From Alphaproteobacteria bacterium (lineage in GTDB: Bacteria > Pseudomonadota > Alphaproteobacteria > Rs-D84), in contig SUUO01000003.1 of NCBI GenBank assembly GCA_015062485.1, positions 28,026-92,025 on the forward strand: a stretch of DNA of 64,000 nt, given 5' to 3'. Under the pieces are notes generated by a model, which searched no databases, was not told the origin of the DNA, and saw nothing but the letters and a program-made list of their open reading frames with translations. Numbering within the stretch: the stretch's first letter is position 1; each line of letters begins with the position of its first letter. The translations under genes were made by a program, and so were the position numbers. Positions 1 through 64,000 of this stretch are shown in pieces.

Positions 1-260
1 ATTTCATCGCGCAAAACGGCATAGTTTCCACCAAAAAGCACAACCCACACAAACGTCAGCAACGCCACCACAACACCACCACGCGCATTGATATTATCCG
101 GCACCAGTGAAAATTTATCACAAATCATCGGTGCGCATTTCCACACCAAAAACATCAAAGGCAACGACAAAACCGCCCACCACAAAAACGCAGGCGCGAC
201 CAATGCCGCATTATTAAACGCACTAATTGCACTTTGCACAATAACAACATCATTAAACAT
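1..260 (-). CDS. N-terminal part of an integral membrane protein (gene runs off left edge)
   Basis: ATG at 258-260 (rc). The frame is open to position 1. Translation MFNDVVIVQSAISAFNNAALVAPAFLWWAVLSLPLMFLVW... is hydrophobic. Divergent from the next gene. Confidence 0.4.
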   Translation of the reverse strand, partial: MFNDVVIVQSAISAFNNAALVAPAFLWWAVLSLPLMFLVWKCAPMICDKFSLVPDNINARGGVVVALLTFVWVVLFGGNYAVLRDE

Positions 261-298
261 AAACTTGCCTTTTGATTTTGTTGAATTATGATATAGGT

Positions 299-982
299 AT
301 GTCTGAAAAACAAGAAATTTTTACCCTTATGGGGGGACGCGTTCGTATGCGCCGCGGTTTTTACAATCCAACATCTGACGCGGTGTGGCTGGCGGCGTTT
401 GCGCCAACGGGCGCAAAAACCGTGCTGGATGTCGGAATTGGTTCCGGCGGGGTGGGGTTGTGCATACTGGCGCATAATCCAGATATAAAATTAACGGGGA
501 TTGATGTGTCGGATGAAATGCTGAACGCGGCACGCGAAAACGCCGAATTAAATAACCGGGACATAGAACTAATCAACACCGACATTACAAAATGGCGCAC
601 AGACCGCACATTTGATATTGTTGTCACAAATCCACCATACTTTCGTGGCACGCCCGCAAAACATAACGCGCATCATAACGCAGATTTAACCACGTGGATA
701 AAGAAATGCGTCGCCCGCACAAAACCAAATGGATATTGCTGTGTTATAACAGATGCAACAACCGTGGACAAAATAATTGCAGAAATGTCCGTGAATTGTG
801 GTGATATAAATATCTTTCCGTTATTTGGTGCGCGCGACACCGCCGAACGCGTATTGTTGCGTGGGCGCGTGGGCGCACGGGGTGGGGCAACGCTGCATCG
901 CGGGTTGCCTATGAATTGGGACCCGGTATTGCGCGATGGCTTGACTATCGCCGAATCATTGGGTAAACTGTCCAAGATATGA
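299..982 (+). CDS. SAM-dependent methyltransferase with NPPY motif (TrmN6/YfiC-like)
   Basis: VLDVGIGSGGVG SAM motif I and VTNPPYF catalytic motif. ORF 272..982; ATG at 299 preferred. Confidence 0.8.
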   Translation: MSEKQEIFTLMGGRVRMRRGFYNPTSDAVWLAAFAPTGAKTVLDVGIGSGGVGLCILAHNPDIKLTGIDVSDEMLNAARENAELNNRDIELINTDITKWRTDRTFDIVVTNPPYFRGTPAKHNAHHNADLTTWIKKCVARTKPNGYCCVITDATTVDKIIAEMSVNCGDINIFPLFGARDTAERVLLRGRVGARGGATLHRGLPMNWDPVLRDGLTIAESLGKLSKI

Positions 983-2256
983 TAAACTTTATAACGAGAT
1001 ATTTTACATCTTTGTGGGCGTTTATAACGTCACCATTTCGCGCAATTTGGCGCGGAATTGTGCGGTTTTTTCCACCACGCGAATTTACGGTTATGGATAC
1101 ACCGCGTGGTAATGTGTATACTTTCCAGCAAAGCAGTTTTTGGCGTTTTACACGTTTTTGTGGCAAAATAGGGCTGATTATCTGGGCGTCTTGGTCGACC
1201 TATGTATTTGTATATCATCGTCCGTTATTGCAAAAACGCACCCAGCAATTAGAGGAAATTCGTGCCACACACGATCGTCATATGACTGATTTACAGACGT
1301 ATTTGGCAAAATACAACGAATTGGCGCGTAACTTAAATGTTATTGATGATAAAATCTTGAATGACAAGGAACTAAAACAGGACGAAAAAGACAAATTAAT
1401 GAATACGCGTATCAAGACGTGGGGGGAACTGGACTTCTTGCGCACACGCATAAACGAAATGTTCAAAAACGAAGATTTCGCCCCCGAATACACCAAGATG
1501 TCTGAATTATCACTTGAATACGAATTAACACGCGCCGAAAACGAAGAATTAAAGAAACGCAACACCCAAATTATGGAATCAATGGCCGAAATCGCATCGG
1601 CCGACACCCAGATTGTTGATTTGGTCACATCTATGACAACCCAGAACACCGAAGAATTACGCGCCGGAATCAAAAAGATAAAATCCACCGTCAATTCATT
1701 GGGACTAAGCGAACGTGCGCTGGTTACACGTGCAAACAAATTTTCCAGTCCAATTGTCGGTTCGGCATTCAATCCACTTGAATTCGACAAAGAAATGGAT
1801 GAAAAATACAAAAAACTGGCCGATGGTTTGGAATTATGGCACGGCCTGAACCGCTTGAACGAAATGCTGCCAATCGGCGCCCCGGTTGAAAAGGTTCGCA
1901 TCACATCCAACTATGGCAAACGTGCCGATCCATTTACCGGCGAAACCAAGCGTCACAAGGGACTCGATTTTGCGGGTAAAATTGGCACTGAATTATTTGC
2001 CGTTGCCCCTGGTCGCGTGGTTTCCGCCGGCGACAGAATAGGGTACGGCACAACGGTTGAAATCGACCACGGACTGGGCTTTACAACGCTTTATGCACAC
2101 CTGTCCCAGATAATGGTTTCACGTGGTGATTGGGTACGTCCGGGCACGGTTATCGGTCTGGGGGGCTCTTCGGGCCGTTCAACGGGACCGCACTTGCACT
2201 ATGAAATCCGTTACAAGGGCGCCCAGTTTGACCCAACTAAATTTGTAAAGGAATAA
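979..2256 (+). CDS. M23/LytM family peptidoglycan endopeptidase with N-terminal TM and coiled coil
   Basis: C-terminal HKGLDFAG ... DHGLGFTTLYAHL ... GPHLHYEIR motifs. ATGA overlap with the upstream gene. Confidence 0.9.
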   Translation: MINFITRYFTSLWAFITSPFRAIWRGIVRFFPPREFTVMDTPRGNVYTFQQSSFWRFTRFCGKIGLIIWASWSTYVFVYHRPLLQKRTQQLEEIRATHDRHMTDLQTYLAKYNELARNLNVIDDKILNDKELKQDEKDKLMNTRIKTWGELDFLRTRINEMFKNEDFAPEYTKMSELSLEYELTRAENEELKKRNTQIMESMAEIASADTQIVDLVTSMTTQNTEELRAGIKKIKSTVNSLGLSERALVTRANKFSSPIVGSAFNPLEFDKEMDEKYKKLADGLELWHGLNRLNEMLPIGAPVEKVRITSNYGKRADPFTGETKRHKGLDFAGKIGTELFAVAPGRVVSAGDRIGYGTTVEIDHGLGFTTLYAHLSQIMVSRGDWVRPGTVIGLGGSSGRSTGPHLHYEIRYKGAQFDPTKFVKE

Positions 2257-2261
2257 GAAAA

Positions 2262-2612
2262 ATGTTGGCATTTACAAACGCAAAAGAAAAACAATCACCG
2301 ACCATTATTGGCGCGGGTTGCAAATTAACCGGTGACATAAAAACAGATCACAGTGTCCAAATTCACGGCGAAATTATCGGCGATGTAACGGCCGATGTGG
2401 TCGTTATTGGTCGCGGTGGCAGTGTCCAGGGCAAAGTGACGGCATCACACCTGTTCTTGCACGGGACATTGGATGGTCCGGCAACCGTAAACACGGCAAA
2501 TATTTTCAGTGCCGCCCAAATGACCGGCGTGCTGTCTTATCATACATTGAACATCACCGGCAACACGGGCCTGGAATGCAAATTATCAAAACGAAAGGAC
2601 AAGGCAAAATGA
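2262..2612 (+). CDS. bactofilin (polymer-forming cytoskeletal protein)
   Basis: Repetitive beta-helix pattern GDIKTDHSVQIHGEIIGDVTADVVVIGRGGSVQGKVTASHLFLHGTLDG. Sits 5 nt after the M23 gene. Confidence 0.85.
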   Translation: MLAFTNAKEKQSPTIIGAGCKLTGDIKTDHSVQIHGEIIGDVTADVVVIGRGGSVQGKVTASHLFLHGTLDGPATVNTANIFSAAQMTGVLSYHTLNITGNTGLECKLSKRKDKAK

Positions 2613-3055
2613 ACAAAAACGTATCAAAAGTATTTATCGCGGCCGATCATCGTGGCGTTGGATTAAAATTATACTTGATTGAAATGTTGGCGGCGGCGGG
2701 CTATAACGTTGTAAATTTGGGCGTTGACGATCCAAACATATCCGCCGATTATCCAGACGTTGCCGCAACCCTGGCCGATGCAATGGAAAGCGATGAAAAA
2801 TCACGTGGCATCATTATTTGTGGCACGGGCGCGGGCATAATGATTGCGGCAAACCGTTACCGCCATATTCGTGCATCACGTTGTGAACGCCCAGACCAGG
2901 CGCGCGACGATCGTTTTCACGACGACACAAATGTTTTGGCATTGGCGGCCGATGACATTGACATTGAAATGGCGTTCTTGTGTGTTCAGGCATTTTTAGA
3001 AAGCCCATTTGATGCCGTCGAACGTCGCATCCGCCGAATTGAAAAAATATCTTAA
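2609..3055 (+). CDS. rpiB: ribose-5-phosphate isomerase B
   Basis: KVFIAADHRG..., IIICGTGAGIMIAANR, NVLALAA motifs. ATG 2609 overlaps the bactofilin stop (ATGA). Confidence 0.9.
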   Translation: MNKNVSKVFIAADHRGVGLKLYLIEMLAAAGYNVVNLGVDDPNISADYPDVAATLADAMESDEKSRGIIICGTGAGIMIAANRYRHIRASRCERPDQARDDRFHDDTNVLALAADDIDIEMAFLCVQAFLESPFDAVERRIRRIEKIS

Positions 3056-3082
3056 AAAATCCCGCATTATGCGGGATTTTTT
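3054..3082. terminator. bidirectional intrinsic terminator
   Basis: AAAAAAT-CCCGCA tta TGCGGG-ATTTTTT between convergent rpiB and 3082..3834. Confidence 0.85.
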
Positions 3083-3834
3083 CATTCGTTACACGGCGCG
3101 CTGTACAGATATGTACCAACGTCATCAGAATATACATTCCCCGCGCGCGAATAAAGCCAGCACGTCCCCAGGGCAGCATCACTTAGATGCGTTACTTCTT
3201 CGCACGCTGGCGCCGTCCTCAAACTCGTCCTACACGTTCCGTATGACGACGCGTCATAGTCCCTAAAAATCAAGCCCTGGCGTTCAATTGCAAGCCCACC
3301 AAGTCCAGACGGCGCCTCGTCTGGGAACATCTGGTCTTCTATGTCACTGCCACGATATGTCATCCATTTGTTCATTTCTGTAAAAAGATACACACCAAGA
3401 GTTTGCTTCTCTAATATGCTAGCTTTGCACGCATATGCGCAATTATACATACATGAATCCAAATCAGCGCTTGTATCCGCCCCCGTTTTTTCTGGAAACC
3501 ACTGTGTCGCATATGGGCGTATCATTTTACACCAACAATAATTACCCGTTTGTGTGGGCGCCGCAAGATGTTTTGCAAATGTACCCATACTTGTGAATCT
3601 CGTCGACGAACACGCTGAAATTATTCTGGCATCTGTAAGATATGTATTTACAGAACCAGCAACCGTGAAACTATGATGCGACGGCCAAATCAATTCTCCA
3701 ACTGTATAAGTGTCATTTGCCGTCCAACCAAATGCCGTACTCCCAAGAAAATCGGCCCCAATTGACACTTGGGTAATCGATGCCGCAAATGCGGGTTCTA
3801 ATACCAACATATATAATATAAATATTTTCTTCAT
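3082..3834 (-). CDS. secreted Cys-rich protein, fused L-domain + S-domain
   Basis: Signal peptide MKKIFILYMLVLEPAFA. L signature: NYCWCKM..QW..DSCMYNCAYAC. C-terminal S signature: CWLYSRAGNVYSDDVGTYLYSAPC. GGGGGG RBS. 10 Cys in the mature part. Confidence 0.85.
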   Translation of the reverse strand: MKKIFILYMLVLEPAFAASITQVSIGADFLGSTAFGWTANDTYTVGELIWPSHHSFTVAGSVNTYLTDARIISACSSTRFTSMGTFAKHLAAPTQTGNYCWCKMIRPYATQWFPEKTGADTSADLDSCMYNCAYACKASILEKQTLGVYLFTEMNKWMTYRGSDIEDQMFPDEAPSGLGGLAIERQGLIFRDYDASSYGTCRTSLRTAPACEEVTHLSDAALGTCWLYSRAGNVYSDDVGTYLYSAPCNE

Positions 3835-3854
3835 CTTTTATCCCCCCTATATTC

Positions 3855-4331
3855 TTAAAACGCCTCAAACGCACCAAAAATCTTGCCACGAAAATCTGAT
3901 GATGTTACCATATAGCTTGCACAATTAAGCGCACAACTTGTCACACACTCCAACGCCGAAGTATAAACAGTAGTATTAGCCGGCAATCTAACATAACTAG
4001 ATAAAACTGGTTCGGTCATCTGGCACCAACAATACTTATGCACACCACCCATCGCGTTTTTCAATGGTCCCACCGACGGAGACCCCGAAGCCACCGTTGA
4101 ACAATGTCCATACATCATAACCGCAACATTTTCGCCCGTATAGGGCAGTGTGCATACCACCCCATGTTTATACGCGTATTGGCTAAAAGACGAATATGCA
4201 CTTGAATGCACACACGTTGTTTGCGACGCCAGATCTGCTCTGAACGGTGAACAAATATAAGACCGCGTTGGCGTGGCAGCATTCGCAGACAAAACGCCCC
4301 CAATTAAACAAAAACATAAAAATCTTTTCAT
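3855..4331 (-). CDS. secreted Cys-rich L-family protein
   Basis: RBS AGGAGAAAGGAAAATG. Signal peptide MKRFLCFCLIGGVLSANA. KYCWCQM ... ECVTSCALNC. 9 Cys. ORF 3855..4355 trimmed to the ATG at 4331. Confidence 0.85.
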   Translation of the reverse strand: MKRFLCFCLIGGVLSANAATPTRSYICSPFRADLASQTTCVHSSAYSSFSQYAYKHGVVCTLPYTGENVAVMMYGHCSTVASGSPSVGPLKNAMGGVHKYCWCQMTEPVLSSYVRLPANTTVYTSALECVTSCALNCASYMVTSSDFRGKIFGAFEAF

Positions 4332-4628
4332 TTTCCTTTCTCCTGTTGTTATCAATCCAACGCACCCGCGTCAGATAATCAAAAACCACCATTCATCAGG
4401 TGGTCAGGAGGTTGGAAACAATCATCGGAATTGTGTCGCTTATTCAATATATTCGCAACCCTCCTGACGACAAATATCAGGAGTTTAAATTTACCGTCCG
4501 CAAGACAGATATCCATTGCGAACGCCGATGCACGGGTTTCCACACCCCATTATGACAAAAACCGCCATAACAAGTATATTATAGCGAATTCTTTCAACTT
4601 AGGCAAATACTAAGATAAATAAAAATTA
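4332..4628 (-). promoter_or_regulatory. leader module copy 1 (promoter + conserved structured 5' leader, shortened variant)
   Basis: Read on - strand: -35 TTGCCT (4601-4606), 17-nt spacer, -10 TATAAT (4578-4583). A/T motif at 4613-4628. Key 7-mers 4413-4419 (tGGAAac) and 4536-4542 (gtTTCCa). Lacks the internal T1 hairpin. Confidence 0.75.
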
Positions 4629-4677
4629 TGTCCCGAAAAATAAAAAATTTTGTAAATAATCCACCCGGCGGGATTTT

Positions 4678-5592
4678 TTATTCGTCGCCTGCGCGCGGAT
4701 GGGCGTGCGCATATATATTTGAAATATCACTCATATTAACGCGTGTATAAACTTGGGTTGCCGCCAATGATGAATGCCCCAGTAATTCCTGTAAACTTCG
4801 TAAATCCGCACCACCGGCCAATAAAGCCGTCGCAAACGTATGGCGCAATGCGTGCGGTGTCACATAGTCCGGCAACTGTAAATAATTTCGCAGGTTTTCC
4901 ACAACCTTTTCCGCCATACGCGCCGACATCGGCAGGCCCCGCACACTGCGAAACGCAACCTCGTCCGGGACCTTTTCGAACGGGTGGGTCGCCATATATT
5001 TATCCATCGCATCCCAAACCGCCGGCAATACCGGGACCAGGCGTTCCTTGTTCCCTTTACCCACGATACGCAAAACATCGGGGCGGCCCATAACATCCCG
5101 ATTTCGCAGGTTCAAGGCCTCTGATATTCGCAGGCCACACCCAAACAATAACACCACCAACGCCCAATCACGCGCCGCAACCCACGGATTTTTTACATTT
5201 GTCGCACGAATCGCCCCGTGCATATCGGCAACATCCGACACGTTTATCGCCTTGGACAATTTGCGTGGCACCTTTGGCGAAGATACAAGGCCAATTGCAT
5301 CGTTTTTTATATCGTATTTTCGCCCCAAGAACTTGTAAAACCCACGCAACGAAGACAATGCCCGCGCCGTCGATTTATACGCCAGTCCGCGCCGCTGACG
5401 ATCCGCCAAATATGCGCGGAAACAAATCGTATCTGCGCGCGACAAATCCGCGACATCCGCATCCGCACCATTAAATTTGTTAAAAAATTTCAGGAAATCT
5501 AAAACATCCATTTCATACGCATCAATCGTATTCAACGAATACCCCTTGGTATCAGACAAATATTTTAAAAATTCCTGAATAACGTCTTGCAT
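4678..5592 (-). CDS. tyrosine recombinase XerC/XerD family
   Basis: N-terminal SAM-like domain (YLSDTKGYSLNTIDAYEMDV). Catalytic region GLRISEAL, HALRHTFAT, LLGHSSLAATQVYTRV. Confidence 0.9.
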   Translation of the reverse strand: MQDVIQEFLKYLSDTKGYSLNTIDAYEMDVLDFLKFFNKFNGADADVADLSRADTICFRAYLADRQRRGLAYKSTARALSSLRGFYKFLGRKYDIKNDAIGLVSSPKVPRKLSKAINVSDVADMHGAIRATNVKNPWVAARDWALVVLLFGCGLRISEALNLRNRDVMGRPDVLRIVGKGNKERLVPVLPAVWDAMDKYMATHPFEKVPDEVAFRSVRGLPMSARMAEKVVENLRNYLQLPDYVTPHALRHTFATALLAGGADLRSLQELLGHSSLAATQVYTRVNMSDISNIYAHAHPRAGDE

Positions 5593-5595
5593 ATT

Positions 5596-6327
5596 TTACC
5601 GTATTTCAAACACCGCAGACACACCGACCGACACGTCTGTATCACGACTGACGATTGTACCGGCGGCATCCATTGTGGCGGAGACTTCTAATTTTGCCGC
5701 ACGCATTAAATTAGACATCGGACGCACCACATCACTGGTTTGCGTACCATATGACACCGCCAACAATTTTCCCGCACGCTTGCCATCGCCCGCCGCCAGG
5801 GCATCTGCACGCGTACGCGCGTTTTCAACCGCACGCGCCATACAATCTTCGACGATTGGCTTTAAAGCCTCTGGACTGGTGTACATACGCAAATCTTCGG
5901 AAAAGACATTGGTCTGTCCCGCAAACTGGGTCAGAATTTTTTCGATTGTTTCGATATTGTTTGCCGACACATCGACCGCGATTGTTGTTTCGATACCCAA
6001 TGTCACAGATTTTTGTTCATCACGATTCCATTCGGTCTTTTCATAAGAATTAAATTGCGTGGTCTGCATTTGCACATCTTGCGTTTTCAGAAATTCTGTT
6101 ATTTCTGCAACCTTGGCCGTTGCCATTTTCACGGACACCGCCGCCGACTTGTCCAACGTTGTCACACGCAGTGTAATTGCCGTTTTATCACGCGGTGCCG
6201 TCGTCAGGCATTCCCCCGTCGTCGCAATCGTGCGCGGCTCGCTTTTACGTTCCAGCGCCCCAAATATCAGCGCCAACACCGCCGCCGTTCCGATAACTGT
6301 TCCAATCCAGGTTAATGATTTTTTCAT
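5596..6327 (-). CDS. SIMPL domain (DUF541/BP26-like) periplasmic protein
   Basis: Signal/TM anchor, then the typical SIMPL pattern (ITLRVTTLDKSAA...; C-terminal VSVGVSAVFEI). Confidence 0.75.
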   Translation of the reverse strand: MKKSLTWIGTVIGTAAVLALIFGALERKSEPRTIATTGECLTTAPRDKTAITLRVTTLDKSAAVSVKMATAKVAEITEFLKTQDVQMQTTQFNSYEKTEWNRDEQKSVTLGIETTIAVDVSANNIETIEKILTQFAGQTNVFSEDLRMYTSPEALKPIVEDCMARAVENARTRADALAAGDGKRAGKLLAVSYGTQTSDVVRPMSNLMRAAKLEVSATMDAAGTIVSRDTDVSVGVSAVFEIR

Positions 6328-6346
6328 ATTCTCTCTCCTTTGCTAA

Positions 6347-7339
6347 TTATCCCAACATAGCCTTTTTAACACACGCCATTGTTTCGCGTGCAACCACACG
6401 TGCGCGCGCCGCACCCCGTGCCAAGATTTCTTCTATCTCGTCCGGATTTGCCATCAAGCGTTCGTATTCGTTGCGCGCCCCCGCAAGCGCAGAATTGATT
6501 TTTTCAAACAATATTGTTTTTGCCGTACCATATCCCATACCACCCGCACGGAACATTTCCGCAAATTCGGCGATTTCAGCATCCGTCGCAAAATGTTTGT
6601 AAAGTTGATATATGGTCGATGTATCCGGATCTTTGGATTCTTCGGGTGTCTTGGAATCCGTAATAATGCGCATAATTTTCTTTTTCAATTCCTTTTCCGG
6701 GGCAAACAATGCGATTGTGTTATCATAAGACTTGCTCATCTTTCGTCCGTCCAGACCCGGAATCAATCCCGTATCCGACCCGATTACTGGTTCTGGCAAC
6801 TTGAATATTTCGCCATATGTATTGTTGAAATATCCCGCAATATCACGTGCAAATTCAACGTGTTGTTTCTGATCGGCACCAACCGGCACAATATCAGAAT
6901 TATAAAGCAATATATCCGCCGTCATCAGAATAGGGTACGTATAAAGCCCCATATTAACCCCGGCATCTGTATCCAGGCCCGCGGCGATATTTTTATCCAT
7001 TGCCGCCTTGTACGAATGCGCACGGTTCATCAACCCCTTGGGCGTGACATTGGATAACAGCGTGTTTAATTGATAGATTTCATCAATATCCGATTGCCGA
7101 AACAGTACCGCGTTATCTAAATCCAGCCCCAATGCAATCATCAGCGCCGCAATTTCATAGGTATGCTGTTTAATTTGTGCCGCATCGTGAATAGAATTCA
7201 GCGCGTGCAAATCCGCAATAAACATAAACGTTTTATATTCACGTGCACGTTCAATCAGCGGCTTCAACGCACCGATATAGTTGCCCAAATGTGGCATTCC
7301 CGTGGGTTTAATACCCGTTAATACAATTTTATCTGACAT
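6347..7339 (-). CDS. trpS: tryptophan--tRNA ligase
   Basis: Class I motifs PTGMPHLGNY and KMSKS. 330 aa. Confidence 0.95.
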   Translation of the reverse strand: MSDKIVLTGIKPTGMPHLGNYIGALKPLIERAREYKTFMFIADLHALNSIHDAAQIKQHTYEIAALMIALGLDLDNAVLFRQSDIDEIYQLNTLLSNVTPKGLMNRAHSYKAAMDKNIAAGLDTDAGVNMGLYTYPILMTADILLYNSDIVPVGADQKQHVEFARDIAGYFNNTYGEIFKLPEPVIGSDTGLIPGLDGRKMSKSYDNTIALFAPEKELKKKIMRIITDSKTPEESKDPDTSTIYQLYKHFATDAEIAEFAEMFRAGGMGYGTAKTILFEKINSALAGARNEYERLMANPDEIEEILARGAARARVVARETMACVKKAMLG

Positions 7340-7574
7340 AATAATTACCTTTTCCTGTATTTGATTTTAATGAATTTGTTATTGAAATGAAAGCCCAAAA
7401 ATACGCGGGCAGGGTGTAAAAAATCCTTAGGCGGCAATGCGCCAACAAAAAGCACTTGAAAAGATAAATTTATTTGAACTCATACCAATCATTATAATGC
7501 ACAATTATAAAATTTGCAAGTTTTACAAAGATAACTATTTATAGTATCCACCACTAGCCACTTACACTAACCAC

Positions 7575-7604
7575 TAAAAAATCCCGCCAATGGCGGGATT
7601 TTTT
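7575..7604 (-). terminator. intrinsic terminator after leuS
   Basis: ATCCCGCC aat GGCGGGAT flanked by an A6 run and a T run. Abuts the leuS stop codon. Confidence 0.85.
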
Positions 7605-9999
7605 ACTTTTTCACAACAAAATTTACCAATTTCTTTGGGACAACAATTGTCTTGATAATCGTTGCGCCATCTAACTTGGCACCCAATGCACTTTTTGCCA
7701 TTTCAACCAATGCATCTTCGGCCACGTCCGCCGGCGCAACAAATTCCGCACCACGTTTACCGTTAACGGACGCAACAATTGTCATCTCGGTCTCAACCAG
7801 TTTCGCCGCATCAAACGTTGGCCAATCTGACAACGCCAGCATTTCATCGTGTCCCAATTTTTCCCACATTTCTTCGGTCAAATGTGGTGCAAATGGATTT
7901 AACACGCGAACCAGCGTTTCGTACGCCGCCCGCGGCATACCACCCGAAAAGGCATTGATATATTCCATCATCGCAGAAATCGCCGTATTAAATTTCATAT
8001 TTTCAACGCGCTCTGTCACATCTGCGATTAACTTGTGCATCAGGCGTTCCTGGGCCCCGGTCATTGGTACATCTGTCAAATTATCAGACATATTTTCCAC
8101 ACGTTTCAAGAAACGCTGAACCCCGGCCAGTGCACCATCGGTCCATACCGCGTTATTTTCCCACGGCCCCAGTGACAACACCGAAACACGCCCCGCATCG
8201 GCCCCAACAGAATCAACCAAATCCGCCACCATAAAACCATTCCCACGCGACTTGGACATTTTATAGCCATCATTTCCCATCAACAACCCCTGGGCGGTAC
8301 GCTTTGCATATGGCTCTGGCGTATTAACCAATCCCAAATCATACAATGCGTGATGCCAAAAGCGCGAATAAATCAAATGACGTGTGTTATGCTCGTGCCC
8401 ACCGTTATAGTGTGTAACCGGCATCCAATTTTCCATCTGCTGACGCGAACAAAATTCTTTATCATTCTTTGGATCCAGATACCGCAAATAATACCACGAC
8501 GAACCCGCCCATCCCGGCATAGTATCCGTTTCACGTTTTGCAGGCGCCCCACAGTGCGGACACGTTGTATTTACCCAATCGGTTGCACGCGCCAATGGCC
8601 CTTCGCCATCATCGGTTGGTTTATAGTCCACCATATATGGTTGCATAATCGGCAATTCAGATTCATCAACCGGTACCCAGCCACATTTTTCACAATAAAC
8701 CATTGGGATTGGTTCACCCCAATACATCTGGCGCGAAAAACCCCAGTCTTTTAATTTATATTTTGTTGTGCCACGTGCAAAGCCGTGTTCCGTACCGTAT
8801 TTAATCGCCGCGGCAATGGCTTCTTCTTTGCCCATACCGTCCAAGAAAGATGAATTTATATGCGCACCGTCGCCTTCCCAAACCTTGTCTGGTTCACCAC
8901 CGGCTAAAACCGGGATAATTTCCAGACCGAATTTTTTCGCAAAGTCCCAGTCACGACTATCGTGCGCCGGCACCGCCATAATTGTCCCATACGCATAATC
9001 AACCAATACATAGTCCGATGTGAACACCGGGATTTCTTTGCCGGTATATGGATTCAATGCCATTATACCCTCTAAACGCACACCCGTCTTTTCCTTGGTC
9101 GCGTCTGTCCGTTCAATCTCAGATTTTGCGGCAGATTCTTTGATATACGCACGTACCGCATCCGCGTTTTTAATTTTACCTTCGTCCAGCCATTTTGCCA
9201 ACAACTTGTGTTCCGGGGCAATTACACAGAACGTCACACCAAATATAGTATCTACACGCGTTGTATAAACCGTCATAACATCATCCCCAACACGGAAATC
9301 TACATCCGCGCCGTGCGATTTACCAATCAGGTTTACCTCATCTTTTTTAATACGTTCATCAAAATCAACATCTTTTAAGCCGTCTAATAATTTATCGGCA
9401 TACTTAGACAACGCCAAATTCCACTGAACCTTCATTTTCTTTTCGACCGGTCCGTGACAGCGTTCACAACAACCATCTTCTAACTCTTCATTGGTCAGGT
9501 TTGTTTTGCACGCCGGACACCAATTCATCGGCAGGGCAGATTTATACGCCAACCCCGCCTTGTAAAACTGAATAAACATCCATTGTGTCCATTTAACATA
9601 TTCCGGATCAGACGTTGCAACACGTGTTTCCGGACTGACCGACCAACCAACACGATCAATCATTTTTGAATATGCTTCTATCAATTCCTTTGCAACGTCT
9701 GCCGGATGGCGTCCAATCTTGGTGGCATAGTGTTCACCGGCAATCCCCATTGCATCAAAACCCATTGGGAACAAAACATCATATCCACGTGCACGACGAA
9801 ACCGGGCCAAGACATCGATTCCCGAATAATTCATCATATGTCCCGCGTGCATCCCGGCACCGGACAAGAACGGAAATTCCACTAACGTATAAAAACGAGG
9901 CTTCGAACCATCATCTTTCGGTACAAACGCGCGTGCATCGCGCCAGCGTTTTTGCCATTTTGCCTCACGTTCGTGAATTTTTTTGATATCATCTGCCAT
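7603..9999 (-). CDS. leuS: leucine--tRNA ligase
   Basis: GMHAGHMMNY (HIGH-type) and KMSKSRGN motifs, plus CP1 editing region. 798 aa. Confidence 0.95.
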   Translation of the reverse strand: MADDIKKIHEREAKWQKRWRDARAFVPKDDGSKPRFYTLVEFPFLSGAGMHAGHMMNYSGIDVLARFRRARGYDVLFPMGFDAMGIAGEHYATKIGRHPADVAKELIEAYSKMIDRVGWSVSPETRVATSDPEYVKWTQWMFIQFYKAGLAYKSALPMNWCPACKTNLTNEELEDGCCERCHGPVEKKMKVQWNLALSKYADKLLDGLKDVDFDERIKKDEVNLIGKSHGADVDFRVGDDVMTVYTTRVDTIFGVTFCVIAPEHKLLAKWLDEGKIKNADAVRAYIKESAAKSEIERTDATKEKTGVRLEGIMALNPYTGKEIPVFTSDYVLVDYAYGTIMAVPAHDSRDWDFAKKFGLEIIPVLAGGEPDKVWEGDGAHINSSFLDGMGKEEAIAAAIKYGTEHGFARGTTKYKLKDWGFSRQMYWGEPIPMVYCEKCGWVPVDESELPIMQPYMVDYKPTDDGEGPLARATDWVNTTCPHCGAPAKRETDTMPGWAGSSWYYLRYLDPKNDKEFCSRQQMENWMPVTHYNGGHEHNTRHLIYSRFWHHALYDLGLVNTPEPYAKRTAQGLLMGNDGYKMSKSRGNGFMVADLVDSVGADAGRVSVLSLGPWENNAVWTDGALAGVQRFLKRVENMSDNLTDVPMTGAQERLMHKLIADVTERVENMKFNTAISAMMEYINAFSGGMPRAAYETLVRVLNPFAPHLTEEMWEKLGHDEMLALSDWPTFDAAKLVETEMTIVASVNGKRGAEFVAPADVAEDALVEMAKSALGAKLDGATIIKTIVVPKKLVNFVVKK

Positions 10000-10139
10000 A
10001 ATTTCGTCCTATGTGTTATTAAAATTACCTTAACCCCCAGTTTATATTTCACGCGCACATTATTCAAGTTTTTTTATAAAGATACACAAAAAAATCTAGA
10101 CTTTTTTGATTTTTCAATAAATACTTGTTACGGGGTGCA

Positions 10140-10316
10140 CATATGCCCCGGACATAGTGATGTGGCTTTGGCTTAGAACACCAAAACATTGAACGAAATG
10201 GCTATCACTTTATGTCCCGACCAAGCGGTCGGGATGTCGTTGCTCGCAAGACAACGAGGTCATCAATGTTTGACTGTTCTAACTCCCGACCACCACTTGC
10301 TATGGTGGTTTTTTTA
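10140..10316 (+). promoter_or_regulatory. candidate structured leader/attenuator or small RNA upstream of PAP2 gene
   Basis: TCCCGACC (10215-10222) and TCCCGACC (10284-10291) can both pair with GGTCGGGA (10227-10234). The second copy overlaps the terminator stem ACCACCA/TGGTGGT (10289-10309), which is followed by a T-run. Confidence 0.45.
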
Positions 10317-10339
10317 TTACAATCGAAAGGAAAGAAAAT

Positions 10340-10894
10340 ATGTCAAGACTTAGAACTCTTGTCGCGTTTTCTGTTTGCGGGGCATTGACTGCAAATGGCG
10401 CAATTGCGGGTGGACCTTTTTCATTTTCCAACCCAAATAAACTAAGCGATACATTTATGGTGATGACGGTGGCATACGCCCTGGGACTAAGCAGTACCGA
10501 AGATAACTTTGACGGTGCCATTGAATTAGCCACCAGTATTGCCGGTACCCAGATAGTTGCCGAAGGTATCAAGGGCCTTGAACTGGAACGCCGCCCAAAT
10601 GGTTCAGACTGGAAATCGTTCCCCAGTGGTCATTCCGCCGCCGCATTCAGCAGCGCAATGTTCGTCCACCGTCGTTACGGATGGAAACCGGCAATTATAC
10701 CATACGCAATGGCCGCGCTAACTGGTTGGGGCCGGGTACGTGCCGACGCGCACTATTGGCACGACGTCCTGGGCGGGGCGGCGGTATCTGCGCTTTTTAC
10801 ATGGATTGTTGTGGATAAATATGACGTGGCACAAAATATTACAGTTGCCGCCACCCCCAACGATATCCACGTCGGGTTCAAGACAGAATTTTAA
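10340..10894 (+). CDS. PAP2 superfamily (lipid) phosphatase, secreted/membrane
   Basis: Motifs ERRPNG, PSGHS, RVRADAHYWHD. RBS GAAAGGAAAG. Signal peptide present. Confidence 0.85.
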   Translation: MSRLRTLVAFSVCGALTANGAIAGGPFSFSNPNKLSDTFMVMTVAYALGLSSTEDNFDGAIELATSIAGTQIVAEGIKGLELERRPNGSDWKSFPSGHSAAAFSSAMFVHRRYGWKPAIIPYAMAALTGWGRVRADAHYWHDVLGGAAVSALFTWIVVDKYDVAQNITVAATPNDIHVGFKTEF

Positions 10895-11598
10895 TATTTA
10901 AAACACGCCAAGAATTCGGTATTACCACTGCCACCCTGAATAGGGGACGTGGTGATACCACACGATTTAAATCCGCATTTTTCAAACGCATTAACGACAC
11001 GCGCAATTGATTCTTCGTGCAGTTGCGACGACTTGATAACGCCATTATATTTGGCGGCGACTTCGCGCGAAACTTCAAACTGGGGCTTAATCAACGCAAT
11101 CACATATTTTGGCATCCATCGGGGCAGGGATTCCACAATATTCGTCAGCGATATAAACGACACATCAATCACAATTAAATCAACCGTCTCAGTCGGGATA
11201 ACATCGCGAATATCGGTCTGTTCCATCGATATAACACGCGGATTCGTGCGTAACTCATCCGCCAACTGATTTGTCCCAACATCCACTGCATACACGCGTT
11301 TTGCACCACGTCGCAACAAAACATCGGTAAAACCACCGGTACTGGCCCCAATATCCAGACAAAATAAACCATCCGGACTTATACCAAAATAATCCAAGGC
11401 GTGTTCCAATTTCAAACTGCCGCGACCAACAGAATAGGGCAAATCACCCCCAACAATAACGTCGCTTTCCTCGACCGATTGACTGGGCTTCTTGGCGGGC
11501 GCACCATTAACCGTCACCAATCCCGCACGAATGGCCGCCACCGCACGTGCACGCGTTGGATACAAATTCCGCCGAACTAATTCTAAATCCAATCTCAT
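10891..11598 (-). CDS. tlyA: TlyA family rRNA 2'-O-methyltransferase
   Basis: S4 domain (RLDLELVRRNL..RARAVAAIRAGLVTVNG) plus FtsJ-like domain (CLDIGASTGGFTDVLL). ORF trimmed to the ATG at 11598. Confidence 0.9.
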   Translation of the reverse strand: MRLDLELVRRNLYPTRARAVAAIRAGLVTVNGAPAKKPSQSVEESDVIVGGDLPYSVGRGSLKLEHALDYFGISPDGLFCLDIGASTGGFTDVLLRRGAKRVYAVDVGTNQLADELRTNPRVISMEQTDIRDVIPTETVDLIVIDVSFISLTNIVESLPRWMPKYVIALIKPQFEVSREVAAKYNGVIKSSQLHEESIARVVNAFEKCGFKSCGITTSPIQGGSGNTEFLACFKY

Positions 11599-11686
11599 AG
11601 ACGCACTATACCGCCACACACGCCAAAAATCAACTTGACTCTGTTCTTTTTGCACCTATACTAAGAACCCCAAAAGGATAAAATTT

Positions 11687-11938
11687 ATGAGCAAAAAAAT
11701 CACCTGTAACGGTTGCAACAAATGCTGTGCACTTGGTGCTGCACCGATAAAAAACAACTATGTACTGGATATAGAAAAGCAATACTATATCCCAACCATT
11801 AACGGCGAAATTATCACCGCCTATATCGAAAACGGCGAACAGAAAAATATCAATCTGTGCGAAACTGTCGAAAAGGCGATTGAAGCGGCCCAGCGGGTTT
11901 CTTGCTTCTGTTGTTATCATACACAAAATGTGAAATAG
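11687..11938 (+). CDS. hypothetical small Cys-containing protein
   Basis: RBS AAAGGA. 83 aa with CNGCNKCC and CFCC clusters. Followed by hairpin ACACCGCC/GGCGGTGT. Confidence 0.55.
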   Translation: MSKKITCNGCNKCCALGAAPIKNNYVLDIEKQYYIPTINGEIITAYIENGEQKNINLCETVEKAIEAAQRVSCFCCYHTQNVK

Positions 11939-11975
11939 GGGGCCCAGCCCCAAATCCACACCGCCCAACCAGGCG

Positions 11976-12297
11976 GTGTTATTATTTATTTTTATTATTG
12001 TATTTTTTCTCTATACATTTTATAATCACGGTGTCAGCGGGATTTTCCACTGATGGGGTGTCAGAACCCGTGCATAACGCGTTTGGAATCGAAATCCAGC
12101 GCGCCATTGGCGTGTTTTTTCGTGTATTTTCCAAACGATAAACAAAAAAACTCCTGAACACACATAGGTGTCAGGAGGGTTGCGAATATATTGAATAAGC
12201 ACACAATTCGTTATGATTGTTCTGAACCTCCTGACCACTCGTTTATGCGCGGTGGTTTTTGTTTTTTCGCGAAGAACAAAGAAAGGGAGTGATACAT
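11976..12297 (+). promoter_or_regulatory. leader module copy 2 (only + strand copy)
   Basis: -35 TTGTAT 11998-12003, 17-nt spacer, -10 TATAAT 12021-12026. Key 7-mers 12061-12067 (tCAGAac) and 12219-12225 (gtTCTGa). T1 hairpin GCGCC att GGCGTG + T6. Confidence 0.8.
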
Positions 12298-12759
12298 ATG
12301 AAAAAACTTTTAACTTTAACCGCGGTTGGTGCGTTACTTGCCACACCCGCGAATGCAGTCCAAAAATGCGTACAGTTGCCCACAAAAGGCTCAGAGTGTT
12401 CTTTTAGCAACAGCTCTTTCAGCATTGAAATACCCATAAGCTGCAGTGCTGCTGGGATATCTATGAAGGCTATAGCGTTGTGTGCTTCTGCTTATGCTGA
12501 CAAAGGAGGTACGGTATCAGCAGGCTTAGTCGCAAACACAATAGATGGGGAAACTATGTCTTATGGTCCCTACTATTGTTGGTGCAAACTTGTTCAGCCG
12601 GTTGAATCAAAGTGGGTATTGGCTTCTAGTACAAGCGACGACGATTTCAGTTCCTGTTCTTATTCATGCTCCCAAAAATGCGCCAAAGCGATGCGGGCCC
12701 CTAAAGATGTTGAACTTAATATCTGGCCAATAATGCTGGAAAATTTATTAGTTGATTAA
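12298..12759 (+). CDS. secreted Cys-rich L-family protein
   Basis: MKKLLTLTAVGALLATPANA signal peptide. YYCWCKLVQPVESKWVL ... SSCSYSCSQKC. 9 Cys in the mature part. Confidence 0.9.
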   Translation: MKKLLTLTAVGALLATPANAVQKCVQLPTKGSECSFSNSSFSIEIPISCSAAGISMKAIALCASAYADKGGTVSAGLVANTIDGETMSYGPYYCWCKLVQPVESKWVLASSTSDDDFSSCSYSCSQKCAKAMRAPKDVELNIWPIMLENLLVD

Positions 12760-12769
12760 GGTGGCGGAT

Positions 12770-13042
12770 ATGAAACGAATTATATTTTTATTGGTGTGTA
12801 TGCCAGGGTTGGCGCACGCCGCCGCCCCCAGTACCACCTGTCCATCTGGATACATCGCTATAAACGAACCTGCCATTACAATTGCAACCACGTGCCCCAG
12901 TGGCACAACCGCCATTGGCACGGCGGAATCGTGTTTGGAGTCCAGCCCATCTGGGGATTGTATAATGTACGCGCCGGCGGGCGTCAGTTACACCGACAGT
13001 CCCGGCACATATGAATTTACCGAACCGTGTGCGATGCAGTAA
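12770..13042 (+). CDS. secreted Cys-rich S-family protein
   Basis: RBS AAGGTGG. Signal peptide, then AAAPSTTCPSGYIAI ... CIMYAPAGVSYTDSPGTYEFTEPC. 5 Cys in the mature part. Confidence 0.9.
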   Translation: MKRIIFLLVCMPGLAHAAAPSTTCPSGYIAINEPAITIATTCPSGTTAIGTAESCLESSPSGDCIMYAPAGVSYTDSPGTYEFTEPCAMQ

Positions 13043-13067
13043 AAAAACGCCCAATGGGCGTTTTTTT
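13041..13067 (+). terminator. intrinsic terminator
   Basis: A7-CGCCC aat GGGCG-T7. Confidence 0.85.
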
Positions 13068-13834
13068 AATCAGGCAGGAACAGGGCCTATCCCCCCCCTG
13101 AATACAGTATTCTTGTCACATATCTCATTTCTCACAAAAATCCCCCAACCCGGGGGATTTTTTGCAATTTTTACCGCCCCACCGACCGTTTTTCGCCCGC
13201 AAACCCGCAGAAATCCGCCATTTTTTGCATTTTTAGCACCAGAATAGGGGACAAAACCCCAATTTTCGGCCATTTTTGACATTTTCACCATACAAATCCA
13301 CCCACATCCGAATATCAAGAAAAACACAAACCCAGATACAAAAACAGCACTAAAAAAGTACACTTTATAAAAAACACTTAAATTTATTTATAAATCTATA
13401 AACAAAATGATATTTTTATTATTTAATAAATAATTTTAATTTTTTCCGCAACAAAACCGCGCGGCGCACCACAGACAAAAAACAGATCGATTTTCACCGC
13501 ACCGGGCACAGAATTATACGCCATAAAATTTTCATCGCCACCAGAATCAAACAACATAACGCCAGGGCCACACAAACACACCAATCGCGCCACAGGGCGC
13601 AGAATTCCGCCAATCACACAATTATACGTTCATCGCGCTGAAAATCGATTAAGACATACCACCGACACACACCAAGCGGAATAACACCCGCCATAATCAC
13701 AATCATCGGCCCCAGGACAGATATAAATCAGCATAATTATCGGATATTACGCATACACACGCACATTTCCGCTATTCTTCTATACTAAACTATACATAAT
13801 ATAAATTATGCGCCTTTTATATATCTCTGTTCCC

Positions 13835-14008
13835 CTATGATTTTCTGGGCTTCTTTACCCTATTATTTTCAGCACTCAACAAATCTTTTATCTCTTGCAA
13901 ATTTCTGTTAACGGCACGCAATTCAAACGGCATCATCAGCCACGCTATGACAAAGCACACCACCAACACCAGAAACAACAGATACAATATCCCCCAAATC
14001 AAAAACAT
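13835..14008 (-). CDS. small membrane protein (57 aa)
   Basis: Strong RBS AAGGAG 6 nt before the ATG at 14008. One TM (FLIWGILYLLFLVLVVCFVIAWL) and a basic tail. ORF 13835..14155 trimmed. Confidence 0.5.
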   Translation of the reverse strand: MFLIWGILYLLFLVLVVCFVIAWLMMPFELRAVNRNLQEIKDLLSAENNRVKKPRKS

Positions 14009-14158
14009 ACCCCACTCCTTTTTATACAATCCTATTATATCATATTTACCAGCACCAGTCCACCCACCCTGCAAAACTATACATAATTCATAACAAACCC
14101 ACAAAAAAAAGCGGGGCCACAACGCCCCGCCAACAAACCTAAACCATTTTATCACAAA

Positions 14159-14722
14159 TTATTTCTTAGCCTTTGTAATCTTTTTGATTTTTTTGATTTG
14201 GCTGACCGCTAATTTTTTTACATTTTTCAGACTTTTTTCCAAATCACTGTCCTCGGCGGCCGCCGTTTCAACCGGTTCTACATCCGAACAACAGAACGGA
14301 CATTTTGTTGCCGCGTTGCTAATATTCGACTTACAGTATGGACACGCGTGTGTTGTCACCGGCGCCTTGGCACGCGCCTTATTCACCGTACGCACAAACA
14401 AGAATATTGCAAACATAGTAATAAGGAAACTAACAATCGAATTCAAGAACAATCCCAAATTCAACGTTGTTGCGCCCGCCGCCTGGGCCGCCGCAATCGT
14501 TTCATAGTGCGCACCCGCTTCGCCACCACCCAAGACAAAGAACCACTGTGAAAAATCAACACCACCAATCAACAACCCAATCGGTGGCATCAAGACATCT
14601 TTTACCAATGAATTTACAACACTGGTCATAACACTACCGACAATGATACCAACCGCCATATCGATTGCATTGCCACGATGAATAAAAGAACCAAATTCTT
14701 TAACAAGTTTCTTTACTGCCAT
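14159..14722 (-). CDS. mscL: large-conductance mechanosensitive channel with C-terminal CxxC..CxxC extension
   Basis: FIHRGNAIDMAVGIIVG..MPPIG MscL core, followed by ACPYCKSNISNAATKCPFCC and a Lys-rich tail. Terminator at 14103-14138. Confidence 0.9.
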   Translation of the reverse strand: MAVKKLVKEFGSFIHRGNAIDMAVGIIVGSVMTSVVNSLVKDVLMPPIGLLIGGVDFSQWFFVLGGGEAGAHYETIAAAQAAGATTLNLGLFLNSIVSFLITMFAIFLFVRTVNKARAKAPVTTHACPYCKSNISNAATKCPFCCSDVEPVETAAAEDSDLEKSLKNVKKLAVSQIKKIKKITKAKK

Positions 14723-15278
14723 TTTTCTTTCCTTTTGTTATATGTTGTTTTATTGCACAAATCACCTTGTCCAGGGTTTTGCGCAAATTCTCGTCACGGG
14801 TTTCGACCGTAATATCAGCACACGCATACGTCTGATATCGTTCATCGATTAATTGCCCCAAAATTTTACGACTGTCTGCGTGTAATAATTGTGGACGCGT
14901 ATTTCGCGAATTTGTTCTTTTTACAAGCAGTTCCAGGTCAGCCTTCAACCAAATTGTCAACGCATTTTTAAGCAATATTTCACGTACCGCGGGCGTTATA
15001 AAAGCGCCCTCGCCGGTGGATAAAACCTTGACCCGCGGGTCCGTATCCAACAGGCGTTCGATAACACGTTGTTCAACACGACGAAATTCGGCCTCGCCAT
15101 ACATAGAGAAGATATCAACCACACTGCACCCGGCGGCGGCCTCTATTTCTTTGTCCGAATCCACGAACACAACCCCCAGGCGTCGCGCCAACGCACGCCC
15201 AACACTGGTCTTGCCCGCCCCCATTAGGCCAACCATAACAATCGGCCGATCCAACAATTTTACTAAATCTTTATCCAT
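14700..15278 (-). CDS. aroK: shikimate kinase
   Basis: Walker A GLMGAGKTSVGR, DSD motif, and a length typical of AroK. Confidence 0.9.
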   Translation of the reverse strand: MDKDLVKLLDRPIVMVGLMGAGKTSVGRALARRLGVVFVDSDKEIEAAAGCSVVDIFSMYGEAEFRRVEQRVIERLLDTDPRVKVLSTGEGAFITPAVREILLKNALTIWLKADLELLVKRTNSRNTRPQLLHADSRKILGQLIDERYQTYACADITVETRDENLRKTLDKVICAIKQHITKGKKNGSKETC

Positions 15279-15397
15279 AACACGCTTATTTTAGCAAAAA
15301 AAGCCACACACACAATAAAAAATCTTTTTATGTTTTTATTCCGACAAAAAATATGGTATAATTCCCACATAAGTACTTATTAAACGAGAGAATAAAA

Positions 15398-16480
15398 ATG
15401 AAACCATCATATCTTTTAATTGCCGGCTTGTTGGCCACGGTCACATACGGCGCAAACGCATCTCATTTTTATGCAAATGGCATTTCTATGAACAATATTG
15501 CCACAATCCAGGATTCGATTCTGCACACCGCAATGCACACATTTGATCGTGTTCCGGCGGCAAATCTGGGCGACAAAAAAACAATGATGCCCCCCACCCC
15601 TGAAAAAAGCATAAATGAATTATATGGTCATTTCCCGATGTACGGCACAATGTCCATATACGGCGAATACGAAGAATATGAATTCGCCGGGCGCAGTGGT
15701 GGTGACGGCAAAACCCCACTGTTAAAAAACTTGCAATTCACGTGGCAACATTACAGCGACGATGTAAAACTGGATAATTTTGGCCGTGCCGATTCCAGAT
15801 ACGATTTAGCGATGACCGGCATCACCGGCGGTCGCACGGAATTTTTCGACGTAATAACCGGCTGGGCGGCATACGCGGGCTTTATCGACGGCAAACAATC
15901 GACCAGCGCCCTGCAAATCGATCAGCACGGTGGATACGCCGGGATATTTAGTCGTTTTAATTTAAAGCACTTTAATTTATCCGCAACAATCAATGGCGGT
16001 GTTTTAACAAACGATGCGGATTTCGCACTGGGGTCTGATAATTATACAAATATGTGGGCCGGCGCGGCGGCGAACGCATCAATTAACATAATATTGGATG
16101 ATACATTCTCGCTGCAACCGGGGGTCCAGGTTGGATACACCTGGATTGAATCAGACAGTTATGCTTCCGCCACCGGCGACGACGTTTCTAATTCCGACCT
16201 GGGCGTGTTTGAGGTTGCACCCGCCCTGCATGCGATTAAGCATATCGGCAGTGGTTGGTTCGGAACCGCACACGTACGCTATGTCGCAATGATGACGGAC
16301 GGCGGCGATTTATCGGTAAACGCAACTGATTTCGCCACATTGGAATCTGACAATTTTACAGAATATGGCCTGTCACTGGAAAAGACGGTGGGACGCTTGA
16401 ATCTGTCGGGTACACTGGTTCGTCGTGACGGTGGTCGTGACGGCTGGGGTGGCGGTTTGAATGTAAAGTATATATTCTAA
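15398..16480 (+). CDS. outer-membrane beta-barrel protein, autotransporter beta-domain-like
   Basis: Signal peptide. Alternating beta-strand pattern. C-terminal ...GGGLNVKYIF with terminal aromatic residue. Confidence 0.75.
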   Translation: MKPSYLLIAGLLATVTYGANASHFYANGISMNNIATIQDSILHTAMHTFDRVPAANLGDKKTMMPPTPEKSINELYGHFPMYGTMSIYGEYEEYEFAGRSGGDGKTPLLKNLQFTWQHYSDDVKLDNFGRADSRYDLAMTGITGGRTEFFDVITGWAAYAGFIDGKQSTSALQIDQHGGYAGIFSRFNLKHFNLSATINGGVLTNDADFALGSDNYTNMWAGAAANASINIILDDTFSLQPGVQVGYTWIESDSYASATGDDVSNSDLGVFEVAPALHAIKHIGSGWFGTAHVRYVAMMTDGGDLSVNATDFATLESDNFTEYGLSLEKTVGRLNLSGTLVRRDGGRDGWGGGLNVKYIF

Positions 16481-16506
16481 AAAAACGCCCGATTGGGCGT
16501 TTTTTT
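16479..16506. terminator. bidirectional intrinsic terminator
   Basis: A-run-CGCCC gatt GGGCG-T-run between convergent genes. Confidence 0.85.
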
Positions 16507-17242
16507 AATCCAACTTAAAACAGCCTGAACGCAACTCCCTGGCACGACGGCGCAGTTTTCGAAAAATCCGTGTATTGCGCGCCATTTTAAATGCCATTGT
16601 CATCGGGGTTATTGGCTGACTAATCCTGGTATACATACTGGCTTTGCGAATACGCTGTAATGAATCCAGATATGAATCTATAAAATCATACGGTTTGTTG
16701 TGCCGCAATATATAACGACATTGACGCATTATCACACGATAACGCCGATATGCCGCAACACGGATTTGTCGCAATTGATTATCCGGAATTCGCACCGGCG
16801 TCACAATCCACACGTCACGCAACAAAGAATAATGCGAACCATACATACAATCCTTGTGCAGGGGATTACACACATCACGACAATCAACCAGTTTTATATC
16901 AACCCCGCGACCAAATATTGATATATTAAACATACGCATCCACGCCCATTTTAATGCACGCAAAATTGTCCCTTCGTCCCCCGGCATTGTTGCGCGCAAA
17001 CGTGACAAATCCGCCACAATACAGACATCAACATCACTGAATTTATCCCAGTAATAATTTGTTATTGATCCGTGGATAAAAATATCCACAACATCAGATT
17101 TATCAATCGGCAATTTTGCAACCACCGACAAATATCGCACAAATTCCCAAACCGCCATTTGCAACGTCTGGTTAACCAACGGATTTAAATGCACGCGCGA
17201 TTCCCACACCCGCGGCACCAGGGCCCTGTGATACACGAACAT
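16505..17242 (-). CDS. Pol-beta-superfamily nucleotidyltransferase-like protein (paralog 1)
   Basis: IHGSITNYYWDKFSDVDVCIVAD fits the hG[GS]-x(9-13)-DhD NTase signature. About half of residues are identical to 44340..45074. ATG 17242 sits 10 nt after the S-gene stop with a GGGGG RBS. ORF 16505..17515 trimmed. Confidence 0.7.
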   Translation of the reverse strand: MFVYHRALVPRVWESRVHLNPLVNQTLQMAVWEFVRYLSVVAKLPIDKSDVVDIFIHGSITNYYWDKFSDVDVCIVADLSRLRATMPGDEGTILRALKWAWMRMFNISIFGRGVDIKLVDCRDVCNPLHKDCMYGSHYSLLRDVWIVTPVRIPDNQLRQIRVAAYRRYRVIMRQCRYILRHNKPYDFIDSYLDSLQRIRKASMYTRISQPITPMTMAFKMARNTRIFRKLRRRARELRSGCFKLD

Positions 17243-17252
17243 ATTTTGCCCC

Positions 17253-17576
17253 CTATGACGAAGATTCTTCCATTTCACAGGCCTCGGTAAATTCGTACGT
17301 GCCAGACGCATCCGTATAAGATACGCCCGCCGGCGCATACATAAAACAATTTCCCGCAGGATTCGCCACCAGGCACGACGAAACCGTCCCCGCACTAACA
17401 TACCCCGACGGACACGACGTATTTGCCAGGATAACATCCGGCTTGCTGATTGTGATATACCCGGTGGGACATTCCGTTGCCGGCGCGGCGGCATCAGTAT
17501 TATAAATCGGCACAAAATACGACATTATAAATAATAACGTCACCCGCCAATCCGCAAAAAATATTGATTTTTTCAT
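17253..17576 (-). CDS. secreted Cys-rich S-family protein
   Basis: AAAPATECPTGYITI ... CFMYAPAGVSYTDASGTYEFTEAC. 5 Cys in the mature part. Confidence 0.85.
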   Translation of the reverse strand: MKKSIFFADWRVTLLFIMSYFVPIYNTDAAAPATECPTGYITISKPDVILANTSCPSGYVSAGTVSSCLVANPAGNCFMYAPAGVSYTDASGTYEFTEACEMEESSS

Positions 17577-17598
17577 TGTTTGCTCTTTTTTATTGTAA

Positions 17599-18045
17599 TT
17601 AAATTGCATCAACTAAAATTTCATCCATCAAACTCTCCATTTCTAAACCACTAGCACAGCGTTGAGCGCAATATTTTGCACAGCTTAATGAATCGGTAAA
17701 TGTGTGATTTAGCATCCATTTTGATAAAAATGGCGTTAATACACGACACCAACATGCGGTTAAATTCACGCTTGTTGCATCAGCGCTAACAACAAACAAT
17801 TCTTCATCAGAAAGAACATCGAATCGTCCATACCCCTGGTCTTGGGCGCAAACTCCAATGCCTTTTACGGAGATTTCATTGGAGGTATCATAATTACACG
17901 TCGCTCTCCAACCTATTATTGAGTTTTCTCCACCCATACCAGAGCGACATTCAGTGCCAGCCGCCAATCCCACGCATTGCACCACCGCCATTGCGGGGAC
18001 GGTCAAAATTGCACCAACCGCGGTTAAAGTTAAAATTTTTTTCAT
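17599..18045 (-). CDS. secreted Cys-rich L-family protein
   Basis: RBS AAGGAG. MKKILTLTAVGAILTVPAMA signal peptide. ACWCRVLTPFLSKWML ... LSCAKYCAQRC. 9 Cys. ORF 17599..18162 trimmed. Confidence 0.9.
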   Translation of the reverse strand: MKKILTLTAVGAILTVPAMAVVQCVGLAAGTECRSGMGGENSIIGWRATCNYDTSNEISVKGIGVCAQDQGYGRFDVLSDEELFVVSADATSVNLTACWCRVLTPFLSKWMLNHTFTDSLSCAKYCAQRCASGLEMESLMDEILVDAI

Positions 18046-18379
18046 TGTCTTATCTCCTTTCTGCTTTAAAAAAAAACAAAACCACACGTAAAACGGGTGG
18101 TCAGGAGGTTCGAAACAATTATAAGGAATTGTGTGCTTATTTTGTGCGGACACACCGCCCATTATTCACAACCCTCCTGACCTTTTATAGCCAGGAGACA
18201 TTTCATCCAGGACCACAAACGAAAAAACACGCCATATGGCGCGCCCGGTTCGGATATTTCGTTTTGTTCCAGACGCCTTATATCGGGTTTCGACACCCCA
18301 TCACGACCATCGATCGTAACAAGCAAATTATAACCAAATATTTCATCCAACGCAAATACTTAGATAAATAAAAGTTTAT
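18046..18379 (-). promoter_or_regulatory. leader module copy 3
   Basis: Read on - strand: -35 TTGCGT (18350-18355), 17-nt spacer, -10 TATAAT (18327-18332). A/T motif 18362-18379. Key 7-mers 18110-18116 (tCGAAac) and 18287-18293 (gtTTCGa). Confidence 0.8.
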
Positions 18380-18556
18380 CGCAGGAAGTACAAACAGAAT
18401 TTTTTGCAAAAAAAATTCTGTCATCCCGTGGCTTGACCACGGGACCCAGGTCATATTTCCTTTTTATTTGCTTTCACCTGGATTCCGGGGTCAAGCCCCG
18501 GAATGACAAAAACGTAAAACGTTTTTGTTAAATAAACTTTTATTTTTATAAGTATT
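18362..18556. repeat. MITE-like palindromic element (copy M1) bounded by inverted AGATAAATAAAAGTTTA motifs
   Basis: Four consecutive hairpins: CAGAATTTTTTGCAAAAAAAATTCTG, CCCGTGG cttga CCACGGG, ATTCCGGGG tcaag CCCCGGAAT, ACAAAAACG taaaa CGTTTTTGT. Near-identical to 25658..25865 in reverse orientation. Confidence 0.8.
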
Positions 18557-18625
18557 ATGTATTCATTAATTGAACTTTGCACTATGCACTTTGAACTTTA
18601 ATAAAAATCCCCCGTTGGGGGATTT

Positions 18626-18916
18626 TTAACGTTGTTTTTGGATTTTAACAGGCAATTTTTTATTCACACCCAACACCCACCGCCAGGTATCCGCGATAAT
18701 CTTGTCAAATCCACCCTTTTGCTCAAATTCTACAATCCACGATTGAACGTCTGACTGATATCTTTCAAAACTCTCATACGACTGCCAACAATTACGCAAG
18801 GTGCTGCGCTGATATCGCAACCGCTTATCATACTCGGTATACTCAACGGGGGACTTTCCATCCAACACCTTTTCACACAGAGTATAAACCGCCTTGATTG
18901 TTGCCTTGCGACGCAC
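18626..18916 (-). CDS. hypothetical Trp-rich protein, translationally coupled to prfA
   Basis: GTG start 4 nt after the prfA stop, with GGAG upstream. 96 aa. Terminator ATCCCCC gtt GGGGGAT follows at 18603-18628. Confidence 0.45.
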   Translation of the reverse strand: MRRKATIKAVYTLCEKVLDGKSPVEYTEYDKRLRYQRSTLRNCWQSYESFERYQSDVQSWIVEFEQKGGFDKIIADTWRWVLGVNKKLPVKIQKQR

Positions 18917-18920
18917 AAGC

Positions 18921-19985
18921 CTACTCCATATTTGCCAGTTGCTCTAACTGATCCGCCGCAATCAGCGCATCAATCATTTCATCCAATCCGACGCCACCCG
19001 CCAAGATATCATCCAACTTGTACAGGGTTAATTTAATACGATGATCGGTCACACGCTGTTCTGGGAAATTGTATGTACGAATCTTTTCGCTGCGGTCGCC
19101 CGAACCAACCATTGTTTTACGCGATGCGTTGCTGGCCGATTCCTGTTCCATACGCTGTTTTTCATACAGTTTTGAACGCAACACAGACATCGCGGAAATC
19201 TTGTTTTGCAATTGACTGCGTTCATTCTGGCACGTGACAACAATCCCCGTCGGAAAGTGCGTAATACGAATCGCACTGTCGGTTTTGTTAACGTGCTGGC
19301 CACCGGCACCGGACGCACGGAAAATATCGATACGGATATCTTTGTCTTCGATAACGACGTCTATGTCTTTGGCCTCGGGCATAACGGCGACGGATGCGGC
19401 ACTGGTATGAATGCGGCCGCCGGCCTCGGTCTCGGGCACACGCTGAACACGGTGAATTCCCGATTCAAATTTCATACGACCATACGCCCCCGCCCCATCG
19501 ATTTTAAAGACAATTTCTTTGTACCCGCGCAGAGATGTCGCATTTTCTTCGATAACCTCGACTTTCCAGCCCTGGCGCAGGGCGTATGATTTATATTGAT
19601 TATATAAATCCCCCGCAAACAATGCAGATTCTTCGCCACCGACGCCCGCACGAATTTCCATAATCACACTGTTGTCATCAGCATCGTCACGTGGCAACAA
19701 TGCAATTTGCAGACTTTTTTCAATATCCGGCAATTTGTGATTTAATTCATGCAGTTGATCGTTTGCGATTTCACGCAATTCTGGATCATTTAGCATTTCT
19801 TGGGCATCACTAATCCCCGCCACCGTTTGAAAATATTCCGTAATTAACGGCAAAATTTCATTCAGGCGCGAATATTCCTTGGACAGTTTTGTTAATTCAT
19901 CACCAGACGCCGACCCCGAATTCATTTGCGCTTCGATATCTGCGGCACGCGTTTGAATATCGCGTAATTTTTGTTCAATAATCAT
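18921..19985 (-). CDS. prfA: peptide chain release factor 1
   Basis: GGQ motif (SGAGGQHVNKT) and a PxT-type tripeptide (VPETE). 354 aa, no frameshift. Confidence 0.93.
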   Translation of the reverse strand: MIIEQKLRDIQTRAADIEAQMNSGSASGDELTKLSKEYSRLNEILPLITEYFQTVAGISDAQEMLNDPELREIANDQLHELNHKLPDIEKSLQIALLPRDDADDNSVIMEIRAGVGGEESALFAGDLYNQYKSYALRQGWKVEVIEENATSLRGYKEIVFKIDGAGAYGRMKFESGIHRVQRVPETEAGGRIHTSAASVAVMPEAKDIDVVIEDKDIRIDIFRASGAGGQHVNKTDSAIRITHFPTGIVVTCQNERSQLQNKISAMSVLRSKLYEKQRMEQESASNASRKTMVGSGDRSEKIRTYNFPEQRVTDHRIKLTLYKLDDILAGGVGLDEMIDALIAADQLEQLANME

Positions 19986-19990
19986 TTTTA

Positions 19991-21292
19991 TTACGCCCCC
20001 AACACCGTCTTTATCGCATCCGCAACCGACAATAATTGTTGCTCACCGGTTATCATATTTTTCAATGCAACAACTTGATTCTCTTTTTCAGATTCGCCAA
20101 TTATCGCACTGAATTTAGTTTTAATTTTATCAGCATACTCGATTTGATTTTTAAACTTCTTTTCCGCATCCAGATATGCCACCGCCGGTATTTTTGCATC
20201 GCGCAACGCGTTTAAAACAGACACAGCGTACGATAAATTTTCATTCCCCATACACAGCACCGCCACATCCACCGGCGATTCAAATTGCGTCAAATCAATC
20301 GCCCCAGATTCCATCAGCGCAACAAAGATACGCGAAAAACCAATGGCCGCACCGACACCAATAATCTTGGTTTTGCTGAACTTTCCGGCCAAATCCGCAT
20401 AACGACCACCACCGGCCGCCGTTCCCAATTCTGGATGATTTAATAACTTAAATTCAAATACCAAACCGGTATAATATGCCAAACCACGTGTAATCGACAA
20501 ATCAATTTCGGCATTTTTTACCCCGAACAATTCCAGCGTTTTCATAAATTCATTCAATTCTGAAACCGCCGCATCCAACTTGTCAGACTTGTTCAAGAAA
20601 TCAAAATAACCATTTGTAAACACTGATTTGATTTGATTTTCTTTATTTTCATTATTTAACGTATCACGCAACCCTTCGGCAAAGTCTGCGTCGCCCATTT
20701 TATCTTTTTTATCGATTAAAACGAACACATCTTTCTTTTGATTGTCATTCATTTCCAGATAATCAAACAACGCATCCCAGAACGGACGCGAGCCGACACG
20801 AACCGCATTTTCACCGATAAATTCGGATACTGAATTTAACGTACGTTGAATCACAGAAATAATTTCCGCATCATAATTCGTAGACAACGAATTTACGCCC
20901 ATTATATCCATATCCATCTGATAAAATTCGCGATACCGACCACGCTGTGCGCGTTCACCACGATAACGCTTGGAAAACTGACTGGCCCGGAATGGGAACG
21001 TCAAATCGTTCAGGTGCCCCGCCACATATCGCGACAGCCCCACCGTCCCATCATAACGCAGGCCCATTTTTGTATCGCCCTTTTGAAACAAGAACATCTG
21101 GGTTTCAATTTCATCCCAGTTATCTTTGTCCGTCAACACCTCGGCCCGTTCAATGGCCGGCAAATCCAGCATATTAAACCCAGACGTCTTTAACACATCC
21201 AGCATACGCGCCGCGCAAAAATCAAAGCAACGCTGTTGCGCCGGTAATAATTCTATAAAACCTGATAACGGTTTTGTTGGTTTAAGATCCAT
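19991..21292 (-). CDS. hisS: histidine--tRNA ligase
   Basis: Class II motifs (RYRGERAQRGRYREFYQMD; GGGRYADL) plus a C-terminal anticodon-binding domain. Confidence 0.88.
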   Translation of the reverse strand: MDLKPTKPLSGFIELLPAQQRCFDFCAARMLDVLKTSGFNMLDLPAIERAEVLTDKDNWDEIETQMFLFQKGDTKMGLRYDGTVGLSRYVAGHLNDLTFPFRASQFSKRYRGERAQRGRYREFYQMDMDIMGVNSLSTNYDAEIISVIQRTLNSVSEFIGENAVRVGSRPFWDALFDYLEMNDNQKKDVFVLIDKKDKMGDADFAEGLRDTLNNENKENQIKSVFTNGYFDFLNKSDKLDAAVSELNEFMKTLELFGVKNAEIDLSITRGLAYYTGLVFEFKLLNHPELGTAAGGGRYADLAGKFSKTKIIGVGAAIGFSRIFVALMESGAIDLTQFESPVDVAVLCMGNENLSYAVSVLNALRDAKIPAVAYLDAEKKFKNQIEYADKIKTKFSAIIGESEKENQVVALKNMITGEQQLLSVADAIKTVLGA

Positions 21293-21644
21293 TTTTTATT
21301 CCCTATTGTTTTTAATGGAAAAACTTAATGCACAATGTGCACACATTATATCATATAAAAATGCAATATGCTAATATTCGCCCGCGCGGGCGTGATGAAA
21401 AACAGAAAAGATAAACTTATTTTCTTTCATATCACTTTAATTTTAGGACAAATTTTATAATTTTCAAGTAAAAACCGATAAAAAAAGGCGGGACACACGC
21501 CCCGCAACAAACATCCAAATGACGAAAGAAAAGAATTCCTTGCCTTGAACATCCGAACAATTCATCACAGATTTGTGTGTCCCATCAAGATATTTATATT
21601 ATGACACATCGCACTATCCCCCCGCCACAGGTACGTTTTCACAT

Positions 21645-22352
21645 TCAAAACCACTTGTGCAATTCGCCACCATTTTGGGTCAGCCACCGTTTCGCGCGCT
21701 CTACCCCAAATCCATATAATTCACGCACCGTCGCCCAAAATTCCGCCGAATGGTCCATATGTTTTGTATGTGCTAATTCGTGCATCACCACATATCGCAT
21801 AACCGCCAAGGGCGCAAACGCCAATCGCCACGAAAAAGACATTGTGCCCGTTGTTGAACAACTGCCCCAGCGGGTTGTTGTATCACGCACCGCAATCCGC
21901 GCAGGCCAAAATTCACGTGGGGTTGTTCGTATTATTTCCTTTACACGCTTTAAAAATTCAGATTTTATAAAATCACGCACCCGTCGTTCAAACATATCTG
22001 CCCCACCCCCAACAATCAACGTATATGTACCATTATTATTTTGAACAAACGCATTTGACCGACGCGACGTATCGCGAACCAACGCAACACGCAGGTCAAA
22101 AATTAAAATCTCGTCCCCCGGGCCCAAGGCGCATTTTTGCGGACACGTTGCATAAATATTTTCAACCCATTTTCGTTTAGATTCCAAAAAACGCAGCGCC
22201 GCCGAATTTGATGCCAGCCACGGTCGCGACATATGAATTTCACGCACCGGACGTGTTTTTGGCCGCAGGGTAATATTGCGCGCACCACGACGCGTTTGAA
22301 TAATTACTGGGATTTTTTCACCGTTTGATAAAACAAATTCAAATTCGGCCAT
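21645..22352 (-). CDS. YgjP-like (DUF45/M48-type) metal-dependent hydrolase
   Basis: HEXXH motif in VVMHELAHTKHMDHSAEFW. Confidence 0.8.
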   Translation of the reverse strand: MAEFEFVLSNGEKIPVIIQTRRGARNITLRPKTRPVREIHMSRPWLASNSAALRFLESKRKWVENIYATCPQKCALGPGDEILIFDLRVALVRDTSRRSNAFVQNNNGTYTLIVGGGADMFERRVRDFIKSEFLKRVKEIIRTTPREFWPARIAVRDTTTRWGSCSTTGTMSFSWRLAFAPLAVMRYVVMHELAHTKHMDHSAEFWATVRELYGFGVERAKRWLTQNGGELHKWF

Positions 22353-22354
22353 TT

Positions 22355-24136
22355 TTATTTAATTTTCTTTTTTAAATCATTTGCGATTTTATCCGCATCA
22401 AAACCAAAGTGTTTGTAAACTTCATCCCCCGCCCCAGACATACCAAATTCATCTATTCCAACAACCGCATCGGCAAATTCAAACCACGGCGCGGTGGCGC
22501 CCGCCTCTATCACCACAACAAAGCCACGCAATATTTCATTTTTATATTCATCACTTTGGCGCTTGAAATATTCAACCGATGGCATAGACACAACCTGAAT
22601 CCCGGCGCCTAGTTTTTCTGCGACCGCAATGGCCAACGGAACCTCGGCCCCGGTTGCAATAATTGTTGCACGCACACGCGCCGTTGTTGCCGGACGTATT
22701 ACATATGCCCCACGACAAATCTGGGCATCGATTGGCGTCGGAATTTGCTTAAACCGCTGTCGCGACAGGATGATTGACGACGGACTGTTATTATCACGCA
22801 ACGCCATTTGCCAACATACCGCAACCTCGTCTGCGTTACAGGGTCTAAACACATTCATATTTGGAATCAATCGCAATGATGCCAGTTGTTCAATCGGCTG
22901 ATGCGTGGGTCCATCTTCACCAACGGCAATACTGTCGTGTGTCAAAACATAAATCATCGGCAATTTTGACAATGCCGCAATACGCATCGCCGGCCGCATA
23001 TAATCACTAAACACCAAGAACGTTGACGCATACGCACGCAGTCCAACCGATACAACACCATTCATAATCGCCGCCATTGCGTGTTCGCGCACACCAAAGT
23101 TTATATAATTGCCATTAAATTTCCCCGGCAAGATATCACGTGACGCGCCCACACGTACATTCGTACTGGCGCCCAGGTCCGCACTGCCCCCAAAAATTGG
23201 GAACCCGGCACGGATAATTTCATTCAAATAAAGTCCCGACAATTCACGCGTTGAGATAGTGTCCGATACCGCCGGCATTTTTACCGTCGACACATTCATA
23301 GACGGATTAACCATTAACATATCAACACGACGACGCGCCACATCCGACCACAGCATTTCACCCGTCGACGATATGTTTTCTTCAATTAAACGTGACAATT
23401 CATCATCCGTCAGCGCATACCCGTGCGCCCGATTAGAACCCGCCAAACTTGTCCCCAGGCCAATCTTGGTCTTGCATTGAATAAATGTTGGCCTGTCCGC
23501 ATTTTGCGCCATCGACAATGCGCGATTTATTTTTGCCAAATCATTACCCGGCACCGTTATCACATTCCAACCCGCGGCCGTCATACGCATAGACACATCA
23601 ACATCCCCCAACGCGGCACCATCAATCGACACGCCATTATCATCCCACAACAAAACCAGATTATTTAAACCATACCGCCCGGCAAAAGAAATCGATTCGT
23701 TTGCGACCCCTTCCATTAAATCACCATCAGAGCACAAACAATACACCCGCCCATCCGAATTACGCAGTTTTTCCGCCAACGCGACGCCAACCGCATTTCC
23801 AACACCCTGGCCCAGTGGTCCCGTTGTTGCATCAACACCGTCAATACCAAATTCTGGATGCCCCGGCAGGCCACCCATTTTACGAAAAGAATTTAACGAC
23901 CGAATATCATACCCACACAAATTCAAAACCGAATACAATAACGCCGATCCGTGTCCCGCCGACAAAATAAATTTATCCCGGCCGAATCGCAAATAATTTG
24001 CATAAATTACGGTTATAATATCCGCCGCCCCCATCACAATTCCAATATGTCCATTGCCGGCACATTTTAACGCATGCAAGGCCCACGCGCGAACCGCACG
24101 TGACATTTCTTTTAAATCTTTGGAATTGTACGCCAT
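22355..24136 (-). CDS. tkt: transketolase (short form, 593 aa)
   Basis: GHIG, SAGHGSALLYS and GPLGQGVGNAVG TPP-binding motifs, plus Pyr and C-terminal domains. Confidence 0.93.
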   Translation of the reverse strand: MAYNSKDLKEMSRAVRAWALHALKCAGNGHIGIVMGAADIITVIYANYLRFGRDKFILSAGHGSALLYSVLNLCGYDIRSLNSFRKMGGLPGHPEFGIDGVDATTGPLGQGVGNAVGVALAEKLRNSDGRVYCLCSDGDLMEGVANESISFAGRYGLNNLVLLWDDNGVSIDGAALGDVDVSMRMTAAGWNVITVPGNDLAKINRALSMAQNADRPTFIQCKTKIGLGTSLAGSNRAHGYALTDDELSRLIEENISSTGEMLWSDVARRRVDMLMVNPSMNVSTVKMPAVSDTISTRELSGLYLNEIIRAGFPIFGGSADLGASTNVRVGASRDILPGKFNGNYINFGVREHAMAAIMNGVVSVGLRAYASTFLVFSDYMRPAMRIAALSKLPMIYVLTHDSIAVGEDGPTHQPIEQLASLRLIPNMNVFRPCNADEVAVCWQMALRDNNSPSSIILSRQRFKQIPTPIDAQICRGAYVIRPATTARVRATIIATGAEVPLAIAVAEKLGAGIQVVSMPSVEYFKRQSDEYKNEILRGFVVVIEAGATAPWFEFADAVVGIDEFGMSGAGDEVYKHFGFDADKIANDLKKKIK

Positions 24137-24172
24137 ATGTGATATTATATCACAAAAAGGACATAGATAAAA

Positions 24173-24601
24173 ATGTTAAAAATTTGGACAGACGGATCGT
24201 GCCTGGGCAATCCGGGACCCGGCGGATGGGGATTTGTTGCAACCGACGGCAAAAACATTGCCGAACGCAGTGGCGGCGAAAAAGACACAACAAACAATCG
24301 AATGGAATTGATGGCGGTGATATGCGCCCTGACCGCGGCACGCCGACACGACGAATTGGAAATCCACACCGACAGTCAGTATGTAAAAAACGGAATATTA
24401 TCCTGGGTCAAAAATTGGAAGAAAAATAATTGGCGCACCGCCAATAAAAAACCGGTCAAGAACCAAGACCTGTGGATGAAATTGGATGAATTGGCATCGA
24501 CAAAAAAAATTCATTGGTTCTGGGTACGTGGCCACAATGGCGACGAAATGAACGAGCGTGTGGATGTACTTGCCCGCACCGCCGCCGAAAACCTGAAATA
24601 A
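24173..24601 (+). CDS. rnhA: ribonuclease HI
   Basis: TDGSCLGNPGPGGWG, NNRMEL, HTDSQYV, WVRGHNGDEMNERVD motifs. Confidence 0.95.
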   Translation: MLKIWTDGSCLGNPGPGGWGFVATDGKNIAERSGGEKDTTNNRMELMAVICALTAARRHDELEIHTDSQYVKNGILSWVKNWKKNNWRTANKKPVKNQDLWMKLDELASTKKIHWFWVRGHNGDEMNERVDVLARTAAENLK

Positions 24602-24630
24602 AATTCCCCGCCGAATGGCGGGGTTTTATT
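24600..24630. terminator. bidirectional intrinsic terminator
   Basis: CCCCGCC gaat GGCGGGG with flanking A/T runs, between rnhA and the S gene. Confidence 0.8.
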
Positions 24631-24901
24631 ATGACATTGGGCACGCATCGGTGTATTCGTATGTGCCACTGTCATCGGTATACGACATACCCGCCGGCGC
24701 ATACATTATACACGACCCCGCGGGACTGGATACCAAACACGATTCCGCCACGCCTACGGAAATTGTGCCACTGGGACAACTGGTCGCGATTGTAAGATAT
24801 TCTTCATCAATCGCGATATATCCCGCGGGACACGACGTTGACGGCGCGGCGGCACGCGCCACCATTGGCACAAAACAAAATAAAAACATCAATCGTTTCA
24901 T
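24629..24901 (-). CDS. secreted Cys-rich S-family protein
   Basis: RBS AAGGAGG overlapping the L-gene stop. AAAPSTSCPAGYIAI ... CIMYAPAGMSYTDDSGTYEYTDAC. 5 Cys in the mature part. Confidence 0.9.
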   Translation of the reverse strand: MKRLMFLFCFVPMVARAAAPSTSCPAGYIAIDEEYLTIATSCPSGTISVGVAESCLVSSPAGSCIMYAPAGMSYTDDSGTYEYTDACPMS

Positions 24902-24911
24902 TTGTGCCTCC

Positions 24912-25358
24912 TTAATCAGATAAATTCGTAAAAAAAGCGGTTCTGTATGCTTGATAGCTAGAATGAATCAAAGAATCATAACAATAAGACGCGCAAGTTC
25001 GCAGGCAAGAATCACGTGTAAGATCGTCGTCTGCTAACACCCATTTAGATACGGCTGGACTTACCATTTTGCACCAGCAATAATCATTAGAATATGAAGC
25101 ATCACTTGCAGCAGTATAAACAATAGTATCTTTTTGATCTTGAGTTTTGCCTAATGTATCTGCACACACTGCTATAAATTGAACAGGAATCTCTTCATTG
25201 TTAGTGCCATAACATGTTGCGGTTAAAGAAGAAGCATAATCAGCTGGTTCTGTTCCCGTACATGTTTTTGTTGCATCCAATGCCACACATTTTTGTACCG
25301 CCAACGCGGGTGCGGCAAGTAATGCACCAACCGCGGTTAATGTTAAAAGTTTTTTCAT
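24912..25358 (-). CDS. secreted Cys-rich L-family protein
   Basis: ATG 25358 with RBS AAGGAGA. MKKLLTLTAVGALLAAPALA signal peptide. DYCWCKMVSPAVSKWVL ... DSCLRTCASYC. 9 Cys. Confidence 0.9.
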   Translation of the reverse strand: MKKLLTLTAVGALLAAPALAVQKCVALDATKTCTGTEPADYASSLTATCYGTNNEEIPVQFIAVCADTLGKTQDQKDTIVYTAASDASYSNDYCWCKMVSPAVSKWVLADDDLTRDSCLRTCASYCYDSLIHSSYQAYRTAFFTNLSD

Positions 25359-25674
25359 TTTCAATCTCCTTTCTTTTGTTTTATTCGCGAAAAAACAAAA
25401 ACCACACGTTTTTCACGAGTGGTCAGGAGGTTGGAAACAATCAATACGAATTGTGCTGCTTATTCAATATATTCACAGCCCCCCTGACACTAAATGCTCA
25501 GGAGATATTTGTCATTTGGTTTTCACACGAAAAAACACGCCATCGGCGCGTCGGATTTCGTTTCCAAACGCGTATTGCACGGGTTTCCACACCCCATTAT
25601 GACCATCGATCATAACAAACAAATTATAACCAAATATTTCATCCAACGCAACGACGAAGATAAATAAAAGTTTA
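25359..25674 (-). promoter_or_regulatory. leader module copy 4
   Basis: Read on - strand: -35 TTGCGT (25646-25651), 17-nt spacer, -10 TATAAT (25623-25628). A/T motif 25658-25674. Key 7-mers 25432-25438 (tGGAAac) and 25583-25589 (gtTTCCa). Confidence 0.8.
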
Positions 25675-25865
25675 GTGGGGTAATCAGTTTACAAAAACGT
25701 TTAACGTTTTTGTCATTCCGGGGCTTGACCCCGGAATCTAGGTGAAAGCAAATAAAAAAAGAAATATGACCTGGGTCCCGTGGTCAAGCCACGGGATGAC
25801 AGAATTTTTTTGCAAAAAATTCTGTTCGTACTTCCTGCGATAAACTTTTATTTATATAAGTAATT
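25658..25865. repeat. MITE-like palindromic element (copy M2), inverted relative to M1
   Basis: Same four hairpins as 18362..18556 in reverse order. Bounded by AGATAAATAAAAGTTTA (25658-25674) and its inverted copy ATAAACTTTTATTTATATAAGTAATT (25840-25865). Confidence 0.8.
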
Positions 25866-25906
25866 ATGTATTCCTCCACTTACCACTAACCACTTACACT
25901 AATCAC

Positions 25907-25936
25907 TAAAAAATCCCGCCGAATGGCGGGATTTTT
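25907..25936 (-). terminator. intrinsic terminator after rlmE
   Basis: A6-TCCCGCC gaa TGGCGGGA-T6. Confidence 0.85.
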
Positions 25937-26595
25937 TATCCACGGAACCCCAGTGCAACAATAAACATTTCCACACTGTCCTTGCGTGACGATGGTGGTT
26001 TGATATGATGCACAGATTCAAATTTTTCTTTGATTTGTTTTAATAAGTCATTTGTTGTTCCACCGGTAAAGGACTTGCACACAAACGTGCCACCCGGCTT
26101 TAATGCACGTAACGCAAAATCAAACGCATATTCCAATAAAACCATCTGACGAATATGATCCGTCTTTTTATGTCCAACCGTATTCGGCGCCATATCAGAT
26201 ACAATAACATCAGCCGTACCATTACCGGTTTCATCGGGCGACAAGCCCAACTTTTCTTCCAGCCAGCGCAATGCCGCATCAGATGTAAAATCGCCCTGAT
26301 ATGTTTCCACACCAACGATTGGCGATATTTCCAACAAATCCATCGCAAAAACTTTCGATTTCGGATACGTACGCGCAATGTATTGCGACCAGGAACCCGG
26401 TGCCGCACCCAAATCAACAACAACCTGGCCATTGCGCAAGAATTTAAACTTCTCGTTCATTTCAATCAGTTTATATGCCGCACGTGCGCGATAGCCATCC
26501 TTTTGTGCACGTGCAACATATGGATCCGCCGCCTGGCGTTGCAGCCACGCGACCGATGATTTCTTTGCCGCAATTTTCTTATTTGTTATTTTCAT
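25936..26595 (-). CDS. rlmE: 23S rRNA (uridine2552-2'-O)-methyltransferase RlmE/FtsJ
   Basis: WLQRQAADPYV, VVDLGAAPGSWSQ, VSDMAPN motifs. TAATG overlap with the upstream gene. Confidence 0.92.
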   Translation of the reverse strand: MKITNKKIAAKKSSVAWLQRQAADPYVARAQKDGYRARAAYKLIEMNEKFKFLRNGQVVVDLGAAPGSWSQYIARTYPKSKVFAMDLLEISPIVGVETYQGDFTSDAALRWLEEKLGLSPDETGNGTADVIVSDMAPNTVGHKKTDHIRQMVLLEYAFDFALRALKPGGTFVCKSFTGGTTNDLLKQIKEKFESVHHIKPPSSRKDSVEMFIVALGFRG

Positions 26596-27113
26596 TATCG
26601 TGTACGATTCTGCTCTTTGATACGACGTTTGTGCGCATTGTATGCCTCCATAGCAGCCGCCTGGGGACTTACATATGTTGTATACATACGATCATCATCA
26701 GTGCTATAAAATTCGGTATCTTTTCCGTGATGCTTATAGGTCACAACAACATTATACCCGATAACACGCCCGTTTTCTATGACCGCGCGCGGGGATTCAA
26801 CGGATGTCACATCCCAATTAAAAATATGCCGCCAATCTGTTTTCAGTCTCTGCGCCCTTATTCTTTCCAACTCTTGTTGTTTTCCCATTTTACGCAGATG
26901 TTCCTTGTACGATGCCTGGGCCGCATCTTTTGGACCAGCCCACACCTTGTACAAACGCGGTTCATCCAAGCTATAAAACTCCACATCTTGACCGTGATAC
27001 TTATATTCCACGACAACCCGATATCCAACGGTCTTGCCATCTTGCACAACTGCCTCTGGGGCTTTAAGTGCAACGACGTCCCAGTCCAAGATATGCTTCC
27101 AATCTATTTTCAT
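26595..27113 (-). CDS. hypothetical protein with two tandem copies of an unknown ~85-aa domain
   Basis: Internal repeat DW(K/R)HI..WDV....P.AV...G..(V/I)GY.VVV.YK.HG.D.EFYS.D. ATG 27113 is 1 nt after the upstream stop. Confidence 0.7.
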   Translation of the reverse strand: MKIDWKHILDWDVVALKAPEAVVQDGKTVGYRVVVEYKYHGQDVEFYSLDEPRLYKVWAGPKDAAQASYKEHLRKMGKQQELERIRAQRLKTDWRHIFNWDVTSVESPRAVIENGRVIGYNVVVTYKHHGKDTEFYSTDDDRMYTTYVSPQAAAMEAYNAHKRRIKEQNRTR

Positions 27114-27114
27114 A

Positions 27115-27387
27115 CTATCTGCCTTTAATTTTTTGTTGTTTTTCACGATAGAAGTCGAACGCCATTTTTCGTGCCTTGGCACGCGTAATCATACATAACT
27201 TCTCTTCATCATCTGCGAACAGGTATTTCCGTTCACCGTGATATTTATAGTTTACCGTAACCTCGTATCCCAAAAGAACGTGCCCCTTATCACGATAATC
27301 ACGATAAACCTCGACCGGTGCAGACACAGCAACCGGTGTCCAGTCAAACCAAGTTTTTACATCATTTACAATACCACGTAAACTCAT
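27115..27387 (-). CDS. hypothetical protein, single copy of the same ~85-aa domain
   Basis: WFDWTPVAVSAPVEVY...LLGYEVTVNYKYHGERKYLFADD aligns with the repeats of 26595..27113. Confidence 0.65.
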   Translation of the reverse strand: MSLRGIVNDVKTWFDWTPVAVSAPVEVYRDYRDKGHVLLGYEVTVNYKYHGERKYLFADDEEKLCMITRAKARKMAFDFYREKQQKIKGR

Positions 27388-27388
27388 T

Positions 27389-27886
27389 TTAATTTACCCC
27401 CTGTGGTTTTGGTCCCGGTTGTTGCTGCATACGTGCCATAACCGCTTCCATACCACCCATACGCTGAATCATTGCCATTTGTTGTTTCATTTTTGTGTAT
27501 TGCTTTATCATATGTTCAACATCACGTACGGTGCAACCTGCTGTCTCGGCAATACGTGCCTTGGCATTGGCGAAAACTTTTTCTGGGTTTGCGCGTTCTT
27601 CGGCGGTCATCGCTTCCAAGATTTTGATTTGTGCATCGACACTGCCGTCTTTGATTTTTTCTTTCATTGCACCAACGGCATCTTTCATACCCGGCACCAT
27701 TTTCAACAGACCACTGAAATTGCTCATTTTCTTAATCTGCTTTAACTGCGCCAGCATATCATTCATATCGAATTGACCAGACATCATACGCTCGGCCGTT
27801 TCGCGCATACCAGATGGGATTTTTTCCGTCGTTGCTTCGTTTTCTACAACATTTTCTTGTTTTTTCTTTTTACCAAAGCCAAACAT
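27389..27886 (-). CDS. stand-alone SRP54/Ffh M-domain-like protein (no NG GTPase domain)
   Basis: RBS AAGGAG. GQFDMNDMLAQLKQIKKMSNFSGLLKMVPGM ... ILEAMTAEERANPEKV ... ARIAETAGCTVRDVEHMIKQYTKMKQQM aligns by eye with the E. coli Ffh M domain (FDLNDFLEQLRQMKNMGG...LPGM; MT.KER..PEII; RRIA.GSG..VQDVNRLLKQF). Confidence 0.75.
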   Translation of the reverse strand: MFGFGKKKKQENVVENEATTEKIPSGMRETAERMMSGQFDMNDMLAQLKQIKKMSNFSGLLKMVPGMKDAVGAMKEKIKDGSVDAQIKILEAMTAEERANPEKVFANAKARIAETAGCTVRDVEHMIKQYTKMKQQMAMIQRMGGMEAVMARMQQQPGPKPQGVN

Positions 27887-27928
27887 TTCTACTCCTTTTA
27901 ATATTTTTCTATTTTATTGTCTTTTTAT

Positions 27929-30763
27929 CTATTTGTCCAGATACTTCTTTAAATATTTCCCGGTCTGCGATTCAGACACATTTACAATATCTTCGGGTGT
28001 GCCGGTTGCAATGACACGCCCGCCATTTGCGCCACCGGTCGGTCCCAAATCTATAATCCAGTCCGCGGTCTTAATCACTTCCAGATTATGTTCAATAACG
28101 ATAACCGTATTCCCTTGTTCGACCAATTCGTGTAACACAGACAACAACATCTTGATATCTTCAAAATGCAATCCAGTTGTTGGTTCGTCCAAGATATAAA
28201 TTGTTTGTCCCGTACTGCGTGCGGCCAATTCTTTGGATAATTTTATACGCTGGGCCTCGCCCCCGGACAGGTCCAACGAACTTTGCCCCAGTTTGATATA
28301 ATCCAGTCCCACACGCTTTAACAATTCCAGTTTGCGTGCAATCTTGGGCACATTAACAAAGAACCGATACGCCTCTTCGACGGTCATATTCAAGACATCT
28401 GCGATTGATTTACCCTTGTACTTTACCGCCAGTGTTTCTTCGTTATAACGCGTTCCGTGACAACAATCACATTCCACATACACATCAGCCAAGAAATTCA
28501 TTTCTATCTTAATCTGGCCATCACCCTGACAGGCCTCGCACCGGCCACCTTTGACGTTAAATGAAAAACGTCCCGACGTGTATCCGCGCGCCTTGGCCTC
28601 GGGCAGGCCCGCAAAGAAATCACGAATATCGCCAAATACACCGGTATATGTTGCCGGATTACTGCGTGGCGTGCGCCCAATTGGGGATTGATCGATATCA
28701 ACCACCTTGTCCACATTTTCCATACCACGAATAATATCGTGCGCCCCCGTTTCCAGTTTTGAATTATACAGCGCACGCATCAGCGCCGGATACAACGTAT
28801 TTAACAACAGTGTCGATTTCCCAGACCCCGACACACCCGTCAAGGCCACAAATTTACCCAATGGAAATTCAACATCTATGTTTTTAAGGTTATTTCCACG
28901 CGCGCCCGACACAACAATCGATTTTCCATTACCCGCGCGACGCTTTTTCGGTACGGCAATTTTACGTTTACCCGATAAATATTGCCCGGTGATTGAATCT
29001 TTGTTTTTTATAACCTGACCGGGTGTCCCGTGCGCAACAACATTACCACCGTTAATTCCCGCGCCACGTCCAATATCCACCAAATAATCCGCCGCGCGCA
29101 TTGCATCTTCGTCGTGTTCGACAACAATAACCGTGTTATCCTTGTCCCGTAACATTTTCAAGGTTTCCAACAACTTATCATTATCCGCCTGGTGCAGGCC
29201 AATGGATGGTTCGTCCAAGACATACAGAACCCCCGACAGACCACTGCCGATTTGTGATGCCAGGCGAATACGCTGGGCCTCGCCCCCCGACAGGGTGCCC
29301 GCCATACGCGACATTGTTAAATACCCCAACCCAACATTTTGCAAGAAATATAACCTGTCTGTAATTTCACGCAAAACAATTCGTGCGATTTCATTATCTT
29401 TTTGCGACAGATGATTTGGCAAATCACGGAACCATTGCAGGCAATCATCAACCGACATATCACACACATCCATAATATCCGCGCCATTTATCCGCACACA
29501 CAACGCGTGAATATTCAAGCGCTTTCCGTGACACACCGGACACGGTTTTTCAGACTGATATCGCGCCAAATCACTACGTACCGCCTCTGAATCCGATTCG
29601 CGCCACCGGCGTTCCAGATTTGGAATAACCCCTTCGAACGGCTTTTCATACACAAATCCATTCCAGTTAATTTTGATTGGTTTATCACCACTGCCGTACA
29701 GAATTAAATCTTTTTGTTCCGCCGTCAATGTGTGCCACGGTTTTCCAAGTGGGATTTTGAATGCTTTATGCAAGGCTTCGAACAAATGTTCATATTGGCT
29801 AAGCATTCCGCCACGTGACCACGGTGCAATCGCCCCACCCAAAATTGACTTAGATGGATCCGGCACAACCAAATCCGGCGACATATTTAATTGCACACCC
29901 AACCCGTCACAATTCTGACACGCCCCCATCGGCGCATTAAACGAGAACAAGCGCGGCTCTATCTTTGGCACTGTAAAACCACTGACCGGACAGGCATAGT
30001 TTTGCGAATATAAAATATCTTCATTTGTATCCAGGCGACGCACCAACACCGACCCCGGCACCAGACGCAAAGAACCCTCGAACGACGCATACATACGCGA
30101 CCGAATTTCTTCCGTTTCGGCATCTGCATCTGGAATTTGTAATCTATCAACAATAACGAAAATATTATGCTTTTTATTTTTATCTAATGTCGGCACCGCG
30201 GACAAATCAACCAATTCATCATCAATAATCGCGCGCTGATACCCCTGCTTGACCAAGAACGCCAATTCTTTGCGATATTCACCCTTACGCTCGCGTACCA
30301 GTGGCGCCATAATAAATATCTTTGTACCCGCCGGGATTTTCATTGTCCAATCGACCATTTCCGCGACCGTCTGTGACTTAATCGGTTTGCCGGTAACGGG
30401 TGAATGCGGCACACCAATACGCGCCCACAACAGACGCAGATAATCATAAACCTCGGTCACGGTACCAACGGTAGAGCGTGGATTCTTAGACGTTGTTTTC
30501 TGTTCAATGGAAATGGCGGGGGACAGCCCCTCAATCAAATCAACGTCTGGCTTTTTCTGCATATCCAGGAACTGACGTGCATACGACGACAGCGATTCGA
30601 CATATCTGCGCTGGCCCTCGGCATAAATGGTATTAAATGCCAGCGACGATTTCCCAGATCCAGATACGCCGGTAAAGACCACCAATTTATTCTTTGGTAT
30701 GTCCAGGTCGATATTTTTAAGATTATTTTCGCGTGCACCACGAATTTTTATTACATTTGCCAT
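27929..30763 (-). CDS. uvrA: excinuclease ABC subunit A
   Basis: Two ABC ATPase modules ([18 protein letters not shown] x2) and zinc-finger Cys clusters. 944 aa. Confidence 0.97.
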
Positions 30764-30839
30764 AGTGATATAAATATAGATTAAATATTCAAAAATTCAA
30801 TAGAAAGGGGCGAAATTTCTTTCGCCCCGGAATACGTTC

Positions 30840-31709
30840 TTATTTCTTGCCCATCAGATTTTCCGGCGACAAAATAATCCCAGTTTTGCGAACACCGACA
30901 TCACCCACACGTGGTGCCAATTTTCCATTAACCCAAACGTCAATTCCGCCCGCGTTACCAAATGTCGCCTTGTACTTATCCCCCAATGGCACATAGTAAA
31001 CATCGCCCGTCACCAACACACGACTAAATTCGGTATTGCCACGTGCATCTTCTACCTTGACCCAGGATTCCTGGGTTGCCTGTAAAATTACATTTGATTT
31101 CTTGCGATTCTCGGTTCCAAAACGTTCACGCACCGTCAGTTTATATTCAGGCTCGGAACTTTCAACCACCGCAACGGTTTCTGGTACAACGGGCGCGACC
31201 TCTTCTGCGTTACCACCACCCAGTAACGACGCAACAACAATCGCCAATATAATCGCCGCCAACGCACCCGCAAACCAAATCCAGTGTTGATAAACAAACT
31301 GATACGCACGCACAAAGAATTCCTTGGTCGGATTTTCAACCTTTAAACTGGGACGTGCACAGGTCGGTCCCTCTTCGTCTGCATTATCGCCCGACGTTGA
31401 ACAGGCACCCGGAATAACACCCATTTCCTGTTTAATTTTGGTTACAATTTCATCCGGATTCAAACCCAATTCCATTGCATAATTACGCGCAAACCCCAGA
31501 ATATAAACCGTCTCTGGGATGAATGTATAGTTGCCCTCTTCCAGTGCTTGCAAAAATTCTTCACGAATGCACAACTGTTTTGCAATGGTTGAAATTTCAC
31601 GCTTTCTGCGACCAGTCGTACGTGCATTACGCAACATTTCACCCGCGGTTAATTCAGCCGGCGTTTCGACAACATCAACATTTTCGGTATTTTCATTCAT
31701 AATAAACAT
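30840..31709 (-). CDS. rodZ: RodZ-like cytoskeleton protein (HTH + TM + DUF4115)
   Basis: XRE-type HTH (AGEMLRNARTTGRRKREISTIAKQLCIREEFLQALEEG), a central TM, and a C-terminal VILQATQESWVKVED...VWVNGK domain. The start may instead be ATG 31700. Confidence 0.75.
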   Translation of the reverse strand: MFIMNENTENVDVVETPAELTAGEMLRNARTTGRRKREISTIAKQLCIREEFLQALEEGNYTFIPETVYILGFARNYAMELGLNPDEIVTKIKQEMGVIPGACSTSGDNADEEGPTCARPSLKVENPTKEFFVRAYQFVYQHWIWFAGALAAIILAIVVASLLGGGNAEEVAPVVPETVAVVESSEPEYKLTVRERFGTENRKKSNVILQATQESWVKVEDARGNTEFSRVLVTGDVYYVPLGDKYKATFGNAGGIDVWVNGKLAPRVGDVGVRKTGIILSPENLMGKK

Positions 31710-31733
31710 CCCATCGTTAATAGCATTGTTCGC

Positions 31734-32645
31734 CTAAATCATACCCCAAAATTCGCGAATTGCAACCTTTAAGACATCGGCATCATCAATTTGATTTACA
31801 CGGATTCTGAATTCAGATGAATTTGGCATTCCCGCACTGTACCACGCGGCGTGCTTACGAAACATCGGCACAGCGGTCTTTTCACCATAGTATTCAATCG
31901 CATATTCCAAATGTCGCAACACAACATCCCCAATATTTTCCGGATCGCGCCCACCAATCATTTGATTTAAAATCCACGGTCGTCCCATCAGACCACGCCC
32001 AATCATCGCCCCCGCATAACCCAATGTATCCAGCCCCTTTAAATCATCCGCCGATTTAATATCGCCATTTGCAATAATCGGAATTGGGCACGCCGACACA
32101 TCTGGATGCACCGCCACCCCCAGGTATAATTGCGCACGTGTTCGCCCGTGCAGCGCCGCGAACCGTACGCCACAATCCGCCGCTATATTGATTAAATCGC
32201 GCCAATCCATATGCGCTTCATCCCACCCCAGGCGCGTTTTTATAGACACCGGAATTTGTACCGCATTTACAACCGCCGCCATTATTTTACCGGCCTGCCT
32301 ATGATCGCGCATCAAATGCGCCCCGGCATTGGCACGTGTTGCAACCTTTGGCACGGGACACCCCATATTAATATCAATCCATTTAGCACCCGCATCCTGT
32401 AAAATACGCGCCGCATCCGCCATCAGGTTTACATCCGCCCCAAATATCTGGGCACCGACAGAACCCTCGTCCGCATAGTTATCAAAATTACGCAGGCAAT
32501 TCTTATGCGCCCCAACAATCGAATGACACGAAATCATTTCGGTCACCATTGGCGCATTTGGTGAAAATTCACGCACAACACGACGAAACGGGCGATCTGT
32601 AACCCCGGCAAGTGGCGCAGCAAAAATTTGATTATCACATAACAT
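31734..32645 (-). CDS. dusB: tRNA-dihydrouridine synthase
   Basis: APLAGVTDRPFRRVV, DINMGCP and HGRTR motifs. ORF 31734..32882 trimmed to the ATG at 32645. Confidence 0.85.
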   Translation of the reverse strand: MLCDNQIFAAPLAGVTDRPFRRVVREFSPNAPMVTEMISCHSIVGAHKNCLRNFDNYADEGSVGAQIFGADVNLMADAARILQDAGAKWIDINMGCPVPKVATRANAGAHLMRDHRQAGKIMAAVVNAVQIPVSIKTRLGWDEAHMDWRDLINIAADCGVRFAALHGRTRAQLYLGVAVHPDVSACPIPIIANGDIKSADDLKGLDTLGYAGAMIGRGLMGRPWILNQMIGGRDPENIGDVVLRHLEYAIEYYGEKTAVPMFRKHAAWYSAGMPNSSEFRIRVNQIDDADVLKVAIREFWGMI

Positions 32646-32655
32646 TTGTGATATA

Positions 32656-32991
32656 ATGCCACCGATGAAGGAAAAAATCAAAAATTTATTTGCATTTATT
32701 GGTCGCGCCTGGTCGGGCGGGATTCGCGGAAAATTTGGCGTTTTGGCGTGTATGTTTGCACTGTTTATGTTCGTTCGTATATTCTGGGGCGATGTAAACG
32801 TCCAGAATTTTGTCATTAACATATGGCGCCTGAACGGGGAACAGGAAACACTGCGCACAGAACGCGCAAAACTGGACGCCATTAACCGTCACATAGATTT
32901 ATTAAAATCATACAGTCCTGATTACGTTTCTGAAATCGGCTTAAAATACCTGAACATTGGTGATGATAAATACAAGATTTTAAAGATATAA
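32656..32991 (+). CDS. ftsB: FtsB/DivIC-family septum formation initiator
   Basis: N-terminal TM plus coiled coil (NIWRLNGEQETLRTERAKLDAINRHIDLLK..SPDYVSEIGLKYLN). Confidence 0.7.
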   Translation: MPPMKEKIKNLFAFIGRAWSGGIRGKFGVLACMFALFMFVRIFWGDVNVQNFVINIWRLNGEQETLRTERAKLDAINRHIDLLKSYSPDYVSEIGLKYLNIGDDKYKILKI

Positions 32992-33057
32992 AAATCCCCC
33001 ATCCGGGCCCCGCGCAAACGAAAGTTTGCGTGGATGGACATTCGGGGGATTTTTTTA
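32990..33057. terminator. long compound bidirectional terminator hairpin
   Basis: ATCCCCC ... GGGGGAT outer stem enclosing CGCAAAC gaaa GTTTGCG, flanked by A and T runs, between ftsB and tspO. Confidence 0.7.
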
Positions 33058-33528
33058 ATTCAAAAACAAGATTGACGCATTTAAATATGTCGCGAACAGC
33101 ATCCATATCACATACGGCCATACCAGATATGATGCCAGTTTGCTGATTGGCTTGAACGCGGCCGCCATCCATATTGCAATTATAATCAACGCAATCAGAA
33201 CAACCAACGCCGCCCCAACCATATGCAGACCAAAATACAAATACGTCCACGCAAAATTCAACACCATTTGCGCCAAAAACAGCCAGTACGCACGCGCCTT
33301 GCTAAGTCTGGTTTTCTCGTTGCTGATAATCAGATACAACGCCCAGCCCAACAGCGCATACAAAATCGTCCACGCCACACTGAACACCCAGCCATCCGGC
33401 GTCAGCACAGATTTATTCAATGCATTAAACCAGGCATCCGAACCATTATGCGGTGTAAACATCACCCCGAATATTCCCGGGATAAAAGATATAACCATCG
33501 CGATGATAAATTGAAAAAACTTTTTCAT
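33055..33528 (-). CDS. tspO: TspO/MBR tryptophan-rich sensory protein
   Basis: Five TM helices. WFNALNKSVLTPDGWVFSVAWTILYALLG pattern. Confidence 0.88.
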   Translation of the reverse strand: MKKFFQFIIAMVISFIPGIFGVMFTPHNGSDAWFNALNKSVLTPDGWVFSVAWTILYALLGWALYLIISNEKTRLSKARAYWLFLAQMVLNFAWTYLYFGLHMVGAALVVLIALIIIAIWMAAAFKPISKLASYLVWPYVIWMLFATYLNASILFLN

Positions 33529-33664
33529 CTTTTTTCTCTCCTTTATACTCTGGGGAACATTATACCACGTGTTTCACCACCCCGACACAGGAACGATTTC
33601 ACACGCCCCTTGACAAAACAACCCCGGATTTGCTATCCATTCAAGTATTCAAGGAGTAAAATTA

Positions 33665-34099
33665 ATGAAAAACGAAGATATTTTCTTAAAAATCGTTAAA
33701 CAAAACCCATCTATTTATCAATATGTAGAATTCAAAACCGGCACCCCATACATCAGCGCATTTGACACAAACGGCCGTCGTACTGCCAAGCACGTAACCT
33801 ATGATGATAAACATCGTGCCCTGGAACCGGCCATACGCACCAAGGCCCCAACCCTGTCATACGACAACGGTGTTTATTGTTGGGCAGACGGTACAAATGT
33901 TTATCTATTTGTTGAACCAGACCTGGCGCGCGCCCTGTGGCCAAATCGCGAACCATTACAGAACGGATATGTACCAATGGCAAATGGCGAAACATTACTG
34001 ACATTTCCATCATTGATGCACCTGCGCAATACATCATATCATCATCAGAAACAAAAACTGATGAACGCGGCCCAACGCACCACACAGCACACAATATAA
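33665..34099 (+). CDS. hypothetical protein
   Basis: RBS AAGGAG. 144 aa. Terminator ATCGCCCC aaaa TGGGGCGAT follows. No recognisable motif. Confidence 0.55.
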   Translation: MKNEDIFLKIVKQNPSIYQYVEFKTGTPYISAFDTNGRRTAKHVTYDDKHRALEPAIRTKAPTLSYDNGVYCWADGTNVYLFVEPDLARALWPNREPLQNGYVPMANGETLLTFPSLMHLRNTSYHHQKQKLMNAAQRTTQHTI

Positions 34100-34164
34100 A
34101 ACCATCGCCCCAAAATGGGGCGATTTGAATTTCTGGTTTACCATACGAAGCATTTTGCGAAGTA

Positions 34165-34241
34165 TGGCACGCCCTACAGGATTCGAACCTGTGACCTGCA
34201 GATTAGAAATCTGATGCTCTATCCAGCTGAGCTAAGGGCGC
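34165..34241 (-). tRNA. tRNA-Arg (anticodon TCT)
   Basis: rc reads GCGCCCTTAGCTCAGCTGGATAGAGC...CAGA-TTTCTAA-TCTG...GGTTCGAATCCTGTAGGGCGTGCCA. Cloverleaf with encoded CCA. Confidence 0.95.
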
Positions 34242-34305
34242 ACGATGCACATTTTATATTAAATTTATCCAGAATTCAAGTCCCCCAACAAAAAATGCCC
34301 AAAGT

Positions 34306-34557
34306 TTGCAAAACACAACTATTTTGTGTATAATAAGCATTGAATCCGATGGGAATTGGATTCGGGGCTTTCAAACCCCATAGGACGCGGTGCGTTTGCA
34401 TCGTAAAACTGTTTATGGTGCATCGCACCGTTATTGCCTGACTATGTTGGTCGGGTGTCTGTTGTTATATAATAGGGGTCTCCCAAAAGCAACAGGGTCA
34501 TTCGTCTTATGATTTTGAAAGCACCCGACCGCCAATTCCACGGCGGTCTATTTTTTT
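34306..34557 (+). ncRNA. candidate structured RNA / riboswitch-like leader with own promoter and terminator
   Basis: TTGCAA (34306-34311), 17 nt, TATAAT (34329-34334). Hairpins GAATCC/GGATTC, GGGG/CCCC, CGGTGCG/CGCACCG. 9-bp helix GGTCGGGTG (34449-57)/CACCCGACC (34522-30) overlaps terminator GACCGCC aattccac GGCGGTC + T7 (34527-34557). Confidence 0.5.
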
Positions 34558-34573
34558 ACGGAGACAAATATCA

Positions 34574-35515
34574 ATGGACAATAACACCAAAACAGATTAC
34601 AAAATCTTAACTGATTTTTTGCGTTTAGCCACACACCGCAAAAAAATTGATGATATTAGTACCAGAAAATATATCAAATACTACTGCGATATACATATTG
34701 ACCACGTCATACATAATTTTCTACCTGCAAAAATGTTCAACGATATAACAGGAGGAAGACACGACTGGAGTATAACAAAAAATATGATTTTGGGTGAAGT
34801 AATCAAGAATCTTCAAACAGCCAACAAACATTTAACCGTTGGTGATTTTTATAAGGATATATTTTTAATGACTGCACCATTTGGATTAAACGAATCAGAA
34901 TTACCTAAAATTCGCCCAAGCGAAGCAAACAAACAAATTTTATCAGACCTATGCAATCCACAACTTGTCGCAAAATGCTTTGACGACAATCAATCAGACA
35001 TACTATACCAAGACAAATTCCCCTTGTCCACGTTGCTTTGGTCTACGGGACTTGGTGGTTTTGCCGTATTTGCAGCATCACAAACAGAATTTATAAACGA
35101 CATAACGACATACCAAGAATTACTCAAAATGTCCGCACAAAATGCATTGTTAGCAACATTTATTATTTGTGCAATCGTCTACCTACCCATGTACATTGCC
35201 TGGAAACGTAACACAAAAAACAAGCACACTGTGTACACACTGTCTTTTATTAGTGGAATATTTGGAATTATGCCTTTATTTACAGTTTTTGCGCTTGTTT
35301 TAGCACTTACTGGCACGCAAAGGAGCACACCTCCCCGCAATCGAGGTGTACGAAGACTATGTGTGTTTACAAGTATTGTACTTGGTACAATTGTCGCATT
35401 ATACACAGATTGGGACCAGGACCTCAGTATTTTATACCTAACACTAGCATTTATCGCACCATTTATACTGACCAAAATTATTGAATATATTGTTGATGGA
35501 TTCAAACAAAAATAA
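34574..35515 (+). CDS. hypothetical membrane protein (soluble N-terminal domain + C-terminal TM helices)
   Basis: RBS GGAGA. A+T-rich codon usage. C-terminal YLPMYIAWKRNTKNKHTVYTL segment weakly resembles the Imm superinfection-immunity motif. Confidence 0.6.
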   Translation: MDNNTKTDYKILTDFLRLATHRKKIDDISTRKYIKYYCDIHIDHVIHNFLPAKMFNDITGGRHDWSITKNMILGEVIKNLQTANKHLTVGDFYKDIFLMTAPFGLNESELPKIRPSEANKQILSDLCNPQLVAKCFDDNQSDILYQDKFPLSTLLWSTGLGGFAVFAASQTEFINDITTYQELLKMSAQNALLATFIICAIVYLPMYIAWKRNTKNKHTVYTLSFISGIFGIMPLFTVFALVLALTGTQRSTPPRNRGVRRLCVFTSIVLGTIVALYTDWDQDLSILYLTLAFIAPFILTKIIEYIVDGFKQK

Positions 35516-35524
35516 GGACGCTTA

Positions 35525-35827
35525 ATGACATATCTATTTACAATAAACTGGACGTTATTAGCACTTGCAACGTTTTTGCCAATGACACACAGTTTTTACC
35601 TACTGCTACGAATTGTAGTGTGTTTCACAATAATACTCTATGCAATCAAAGCAAAGAAAGCCCATAAAATATATGACCCTATGGAATATATACTCCTTGG
35701 ACTATACATTGTTATCTATAACCCCATATTCCCTCTTCACAGAGATGCTGAATTCTGGCAAACAATAAATATTTCAACCGCTCTTTTACTGGGGCACATG
35801 AGACAAAACTTAAAGGACACAAAATGA
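35525..35827 (+). CDS. small multi-pass membrane protein
   Basis: RBS AAGGA. 100 aa, 3 predicted TM segments. Confidence 0.55.
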   Translation: MTYLFTINWTLLALATFLPMTHSFYLLLRIVVCFTIILYAIKAKKAHKIYDPMEYILLGLYIVIYNPIFPLHRDAEFWQTINISTALLLGHMRQNLKDTK

Positions 35828-36258
35828 GCAAATTAAAACATATAGGCTTATTGATAATTATTGGCGTATTGAGCGCATGTGTAGACTCTGCTATAGAATA
35901 CAACAAAATGTGTAGCACGTGGCTAGGCGCACCCGAATATGCTCTTATTCAGGGTTGGGGGACACCTATAAGGACGTATGATATTGAAGATATAAAATAC
36001 ATAACATTCAGCGATTCAAGAATCGTATCGCTTCCTGGCACATCTCCATCATATCATACAACTTTTACAGGATATTCAGCACACACAACAGCAGTTGGAG
36101 GCACATCGCCCACAACTTTGCAACTATGGTGCGAAACAACATTTACAATTCACAACCACACAGTTATAGATTATCGTTTTGATGGCAACAATTGTGTGGC
36201 ACCGATTGAAGAATCGCCAGATTACACCCCAATGAGTGTAGCTTCCGAAGTATTTTAA
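35824..36258 (+). CDS. putative lipoprotein
   Basis: ATGA overlap with the upstream gene. Lipobox LIIIGVLSAC. Confidence 0.6.
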   Translation: MSKLKHIGLLIIIGVLSACVDSAIEYNKMCSTWLGAPEYALIQGWGTPIRTYDIEDIKYITFSDSRIVSLPGTSPSYHTTFTGYSAHTTAVGGTSPTTLQLWCETTFTIHNHTVIDYRFDGNNCVAPIEESPDYTPMSVASEVF

Positions 36259-36361
36259 GTGACACAAAAAAATCCATATTTATACCGTGGGACAATAAAA
36301 AAAATTAATTACATTGACAACAGTTATATCGATGATAAATTGACCATAAAAGGAGTTTATT

Positions 36362-37156
36362 ATGTGGGGCGCAATTATTGGCGATATTGCCGGGTCCAGA
36401 TTTGAAGGCAAAGATATGCGAAGCAAACAATTCGCATTATTTCACGGCGACTGCAGATTCACAGACGACAGTGTAATGACCGTCGCAGTTGCACGTGCCG
36501 TTATGGAACATAAATCTAATGGCGCAGATTTATCCACAGAAGCGATTAAATTAATGCAGTGGTTTGGACGTATGTATCAACATCGTGGATACGGCGGAAA
36601 CTTTATAGATTGGATTTGGTCCGACAATCCCGCGCCATATAATAGTATGGGGAACGGTGCAGCAATGCGTGTTAGTGCCTGTGGATTTGCAGCAGAAACA
36701 CTTGTTGAAGCCAAAGAAATGGCATATGCCGTTACAGCAGTATCACACAATCACCCAGAAGGAATACGCGGTGCACAAGCGGTGGCATCGGCCATATTTA
36801 TGGCACGTACTGGTGCCGGCAAAGATGATATACGCCAATATATAACCGATAATTTTTACAAAATAGATTTTGAAATAGACGATTTGCGTGAATATTATCA
36901 AACAGACGTTTCGTGCCAAGGCAGCGTTCCACAAGCAATTGCAAGTTTTCTGGAATCTCAGTCATTTGAAGATGCCATTCGCAACGCAATTTCAATCGGT
37001 GGTGACAGTGATACAATCGCCGCAATTGCGGGCAGTATTGCTGATGCGTATTATGGTGTTCCACAGGAATTTATAAATCGCGCCAGGCATTATGTAAGTT
37101 TTGCAATGGGCGACATAATTAACAGATTTGAACAAATGTTCCCACAGAATAAATAA
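36362..37156 (+). CDS. ADP-ribosylglycohydrolase family protein
   Basis: GAIIGDIAGSRFE, TDDSVMT, GNGAAMRVS and GGDSDTIAAIAGSIADAYYG motifs. RBS AAAGGAG. Confidence 0.88.
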   Translation: MWGAIIGDIAGSRFEGKDMRSKQFALFHGDCRFTDDSVMTVAVARAVMEHKSNGADLSTEAIKLMQWFGRMYQHRGYGGNFIDWIWSDNPAPYNSMGNGAAMRVSACGFAAETLVEAKEMAYAVTAVSHNHPEGIRGAQAVASAIFMARTGAGKDDIRQYITDNFYKIDFEIDDLREYYQTDVSCQGSVPQAIASFLESQSFEDAIRNAISIGGDSDTIAAIAGSIADAYYGVPQEFINRARHYVSFAMGDIINRFEQMFPQNK

Positions 37157-37211
37157 TTTCCCAAAATCCCATAAGAAAATATCAAAACCGCCCCGATGGG
37201 GCGGTGTTATT

Positions 37212-37844
37212 TTAATCATCAACGGCTTTCTTTAACTGGCGCAGTTCTATAAACATATAGACGTCCGCCGCCGCATAAAACAGCATTGTTATCGCCAACC
37301 AATACACAACTGCGACCGCACCCGCCATCGGCCAGAACAGCAACGCAATCGCCAGCGCACATAACGCCAACGCCACAATCAAATCAAAAACCCAATGTCC
37401 AAAACGCGCACGCGCCATATTTATTGCAAAAATCAATGCACGCAGTGCCTTGAACAAGAACAAGACCAAGAACACATACAACAACGCAATCATTGACCCC
37501 GCCGGATAAACCAGGAACAACACCCCCAACACAACATTCGCCAATCCAAAAATAACATCAACCCAGCCACCACCATATGGGCGCGCCACAACAAAACCGG
37601 CAATGGCACGATAAAGACCAAACAATATCAAGCCACACCCCAGCACAAACATCAAAGTCGTCAAAACCGCCAACGGTTTAAAAGCCATAAACAGCGCAAT
37701 TATCCCCAGTAATAAAGCCTCGCCCAACAGCAAGGGCGCGCTTTTATTATATAATCTTTCAACCGATGCGGCGATCGCATCACGCGCATTGCCACGCGTC
37801 ATTTTTTTCGTATTTTTTGATACTGTGTTTTTACTTTTTACCAT
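37212..37844 (-). CDS. HdeD/DUF308 family membrane protein
   Basis: Six TM segments with repeated G..L..G..A......P pattern. GGGGGG RBS before the ATG at 37844. Confidence 0.7.
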   Translation of the reverse strand: MVKSKNTVSKNTKKMTRGNARDAIAASVERLYNKSAPLLLGEALLLGIIALFMAFKPLAVLTTLMFVLGCGLILFGLYRAIAGFVVARPYGGGWVDVIFGLANVVLGVLFLVYPAGSMIALLYVFLVLFLFKALRALIFAINMARARFGHWVFDLIVALALCALAIALLFWPMAGAVAVVYWLAITMLFYAAADVYMFIELRQLKKAVDD

Positions 37845-37910
37845 AAAATCCCCCCTATTGTTTATATATGGGTGATTATACAACAAACATCCTAAATATC
37901 CAAGGGACTA

Positions 37911-38279
37911 TTATTCCCACCGGCCAAAGAACACAAACAACCACACACACACAACCGTGATAATGGTTAATAATACAATCGCACTGCCAATATCTTTGGC
38001 GCGACCGGACAATTCGTGATATTCGGGCCCTATTCTGTCAACGATATTTTCAATCGCAGTATTAATCAATTCCACAACCAGCACACACACCATTGACACC
38101 GCCAACACAATCCGTTCCACCATTGACAGATTTGCCACAAACATCACAACCACACCAATTAGGCATACAAACAATTCCTGGCGGAATGCGGCCTCGTTTC
38201 GGGCGACCGCCCGTAATCCATTCCACGAATTTTTAAATGCGGCCATAATTCGATTCAAGCCCTTTTTTTTATTCGTCAT
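37911..38279 (-). CDS. dgkA: diacylglycerol kinase
   Basis: NEAAFRQE, VVELINTAIENIVDRIGPEYHELSGRAKDIGSA. ATG 38279 overlaps the upstream gene end. Confidence 0.9.
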   Translation of the reverse strand: MTNKKKGLNRIMAAFKNSWNGLRAVARNEAAFRQELFVCLIGVVVMFVANLSMVERIVLAVSMVCVLVVELINTAIENIVDRIGPEYHELSGRAKDIGSAIVLLTIITVVCVWLFVFFGRWE

Positions 38280-39699
38280 TTGTCTCACCCCCAACTGACA
38301 GTTTGTAATACAAATCATTTTTCTGTTCCATCAATTCCTGCAATGACATATCGCCATACTTCTCGCGCAGGGTTTTAACCCCCGCACAACGCGCACTCAT
38401 CGCCGTCCCCAGGCCCAACCGGCATCCCGGAACAATACCACCGGCGGCCTCTATGACCGTTGGAAAGAAATCAAATGCCGCCACTGGACGATTTTTATCA
38501 ACACCCCGGAACACATCGTCTGCATTGATAAATACATTATTCAGCGCACGCGACCCCAATGGACTTAATTTTTTCATAATATCCCCCGAATGCTGCATAT
38601 GATCGTTTACCAGGATAACAACCGCGGTTGGATCTTGGGCACGAAACCATTTAACAAAATCTGCGATAATTTTATCCTCGCATTTGGCGATATCTTCCAT
38701 ATTTTCCTGTTTAAAGCCCAAATCACGACAATACTGGGTATAGTACCCCTTGCAATGCGTATTTATCGTTTCCATAAAGATAAAATAAGGTTGACCAGAT
38801 TTTATAATATCCGCAATCATTGGACGCGTCATTTCAAACAAAGTTCCATCATCTATGCCCTCGAACGGAATAACGTCCAGTTCATAATCCAACATTGCGC
38901 GCAACCGCACCCCATCGAATATATTTTCAAATCCCATACGTCGCAAGAAATTTTCTTTTAGCGAAAATTTTCCACTGGCCGGGAAAAAGGACCAGGTTTG
39001 ATATCCATTCTTTACAAAGATATTTCCAATACCGCTGGCCCCCAGCATTTTTTCAATGCTTTTATAACTCGAAAAGAACAACGGCAACCCAGTCACCATC
39101 CCCGTTATCGCGGCAATAGTATGCGACAGCCCAGACAACACCCGATAATCTTCGAACGACACATTATCGCGTTCCATTTGCGTGATATGCGGTGTCAAAC
39201 CACCCGCCCCGAACAGATTTTCATCCGCATATGGTTTTTCCATACTTTCCAAAGCAATCATCAAGACATTGCGTTTATTTTTAAATGTAATCTTTGTATT
39301 CTCGGGAAAGACATATTCACGTTCATAAAAATCCGAAACCGTTGTGTTAAAGAAACTGCCGAACTGTATATTTGCATCAACAATCCGCATTCCCAACACA
39401 ACAACCAAACCAACATACACCAAAATTGGTACAATTTTATATTTTCTAAGCAGACCACACACCACCGTCAAAATCACAGACCACAATGCGGAACGTAAAA
39501 TAACCTTGCGAATAAAAGACCAAAATATCTCCGCATCAACGCCACCCATACCAACCTGTAACATCAGTGACACTTCATCCATATTGATGCGCCCGAACAG
39601 GTCCCCAATCCACTTAATCGTGCATTCCAACAACAATATAAACAACACACACGACCACAAAACAAATAACTTTTTATCAAAATTAAATTTAAAAGACAT
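38269..39699 (-). CDS. LTA synthase/sulfatase-family phosphoglycerol(ethanolamine) transferase
   Basis: N-terminal TM helices plus alkaline-phosphatase-like domain (VLMIALESME ... INTHCKGYY). Confidence 0.75.
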   Translation of the reverse strand: MSFKFNFDKKLFVLWSCVLFILLLECTIKWIGDLFGRINMDEVSLMLQVGMGGVDAEIFWSFIRKVILRSALWSVILTVVCGLLRKYKIVPILVYVGLVVVLGMRIVDANIQFGSFFNTTVSDFYEREYVFPENTKITFKNKRNVLMIALESMEKPYADENLFGAGGLTPHITQMERDNVSFEDYRVLSGLSHTIAAITGMVTGLPLFFSSYKSIEKMLGASGIGNIFVKNGYQTWSFFPASGKFSLKENFLRRMGFENIFDGVRLRAMLDYELDVIPFEGIDDGTLFEMTRPMIADIIKSGQPYFIFMETINTHCKGYYTQYCRDLGFKQENMEDIAKCEDKIIADFVKWFRAQDPTAVVILVNDHMQHSGDIMKKLSPLGSRALNNVFINADDVFRGVDKNRPVAAFDFFPTVIEAAGGIVPGCRLGLGTAMSARCAGVKTLREKYGDMSLQELMEQKNDLYYKLSVGGETNDE

Positions 39700-39790
39700 A
39701 ATGCCCCCGGTGCTACGCTAAGAAATATATCATACGCAACACCATATTTCCATTTGAAAAAAGACAATAATTATAACGAATTATAACGGG

Positions 39791-40120
39791 CTATTCCGCC
39801 AGATATTTATTTGCCAACGAAATCAATTTAATCAAAGATTCAAATTTTTTTATGCCCATTTTTTGGGATAAATCCGATAAAAAACGCTGATTGGCCGTTA
39901 TGTATTCCGAATATAATTTACGCCCCCTTTTTGTTGGCAAAATTATAACACTGCGCCCATCATCGGGCGACACTACACGCGATACATATCCCAAATCCGC
40001 CAACATCATCGGCGTATGCGGCCCCGGCGTTGTGCACAAGATTTCCAACACCAACATCTGGCTGTGCCTAATCGGCACCGTCGGACACGCACGCATATAC
40101 GCCCGACAAAACAAATCCAA
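39791..40120 (-). CDS. MarR-like winged-helix protein, apparently shortened
   Basis: LEILCTTPGPHTPMMLADL..GYVSRVVSPDDGRSVIILPTKRGRKL resembles the MarR wHTH, but the recognition-helix region looks deleted. 109 aa. Confidence 0.45.
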   Translation of the reverse strand: MDLFCRAYMRACPTVPIRHSQMLVLEILCTTPGPHTPMMLADLGYVSRVVSPDDGRSVIILPTKRGRKLYSEYITANQRFLSDLSQKMGIKKFESLIKLISLANKYLAE

Positions 40121-40255
40121 CTCTTAATTTCCAGAACCCATAATAATTCACCCCGGTTAATTAGTATAGTTATATCTATATTAACTAAATCGATAAAAAA
40201 TTACAACAAAAAAAGACGGTCATACAACCGTCTAAAACGATTATGTTTATACGCA

Positions 40256-41947
40256 TTACATTGATTCTGGGACACGCAATCCCATCAAATCAATTGCACG
40301 CAACAATGTTTCACGCGCAACATTCACGATATGCAGACGCGCCGCCTTTACCCCATCCACTACATCATCACGCAAAATCGGACAATGGTGATAGAATGTA
40401 TTTATATCCTGGGCCAAATCGTATGTATAGTTTGCCAACAAATCGGTTGCACGACGCGCAAAAGCATTTTCAAGCACACGTTCAAAATCCATCACACGCA
40501 ATAACAAATTGCGTTCTTCGGCCTGTAATGCGCCGGCATCAGCCATCGCAACAACGCCCATATCGGCTGCCTTTTTTGCAACCGCATTCAAACGCACCGC
40601 CGTGTATAAAATGTATGGACCGGTACGCCCCTCGAACTGGGTGACCGAATCAACATCAAATACATAGTCTGATTTTACATCGTGCATCAAATCATTAAAC
40701 TTCAACGCGGCCAACGCAATCATTTCAACCGTTTCATCAGATAATTCTTTGCCCGATTCGGTCGCGCGCGCCCGCACAGAATCCGCAACCATATCCATCA
40801 TCTGGGCCAAACTTGGCACATCACCATCACGTGTTTTAAATGGCTTGCCATCGGCACCGGTTATTGTACCGAATCCAATATGTTGCAAATTCGCAGAATC
40901 CATACCCGCCATTTTTGCCGCACGAAATACCTGGGTAAAGTGTAAATTCTGACGACTGTCGGTGAAATAGACAATATCATTTGGATTGTCGGTCGTTGTA
41001 CGATAATAAATCGCCGCCAAATCCGCCGCCGCATACGTCTGGGCACCGGTGCTGGATCGCCACATAACCGGCGGCATTGGCGCGGTATCCGTATCCAATT
41101 TTACCGGAATAACGTCGGCACCATCGTCGTGCACAATCAGGTTCTTTTCATCCAATATTTTCTGAACCGCCGGAACATATTCCGCAACCAGGCGTTCACC
41201 CTTGTTTTCATCAAACGGCAATATATTCAAGCGCACCAAAATATCCGATATCTGCGACAAAGACATTGGCGCAAATTTATTATAAATATCCAAGTATTCA
41301 GCATTACCATTTTGCAATTCAACCGTGACACGCTGTGCACGTTCCAGCCATTCTTTATCTTCTTTGGCGCGTGCGGACGATGCCGGATATATCACGTTAA
41401 TATCATCTGCATTCTTTGGCATACCGTGCTCCAAAATCCACGCAATAATCAGCCCCATAGGACGCCCCCAGTCGCCCATATGATTATAAGACTTGGTTTT
41501 ATGCCCCAACGCACGCGCAATGCGATTAAACGTATCGCCAACAACCGTCGTACGCAAATGCCCAATATGCAGGGCTTTGCCGATATTATAACTGCCGTAA
41601 TCCATATCGATGGTCAAGGGCGCGGCCTTTTCACTTGCGACGTTATATTTTTCTGGGGCCACCAAGAAATCATTCTTCAATGTGATATTAATGAAGCCCG
41701 GCCCCGCAATCGTTGCATTTTCTACGAATGGAATTTCACAAATTTTGGGTAAAATCATTTCTGCGATGTCACGTGGCGACTTCTTTAATGGTCGCGCCAG
41801 AATCATTGCAACATTTGTCGAAAAATCCCCAAAATCACGGATTTTTGGTGTTTCAATCGCAACGTCTGTTGGCAAAGAATCCGCCAAACCATCAATTTCC
41901 ATTAACTTGGATTTTACATTCTCAGAAATAATTTTATAGACATTCAT
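40256..41947 (-). CDS. argS: arginine--tRNA ligase
   Basis: NIGKALHIGHLR (HIGH) and a DALR anticodon-binding domain. ORF 40256..42049 trimmed to ATG 41947 because the extension overlaps tRNA-Pro. Confidence 0.93.
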   Translation of the reverse strand: MNVYKIISENVKSKLMEIDGLADSLPTDVAIETPKIRDFGDFSTNVAMILARPLKKSPRDIAEMILPKICEIPFVENATIAGPGFINITLKNDFLVAPEKYNVASEKAAPLTIDMDYGSYNIGKALHIGHLRTTVVGDTFNRIARALGHKTKSYNHMGDWGRPMGLIIAWILEHGMPKNADDINVIYPASSARAKEDKEWLERAQRVTVELQNGNAEYLDIYNKFAPMSLSQISDILVRLNILPFDENKGERLVAEYVPAVQKILDEKNLIVHDDGADVIPVKLDTDTAPMPPVMWRSSTGAQTYAAADLAAIYYRTTTDNPNDIVYFTDSRQNLHFTQVFRAAKMAGMDSANLQHIGFGTITGADGKPFKTRDGDVPSLAQMMDMVADSVRARATESGKELSDETVEMIALAALKFNDLMHDVKSDYVFDVDSVTQFEGRTGPYILYTAVRLNAVAKKAADMGVVAMADAGALQAEERNLLLRVMDFERVLENAFARRATDLLANYTYDLAQDINTFYHHCPILRDDVVDGVKAARLHIVNVARETLLRAIDLMGLRVPESM

Positions 41948-42016
41948 AACAAACCTCACATTTATTAGCGCATTTAATAAAAATACCGCATTGAATGCGG
42001 TGTTTTTATTTATCTC

Positions 42017-42093
42017 TGGTCGGGGCGAAAGGATTCGAACCTTCGACATCTTGGTCCCAAACCAAGCACTCTACCAGACTGAGCTACACCCCG
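42017..42093 (-). tRNA. tRNA-Pro (anticodon TGG)
   Basis: rc reads CGGGGTGTAGCTCAGTCTGGTAGAGTGCTTGG-TTTGGGA-CCAAG...GGTTCGAATCCTTTCGCCCCGACCA. Confidence 0.95.
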
Positions 42094-42190
42094 AAACGAG
42101 TCCCATTATAACAGTATTTTTTCAAAATGCAAATTTTATATTTAATTTTGTGCTTGTCTGAATTTACGAAAATTTCTATGATATAGATAT

Positions 42191-43156
42191 ATGAACAAGT
42201 ACGTGCATTTTTTGGGTTTATTACTGGCAATTACGACCACGTCTGCATCGGCGGTGGCGGTATCAACCACACCACGCGCAACGTCCCAGTATATCAAGCG
42301 TGACACATATAACTATATGTACCCATATATGAACAATCAAATGCGTACAGACCTGAACCCTGGTGTCACGGTATCACAATCCACCAACCCAATGGACGTC
42401 GTGGTAAAGACCAAACCATTATCAAATTCAACATCCTCACGTCGTGTCGTACCACGCGGCAACGCGCAGACAACCGCGCGCGCAGCCACGGCAAACACGG
42501 CGCAACCCGCCACGCAACAAACGAATCGTCGCGTGGTTGCCCGGCGTGCGACAAACACGAGCGCAATGCCCACAATCGCACGTGGCAATCGCCGCACCAG
42601 TCCGGTTATCACAAACGAACGAAACGCATCATCAACAACAATGACCAGCGCAAAAGAGCCCGTATCAACCGCGCGCTGTATGGCGGACTATACTGAATGT
42701 ATGAACCGATATTGTGAACGCGCGGATACCGAATATAACCGCTGTTATTGCAGTGCAAAACTGTCCCAAATCGATGCAAAATACCAACCAGAAATTCAAA
42801 ATTTAATTAACAAGATTTTAACGGCAAAATCGACCAACAAATGGTCTGATGCCGAAATGAACGAATATTGGATGAATACCGTCGGCGGTTATACGGGCGG
42901 TGATAATTCCTGGGCCAATCTGGACAACGCCTTGAACATTGATTGGGCGGGTCTGGAAAGCACCGTACGCGGTCAAAACGCATTCACGATGGGACACGAA
43001 TATTGTGTTCAGCATTTAAACAATTGCTACTATATGTCATCAAATTTGCGTGACGCGTACCGATCGGAAATATCACGTGATTGCGCAATATACGAGCAAT
43101 CCCTGCAACGTATCAAGACCGCCGCCGAAAGTTTATTGGAGTATTATGATGATTGA
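42191..43156 (+). CDS. secreted protein with Arg/Thr/Ala-rich low-complexity region and Cys-rich helical C-terminal domain
   Basis: Signal peptide MNKYVHFLGLLLAITTTSASAVA. C-terminal CMADYTECMNRYCERADTEYNRCYC ... No family recognised. Confidence 0.65.
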   Translation: MNKYVHFLGLLLAITTTSASAVAVSTTPRATSQYIKRDTYNYMYPYMNNQMRTDLNPGVTVSQSTNPMDVVVKTKPLSNSTSSRRVVPRGNAQTTARAATANTAQPATQQTNRRVVARRATNTSAMPTIARGNRRTSPVITNERNASSTTMTSAKEPVSTARCMADYTECMNRYCERADTEYNRCYCSAKLSQIDAKYQPEIQNLINKILTAKSTNKWSDAEMNEYWMNTVGGYTGGDNSWANLDNALNIDWAGLESTVRGQNAFTMGHEYCVQHLNNCYYMSSNLRDAYRSEISRDCAIYEQSLQRIKTAAESLLEYYDD

Positions 43157-43985
43157 ATTTATGGGCGTTGAATATGCCCGTGGCGCAACGGCAACAATTC
43201 GCAACGATGGCCCCGCAATGGCACCACGCGCGGTTCAACAAATGTTCCCAGACACAGATTGGATAATGATTGCCGCCGACAACGTTTCACCAACGGTCGC
43301 GGCCCAGGACCGATTCGGTGATGCGTTTAATATTCACAAGCGTGTCTATGCCGCCACACCACGCGGTCGACATATTATGATTGGTGGCGATCATTCTGTA
43401 AACTTTGGACATTTCGCGGCCATACGTGACGGATTCCCGGATGAAGATTTGTGCCTGGTCTATATCGATGCGCACCTGGATATTCATACACCCGAATCAT
43501 CACGGCTTCAGGCATCCGGCGCACCACACGGCACAAATGTGCGTGCATTATTGGGCGATGGTGATGAACGCTGGCTGGGGCTGATAAAAAACAAGCCCGC
43601 GTTAAAACCACAAAACTTATTTTACATTGGCACACGCGCGTTCGAGCCCGCCGAAATAGAATTCGCCCGCGCCCAAAACATACATATTCGCAGCGCATCT
43701 GAATTACAAAACGAATCGGATTGGACGGACACCGTCCGCGAAATTCGCCGAAAAATCGGCACACGCCCATTTGTTATATCTTTTGATTTTGATGTAATCG
43801 ATCCAACCGTGTTTCGTGACGTCTGGGTACCGGAACCAAACGGCATATCATTGGATGCCGCCAAATACTTTGTATCGGAATTTAGTGACGCAGACGGCTT
43901 TGAATTTGTGGAATACGCCCCCAGTGGCGACGAAAAATCCGCACAAATCGTGCACGATTTAATATCTATGGTTGCGAACGATTGA
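43146..43985 (+). CDS. ureohydrolase (arginase/agmatinase/formiminoglutamase family)
   Basis: Mn-binding motifs GGDHSV, IDAHLDIH, SFDFDVIDP. The start (43146 or 43161) overlaps the upstream gene end. Confidence 0.85.
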   Translation: MMIEFMGVEYARGATATIRNDGPAMAPRAVQQMFPDTDWIMIAADNVSPTVAAQDRFGDAFNIHKRVYAATPRGRHIMIGGDHSVNFGHFAAIRDGFPDEDLCLVYIDAHLDIHTPESSRLQASGAPHGTNVRALLGDGDERWLGLIKNKPALKPQNLFYIGTRAFEPAEIEFARAQNIHIRSASELQNESDWTDTVREIRRKIGTRPFVISFDFDVIDPTVFRDVWVPEPNGISLDAAKYFVSEFSDADGFEFVEYAPSGDEKSAQIVHDLISMVAND

Positions 43986-44172
43986 TTTGTTCACACGTAC
44001 GATTATGCCGATAAATATTGCGTGCTAAATCATCACTGATAACATCCCAATCCGTCGCCCGCCCATAAATTGGATTACATACCATTGGTGCACAGGCATT
44101 ATTCGGCAATGGTGTATTTTTCGTGCAAGACACCACGAATATCAGCCACCCCACGTTTAAGAGTTTCCACAT
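43966..44172 (-). CDS. small lipoprotein, o-spanin (Rz1)-like
   Basis: RBS GGGGA. Lipobox LIFVVSC. Pattern C..P......D....SD...R.I..HNR.C. Starts inside the upstream ORF in another frame. Confidence 0.45.
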   Translation of the reverse strand: MWKLLNVGWLIFVVSCTKNTPLPNNACAPMVCNPIYGRATDWDVISDDLARNIYRHNRTCEQINRSQP

Positions 44173-44329
44173 TTACATCCCCTATGATTTTAATTGTTTC
44201 ACTTTGCACATATCCACTTTGCTGTGCCGCGTCGGCACGACATTGCTGTCGCCCCAGACGCACCCCCGCGACATAAGAAAAAAATATGGCGGTCACCCCC
44301 GCCATAAAAACAAATAAATAAGTTTTCAT
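44099..44329 (-). CDS. small N-terminally anchored protein, i-spanin (Rz)-like
   Basis: One N-terminal TM (YLFVFMAGVTAIFFSYVAG) followed by a charged helical region. Overlaps the lipoprotein gene by 74 nt. Confidence 0.4.
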   Translation of the reverse strand: MKTYLFVFMAGVTAIFFSYVAGVRLGRQQCRADAAQQSGYVQSETIKIIGDVNVETLKRGVADIRGVLHEKYTIAE

Positions 44330-44339
44330 ATTAGTCACA

Positions 44340-45074
44340 CTACTTTAATTGAAATTTTCTACTGCGTTGTTCTTTGGACAATCGTCGCAATCGCCGCAAA
44401 ATACCAGTATTACGAACCATTTTAAATGCCATAGACAATGATGTTATCGGCTGTTTATACTGCGTATACATACTTTGCGTACGAATTTTTTGCAAGTTTA
44501 CCAAATACGTATCTATATATTCCGGCAACATCTTCTGGCGCAACATAGCGTAACATTGGCGCATTATTGCGCGCTTTTTTACATATGCCGCCCGACGTAT
44601 TGTACGCAATTCCGATGCACTTAATCGAACAGGCGTATTAACCCAACAATCATTCACCAAAGAATACGATGGCCCAACACATTTATATCTTTCATCAAAA
44701 CCGTCATTGATATCGACTATACTTAAATCGACGCTACGACCATACAGCGAAAACCAAAACGTACGTTTCCACGTATGTTTTAGTGAATTTGTTATTACCG
44801 TAACATCTGTCCCATTCAGCATACTGCGCACACGCGACAAATCCGCAACAATACGTAAATCAATATCACTGTATTTATCCCAATAATAGTTAGTTATCGA
44901 CCCATGCACCAACGCATCTTGAATATCAGATGGCGAAATTGGCAATTTGACAACATCACCCAGATACCGCACAAATTCCCCCGCAATCATCATCAGTGAT
45001 TGTCGCACCAATGGATTTATTTTTGTCGGACTGTCCCAAACACGTGGCGCCAGCGTTTTATGATACCGAAACAT
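44340..45074 (-). CDS. Pol-beta-superfamily nucleotidyltransferase-like protein (paralog 2)
   Basis: VHGSITNYYWDKYSDIDLRIVAD. Collinear with 16505..17242. ATG is 11 nt after the upstream stop. Confidence 0.7.
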   Translation of the reverse strand: MFRYHKTLAPRVWDSPTKINPLVRQSLMMIAGEFVRYLGDVVKLPISPSDIQDALVHGSITNYYWDKYSDIDLRIVADLSRVRSMLNGTDVTVITNSLKHTWKRTFWFSLYGRSVDLSIVDINDGFDERYKCVGPSYSLVNDCWVNTPVRLSASELRTIRRAAYVKKRAIMRQCYAMLRQKMLPEYIDTYLVNLQKIRTQSMYTQYKQPITSLSMAFKMVRNTGILRRLRRLSKEQRSRKFQLK

Positions 45075-45085
45075 CCCATCCGCCC

Positions 45086-45631
45086 CTATTCTGTTGTTGT
45101 GGTTGAAGACGCTTCCTCTTCACCAGCGTAGGTCTTATAACTATTTTCTACGGGCGAAGATGTTGCGCCATCATAATAACAATTATCGGTAAAAATAAAT
45201 GTTCCCGTTTCATCAGAACGCTCAACATCTGCTTTCTTATAACATTCGTTTGCACTGACCGCACCTGTATCACTAGTATATTGAGCAGGGCAACTGGAAC
45301 AACTTCCGCCATTATTATACTGCCCACTATCACACGGCCGGCAAGAGTCGTGATACCATCTAAACAGATACCGTCCATTTGCCCAATATGATTGACATGT
45401 AGATTTTCTTAATTTTGTCGGATCATCTGGACAAAGACAATCGATATATCCGTTTGTACCCGTATAAAAATCTTCTGTCCTTGTTGCGCTAATGCAGTAT
45501 GAATCAGCATAAATTGCGGTGTCCCCTTCCCAACATCTAATTTTTACCGTCGTTGTTTCAAACGCGAAAGACTTTGAATATCCCAATGTCATCATCGCCG
45601 TAAAACCCGCCACGAAATAAGTTTTATTCAT
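45086..45631 (-). CDS. secreted Cys-rich protein with GCC2_GCC3/ephrin-receptor-like Cys repeat and S-type C-terminal motif
   Basis: Signal peptide. CRPCDSGQYNNGGSCSSCPAQYTSDTGAVSANEC. ...DETGTFIFTDNCYY. Acidic/Ser-Thr tail. Confidence 0.8.
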   Translation of the reverse strand: MNKTYFVAGFTAMMTLGYSKSFAFETTTVKIRCWEGDTAIYADSYCISATRTEDFYTGTNGYIDCLCPDDPTKLRKSTCQSYWANGRYLFRWYHDSCRPCDSGQYNNGGSCSSCPAQYTSDTGAVSANECYKKADVERSDETGTFIFTDNCYYDGATSSPVENSYKTYAGEEEASSTTTTE

Positions 45632-45934
45632 ATTTCAATCTCCTGTTTGTTAAAAACAAAACCACGCGTTTTTCACGAGTGGTCAGGAGGTTGGAAACAA
45701 TCAAGAAGTATTGTGCTGCTTATTCAATATATTCACAGCCCCCCTGACACTAAATGCTCAGGAGATATTTGTCATTTGGTTTTCACACGAAAAAACACGC
45801 CATTGGCGCGTCGGATTTCGTTTCCAAACGCTTCTTGCACGGGTTTCCACACCCCATTATGGCAAACCACCATAACAAGTATATTATAACTGAATGTTTT
45901 TCTTTGTTCAATACTTAGATAAATAAAAGTTTAT
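45632..45934 (-). promoter_or_regulatory. leader module copy 5
   Basis: Read on - strand: -35 TTGAAC (45906-45911), 17-nt spacer, -10 TATAAT (45883-45888). A/T motif 45917-45934. Key 7-mers 45692-45698 (tGGAAac) and 45843-45849 (gtTTCCa). Differs from copy 4 at only about ten positions over ~190 nt by eye. Confidence 0.8.
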
Positions 45935-45935
45935 G

Positions 45936-46030
45936 TTAGTGGTTAGTGTAAGTGATTAGTGATGGCACTATGATGTGCGGCATTTGCCACACACAAACAC
46001 TATCCACTAGCCACTCACACTAATCACTAA
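45936..46030. repeat. inverted pair of TTAGTG-type short-period repeats next to the rho terminator
   Basis: TTAGTGGTTAGTGTAAGTGATTAGTGATGG (45936-45965) versus CCACTAGCCACTCACACTAATCACTAA (46004-46030). The same tail occurs at 7548-7577, 25875-25908 and 49242-49270. Confidence 0.7.
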
Positions 46031-46057
46031 AAAATCCCGCGTAATGCGGGATTTTTA
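46029..46057 (-). terminator. intrinsic terminator after rho
   Basis: A6-TCCCGC gtaa TGCGGGA-T5. Confidence 0.85.
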
Positions 46058-47326
46058 TTACTGATTCATAGACGCAAAGAAATCATCATTCGTTTTCGTC
46101 ACACGTAATTTATCCAACAGGAATTCCATTGCCTCTAACGTGCCCATCGGATTAATTATGCGACGCAACACATATGTCTTGGCCAGTTGTTCTTTGCCCA
46201 CCAACAGGTCTTCCTTGCGTGTGCCGGACTTGGTAATATCAATCGCCGGATAAACACGTTTATCAGACAATTTTCTGTCCAAGATGATTTCACTGTTACC
46301 GGTACCCTTGAATTCTTCGAAAATAACTTCATCCATCTTGGACCCCGTATCAACCAATGCCGTCGCAATAATGGTCAGTGATCCACCGCCCTCGATATTA
46401 CGTGCCGCACCAAAGAAACGTTTTGGACGCTGCAACGCGTACGCATCAACACCACCGGTTAAAACCTTGCCACTGGATGGAACACAGGTATTATACGCGC
46501 GACCCAAACGTGTAATAGAATCCAACAAGATAACAACGTCTTGTCCGGCCTCTACCAAACGTTTTGCTTTTTCAATAACCATTTCTGCGACCTGAATATG
46601 ACGTGCCGCCGGTTCATCAAATGTCGAAGAAATAACCTCTCCCTTGACACTGCGTTGCATATCGGTCACCTCTTCGGGACGTTCATCAATCAGCAAAACG
46701 ATTAACTTAACATCCGGATAGTTTGTCGCAATAGAATGCGCAATATTTTGCAGCATAACCGTCTTACCGGTACGTGGCGGTGCAACGATTAACGAACGCT
46801 GTCCCTTACCCGTTGGGGAAATCAGGTCAATAACACGCGCAGACAGATTACGTCCTTTGTCTGTGTCGGTTGGGACCTCCATCTGTAACTTCTCGTCCGG
46901 GTACAGTGGCGTCATATCATCAAACGACACACGATGTTTCAGTTTTTCAGGATTGTCGCCATTAACGCGTTCAATCGTTTCCAACGCGAAATAGCGTTCG
47001 GTTTCCGCCGCCGGGGCTTGAATTTGCCCCTCGACATAATCACCGGTTTTCAAGCCGTATTTTTTAATTAAATTTGGCGACACATACAAATCATCCGGCC
47101 CCGCCAGATAGTTTGATTCCGGCGCACGCAAGAAACCAAATCCATCCTGCATCCGTTCCAGAACACCATCACCAATCAACGTCACCTTTTTATCCGCGGC
47201 GAACACACGCATAACCGCAAAACGCAGTTGCTGTACATTCAGTTGCGCTGGATTTTCAATTCCCATATCTTCTGCCATTTTCAGCAGTTGCTGGGGCGAT
47301 TTCGCCTTTAACTCATTAATATGCAT
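46058..47326 (-). CDS. rho: transcription termination factor Rho
   Basis: N-terminal RNA-binding domain, Walker A APPRTGKT, and the RecA-like ATPase. 422 aa. Confidence 0.97.
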
Positions 47327-47488
47327 AAATCATCCTTTTGGAAAGTTTCGCACAGAACCGTGCTAATTTGATACGACTATTATAATACAATTTGACAAAA
47401 AAGTCAAGTTTTGCTTTTTTTCTTGCATTTTACCTATATTATTGCTCAAATCAGAACATATAAGTAATAAATAAAAAAGGAAGCGAAA

Positions 47489-47941
47489 ATGGCAGGCAGC
47501 ATAAATAAAGTTATCCTGGTCGGCAATATCGGCCAAGAACCCCAGGTCCGCACAATGAACAGCGGTCAAAAGGTGGTCAGTTTTTCATTAGCCACATCTG
47601 AACGTTGGCGTGATCGCGCCAGTGGCGAACAGAAAGAACAAACCGAATGGCATCGTGTTGTAATCTTTAACCCAAATCTGGTAGAGGTTGCCGAACGTAT
47701 GTTGCAAAAAGGCACAAAATTGTACCTGGAAGGATCCTTGAAAACACGCAAATGGCAAAATCAACAGGGTGTTGACGTTTACACGACAGAGGTTGTCTTG
47801 AACCCATTCGCGGGTCAAATGGTAATCCTGTCGGGTGCCAAGGCAATGGGTGACGGTGACTTTGGTGGCGGCGCCCCCGCGGCCCCGGCCCCACGCGAAG
47901 AAATCTCTGTGGCCGACATCGGCGACGATATTCCATTTTAA
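47489..47941 (+). CDS. ssb: single-stranded DNA-binding protein
   Basis: [17 protein letters not shown]..., TEWHRVVIF, and a C-terminal DDIPF tail. Confidence 0.96.
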
Positions 47942-47957
47942 GTTTTGATAACTTAAA

Positions 47958-47987
47958 CAAAAAAATCCCCCATTTGGGGGATTTTTT
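47958..47987. terminator. bidirectional intrinsic terminator
   Basis: A8-ATCCCCC attt GGGGGAT-T6 between ssb and 47986..48912. Confidence 0.85.
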
Positions 47988-48912
47988 AATCAATAGTGTA
48001 ATGACACATTCCACCGCCCGATATATATGTACCATATTCATCTTTAAATGTACCAGATTCCCCACCGCCAACATCAACATAACAATCGGTTGGATTTATT
48101 GCACCGGGTGCACTGGTCGCATTTTCCGGCGAAACATCGTGATCACCCGGTAATGCATTGCACGCCATATTACCACCAGAAACAGTCATCGTTTCCACAT
48201 CCACCCTAACTTTGATTCCACCTGGGCAATAATCACCAGGTACACATTGCTCTTCCAATAGTTCCCCCGTATTCGTATCAATAGTTACATAATATCCAGA
48301 ATTAGAATATCCATAACAATCGCTTATCTCTGTGCGCGCACCATCAGAATGTATCAAAATTGGATGAAGCTCGTCGCACGGCACCACAATCCCATACATA
48401 TAAATATAACCATCTGGCAGACCTCCTGAAAAATCTGCACAAACATTCAATGCTTCGTCCATTGTTTCAAACCACATTCCGTTTTCAAATTCATCCTCTG
48501 TCGCGGGGATCCGTACAAGCACATAACCTTCATTACATTCCCCCATTGCTCTAAAACCAATAATCTGGCCATTAGTATCAAAATACGTAACAACATAATA
48601 GTTTCCTTTCTCGTCATAAAAATAACGAGACAAAGTAAGATCTTGACACTGTTCCAAACTTGTTAGCCCATTATTCACAAAGACATCACACGCGAATTGC
48701 CCATAATCAACATCACAAGAATCTTGATATTGCGTATTATCCTCGGGACACGGCTTGCATTCTGTTGCATCAGGCACATCATTATACGTATGTCCCGGAC
48801 ACGGCTCACACACACCAGACGACGTAACATAATAACCAACACCACATATTTCGGCATATCCTGGTGCGGTAAAAGCAAATAATAATAAAACCGTAAAACA
48901 AATCTTTTTCAT
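47986..48912 (-). CDS. secreted Cys-rich protein with ephrin-receptor-like Cys repeats and S-type C-terminal motif
   Basis: Signal peptide MKKICFTVLLLFAFTAPGYA. CGVGYYVTSSGVCEPCPGHTYNDVPDATECKPCPEDN. C-terminal GTFKDEYGTYISGGGMCHY. Confidence 0.8.
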   Translation of the reverse strand: MKKICFTVLLLFAFTAPGYAEICGVGYYVTSSGVCEPCPGHTYNDVPDATECKPCPEDNTQYQDSCDVDYGQFACDVFVNNGLTSLEQCQDLTLSRYFYDEKGNYYVVTYFDTNGQIIGFRAMGECNEGYVLVRIPATEDEFENGMWFETMDEALNVCADFSGGLPDGYIYMYGIVVPCDELHPILIHSDGARTEISDCYGYSNSGYYVTIDTNTGELLEEQCVPGDYCPGGIKVRVDVETMTVSGGNMACNALPGDHDVSPENATSAPGAINPTDCYVDVGGGESGTFKDEYGTYISGGGMCHYTID

Positions 48913-49226
48913 TTTTGTCTTTCTCCTGTTTGTTATAAAAAACAAAACCACCGCGCATAAACGAAGTGGTCAGGAGGTTCAGAACAATCAAGAAGAATTG
49001 TGTGCTTATTCAATATATTCGCAACCCTCCTGACACCTATGTGTTCAGGAGTTTTTATTTATCGTTTGGAAAGTACACGAAAAAACACGCCACCGGCGTG
49101 CCGGATTTCGATTCCAAACGCTTCTTGCACGGGTTCTGACACCCCATTATGGCAAAACCACCATAACATACTAATTATAACCGATTGTTTCCATTTGCGC
49201 AAATACTTATAGAAATAAAAGTTTAT
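48913..49226 (-). promoter_or_regulatory. leader module copy 6
   Basis: Read on - strand: -35 TTGCGC (49197-49202), 17-nt spacer, -10 TATAAT (49174-49179). A/T motif 49209-49226. Key 7-mers 48979-48985 (tCAGAac) and 49133-49139 (gtTCTGa). T1 hairpin CACGCC ggt GGCGTG + U6 at 49080-49100. Confidence 0.8.
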
Positions 49227-49268
49227 CCTAGTGCTTCTACTCTACACTAACCACTTACACTAATCACT

Positions 49269-49298
49269 AAAAAACCCGCCGGATGGCGGGATTTTTTT
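49269..49298 (-). terminator. intrinsic terminator after autotransporter gene
   Basis: CCCGCC ggat GGCGGG with flanking A5/T7 runs. Confidence 0.85.
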
Positions 49299-52200
49299 AG
49301 AACCTATACGATCCAGAAACCTTGATATTATGCAACTGCATATCATTATTGTACTGATATCTGTAATCAATACCAAATTGCAGGCCATTTGCAGACAAGA
49401 ATTCAAATCCACCACCAATATTTGCCCACAATGGATCGATTTCTATGTCATATTCGCTGAACACGTTGGCCGATGCAAATTTATATTTCGCAAAATCTGG
49501 CGCACCCAACACATCATATTCAACACCAATTGTCGCATATGGTCTAATCTGGAACCAAGCCGACGGATAAATACGTTTCTGGGCGGTCAAAGAATACCCC
49601 GGCGTCAACATCAAATATCCATCGGATTCAAAATCCATATAATTTTCACCGGCGGCCTTTTCCGTCACATCAAAGCCAAAGTTATAACCCGCGCGCGCAT
49701 ACAAGTTACCAACGACATACTGATTTAACCAATCGTGCATCAGGCCCCATTCCGTCGTCAATGCAAACGCAGTACCCGTTCCATCAATCGTATCCATAAA
49801 TGTCATATGGCGCGTTGTATCAATAAAGTGCATATCCATAAACGCATTACCATACAGGCGGAACTTATGCCCCAACGTCTTCATCAAATATGCCCCCAGG
49901 CCAACATTCGTATCCGCCACATCCACAGATACATTGCCGACAATATTCTGGCCCGGTAAATAGCCCAAATCCATATCATCCGCGTTATCTGATGACATAT
50001 GCGACACACGTCCCGTCAGCCCCAGAATCAATGTATCAGATGACTGCCAATCAAAACCACCCGACAATTCAAAGCGATTACCATACACACGCTTGTCATC
50101 GGTGACATTCTGGCTAAACATACCGAAATCAAAATCCGCCCAGGCTTTCTTTAAATTCCGGTTACGATTCCAGATAAATTCATCAAACATTCTGTCTTCG
50201 AAATTACGGAACGATGTATGTTCATTCAACGCGATTGCGCCCGCAATTTGTTCAATTTCACGTGGCTGAACCAGGCGACTGAACGGCACAAACGCAGCAC
50301 CATTTGCCGTTTCAACGTAATGTTCCATACGGTTGTAAAGTTCCGTCATCAGCGTTTCAACATTTGTACCCTCAAAAATCGCCGGTATAACTTCTATTGG
50401 TGATTTATTAAAGAATCCCATATTCAACAACTGCCCCGCGATAAGGTTATCCAGTGCACCGGCGGCGACATATTCGCCCGCGGTGTATTCTGGCTGGCGT
50501 GCGACAATTGGCTGAATCCGATTATCTTCAATCAAAACCGGCCCACCAAAGCGCGGATCAAACACGACGTAAAGGCTGTCTGCGGCACCACTGTTATCTG
50601 TATCACGCGTTGTGATATAAGCCCCCAAATTGTCCGGATTTAGCGCAACGCACGTCGTATTACCCGCATTACAGAACAACACATTCAAATTACGGATTTT
50701 TTCAATATCACTAAATTCAGATAACCCCTGCTCTGCCTTTAATAACCATATCGCCGTTTCCGCGGATACATTGGACACATCCGTAAAACGCAATCCAATT
50801 TGGCCATCGGCCAAAACATCCGAATTCAGCGCCAACGCACTATATTCCGTCCCAGACATAAACTTGCCATTAACCTGAATCAACGCCGCACCATCGGTCG
50901 CATTTGTAATTTGCCCCAATGTCGCATCATTATTCAAACTGACCGACGACCAATAATTGCGCGTGGTCGAATTAAGGCCCGGCGTTACATTATATGGTAA
51001 TATCGCCGCCAATAACTGACTGTTTGCATCAAATATATAATCACCATCAACCGCCATTTGTTCCAGATTCCAAATCTTGGTTCCGCCAGAGATATTTCCA
51101 TTAACCTCTAAATCCAACCAATTTGTATCCGGATTTGCGGCAATTGTTAAATCCGTCGCATTTATATCGCCATTAACCGTAACATCACTGCTTAAAATCT
51201 GCATAGCGCCAGATGTCTGATTGATTCCCGCGACCGTAACATTCGATGCCGTAATCGTATAATCATCGGCGGTGATTCCGATATCATTATCACGCAAAGT
51301 TCCCGTATAATTCTGATATAAATTGCCGTCCGTTGTTAATTCAGAATCCAATGTCCAGCCCGCGCCATATAACTGAATTGTGCCGCCATCCACAACCAAT
51401 CCAGCCATATCAACAATGTCATCCCCCGAATCCAGGGACACAGAGCCACTATTGCTAAGTGTCGCCATTGTGATGCCGTGCGCGGCATCCAATACCAATG
51501 CACCACTGTTTATAATATTATCAAATGATACTGCATCCGAACTGTCTAACTTGAACGCGGCATAATTGCGGAAAGTATACAAATTATCCACGTCCCCACT
51601 AATGTTATTAAATGTTTCACCAATGAAATTAACCGTCGCCAGTGATACAGATGTGCCAACCGTCATATCGCCATCAATTGTAATATCCCCAGAAATATCA
51701 TACGTTCCAACATTCGAATCGGCAACGAATCCACCGGCGGTCAATCCCGTGGAACTAAATACAACCTCGTCCGACAGTATGTTTAACATCCCCGTCTTGC
51801 CCGTTCCCTGGTTCAAGACGCCCGCAACATTAACCGCGCCACCAAATGTTGCCCCATTCAAAGCATTTAAATTAAATGTACCACCGGTAATATCCATACC
51901 ATATTGCACATCCAACAGATTCGCATCTATATCCGTCAATGCACCCGCAGATTCAATCGCCGTCGCATAAACATCGCCAACCGCATCGATATCTAATTCA
52001 TACGCGGTCGCACCATTTTTCAAAATACCAATATTGATATCATCCCCAGAATTTAAAATAACATACCCATTATTTGTGACATCGGCCAAATCAATCCCGG
52101 CGGCCTTAATATCAAGCCACCCCGCAACAGTCATATCATCAACGATATCAACGTCACCGACCGCGTCTATATCCAAATATCCATTTGGCGCAACCGCCCC

Positions 52201-54627
52201 AGTAATTTGAATATTACGTCCAGAATTCAAATTCAAACGATTACTTTGCCCCAAATTAATCCCACCAAAGATATCTATATCCTTGTCCGTCGCCTGGGAC
52301 ACCAATGAAAACTCAGACGTTCCACCAACAATCAGTCCCCGATTCGCATCATCGGTATCATCAAATGTGATACCACTTTGAATCGATACCCCACCCGTGG
52401 CAACATCCACATTAACCGCATTAACCGTATTAGAATCATTACCATAGACATAAATTGTCCCATTATCCTCGGTCAGGGAATCCACCGACACATCCGTACT
52501 GTGAATTTCAACAGTACCACCTTCCGACGCCAACAAATCCCCACCAATTGTCAAATCGGCCGTTCCCGCCGCATCATTGACAAGGGACAATGGCGTTGGA
52601 AGCGGCCGCCCCTGAAAAACAATGCGATTGGCCGCGCCAGTCGCCGTAACATCACCACCAATATTGAATGATGTTGCCATAAAATTCAACGTACGCGCCG
52701 TTGTCCCCGCGGTGGTTGCCAAAACATCACCACCAACATTTACCGCACCATTTACATCAAATTGGAAGCCCATCGGTCCATATGCCGTTACATAAATATC
52801 CCCATCACCGGTGGTCGCACCTGTGGCGTTTGCCACAACATCACCGCCCACATTCATCACATATCCGTTATTATCGGCCGGTCCACCAACTGTCAAACTG
52901 TGCGTACCAGAACCAATATTTAAAACACCACCGGTAACATTTAATGTACCCGTACCAAATGTATTTTCATCAACCATACTCTGTGCGATATCAATTCCCA
53001 ACAAGCCATTCAGATACGCCGTACCCCCGGCAACATTCACACCGCCCAGTTTAATAGAACTGCCCTGAAAATCAGAACCATCGATTGTTAAATCACTATA
53101 ATTATTTGTAACATTGCCAACAATATTTATCTGACGGCCCGATATGTCTATATCACTGATGATATTCTGATTATTTCCATCAGTAATATCGCCATTAACC
53201 GTCACCAGGCCCGTTGTACCACTGGTGGCCAAGACATCCAATGTTCCACCATTTCCAACAATACCACCGACAGCAACCTGTTGCCCCTGTAATGTCATTG
53301 TACCGCTTGCCACAACATTACCCTCAACATTAACCGCACCCGATGCAATTAAATTTGTCGTTGCACTCGCCGCATCGACCACACCACTTGCGACCAAATT
53401 AGTTGTGGCCCCCAATGCCTCCAACCGCATTGTACCGGCATTATTTTTTACATTTCCAACCGTCAACCCATTCGCCGCCAAATACATATTCGCATTTGCG
53501 TTTAATGTACCATTGCTAACATCACCCGTTGAAAACGCCGAACTATCAACAACTACATCAAAGTTATTTAGATTATTCGCAAAGAATGCCGATGTATTCC
53601 CGCCCAGAACCAAGCTTCCCGTCGTTAACGAGAACGCATTGCCCCAGTCATCTTCGCTATCCACCACCAGATTAAATCCATTTGCCAGGTTCGTTTCACC
53701 CGCCACATCAATTGTTAAAATCCCCCCATTTACAAACGACGCATTATTCGCATCCCCACCATTAACCGTCAATGAATTGGCATTAACGACCATCTGACCG
53801 GCATCATTTTTCATTGTGCCATCAACAACAATATCCGCATCCGATGCATTAATCCTCATCAAGTTACCAGAATTTTCAACATTCCCCGTCGCGTTCAAGT
53901 TGCCGGCAACACCAATATCAAGTGTACCCGCCCCAGTATGAGATATATCTCCAACCTTAATATTTGTTGCGGCAATATCGATTTCTGCGCCCCCGCCCCA
54001 GATATTATTCAACTGTGCAATATTCAATGTATTCGTCGCATTCAGCACAACGGCACTGCCCGTATCTACCGTAACCGCCCCAACATTAATATTATTTGCC
54101 TGTACAGACAACGCACCCGACGTATCAATTGCCCCCGCCAGGAATTCACCATCCGTATTTGTTGTTCCCACAACAAAATTATTAACATCCGTTACGTTAA
54201 ATGTACCCGTATTGTTAATTGTAGACACCGATACATCAAATGTCGCATCATCTGTATAGTTTGAAATATTAAACGTACGCCCACCCGCAATCGTCAATGT
54301 GCCACCAATATCAACATCACCATCAGCCTGTAACGAAAACGTATCAGATACCGCATCACTGATAAACAATGTTCCGCCGGCCTGCTGTGGGATTGGCGTC
54401 ACAAACACACGCATATCACCCGCCACATCCAAAGCCACACCATCGGTCAAGCCGGCCCCATATATCTGCAACGCATTACCAGACTGTACCGCCTTAATCT
54501 CGTCCTCTGATACCGTCACCGTTGTGGCATTAACATTTGGCACATCCGTTACCGGTATATTTTCCGTCGCAGCAAATGCGCCAAACGGCACAAAACCGCA
54601 TATAAAAGCAAGTAATTTCTTTAACAT
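49297..54627 (-). CDS. giant autotransporter (1776 aa): repetitive beta-helical passenger + C-terminal beta-barrel
   Basis: Signal peptide MLKKLLAFICGFVPFGAFA. Long Gly/Asn/Thr/Val-rich degenerate repeats. C-terminal barrel ending ...KVSGSYRF. Confidence 0.9.
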   Translation of the reverse strand: MLKKLLAFICGFVPFGAFAATENIPVTDVPNVNATTVTVSEDEIKAVQSGNALQIYGAGLTDGVALDVAGDMRVFVTPIPQQAGGTLFISDAVSDTFSLQADGDVDIGGTLTIAGGRTFNISNYTDDATFDVSVSTINNTGTFNVTDVNNFVVGTTNTDGEFLAGAIDTSGALSVQANNINVGAVTVDTGSAVVLNATNTLNIAQLNNIWGGGAEIDIAATNIKVGDISHTGAGTLDIGVAGNLNATGNVENSGNLMRINASDADIVVDGTMKNDAGQMVVNANSLTVNGGDANNASFVNGGILTIDVAGETNLANGFNLVVDSEDDWGNAFSLTTGSLVLGGNTSAFFANNLNNFDVVVDSSAFSTGDVSNGTLNANANMYLAANGLTVGNVKNNAGTMRLEALGATTNLVASGVVDAASATTNLIASGAVNVEGNVVASGTMTLQGQQVAVGGIVGNGGTLDVLATSGTTGLVTVNGDITDGNNQNIISDIDISGRQINIVGNVTNNYSDLTIDGSDFQGSSIKLGGVNVAGGTAYLNGLLGIDIAQSMVDENTFGTGTLNVTGGVLNIGSGTHSLTVGGPADNNGYVMNVGGDVVANATGATTGDGDIYVTAYGPMGFQFDVNGAVNVGGDVLATTAGTTARTLNFMATSFNIGGDVTATGAANRIVFQGRPLPTPLSLVNDAAGTADLTIGGDLLASEGGTVEIHSTDVSVDSLTEDNGTIYVYGNDSNTVNAVNVDVATGGVSIQSGITFDDTDDANRGLIVGGTSEFSLVSQATDKDIDIFGGINLGQSNRLNLNSGRNIQITGAVAPNGYLDIDAVGDVDIVDDMTVAGWLDIKAAGIDLADVTNNGYVILNSGDDINIGILKNGATAYELDIDAVGDVYATAIESAGALTDIDANLLDVQYGMDITGGTFNLNALNGATFGGAVNVAGVLNQGTGKTGMLNILSDEVVFSSTGLTAGGFVADSNVGTYDISGDITIDGDMTVGTSVSLATVNFIGETFNNISGDVDNLYTFRNYAAFKLDSSDAVSFDNIINSGALVLDAAHGITMATLSNSGSVSLDSGDDIVDMAGLVVDGGTIQLYGAGWTLDSELTTDGNLYQNYTGTLRDNDIGITADDYTITASNVTVAGINQTSGAMQILSSDVTVNGDINATDLTIAANPDTNWLDLEVNGNISGGTKIWNLEQMAVDGDYIFDANSQLLAAILPYNVTPGLNSTTRNYWSSVSLNNDATLGQITNATDGAALIQVNGKFMSGTEYSALALNSDVLADGQIGLRFTDVSNVSAETAIWLLKAEQGLSEFSDIEKIRNLNVLFCNAGNTTCVALNPDNLGAYITTRDTDNSGAADSLYVVFDPRFGGPVLIEDNRIQPIVARQPEYTAGEYVAAGALDNLIAGQLLNMGFFNKSPIEVIPAIFEGTNVETLMTELYNRMEHYVETANGAAFVPFSRLVQPREIEQIAGAIALNEHTSFRNFEDRMFDEFIWNRNRNLKKAWADFDFGMFSQNVTDDKRVYGNRFELSGGFDWQSSDTLILGLTGRVSHMSSDNADDMDLGYLPGQNIVGNVSVDVADTNVGLGAYLMKTLGHKFRLYGNAFMDMHFIDTTRHMTFMDTIDGTGTAFALTTEWGLMHDWLNQYVVGNLYARAGYNFGFDVTEKAAGENYMDFESDGYLMLTPGYSLTAQKRIYPSAWFQIRPYATIGVEYDVLGAPDFAKYKFASANVFSEYDIEIDPLWANIGGGFEFLSANGLQFGIDYRYQYNNDMQLHNIKVSGSYRF

Positions 54628-54717
54628 ATTATTTTTCTATTTCTTTTTCCCGTATATTTATGATTATATTATTGCACAAATCTAGAAATCAAGGCAACAT
54701 TAAACTGCACATAATAA

Positions 54718-55992
<1,275 letters not shown>

Positions 55993-56057
55993 TCAAGCCG
56001 ACAAATGTATGGGGGGGACACGCAAAAGCGTATCCCCCATTTCTTTATAGAACGACA

Positions 56058-56264
56058 ATGATAAACACGGCGATAATTGTTTTAATTATTAAATATATGG
56101 TGGCAATATCCATATTTATTGGTATTGTATGCGCCCCCGCGTGGTTTGCCCGCCAAACCGACAAAAGCAAACAAGATATGTGTCTGGTACGCCTGGGGTC
56201 GTGGTTATTCGGTTGGTCAATTGTTGGATGGTTTTATGCCCTGGTTATTGGCACAAAAAAATAA
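56058..56264 (+). CDS. small membrane protein, superinfection-immunity (Imm)-like
   Basis: APAWFARQT...LGSWLFGWSIVGWFYALVIG resembles the LP..IA..R...N....GWT..GW..AL motif. No clear RBS. Confidence 0.4.
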   Translation: MINTAIIVLIIKYMVAISIFIGIVCAPAWFARQTDKSKQDMCLVRLGSWLFGWSIVGWFYALVIGTKK

Positions 56265-56316
56265 CCCCGCCCCCCACGCAAACAACTGTTTACGTGGGTG
56301 GGTATCCGACGATTTT

Positions 56317-56586
56317 TTAGGTCAGCGGACACGATGCGGTATATTCATACGTTCCTTTTTCGTCTGTAAAACTCATACCGGCGGGAACATACATCCAACA
56401 CCCATTTGTCGCATTGGTCAAACACGATGTTAGTGTACCGGTCGAAACATAGCCAGCAGAACAGGCATCCGATAAAATAAAATCAGAACGCGTAACCGCG
56501 ACATACCCCGACGGACACGATGTCGACGGCGCCGCAGCGTATGCACACATAGGTATAAACGCAATTATAATTGCTATTTTTTTCAT
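56317..56586 (-). CDS. secreted Cys-rich S-family protein
   Basis: ATG 56586 with RBS AGGGGTG. AAAPSTSCPSGYVAV ... CWMYVPAGMSFTDEKGTYEYTASC. 5 Cys in the mature part. Confidence 0.88.
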   Translation of the reverse strand: MKKIAIIIAFIPMCAYAAAPSTSCPSGYVAVTRSDFILSDACSAGYVSTGTLTSCLTNATNGCWMYVPAGMSFTDEKGTYEYTASCPLT

Positions 56587-56596
56587 CACAACACCC

Positions 56597-57037
56597 CTAA
56601 TACGATAATAAGTTATCTAACATATACACTAAACCATATTGCGCATAATCTGCACTAGTACCGGCTAATCCTTCAAAATCCACACAACGAAAGGCACAAT
56701 TTCCGCTACAATATTGCCCATAATTCCACCCCGTAAACACCCATTTAGACACTGCCGGAGTCAGCAAACGACACCAACAATACCCAACAGGGTTATCACC
56801 GTCATCTTGTTGCAAATTTTCTGCCGTCTCTCCTGTATAATCACCCCCTTGTTTCGAACAAAAATAAGTACCGCGATACGTATCTGTACCACACTTTATG
56901 GTCCAATCAGAATCGTTATAGTCCGTTCCCCCGCTACAACTAGTTTGATTTGTAACATTTTTTACGCATTGGGTTGCGGCATTCGCAGACGCGGCCATTA
57001 TTGCACCGACCGCGGTTAATGTTAAAAGTTTTTTCAT
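56597..57037 (-). CDS. secreted Cys-rich L-family protein
   Basis: RBS AAGGAG. MKKLLTLTAVGAIMAASANA signal peptide. GYCWCRLLTPAVSKWVF ... QYCSGNCAFRC. 9 Cys. ORF 56597..57088 trimmed. Confidence 0.9.
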   Translation of the reverse strand: MKKLLTLTAVGAIMAASANAATQCVKNVTNQTSCSGGTDYNDSDWTIKCGTDTYRGTYFCSKQGGDYTGETAENLQQDDGDNPVGYCWCRLLTPAVSKWVFTGWNYGQYCSGNCAFRCVDFEGLAGTSADYAQYGLVYMLDNLLSY

Positions 57038-57356
57038 TTGTTTACTCCTTTTCTTGTTTTTCGCGAAAAAACAAAAACCACCGCGCAAAACGAAGTGGTC
57101 AGGAGGTTAGTAACAATCTCTAAGTATTGTGTGCTTATTCAATATATTCGCAACCCTCCTGACCAGTAAGATTCAGGAGTTTTTTTATTTAACGTTCGGG
57201 TTCAGATACGAAAAAACACGCCATCGGCGCGCCGGATTTCGCTTCCAAACGCTTAGAGCACGGGTTACTACACCCCATTATGGCAAACCGCCATAACACA
57301 CGTATTATAACCGATTGTTTCCATTTGCGCAATTGCAATGATAAATAAAAGTTTAT
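57038..57356 (-). promoter_or_regulatory. leader module copy 7
   Basis: Read on - strand: -35 TTGCGC (57327-57332), 17-nt spacer, -10 TATAAT (57304-57309). A/T motif 57340-57356. Key 7-mers 57108-57114 (tAGTAac) and 57264-57270 (gtTACTa). Confidence 0.8.
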
Positions 57357-57389
57357 CTAAGTGATTAATAGTATCCGACACTCACCACT

Positions 57390-57416
57390 AAAAAATCCCC
57401 CATTCGGGGGATTTTT
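57390..57416 (-). terminator. intrinsic terminator after carD
   Basis: A6-TCCCCC attc GGGGGA-T5. Confidence 0.85.
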
Positions 57417-57999
57417 AATTATCTTCTTCTATATCTTCTTCATCAACCTCAACCGCGTTCAGATCAATTTCCTTTGGAATGCCCAAGATATCTTCAATCT
57501 TATCAGATGCCGCATCCAAATCCATTTTATGCAAAACGGCAAATTCCTGGGCCATACGTTCCAGGGCGCGCAAATATAACTGACGTGCGGAAAACGTCAT
57601 CGTATCCGCCGCACTGCGTCGTTGCAGATCACGTACAACCTCGGCCAATTTCATTGGATCACCCGAGTTAATATTTTCTTCGTACTGGGCGGCACGTCGT
57701 GCCCAAATCATACGTTTTGCGCCGGCTTTGCCTTTGGCGGACGCGATGGCTTCGTCCATTTGTTTTGCAGATGATAATGGACGCAAGCCCGAAATCTCGG
57801 CCCGTTCCAGTGGCACACGCAACGTCATATGATTACGTTCAAAATCGATTACCATCATTTTTATTTTTTGACCGGCGATTGTTTGTTCTTCTACACGCAC
57901 TAATTTTCCAACACCCTGGGTTGGGTAAACAACATACTGTCCGGCTTTGAAATCTAACTTTTTACTTGGCATTTTTACACTCTTTATCGGTTTTGCCAT
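57415..57999 (-). CDS. carD: CarD/CdnL family transcriptional regulator
   Basis: FKAGQYVVYPTQGVGKLVRVEEQTIAG (Tudor-like RNAP-interacting domain). Acidic C-terminal tail. ORF trimmed to ATG 57999. Confidence 0.88.
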   Translation of the reverse strand: MAKPIKSVKMPSKKLDFKAGQYVVYPTQGVGKLVRVEEQTIAGQKIKMMVIDFERNHMTLRVPLERAEISGLRPLSSAKQMDEAIASAKGKAGAKRMIWARRAAQYEENINSGDPMKLAEVVRDLQRRSAADTMTFSARQLYLRALERMAQEFAVLHKMDLDAASDKIEDILGIPKEIDLNAVEVDEEDIEEDN

Positions 58000-58097
58000 T
58001 CTCTCTGTCTCGGACATTATATCATAAAAAAGCCAAAAAACAAATAACTGAAACAAAAAATAAATAAAAAGCCCCCAAAAGGGGCATTTTATCACAA

Positions 58098-58643
58098 TTA
58101 TCTTATTATACGTCGCGGTGCACTGGTACGACGTATTGCAGAACCACGAACCTGTTCCACGGTCTTTTTCTCTTCACGGCAATCCCAAACGCCATCCGCG
58201 CCCAAGAACGCCGTCTGTCCCGCGGGGCACGTATGCTCTTCCACACGCCACGTAAAACAAGACCCCTTTTGATATGATTGATATGCGCTTTCTGGGTTAT
58301 ACGTGCCACGCACATAGATTCCGTGTTCCGCATCCCAGGTACCCGGCACCTGACCCGCGCACCACTTTCGTTCACCCCAACAGGTCACAGATTTTCCGCC
58401 AACCTCTAATTCATACGCCACGGACGTTGCCTTGTACCCACTGTTTGGGGTGTCGCCCCGCCCCATTGGTTTACCCGTTTCCAAATCAACGCACCATAAT
58501 TTCTGGCATTCGGCCGCATCCAGACCATCTATTTTTTTATGAGATGCCAAGACATAACCCGGCCCACACGTAAATTCCGCCGCGAACGCATCAACGGTAA
58601 ACAAACATAAAATCAGTAAAAACATTCTCTTCATATCAAACAT
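58098..58643 (-). CDS. secreted Cys-rich protein (distinct subtype, CGPGY start)
   Basis: Signal peptide, then AEFTCGPGYVL..., WCVD, CWGERKWC, CPAGQTAF. Terminator GCCCC/GGGGC at 58066-58090. No leader module upstream. Confidence 0.7.
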   Translation of the reverse strand: MFDMKRMFLLILCLFTVDAFAAEFTCGPGYVLASHKKIDGLDAAECQKLWCVDLETGKPMGRGDTPNSGYKATSVAYELEVGGKSVTCWGERKWCAGQVPGTWDAEHGIYVRGTYNPESAYQSYQKGSCFTWRVEEHTCPAGQTAFLGADGVWDCREEKKTVEQVRGSAIRRTSAPRRIIR

Positions 58644-58679
58644 TTTACACTTTTTTTCAATGTTTTACAAATATATATT

Positions 58680-59132
58680 TTATTGCCCCAGGCCCGCCGG
58701 ACTGAAACGCCCGATATTGTTAAACAATTCTTCGATTGCATTCAGTTCAATCGCCGCTGGAATCTGGGTTTCGCCTTCTGCGATAACAACATCTGGCAAG
58801 TCCGCATCGTGCAAGATTGCCGTCTTTACGACACGCTTTCCCTTGACCCAGGCCAACAGAACCGTTTCATTTGTGTACGTCTGTTTCAATGGGCCACGAT
58901 AATTCTCGTCGGCACCAAAATAAATCCAGACTGTATCGCCGTGAATAGTTTTCACCTGGGGGGCACCAATTTTTTCTTGTAATTGGTCTGTTGTTTTAAT
59001 ATCCGCCACGACCGCATCCAGATTTTCCGGGAAAACATAGCCACGGTGTTTGGTCTGGAATGTGCACGCCGCTATGGCAACACAACAAATCAACGCCAAC
59101 GCGATTTTACAAAAGAATCTTTGCGCTTTCAT
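58680..59132 (-). CDS. bamE: outer membrane assembly lipoprotein BamE (SmpA/OmlA)
   Basis: Lipobox VAIAAC. HRGYVFPE...L..G....QV...G.P pattern. TAATG overlap with the nifJ stop. Confidence 0.8.
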   Translation of the reverse strand: MKAQRFFCKIALALICCVAIAACTFQTKHRGYVFPENLDAVVADIKTTDQLQEKIGAPQVKTIHGDTVWIYFGADENYRGPLKQTYTNETVLLAWVKGKRVVKTAILHDADLPDVVIAEGETQIPAAIELNAIEELFNNIGRFSPAGLGQ

Positions 59133-62100
59133 TACCCTTCTCCATTTTCTTTGATACACGGCTTGTTAATCATTGCAAAATCCGCAATATGCTTTTTCAG
59201 TTCGCTTTTATAAGCATTATTTGCCTTGGCCAAATCAACAAGTTTATTAAATTGTGGATTTGCCGCGCGCGCCGCCGCGAATCGGGACTCTGTTTTCAAG
59301 AACTCTTCCAATGGCAATGGATTATCAACCGACGAATCCATCGTCAATGGATTGTGTCCATCTGCAATCAAGCGCGGATCGAATCGGAACAACGGCCACG
59401 CCCCCGTTTGTACCATCTGGGTCTGGTGTTCAACCCCGTTTTGCAGGGCAAATCCGTGCGCAATACACGGCGCATACGCCAATATGATTGATGGACCGTT
59501 AAAAGATTCTGCCTCGCGGAATGCGCGGATTGCCTGGGCCTGGTTTGCACCCATCGCAATTTGTGCGACATATGCGCCCGACATCATTGCGATTAAGCCC
59601 AAATCTTTCTTGGCGTGGTCTTTACCACCAATGGCGAACTTCATACTGGCACCAAATGGCGTAGATTTAGACTGTTGCCCACCAGTGTTCGAATAACCCT
59701 CGGTATCCAGAACCAGTATATTTACATTTTCACCACTGTGCAGGATATGATCAACGCCACCATAACCAATATCATACGCCCATCCGTCACCACCGATAAT
59801 CCAGACAGACTTGTCAACGATTTCGCCAATTAAACTTTCCGCCAGGCGCGCACGTTCACCCGATACAGTGGCCAATTTTGCACGCAATTGTTCCTCTATC
59901 TCGCGCTGTTTGGTCGGATCTGTTTCATCAAATATTTCTTCGACGTTTTCAATTCCAACCTCGAACAATAATGATTTCAGATTTTCGCGTTTCTGATTCA
60001 GGGCCAAACGCATTCCCAAACCATATTCTGCATTATCTTCGAACAACGAATTAGACCACGCCGGCCCACGACCATTGCGGTCTTTGGTCCACGGCGTTGT
60101 CGGCAAATTCGCCCCATAAATAGATGAACACCCCGTCGCATTTGCAACAACCATTCTGTCCCCGAATAAATGCGCCAGCATTTTAACATATGGTGTTTCG
60201 CCACATCCAGCACACGCCCCCGGGAATTCAAAATAATGTGGCAACAATTCAACGTGTTTTGGAATATTCAGATTTAATTTTTCGCGTTCCACATCTGGCA
60301 ACTTTTCCGCTGCATTAAACGCCGCCTGATTTTTTTCCATAACATCCGCCGCATTCGCCATAGATAACGCCTTGACCGGACAGTTTTTAACACAAACATT
60401 GCACCCCGTACAATCCGCCGGCGAAATATTCAATGTATAATACATATTCGCCCCCAGTTCTGGTGTCTTCATTGGGACAACGATTACACCCTGGCTGCGT
60501 GCTTGTTCGGCCTGCTCTTCTGTCATAACCTTGATACGAATTGCCGCGTGTGGACACAGCATAGAACACTTTCCACACTGGATACATTTTTCCAAATCCA
60601 CCGTTGCAACACGTGGCGACACGGCACGCTTTTCATATTTTGACGTACCAACCGGATATTGCCCACCACCAAATTCACCATCAACACGGAACCGCGACAC
60701 GGGTATTGCATCACCACGTTGTGCCGCCATTTCACCCAAGGTGCCGGCAATTTCCGCCGGCGTATCCAGCGTCATTGCCGGCACAAAGTCCGGTGCGAAA
60801 TTAGATACCGAAGACGGCAACTGATATTCACGCAGATATTCTGCGGCCTTGTCCACCGCGGCCCAGTTTGCCTCTACAATTTCCATACCCTTTTTCTTGT
60901 ATGTTTTTTCAATTGCAACCTTGGCGCTTTGTGCGGCAACCGCCGGATCAATAACACGTGTTAAATTAAAGAAATTCAGCATAATAAACGTGTTAATACG
61001 ATTCCCCAGGCCCAATTCCGCCGCCGCCGTATTCGCATCCAAGAAGAACACACGCGCACGAATCCGCATCAGATGTTCTTGGACATCACGCGGCAGGTTT
61101 GCAAACGCCACATCCGGCGCCATTGATGTGTTAATCATTACCGTACCACCCGCGCGCAGACCACGGAATACATCAAAACGCTGTGCAATCATAAAGTTTG
61201 AAACACTGATAAAATCAGCCACCTCTACCAAATATTGGCTTTTGATTGGCGCATCTGAAAATCTGATATGCGACGCGGTCAATCCGCCGGATTTTTTAGA
61301 ATCATACACCGCATAAGACTGGGGATATAAATCAGAATTTTCCCCAACAATTTTAACGATATTTTTCACCGCGCCGACGGTACCGTCACTGCCGATACCA
61401 TATAATATGGCGGTTTTGAAATTTGGATCTTCGACCGAGAACGCCGGATCCGTCTTTAACGACAGGCCCGTTAAATCATCATCAATTCCAACGGTAAAGT
61501 TATGCTTTAATTCACCACGCATCATATTTTCATAAATCGCCTTGACATCACGTGGCTTGAATTCTTTGGACCCCAGGCCATAACGCCCACCAAAGACATT
61601 TGCCGCATCACCCACCACAGATTTCACATCTAAATACAGTGGTTCGCCCAATGCCCCCGGTTCCTTTGTACGGTCCAAAACCGCAATATTCTTGACAGAT
61701 TTTGGCAATGCCCCCCGCAACGCATCAACCGGGAACGGGCGATACAAATGCACCTTGACCAATCCTAATCCCGCCGGCAAATGCGCCAGTGTTTCTTCAA
61801 TTGTCTCGCACGCACTGCCCATTGCGACGATTACGTGTTCGGCGTTTTCATCACCAACATATTCCACCAATTTATAGTTACGCCCGGTCAATTTCCCAAA
61901 TTCATCCATACATTCCTGAACAATCTCAGGGGTTTTGTTATAAAGCGGATTTGCCGCCTCGCGTCCCTGGAAATAGACGTCTGGATTTTGCGCCGTACCA
62001 CGAATGGTTGGCTTGTCCGGGGTCATACCACGGGAACGGTTTGCCAACACCAACGAATCCGGAATCATTTTACGCAACACATCGTCGTCAATACGTGTCA

Positions 62101-62641
62101 GGCGGGATTCTTCGTGACTGGTGCGGAACCCATCAAAGAAATGCAAGAACGGCACGCGCGACCGCAATGTTGCCGCGTGCGCGATTGCCGCCATATCGTG
62201 CGCCTGTTGAACATTATGCGACGACAGCATCGCAAACCCCGTCGACCGCACAGACATAACATCACTGTGATCACCAAAGATAGACAGTGCGTGTGTCGCC
62301 AACGCGCGTGCCGCCACGTGCATAACAAACGGCGTCTGTTCACCGGCAATTTTATACATATTCGGAATCATCAGTAACAATCCCTGGGACGCGGTAAACG
62401 TCGTGGCCAACGACCCCATCTGCAACGCACCGTGCATAGCACCGGCGGCACCCGCTTCGGATTGCATTTCGATAATTTGTGGGATTGCACCCCAAATATT
62501 CTTTTTATGCTGAAACGACCATTCATCGGCCAATTCGCCCATAGTACTGCTGGGGGTGATTGGATAAATTGCCGCGAAATCAACACATCTGTACGCGACA
62601 TCGGCCGCCGCCCAGTTTCCATCAACAATCAATTTAGACAT
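59132..62641 (-). CDS. nifJ: pyruvate:ferredoxin (flavodoxin) oxidoreductase
   Basis: ~1170-aa single-chain PFOR. N-terminal DGNWAAADVAYR..YPITPSS. Two 4Fe-4S ferredoxin motifs (CIQCGKCSMLCPH, CTGCNVCVKNCP). TPP domain GGDGWAYDIGYGG. RBS AAGGAAG before ATG 62641. Confidence 0.96.
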   Translation of the reverse strand: MSKLIVDGNWAAADVAYRCVDFAAIYPITPSSTMGELADEWSFQHKKNIWGAIPQIIEMQSEAGAAGAMHGALQMGSLATTFTASQGLLLMIPNMYKIAGEQTPFVMHVAARALATHALSIFGDHSDVMSVRSTGFAMLSSHNVQQAHDMAAIAHAATLRSRVPFLHFFDGFRTSHEESRLTRIDDDVLRKMIPDSLVLANRSRGMTPDKPTIRGTAQNPDVYFQGREAANPLYNKTPEIVQECMDEFGKLTGRNYKLVEYVGDENAEHVIVAMGSACETIEETLAHLPAGLGLVKVHLYRPFPVDALRGALPKSVKNIAVLDRTKEPGALGEPLYLDVKSVVGDAANVFGGRYGLGSKEFKPRDVKAIYENMMRGELKHNFTVGIDDDLTGLSLKTDPAFSVEDPNFKTAILYGIGSDGTVGAVKNIVKIVGENSDLYPQSYAVYDSKKSGGLTASHIRFSDAPIKSQYLVEVADFISVSNFMIAQRFDVFRGLRAGGTVMINTSMAPDVAFANLPRDVQEHLMRIRARVFFLDANTAAAELGLGNRINTFIMLNFFNLTRVIDPAVAAQSAKVAIEKTYKKKGMEIVEANWAAVDKAAEYLREYQLPSSVSNFAPDFVPAMTLDTPAEIAGTLGEMAAQRGDAIPVSRFRVDGEFGGGQYPVGTSKYEKRAVSPRVATVDLEKCIQCGKCSMLCPHAAIRIKVMTEEQAEQARSQGVIVVPMKTPELGANMYYTLNISPADCTGCNVCVKNCPVKALSMANAADVMEKNQAAFNAAEKLPDVEREKLNLNIPKHVELLPHYFEFPGACAGCGETPYVKMLAHLFGDRMVVANATGCSSIYGANLPTTPWTKDRNGRGPAWSNSLFEDNAEYGLGMRLALNQKRENLKSLLFEVGIENVEEIFDETDPTKQREIEEQLRAKLATVSGERARLAESLIGEIVDKSVWIIGGDGWAYDIGYGGVDHILHSGENVNILVLDTEGYSNTGGQQSKSTPFGASMKFAIGGKDHAKKDLGLIAMMSGAYVAQIAMGANQAQAIRAFREAESFNGPSIILAYAPCIAHGFALQNGVEHQTQMVQTGAWPLFRFDPRLIADGHNPLTMDSSVDNPLPLEEFLKTESRFAAARAANPQFNKLVDLAKANNAYKSELKKHIADFAMINKPCIKENGEG

Positions 62642-62716
62642 ACTTTCTTCCTTACCTGAATTTAACATCGGTCCAATGATAGCCCCATTTAAAACCCAAG
62701 GCAAGATTTATCGTAA

Positions 62717-62746
62717 ATAAAATCCCCCATTTGGGGGGGATTTTTA
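62717..62746 (-). terminator. intrinsic terminator
   Basis: ATCCCCC attt GGGGGGGAT with flanking A/T runs, downstream of 62744..63721. Confidence 0.8.
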
Positions 62747-63721
62747 TAACAACGGGTTGATAACATTACACTCTAATGCGTTATATAGCCCGGTTCCAAT
62801 TCGAAAATTTGATGAACAGTCACTGGCACAATTGTTGTTGCAGTTTGCAATCATTGTTGCGTCGGTGGAGCTCCAATAATAAAACGTTTCCAAATACGCG
62901 CATTTTCCACCCGTACAGCACCAACAATAATAACCCTCGGTCGAACTGGGGGTACCCTGGGTATTTACTGTCCCACTGGTTTCGGAGCATAGGCCGGTCA
63001 CGGTATTACTACTGCAGCCCTTGAAGTTGCAGACACCAGCGTGCCTATATGTACCAGAAGTATCATTAAAAGCTCGGGCAGGTTTAAGGAAACAATCGTT
63101 TTCATTGTTTCCATTGCCGGCCCCCAATTCACCGCGTCTCCCCTCGCTATCATCGGGACACGCTGTGCAACCACTGCATCCCACAGACACTCTATCAGAA
63201 CACGTAGCAGTACCATAATACTGATAATCACACTTATATGTAGTACTTGTACTGCACAGACCTGTTGCTGTATTACAGGTATGTGTTACTGACTTTACAT
63301 ACCCCTGTGCCGGACTGGAGGTCGTATTTTCGCCACAGTCACTATCACTGGTACACCCAGTCGGGTTTACAGGTCCAATGACGCTACTACCACAAGTTTG
63401 ATATGTAATTGTGCCACAACCATACGCACTGGCGTCTATTGTTGTATCAGTTAGCGTAAAACCAGCCTTGCACCCGGTACAATATCCAACATAAAATGGG
63501 TCTTGTCCCGTCTTGGTTGGCGAAAACATAACATAACCTCGTGCCGTACAAATCGTGGATGCGGGCAACGTGGTAATACTTGTCGCGCCCGATGGCAAAG
63601 ATATATATGGCCCCCCCACGGCACACAGACCCGTCGAAGACGGTATTGCCGCCACGGCAGATACGGATATAAACAGCCCCATCACCACCGCCGCAACCAA
63701 ACCGACGTTTAGATTCGGCAC
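62744..63721 (-). CDS. secreted Cys-rich protein, S-like region followed by L-domain (reverse-order fusion)
   Basis: Hydrophobic N-terminus. ...FNDTSGTYRHAGVC..., then GYYCWCC ... W ... ANCNNNCASDC (C-x3-C-x3-C). GTG start as in the ORF track; the true start is uncertain. Confidence 0.7.
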   Translation of the reverse strand: MPNLNVGLVAAVVMGLFISVSAVAAIPSSTGLCAVGGPYISLPSGATSITTLPASTICTARGYVMFSPTKTGQDPFYVGYCTGCKAGFTLTDTTIDASAYGCGTITYQTCGSSVIGPVNPTGCTSDSDCGENTTSSPAQGYVKSVTHTCNTATGLCSTSTTYKCDYQYYGTATCSDRVSVGCSGCTACPDDSEGRRGELGAGNGNNENDCFLKPARAFNDTSGTYRHAGVCNFKGCSSNTVTGLCSETSGTVNTQGTPSSTEGYYCWCCTGGKCAYLETFYYWSSTDATMIANCNNNCASDCSSNFRIGTGLYNALECNVINPLL

Positions 63722-63889
63722 AAAAACGGGGGATAAAATATGCAGAAATCAGGGTTTTTTAATTGCGAATTTATGCCAAGGAAAAACGTCCCATTGGATT
63801 CGGCATATGTTTTTCGTCTCTATGCCACGTATTATAACGCTTTGCGCGATTTTAGGCAAGCACGAAATTCATAGATAAATAAAAGTTTA
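63722..63889 (-). promoter_or_regulatory. family-type promoter (A/T motif + TTGCCT-17-TATAAT) with a short, unrelated leader
   Basis: Read on - strand: -35 TTGCCT (63854-63859), -10 TATAAT (63831-63836). AGATAAATAAAAGTTTA at 63873-63889. The ~100-nt leader lacks the conserved blocks and carries hairpin GGCATA..TATGCC. Confidence 0.65.
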
Positions 63890-63932
63890 GCGAAGTATTT
63901 TCATATCACATATCTCTTGTCTCATATCTCAT

Positions 63933-63965
63933 AAAAAAAAACCGCCGTATGGCGGGGATTTTTTA
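63933..63965 (-). terminator. intrinsic terminator of a gene ending at the right edge
   Basis: A9-CCGCC gtat GGCGG-GGATTTTTT. An open - strand frame (...FISELARQVQR stop at 63963-63965) enters from the right edge. Confidence 0.6.
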
Positions 63966-64000
63966 TCTTTGTACCTGACGGGCCAATTCAGAAATAAATG

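Follow-up and report, generated by a model that had tools for sequence, protein, structure and literature searches.

Loop-to-strand and kissing contacts couple the sensing domain to the expression platform in regulatory RNAs such as the cobalamin riboswitch (L5-L13) and H-type pseudoknots. Long-range pairing that covaries among paralogous loci is known from hok mRNA, in which the pairing between the 5' and 3' ends (tac/fbi fold-back inhibition) controls, together with antisense RNA, the translation and processing of the toxin mRNA. Multi-copy anti-Shine-Dalgarno small RNAs (sRNAs) are known in Alphaproteobacteria as well, where they form the 'cuckoo' CCUCCUCCC family.

Here, we analyzed a 64-kb stretch of alphaproteobacterial DNA (the window), in which exactly seven copies of a leader of about 210 nt were found by nhmmer. 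Like attenuators and riboswitch platforms, this leader lies in a 5' UTR, has a predicted terminator before the ribosome-binding site, contains a strand with two exclusive partners and builds variable stems around conserved cores; unlike them, it has no known aptamer, leader peptide, tRNA-binding element or Rfam match, and the genes behind it encode putatively secreted cysteine-rich proteins and not a metabolic pathway. As in the cobalamin L5-L13 contact and in H-type pseudoknots, a loop pairs with a distant strand beside a regulatory sequence, the central four pairs being Watson-Crick in the leader; the difference is that the leader has two such helices, reciprocal to each other, the inner ends of which share 2 nt with hairpin stems, suggesting that the helices may replace the hairpins. 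With hok, the leader has in common a long-range end pairing whose sequence varies from one paralogous copy to another within a genome and is always compensated, whereas the two show no sequence or structural similarity and the proposed output of the leader is termination.

Like the cuckoo sRNAs, the leader occurs in Alphaproteobacteria and in many copies per genome, carries an anti-Shine-Dalgarno-like motif rich in C and U, and can form tandem arrays (in the metagenome contig L083). However, the motif of the leader, CCUCCUGACC or CCUCCAACC, lies in a strand, while CCUCCUCCC lies in hairpin loops, and the leader is about 210 nt long, has a four-way junction, almost always stands in front of a gene and is not matched by Rfam. 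Finally, integron attC sites are similar in having self-complementary box pairs and an unpaired spacer, with outer boxes that often read ...AAC/GTT... and an inner sequence that varies while complementarity is kept; unlike attC, the boxes of the leader do not fit RYYYAAC/GTTRRRY, its 5' box is purine-rich, and no integron integrase is present.

A search of the whole window against Rfam 15 at the gathering threshold returned only two tRNAs, and the copy 7 region searched at E ≤ 10 gave weak matches, all below half of the gathering score and, inside the leader, between 10.5 and 15.3 bits. No description of the leader RNA was found in the searchable literature (full-text queries with sequence motifs and with Rs-D84 plus riboswitch). 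The leader family, its reciprocal loop-to-strand clamp and its link to secreted proteins appear to be undescribed; the kind of element to which it belongs, a structured cis-regulatory leader with a terminator and an antiterminator, is well known. We consider the leader a well-supported candidate for a new class of regulatory RNA, and it would be a naturally occurring case in which two reciprocal loop-to-strand helices are linked to a three-way switch of Shine-Dalgarno and anti-Shine-Dalgarno-like strands.

Distribution and genomic context of the leader

Alignment of the seven window regions revealed about 330 nt in common, made up, in this order, of a TTG...TATAAT promoter, the ~210-nt leader, a ribosome-binding site and a start codon (coordinates are in Table 1). 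Copy 2 has its mRNA sense on the plus strand, the other six copies on the minus strand. An exact 31-nt core of the leader was present in at least 57 stretches of species-representative genomes, all of them metagenome-assembled genomes (MAGs) labeled Alphaproteobacteria, Candidatus Enterousia or uncultured Rickettsiales. Further copies were obtained from gut metagenomes with a gapped pattern, and viral contigs scanned for the core gave 0 matches. Overall, at least 152 distinct elements were found by nhmmer, and 140 were parsed; covariation tests were based on a 65-sequence alignment (A2). The sequences come throughout from MAGs and metagenome assemblies, in which repeats can be mis-assembled. 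The host range of the family is Candidatus Enterousia and the order Rs-D84, tiny-genome gut Alphaproteobacteria that are uncultured and have reduced genomes of <1 Mb (PMC12306168). The L083 contig carries a tandem array of at least five leader units with no open reading frames (ORFs) between them, an arrangement that resembles a stand-alone RNA.

In 76 copies from the window and from genome loci, a start codon in the orientation of the leader lies within about 20 to 45 nt after nearly all of the units. The leader-linked products are 110 to 440 aa long, with signal-peptide-like N-termini by inspection and usually 7 to 24 cysteines. Five products of the window belong to a single family, in which the pattern CWC...P..SKW...C...C...C is conserved. 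The proteins of ~146 aa matched no Pfam or NCBIfam family, and the AlphaFold model of the copy 7 protein, built on a 5-sequence alignment, had a pLDDT of 52. Products of copies 5 and 6 gave Ephrin_rec_like and TNFR-type cysteine-repeat matches, of which only Ephrin_rec_like in copy 6 passed the Pfam cut-off, and a PDB sequence search with the 308-aa protein after copy 6 returned no match. The flanking genes are housekeeping genes (LeuRS, release factor, transketolase, Rho, CarD, and XerC), and the gene upstream of the leader ends in its own terminator. These 64 kb of a streamlined genome contain seven large structured leaders, each before a gene for a putatively secreted cysteine-rich protein. 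Such heavy investment in one RNA element suggests that it co-ordinates a secreted or surface repertoire, which is probably the interface with host or partner cells.

Table 1. Positions of the parts of the copy 7 leader, of its neighboring features and of the other six leader copies in the window
Feature	Position	Strand	Remarks
Gene after copy 7	56597..57037	-	146 aa; signal-peptide-like N-terminus; 9 cysteines; paralogous to the products after copies 1-4
T2, intrinsic-terminator-like hairpin ACCAC...GUGGU with U-run	57066..57099	-	~28 nt before the start codon; ~25 nt before the ribosome-binding site
Anti-Shine-Dalgarno-like CCUCCUGACC (3' arm)	57097..57106	-	Partners: GGGGU (P1a), GGUCAGGAGG and, via ACC, T2
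R' box GUUACUA	57108..57114	-	3' partner in the reported helix; one base upstream of CCUCCUGACC
HP2 hairpin ACAAU...AUUGU	57113..57130	-	L' in the loop; stem covaries in divergent homologs
L' box CUUAGAG	57118..57124	-	3' strand of the second helix; HP2 loop
P4 hairpin	57129..57154	-	Near-invariant 15-nt loop GAAUAUAUUGAAUAA (57135-57149)
Hairpin H	57155..57179	-	5' arm CUCCUGA (57173-57179) with Shine-Dalgarno-like GGUCAGGAGG (57155-57164)
P2 hairpin of variable length, base CGUY/RACG	57193..57251	-	In copy 7, holds T1 and a U6 run (57211-57232)
L box CUCUAAG	57252..57258	-	5' strand of the second covarying helix
R box UAGUAAC	57264..57270	-	5' partner in the reported helix; in the HP1 loop or on its 3' shoulder
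GGGGU	57272..57276	-	Partners: local ACCCG 57261-57265 (HP1) or distal ACCUC 57103-57107 (P1a)
P0, 5'-terminal hairpin	57277..57297	-	Directly after the predicted transcription start; all pairs covary
TATAAT, -10 box	57304..57309	-	Promoter of the unit itself
Terminator of the upstream gene	57391-57416		
Copy 1	4381..4583	-	R 4536-4542, R' 4413-4419; without T1
Copy 2	12021..12267	+	Sole plus-strand copy; R 12061-12067, R' 12219-12225
Copy 3	18068..18332	-	R 18287-18293, R' 18110-18116; P4 loop with a 16-nt hairpin insert
Copy 4	25390..25628	-	R 25583-25589, R' 25432-25438
Copy 5	45652..45888	-	R 45843-45849, R' 45692-45698
Copy 6	48937..49179	-	R 49133-49139, R' 48979-48985

Architecture of the leader and its paired boxes

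Read from 5' to 3', the leader begins with P0, GGGGU, R, ACCYC, L, P2, an A-rich linker and hairpin H (CUCCUGA/UCAGGAG) and continues with P4, ACAAU, L', AUUGU, R', A, ACCUCCUGACC and T2. P2 ranges from a minimal hairpin up to a long stem and contains, in 85 of the 140 copies, a terminator-like GC hairpin followed by a U-run (T1); the A-rich linker at the P2/H junction is also of variable length. RNAalifold and single-sequence MFE folding independently predict P0, P1a, R:R', L:L', H, P4 and T2, with G32 bulged in the RNAalifold register of P1a, and the single-sequence MFE z-scores are -5.0 for copy 6 and -3.7 for copy 7. Covariation gives support to P0, the base of P2, hairpin H and T2 as well (A2, nested model). 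A trans partner of the 15-nt P4 loop was sought in the window, and none was found beyond the elements themselves. We also considered the AUG before GGGG as the start of a leader peptide; this reading was rejected because the codon is not conserved, being GCG or GUG in several copies, and because the length of L varies.

The earlier note on this DNA had described, in every window copy, a helix between two distant 7-mers (here R and R'). Indeed, the two 7-mers are exact reverse complements in all seven copies, with four states that are all compensated, namely TGGAAAC/GTTTCCA (three copies), TCAGAAC/GTTCTGA (two copies), TCGAAAC/GTTTCGA and TAGTAAC/GTTACTA. The surrounding conserved block, given as GGGGTGT-NNNN-AACCCG, had to be corrected to GGGGTG-T-NNNN-AC-CCG on the 5' side. 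The statement that the central 4 nt alone vary holds in the window and not in the family as a whole, where position 6 is A-U in 59 sequences, G-U in 4 and G-C in 2; in divergent relatives, R differs at all seven positions.

R:R' is adjoined by a second pair of boxes, L:L', with L of 6 or 7 nt, which in the window also differs between copies and is always compensated (for example, CUCUAAG/CUUAGAG in copy 7, CAAUACG/CGUAUUG in copy 4 and UAUAAGG/CCUUAUA in copy 3). In the wider sample, both pairings are kept. More specifically, R:R' is 100% paired in A2 and L:L' 92.6%, with double changes at 5/7 and 7/7 pairs, respectively, and neither the observed covariation of R:R' nor the observed values of L:L' were reached by any of 500 shuffles (0/500 each), counts that are not probabilities because the A2 sequences share descent. 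The columns of the two helices rank highest in mutual information across the alignment, each central pair of R:R' occurs in two to four Watson-Crick types, and slid registers collapse to 39-55% paired (A2, nested model). Twenty-three states of the R tetranucleotide were seen. In 5000 trials in which the 5' box of one copy was set against the 3' box of another, only 9% gave R matches at 4/4 positions; mixed boxes formed an L helix of 6 bp or more about equally seldom (about 9% of trials).

Copies with non-complementary tetranucleotides are essentially absent, amounting to only 2 of the 140 parsed ones. The central four R:R' pairs are all Watson-Crick in 138 of the 140 distinct parsed copies, and L:L' reaches at least 6 bp in the same 138, those with intact R. 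No G.U was found among the 260 central R cells of A2, and one among the 140 copies, suggesting that this short helix needs its full strength. In the two exceptions, L167 and L084, R:R' and the adjoining L:L' fail together, suggesting that each joins the 5' half of one copy to the 3' half of another; the L084 contig is 1.8 kb long and has a coverage of 0.78x. On this comparative evidence, R:R' is a true intramolecular RNA helix kept by compensatory change: 23 states with near-perfect compensation would be hard to explain otherwise, despite the kinship of the sequences. Judged from the same alignments, R:R' and L:L' together clamp both ends of the leader around the internal hairpins P2, H and P4, in a mirror-image geometry in which R lies in the loop of HP1 with L after HP1, and L' in the loop of HP2 with R' after HP2. 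In the L083 array, the 5' boxes of unit C complement the 3' boxes of the adjacent unit B and not their own.

The location of the upstream partner R in the loop of a GGGGU/ACCYC hairpin (HP1), already suggested in the earlier note, is backed by pair 28:41 and by divergent homologs. In A2, this pair is GC in 47 sequences, GU in 15 and AU in 3, and never A.C; position 28 is A only when position 41 is U (8/8 copies). The divergent homologs hold R inside unrelated HP1 stems (GCGAGA-UUAGAAC-UCUCGC and GCGAG-CUGAAAU-CUCGC) and have HP2 stems that read CUAU/AUAG, GAUA/UAUC or GCA/UGC, to which the L083 array adds ACA/UGU. In the divergent 'CCUCCAACC-type' relatives, R:R' and L:L' are still 7-bp complements. 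Drawn as a double pseudoknot, with reduced HP1 and HP2 together with R:R' and L:L', the structure is 96.2% paired on A2; in the nested drawing given by MFE folding and RNAalifold, P1a, R:R' and L:L' form one long stem closing a four-way junction. Since, in the main type, 2 nt of HP1 and 2 nt of HP2 also belong to R:R', the sequence is compatible with coexistence and with replacement alike. The suggestion of a loop-to-strand pseudoknot is supported as regards the hairpin loop that contains R, and a nested stem formed after HP1 and HP2 have opened fits equally well.

The proposed attenuation switch

The Shine-Dalgarno-like GGUCAGGAGG is complementary to two strands, CUCCUGA in hairpin H and CCUCCUGACC after R'. 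The GGUCAGGAGG:CCUCCUGACC helix, the putative antiterminator, includes the ACC of T2 and is paired at 95.8%, with a double change (CG 61, UA 4) in one clade, in which all three strands change together to CUCCAACC, GGUUGGAG and CCUCCAACC; coming from one small clade, this three-way covariation is probably a single evolutionary event. T2 is found in 65 of the 65 aligned copies, always followed by a U-run, and its stem covaries (AU 57, GC 5, GU 3 at one pair; CG 62, UA 3 at another). A simple terminator scan detected T1 and missed T2, the loop of which is longer than 8 nt. By its sequence, the leader has the features of an attenuator, with a predicted terminator between promoter and start codon and, overlapping the 5' arm of this terminator, an alternative helix. 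The sharing of CCUCCUGACC among the start of T2, GGGGU and GGUCAGGAGG gives the pattern of a terminator / antiterminator / anti-antiterminator platform. Forcing the antiterminator into the fold cost an average of 10.6 kcal/mol relative to the MFE (97 copies), suggesting that termination would be the default and that the ON state would need a factor or trigger, or kinetic control.

We propose that the R:R' helix is part of a ~210-nt structured leader acting as a transcription-attenuation switch, a reading to which we give a probability of roughly 60%. In each unit, a separate promoter is followed by the leader and then by a gene for a putatively secreted cysteine-rich protein. CCUCCUGACC, abutted by R', has three mutually exclusive partners, GGGGU, GGUCAGGAGG and, through ACC, T2, and P1a, in which GGGGU is the partner, would stack coaxially with R:R'. 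With the clamp formed, CCUCC would be held by GGGGU, H would stay closed, T2 would form and transcription would stop. When the clamp is prevented or opened by a trigger, which may be a ligand, a protein or temperature, CCUCCUGACC would invade H, the base of T2 would be lost and the downstream gene would be transcribed. The helices and the alternative pairings are seen in the alignments; the ON state, the existence of a trigger and termination at T2 are what we infer. As to a riboswitch, the four-way junction and the near-invariant P4 loop are relevant traits, but the P2/H linker is variable and the genes are diverse and without known family. L:L', HP2, the competition among CUCCUGA, GGUCAGGAGG and CCUCCUGACC, and T2 were absent from the earlier note.

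No other state comes close in stability to the clamped fold with T2, and stability or protein binding is suggested by P0 and by the near-invariant 15-nt loop of P4, as would be expected if the leader were a static structure, that is, a stable fold that protects or positions the 5' end of the mRNA or binds a common protein, with T2 as a leaky pause or terminator setting a fixed level of expression. However, GGUCAGGAGG and GGGGU each keep two partners, also in divergent homologs, and such dual partners are not needed by a static fold, which argues against it and makes this explanation rather unlikely.

The unit could also be read as a stand-alone sRNA of about 210 nt, running from the promoter to T2, with CCUCC acting in trans on Shine-Dalgarno sequences and the gene transcribed by read-through only. 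Its own promoter and predicted terminator, the L083 array without intervening ORFs and the precedent of the multi-copy anti-Shine-Dalgarno cuckoo sRNAs of Alphaproteobacteria would suit such an RNA. Against it stand the start codons that follow almost every one of the 76 units in the same orientation, so close downstream that no room is left for a second promoter, the pairing of CCUCC in the most stable fold and the lack of a match to any Rfam sRNA family. We regard the sRNA as unlikely and retain the attenuation switch as the preferred reading.

Tetranucleotide variation and pairing in trans

The variation of the tetranucleotide among copies raised, in the earlier note, the alternative of a locus-specific key-lock between a short 5' transcript and the mRNA leader. 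Such a transcript would carry R and L, end at T1 and pair with the R' and L' boxes in the leader of its own locus. R and L do lie upstream of T1 and R' and L' downstream of it, T1 with its U6 run makes a good terminator-like hairpin, and the boxes of units C and B in the L083 array match across neighbors. However, T1, which would end the short transcript, was found in no more than 85 of the 140 copies, P2 is sometimes a minimal hairpin, no promoter is evident 3' of T1, and the cis fold is strongly favored. Moreover, R is not unique to a locus and is common to several copies per genome: CAGA is carried by four of the eight copies in one MAG, and the same R occurs in 18% of the within-genome pairs of copies versus 9% of the between-genome pairs. 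Locus specificity is contradicted by these data, and trans pairing through a short 5' transcript seems quite improbable.

No hypermutation or diversifying selection was found, and the sharing of R within genomes is not depleted. In pairs of copies with variable regions at least 95% identical, R and L are identical in 24 of 25 cases. The exception is copies 4 and 5, in which P2, H and P4 are identical and L:L' differs by two compensated pairs, a pattern compatible with patchy recombination between paralogs and subsequent selection for complementarity. The variation of the tetranucleotide looks like ordinary compensatory change and not like a code or address of the locus. The central four positions of R, in the HP1 loop, and those of R', in a single strand, would be constrained only by complementarity and are therefore free to vary, whereas the flanks are under two pairings and do not vary.

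It would be a long shot for the two variable boxes to act as a programmable RNA-RNA recognition code, with the loop contacts of R and L' nucleating an antisense-like pairing by which each of dozens of near-identical leaders in a cell would find its own partner strand. If this were true, tandem arrays such as L083 could pair between neighboring transcripts, and the boxes would form an addressable network choosing the secreted surface proteins of a reduced-genome gut symbiont.

The strand on which the pairing is kept also bears on the nature of the element. The paired columns contain 261 G.U versus 15 A.C cells, or 146 versus 14 when two near-invariant G.U pairs are left out, and this excess of G.U places the structure in the RNA of the gene-sense strand and not in DNA. 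No inverted internal segment was seen, the full-length nhmmer matches being collinear with the model from the first to the last position. A DNA-level element, whether a cruciform, an invertible segment or a recombination site with attC-like R/L boxes, can be largely dismissed despite its attC-like layout (two complementary box pairs around an unpaired spacer, often ending AAC...GTT) and the tyrosine recombinase gene adjoining copy 1, and integron attC identity in particular was ruled out, by this one-strand pairing, by the position of the units at the 5' ends of genes with promoters, by the opposite orientation of copy 2, and by the recombinase itself, which is XerC-like (279.7 bits, versus 110.7 for integron integrase).

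Mosaic pattern and local variants of the leaders

Copies 4 and 5 of the structured 5' leader RNA are identical in the three internal hairpins P2, H and P4, including linkers that are otherwise variable. Most of the promoter region differs between them, as do two pairs in L:L', the second covarying long-range helix, and one pair in the 5'-terminal hairpin P0, all three of them compensated. This patchwork of identity and compensated differences suggests that paralogous leaders have recombined in mosaic fashion. Both copies also carry GGGGG in place of GGAGG in the middle strand, the Shine-Dalgarno-like 3' arm of H, which gives a U.G wobble with each of its two alternative partners, the 5' arm of H and the anti-Shine-Dalgarno-like strand after R', the 3' box of the reported 7-bp helix.

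In copy 3, a 16-nt GC-rich insertion, itself able to fold into a small hairpin, splits the otherwise near-invariant 15-nt loop of P4, indicating that the loop sequence is not strictly required in every copy.

Flanking elements and neighbouring genes

A conserved A/T-rich block (ATAAACTTTTATTTATC) lies upstream of the promoters of copies 3-7 and could be a UP element or the site of a common transcription factor. At the other end of the leader, CGCG and then an A-rich stretch (AAAAACAAGAAAA) come after the U-run of the terminator-like hairpin T2 (UUUUUGUUUUUU), directly 5' of the Shine-Dalgarno sequence. The A-rich stretch can pair with the U-run, and many copies from different species show the whole motif at equivalent positions.

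Copy 1 is directly preceded by a gene for a XerC-like tyrosine recombinase, whose match to TIGR02224 reaches 279.7 bits and falls short of the equivalog cut-off of 335. The copy 6 promoter lies a short way downstream of the end of a 1776-aa ORF, for which Pfam gave no match at E<=1e-5. Rfam and ARAGORN scans of the window returned no matches beyond two tRNA genes.

Positions of features in the window
Feature	Position	Strand	Remark
P4 loop with insertion, copy 3	18137-18167
A/T-rich block ATAAACTTTTATTTATC	57320-57370, 49190-49240, 45900-45950, 25640-25690, 18345-18400		5' of -35 region
Copy 4	25390-25628
Copy 5	45652-45888
T2 U-run to A-rich stretch	57040-57075
XerC-like recombinase gene	4678-5592	-
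1776-aa ORF	49297-54627	-
tRNA-Arg(TCT)	34165-34241	-	Rfam + ARAGORN
tRNA-Pro(TGG)	42017-42093	-	Rfam + ARAGORN

Homologous loci outside the window

In the L167:4194 region (contig JAAGKN010000911.1), both 5' boxes, R and L, mismatch their partners (5' GAAG/CCUAAG versus 3' CGUU/CUUGAG), despite the length of the contig (77 kb). The mismatch marks either genuine recombination or decay of this copy, or else a chimera that assembly created at the repeated core.

At least five units of the leader family stand in tandem 3' of clpX on metagenome contig Ga0137307_100400 (L083:8460-9390, +), each with a TATAAT box and a T2-like terminator. ORFs are absent between the units, and two small HTH-like ORFs follow the last one. 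The 5' R/L domain is missing from two units and the conserved P4 loop from one. The 5' boxes of unit C are complementary to the 3' boxes of the adjacent unit B rather than to its own.

Follow-up and report, generated by a model that had tools for sequence, protein, structure and literature searches.

A cysteine-rich secreted-protein gene behind a candidate 85-bp gix-like inverton in an uncultured alphaproteobacterium

Results

In the window (the whole stretch of DNA analysed, 64,000 nt of an alphaproteobacterial contig), the minus-strand open reading frame 62744–63721, called here locus A, encodes in its assembled (P) orientation a protein of 325 aa with 27 cysteines, whose N-terminus VPNLNVGLVAAVVMGLFISVSAVAA is read from a GTG start without a Shine-Dalgarno (SD) sequence. 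The ORF is real: contigs from other samples carry copies of it at 99–100% identity, and its architecture recurs in P0002, a relative with 42% identity. An S-like module (aa 163–233; 63023–63235, minus strand; C..YYG...C..CP...C...FNDTSGTYRHAGVC) is the counterpart of the C-terminal cap in many proteins of the family and carries the S-type motif FNDTSGTYRHAGVC at aa 219–232. It is followed by an L-like C-terminal module (aa 241–317; 62771–63001, minus strand; CSETSG..G.P....GYYCWCC...CNNNCASDC..FR.), in which the L signature GYYCWCC...W...CNNNCASDC spans aa 263–302. The order given in the original prediction, an S-type motif and then an L-type C-terminus, is thus correct, and it is indeed the opposite of that in ORF 3082–3834, where the L profile covers aa 69–155 and the S profile aa 203–248. 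Directly 3' of the stop codon lies an intrinsic-terminator-like hairpin (62724–62740, minus strand), and because it adjoins the stop codon the gene appears to be monocistronic.

The domain calls themselves fared unevenly in profile searches. Neither of the plain HMMs, made from 23 (L) and 26 (S) stand-alone paralogues, found a match in the locus A protein with hmmsearch (for L, none at E ≤ 10), and the assignment owes its support entirely to profile–profile comparison and exhaustive phmmer searches. With hhalign the protein aligned to the S profile at a probability of 61% (E 8e-5, 65 columns) and to the L profile at 91% (E 1e-6, 70 columns). Residues 80–234 matched the C-terminal ends of S-ending proteins in exhaustive phmmer searches, P0027 being the best at 1e-13, and the L-type repeat proteins matched library-wide were P0029 (8.9e-8) and P0036 (6.8e-6). 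Pfam gave no family for the locus A protein at E ≤ 1, including Ephrin_rec_like / GCC2-GCC3 (PF07699), the family that a sister type-2 protein (contig 8:15762) matches at 2.2e-12. The protein is disulfide-rich and has four usable homologues.

Like the L and S proteins of the window, the locus A protein probably has a signal peptide and probably belongs to their genome-wide family. It has in common with them, and with the L-then-S fusion 3082–3834, the CWC...C-x3-C-x3-C module and the D.xGTY....C cap, but it differs from the fusion in its reversed order and in an L-like part that has no PAVSxW core and has diverged beyond the reach of the family HMM. It also lies behind a candidate inverton module, whereas the L and S genes of the window lie behind a structured leader. 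We speak of it as a probable exported cysteine-rich protein of the L/S family, which would consist of a complete S-ending protein with an L-like module appended at its C-terminus. The hydrophobic core VGLVAAVVMGLFISVSAVAA stands near the N-terminus, and the n-region before it is uncharged as assembled and becomes basic only once the upstream cassette is flipped.

A sigma-70-type promoter, TTGCCT-17-TATAAT, is predicted at 63831–63859 on the minus strand, outside the invertible segment; its hexamers match at 10 of 12 positions, it is kept in 8/8 copies of the module, and locus A would be transcribed from this strong promoter of its own, starting near 63824 on the minus strand. The A/T motif that had been noticed upstream is present as an exact, solo copy of the 17-mer AGATAAATAAAAGTTTA at 63873–63889 (plus strand), and the window holds nine matches to it at ≤3 mismatches as compared with 0.28 expected. 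The claim that the promoter is the one shared by the L/S family holds insofar as TTGCCT-17-TATAAT is there, but the likeness is only at the level of the consensus hexamers. The family modules have TTGCGT, TTGCGC or TTGAAC as their -35 and spacers that differ from that of locus A, and the A/T motif precedes the -35 by 5–6 nt in them as compared with 13 nt at locus A; in the sister type-2 copies the distance is 15 or 26 nt, or the motif is absent. Relative to the promoters of the family modules the 17-mer occupies about -42 to -58 (the UP element block lies at about -40 to -60). Nor is the motif limited to eight loci, as had been supposed: the genome contains 44 copies at ≤2 mismatches, 17 before a family leader, four before a type-2 module and 23 before neither. 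Elsewhere a palindromic element of ~190–230 bp has the 17-mer as its terminal inverted repeat, and the core of this element resembles Rfam WsnRNA46 with an E-value of 4.8e-9, below the gathering score. As the end of such a repeated element the motif is no promoter-specific signal, the promoter being absent about half of the time; the predicted separability of the motif from the structured family leader is confirmed.

The leader of locus A, ~103 nt long, has no similarity to the family leader, as predicted. The type-1 structured leader (~250 nt, with its helix, terminator and SD-mimic blocks) is absent here, only the A/T motif is in common, and an Rfam search of the locus A leader returned nothing significant. 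The stretch from the -35 to codon ~11, the type-2 module, occurs in eight copies in the 0.94-Mb genome at 87–100% identity, and past codon ~11 the coding sequences diverge completely. The promoter, leader and first ~11 codons of locus A are a second conserved module, distinct from the family leader. The idea that the locus offers a natural control for the leader had to be abandoned on these grounds, as what stands before the gene is an eight-copy conserved regulatory module with recombination sites, which makes locus A unusable as a leader-less control.

Site 1 of this module, in which a central GA joins GCCGAATCCAATGG to CGTTTTTCCTTGGC (63775–63804, minus strand; centre 63789–63790), lies exactly 85 bp upstream of site 2, in which TC joins GCCGAATCTAAACG to GGTTTGGTTGCGGC (63690–63719, minus strand; centre 63704–63705) and which overlaps the GTG start and codons 1–10. 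Between the two centres is the putative invertible segment (63706–63788), the equivalent of which is inverted in a congener. All eight type-2 copies have two sites beginning GCCGAATC at a spacing of exactly 85 bp, and a sister class of modules, type 3, with five copies in this genome, has the same kind of site pair 84 bp apart. As in Hin/Gin-type systems, the sites flank the segment in inverted relative orientation, and each is an imperfect palindrome about an asymmetric 2-bp crossover common to the two, the flanking positions being free to differ. The centres, read by hand, are non-palindromic reverse complements (GA/TC or GT/AC) in 13/13 site pairs of this genome, which is what a serine invertase needs for inversion; the same is true of 37/37 pairs when related genomes are added, a set itself filtered on reverse-complementary centres. 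The inner 12 bp of site 2, in reverse complement AAACCGACGTTT, agree with the native gix core AAACCGAGGTTT (PMC5175349) at 11/12 positions and have the same GA centre, the agreement over the 20-bp core being 12/20. The inner half-sites are degenerate and match the consensus half-site at 9/14 positions. A tyrosine-recombinase reading (lox/dif-like, with 12-bp arms and a 6-bp spacer) was rejected, because spacer positions 5–6 often differ between partners while the central 2 bp always match, which is the serine pattern. A promoter inside the segment, such as the sister class possesses (TTGACA-18-TAAAAT), was likewise rejected: the type-2 segment has a -10-like TAAAAT and no -35, so that the outer promoter is needed.

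On the plus strand, antisense as assembled, the segment contains a cryptic translation-initiation cassette (63728–63788) with an SD, GGGGG, at 63728–63732 and an ATG at 63740, from which an ORF beginning MQKSGFFNCEFMPRKNV runs to 63874 (63740–63874). When locus A is flipped in silico, the gene acquires this SD and, in frame, the ATG and a signal peptide that begins with basic residues (MQKSGFFNCEFMPRKNVGL...), and then reads MQKSGFFNCEFMPRKN fused in frame to VGLVAAVV...; flipped relatives, as gene finders called them, begin MRKTGIFICEFMPRTIVGL (P0012) and MQKSGIKFLNILPKTIVGL (P0018). Among 26 distinct type-2 modules treated in this way, 19 acquire an SD-like motif together with an ATG that is in frame and open and lies exactly 49 nt before the centre of site 2, and 25 have some in-frame ATG; as assembled, no SD precedes the start used in any of the 26. 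The inner half-site has an A-rich, K/R-coding character that is partly present in the sister class, where it is non-coding, and that therefore does not by itself speak for coding selection. As assembled, the GUG region has a folding energy of -25.3 kcal/mol (z -2.5), and the SD/AUG region of the flipped state shows no structure (z +0.7). The doubt that the original prediction cast on the start codon was justified: the GTG has no SD, a stem covers it and site 2 overlaps it. An OFF-state terminator formed by the CCCCCG/GATGGGG stem was considered and rejected as a general feature, the 3' arm not being conserved among paralogues.

The same locus is found in both orientations in a congener, L052 as compared with L053 and L054. 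The flanks are collinear over 1.5 kb, an 86-bp segment is 100% identical as its reverse complement, the crossover falls at the predicted centres, and locus A has identical site cores. A second case is provided by locus L001 of genome G122 (flipped, MPRTIVGL) and the ENA contig L051 (MPNLNVGL), whose common ORF is 99% identical at the nucleotide level. Neither locus A nor any of its seven sisters was found flipped: 8/8 copies in the genome and 3/3 contigs with gene A from other samples are oriented as assembled. The eight predicted flipped proteins were absent from a collection of 15 billion proteins by exact look-up, a weak test since gene callers often choose the internal Met65 (as in P0004, 261 aa), and an N-terminal word search for the flipped form brought up no more than the cluster representative already known. 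The flipped junctions of locus A would read ...GGGACGTTTAGATTCGGCAC... and ...ATGCCAAGGAAAAACGTCGGTTTGG...; in scans of metagenome contigs, neither an exact pattern for the flipped junction nor one common to both states matched, and this collection is uninformative here. Consensus sequences assembled from the genus have this orientation in the great majority, with 26 distinct modules as compared with two flipped, so that flipping must be infrequent, heavily biased or, in some lineages, lost. The evidence on which state is ON is indirect: the segment of L038, from the relative G055, encodes a basic N-terminus, VPKKNVGL, in just this orientation, and the assembled orientation can thus in principle be productive.

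The genome has an intact gene for a serine recombinase of 198 aa (contig 8:53219–53812), which matches Pfam Resolvase at 3.9e-32 and has a helix-turn-helix. Its best solved relative in the PDB is the Gin DNA-invertase (E 7e-16, versus 5e-7 for resolvases). Close orthologues (E ≤ 1e-105) are present in 14/14 related genomes with type-2 modules, its own copy aside, and matches at E ≤ 1e-20 in 142/201 family genomes.

Discussion

From the repetition and conservation of the module, the geometry of its sites, the inversion of one and the same locus in related species and the presence of an invertase gene we infer that locus A itself may flip. It is probable, in our opinion, that this secreted cysteine-rich protein gene stands behind an 85-bp gix-like inverton that was assembled in its OFF state and is turned ON when flipped by a Gin-like invertase. 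The cassette with its two inverted gix-like sites would separate the promoter from the gene body, and the small serine invertase of the Gin/Hin type encoded on contig 8 is the most likely enzyme to flip it, the crossover being at the central GA/TC dinucleotides. As assembled, the GTG without SD would be half-buried in a stable stem and followed by an uncharged N-terminus (MPNLNVG...); translation would then most likely be OFF or very low, the state in which all eight copies of this genome presumably are. The flipped cassette would supply its SD and ATG and join a basic n-region in frame to the same hydrophobic core, and this orientation is most likely the ON state. As modules with the same cores are found flipped in relatives, expression is most likely governed by DNA inversion and not unregulated.

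The alternative that deserves most attention, although we consider it unlikely, is that the module is a former inverton now locked in this species, the gene being expressed constitutively from the outer promoter and the GTG start. The uniform orientation of the eight copies and of the three contigs from other samples would be expected in that case, as would the lack of flipped proteins in the collection and the degeneracy of the inner half-sites, and the N-terminus of L038 looks productive in just this orientation. A locked module, however, would hardly keep its sites, the 85-bp spacing and the antisense frame of SD and ATG near-perfectly in eight paralogues and many species without continued use; a module that does flip has the very same site cores, the gene for the invertase is intact, and the start codon is buried and has no SD.

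Control at the RNA level, in which the ~100-nt leader would act through a leader peptide (MPNPMGRFSLA) or by alternative pairing at the GUG with no inversion involved, is improbable. In the P orientation the leader does contain an 11-codon mini-ORF (63771–63806, minus strand; that peptide followed by a stop codon) with a weak SD, pairing of its 5' end with the GUG region is possible in the centroid fold, and there is the stable stem over the start. The mini-ORF is, however, probably incidental because its ATG belongs to the flank of site 1, and translational coupling from it was dropped as this ATG is not conserved, being CTG in the relatives L006, L020 and L052/L053. The fold of the whole leader is no better than that of shuffled sequence (z -1.4), Rfam offers no match, the paralogues do not conserve the outer CCCCC/GGGG stem, and the pattern of conservation is explained by the two recombination sites together with the antisense coding frame. 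Least credible of all is the initial view that the family promoter and A/T motif were simply combined here with an unrelated, functionless leader. It correctly noted an identical A/T motif and a leader with none of the family-leader elements, but that leader is repeated and conserved with its recombination sites in eight copies, the promoter differs in sequence and in its spacing from the motif, and the motif belongs to a palindromic element as its terminal repeat, with no such promoter at 23 of the 44 copies.

The proposed inverton resembles the Gin/gix system of the phage Mu G segment and the Hin/hix system of the Salmonella flagellar switch, which likewise use two inverted, imperfectly palindromic sites with an asymmetric 2-bp centre. 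The likeness extends to the inner core (11/12 positions of gix, with its GA centre) and to the ~198-aa enzyme with Resolvase and helix-turn-helix domains, which is closest to Gin. The classical invertible segments measure about 1 kb (Hin) and 3 kb (Gin). At only ~85 bp the segment described here is far shorter and has no room for the classical internal enhancer; at least 13 scattered switches per genome would also share one unlinked enzyme, and the cargo would be an SD, a start codon and a signal-peptide n-region instead of a promoter (Hin) or alternative C-terminal exons (Gin). The cwpV switch of Clostridioides difficile, operated by RecV, is a 5'-UTR inverton downstream of a fixed promoter; it depends on a tyrosine recombinase, and a terminator is formed in its OFF orientation. 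The promoter outside the invertible element and a switch acting after initiation of transcription on a gene for a surface or secreted protein are features in common with locus A, where, in contrast, the sites are gix-like, the segment overlaps the coding sequence, and the apparent action is on translation initiation and the signal peptide.

In Mycoplasma, the vsp, vlp and vsa systems consist of paralogous surface lipoproteins with a near-identical 5' region and divergent bodies in a tiny genome, switched by poly-A tracts or by vis-site inversions that move an expression site. The many paralogues with a near-identical 5' region and signal-peptide start, divergent bodies and the tiny genome are all paralleled here, but each gene keeps its own promoter and would have its own mini-switch. 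Partial intergenic invertons and gene-altering programmed inversions have been described (Milman et al. 2023; Chanin et al., 10.1101/2023.03.11.532203), for the most part long elements of the shufflon type in which C-terminal domains are exchanged. The present module is like them in that it spans the gene boundary and its inversion would alter both coding sequence and regulation, and differs from those described in being 85 bp long and in swapping the translation start and first ~16 residues. No published description of such switches for Candidatus Enterousia was found in the literature.

More tentatively, locus A may be one of a set of gix-type invertons spread over the whole genome, each ~85 bp or eight helical turns long, of which a subclass would flip the SD, ATG and signal-peptide start, and so switch translation and export while the promoter stays on, all served by one Gin-like invertase with no classical enhancer. 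A genome of 0.94 Mb would then use two control systems for a single secreted family, the structured RNA leader and DNA mini-invertons, the latter amounting to at least 13 switches in total. If this is true, an 85-bp serine-invertase substrate carrying a start codon and the beginning of a signal peptide extends the known minimal size and cargo of such elements, and phase-variable surface or secreted proteins would be a key feature of this uncultured, host-associated lineage. For locus A and its seven sisters, the expressed form probably has another start and N-terminus than those annotated. The existence of fusions in both orders, L–S and S–L, also favours the idea that the L and S modules work together physically.

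The leader of gene A is a repeated module

Gene A, the secreted cysteine-rich protein gene of locus A (ORF 62744-63721, minus strand), lies in a window equivalent to contig 1:28026-92025 of a 0.94 Mb genome in 17 contigs. The promoter TTGCCT-17-TATAAT at 63859..63831 and the exact 17-mer copy of the A/T motif, AGATAAATAAAAGTTTA, at 63873-63889 were both confirmed upstream of the gene. The original prediction had also taken the leader to be unrelated to that of the family modules and the locus to be a natural control for that structured leader. It is confirmed in part; the natural-control reading is not supported, because this leader is itself a conserved module with seven further copies. A whole-genome BLAST search with the 200 nt upstream of gene A recovered these copies at 87-100% identity, and on alignment all eight are near-identical over a stretch that starts at the -35 hexamer, spans the leader and ends around codon 11; beyond it the coding sequences have no sequence relationship. 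All eight proteins are cysteine-rich and share the N-terminus MPN(L/P)(N/K)VGL; one of the eight matches Pfam Ephrin_rec_like. We call the promoter, the leader and the first codons together the type-2 module.

Every type-2 module contains two 30-bp sites, both beginning GCCGAATC and exactly 85 bp apart, each made of two 14-nt half-sites around a 2-bp centre. At locus A, site 1 (63804-63775) reads GCCGAATCCAATGG-GA-CGTTTTTCCTTGGC and site 2 (63719-63690), which overlaps the GTG start, reads GCCGAATCTAAACG-TC-GGTTTGGTTGCGGC. The centres of the partner sites are non-palindromic reverse complements in 13 of 13 pairs in the genome (a further set of 37 pairs was chosen by the reverse-complementary-centre criterion itself), and the positions next to the centre often differ between partners. 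Such matched centres with variable neighbours fit the 2-bp crossover of a serine recombinase and do not fit the 6-8-bp overlap of a tyrosine recombinase. The native gix core is AAACCGAGGTTT, with a GA centre (PMC5175349), and the inner 12 bp of the site (AAACCGACGTTT) share 11 of 12 bases with it, the GA centre included.

The same boxes, 84-85 bp apart, are found at five further loci that form a sister class of mini-inverton leaders (contig 10:40303-40190; contig 12:136355-136470; contig 8:25152-25265, 39704-39820 and 58685-58800), the site centres being GT/AC or GA/TC. Close reading of three copies shows a TTGACA-18-TAAAAT promoter in the segment that is directed away from the secreted-protein gene downstream; the sister class as a whole is taken to be OFF in this genome. 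In the related loci L037 and L044 the sister-class promoter is directed toward the gene.

Both orientations occur in relatives

Among the 201 family genomes searched, the junction predicted for a flipped segment was found once, in genome G122, and the assembled-orientation junction in 15, all of this genus and with many copies each. The G122 locus (L001) agrees exactly with the flipped form as predicted: the ORF begins at an ATG with MPRTIVGL. The same ORF is present at 99% nucleotide identity, in the other orientation (MPNLNVGL), on the ENA contig L051, where the 87-bp segment is the exact reverse complement of that in G122. The upstream part of L051 matches another G122 locus and the contig may be chimeric; even if it is, the junction between the ORF and a segment in the assembled orientation must exist in that sample. 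L051 joins, at site 2, the upstream region and module of this other locus (L007, at ~100.7 kb on G122 contig 1) to the ORF of L001, 30 kb away at ~130.5 kb, which reflects either an assembly chimera via the module repeats or a site-specific event, deletion or exchange, between two modules.

The loci L052 (ENA ERZ28654464), L053 (NCBI GCA_017935465.1) and L054 (ENA ERZ27256931) are collinear for 1.5 kb on both sides of an 86-bp segment that is 100% identical as the reverse complement, with the exchange point at the GA/TC centres. They are a clean case of one gene in both orientations, L001/L051 being a second case. With locus A these loci share an identical left half and centre of site 1, as well as 23 identical nt of site 2.

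Orientation of the segment at locus A

When 26 distinct type-2 modules were flipped in silico, 19 presented an ATG, open and in frame, that lies exactly 49 nt ahead of the site-2 centre, together with an SD-like motif (GGGGG, GGAG or AGGAG); 25 had some in-frame ATG. None of the 26 has an SD before the start of the assembled orientation, which is GTG, TTG or ATG. The flipped protein of locus A would begin MQKSGFFNCEFMPRKNVGLVAAVV, with a basic n-region and the same hydrophobic core. As assembled, the start cassette of locus A is on the plus strand (SD 63728-63732, ATG 63740), which accounts for a 44-codon plus-strand ORF there. Gene callers chose these cassette starts in P0012 and P0018, which are flipped relatives, and in the L052 module, where the second start is TTG, MQKSG is the sole ATG start. 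RNA folding agrees with the flipped orientation being ON: the GUG of the assembled orientation lies within a stem (-25.3 kcal/mol, z -2.5) and the SD/AUG region that flipping creates has no structure (z +0.7). The relative L038 has the same segment orientation as assembled yet a basic N-terminus (VPKKNVGL), so the assembled orientation is not necessarily dead everywhere.

All eight type-2 modules of the genome and three independent gene A contigs are in one orientation only, and the protein collection contains none of the predicted flipped proteins; hence we infer both the flipping of locus A itself and its ON/OFF assignment. Scans of metagenome contigs found neither orientation, the assembled state included. 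On the best explanation, gene A would encode a secreted cysteine-rich protein that varies in phase under the control of DNA inversion, and the assembly would show it in a presumed OFF state. One gene A contig, L034 (ENA ERZ27248306), ends within the invertible segment, as it might if the assembly graph broke at a repeat or at a site of mixed orientation; this is not diagnostic.

Candidate recombinase and known switches

The genome encodes three tyrosine recombinases, namely a XerC-like protein of 304 aa (window 4678-5592, minus strand), a XerD-like one on contig 16 and a phage-type integrase on contig 8, and two serine recombinases, a large one of 529 residues and a small one of ~198 residues (contig 8:53219-53812) with a Resolvase domain and a helix-turn-helix. 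The best solved relative of the small enzyme is the Gin DNA-invertase (7e-16), resolvases scoring about 5e-7. Its close orthologues (E <= 1e-105) are present in 14 of 14 related genomes that hold type-2 modules, the copy of this genome not counted, and matches at E <= 1e-20 in 142 of the 201 family genomes. The XerC-like gene directly adjoins a pair of genes for L and S, the two cysteine-rich modules of the family, and an L-then-S fusion (3082-4355). Two L/S cassettes are followed by nucleotidyltransferase-like homologues (window 44340-45074 and 16505-17515, both minus strand) with weak Pfam Polbeta/NTP_transf_2 matches.

The system would work like a Hin/Gin serine-invertase switch, and its sites and candidate enzyme agree with one in the tests run. 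In contrast to Hin/Gin, the type-2 segment is only about 85 bp, roughly eight helical turns, has many scattered copies in the genome and has as its cargo a start of translation with the n-region of a signal peptide, where Hin/Gin segments carry a promoter or C-terminal exons. The module is similar in layout to the C. difficile cwpV 5'-UTR switch and falls within a general class already described in the literature, the partial intergenic invertons. The searchable Candidatus Enterousia literature makes no mention of inversions or of these cysteine-rich proteins.

Domain order of the gene A protein

The gene A protein has 325 residues, 27 of them cysteines, with the S-type motif FNDTSGTYRHAGVC at residues 219-232 and the L-type signature GYYCWCC...CNNNCASDC at 263-302; a terminator-like hairpin (62740..62724) follows the stop codon. 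The gene is real, since it recurs in other samples as the 99%-identical P0001 and as 261-residue versions starting at the internal Met65 (at least 23 contigs), and P0002, at 42% identity, has the same S-then-L layout. Met65 (about 63529), the start picked by gene callers in those assemblies, has GAGG a few bases 5' of its ATG, and a product starting there would have no signal peptide.

A phmmer search run exhaustively over 1.84 billion representatives (E <= 1e-3) returned only 18 relatives. In most, residues ~80-234 of the query align to the C-terminal end of shorter proteins finishing in a D.xGTY....C cap; residues 235-310 match the L-type repeat proteins P0029 (8.9e-8) and P0036 (6.8e-6), and P0042 is a compact S-then-L protein of 183 residues. 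Two kinds of profile search gave different results for the domain assignments. HMMs built from the stand-alone proteins of the genome (23 L, 26 S) recover the L-then-S fusions, including 3082-3834 (L 69-155, S 203-248), but matched neither the gene A protein nor the two paralogues that share its domain order (contig 12:84114 and contig 12:131686). Profile-profile comparison found L at residues 241-317 (91% probability, E 1e-6) and S at 163-233 (61% probability, E 8e-5). Given these matches, the three same-order proteins of this genome, P0002 and P0042, the claimed S-then-L order is, as judged from sequence, real and recurrent, and the L-like part probably represents a divergent subfamily.

The A/T motif and a palindromic element

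The A/T 17-mer had been proposed as a promoter signal shared by eight loci, and this does not hold. It precedes only 4 of the 8 type-2 copies, at 13, 13, 15 and 26 nt from the -35, versus 5-6 nt in the structured-leader modules. Of its 44 genomic copies (<=2 mismatches), 17 stand before a structured leader, 4 before a type-2 module and 23 before neither, and nine inverted pairs bound a conserved, hairpin-rich palindromic element of ~190-230 bp, found in both orientations. The motif is therefore the end of a repeat element and no mark of a common promoter; in the structured-leader modules it happens to sit at the UP-element position. The elements lie at window 18362-18549 and 25658-25857, contig 5:41187-41381, contig 9:15095-15290 and 55834-56019, contig 16:67866-68076, contig 8:58280-58520, and contig 12:10592-10779 and 27142-27352; the core has a hit to Rfam WsnRNA46 (RF02625) that falls short of the gathering score (E 4.8e-9).

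The palindromic elements are placed between a terminator and a promoter module, and the solo 17-mer at locus A looks as though the core and one arm were missing. The copy at contig 12:27142 has its boundary marked by TACTTCGCTAAA, a direct repeat of 12 bp. Short tandem heptamer-like repeats (CATATCT/CACATAT, CACTAAC/CACTTAC) occupy the space between the upstream terminators and the 17-mer at window 63895-63930, 25875-25905 and 45935-45975.
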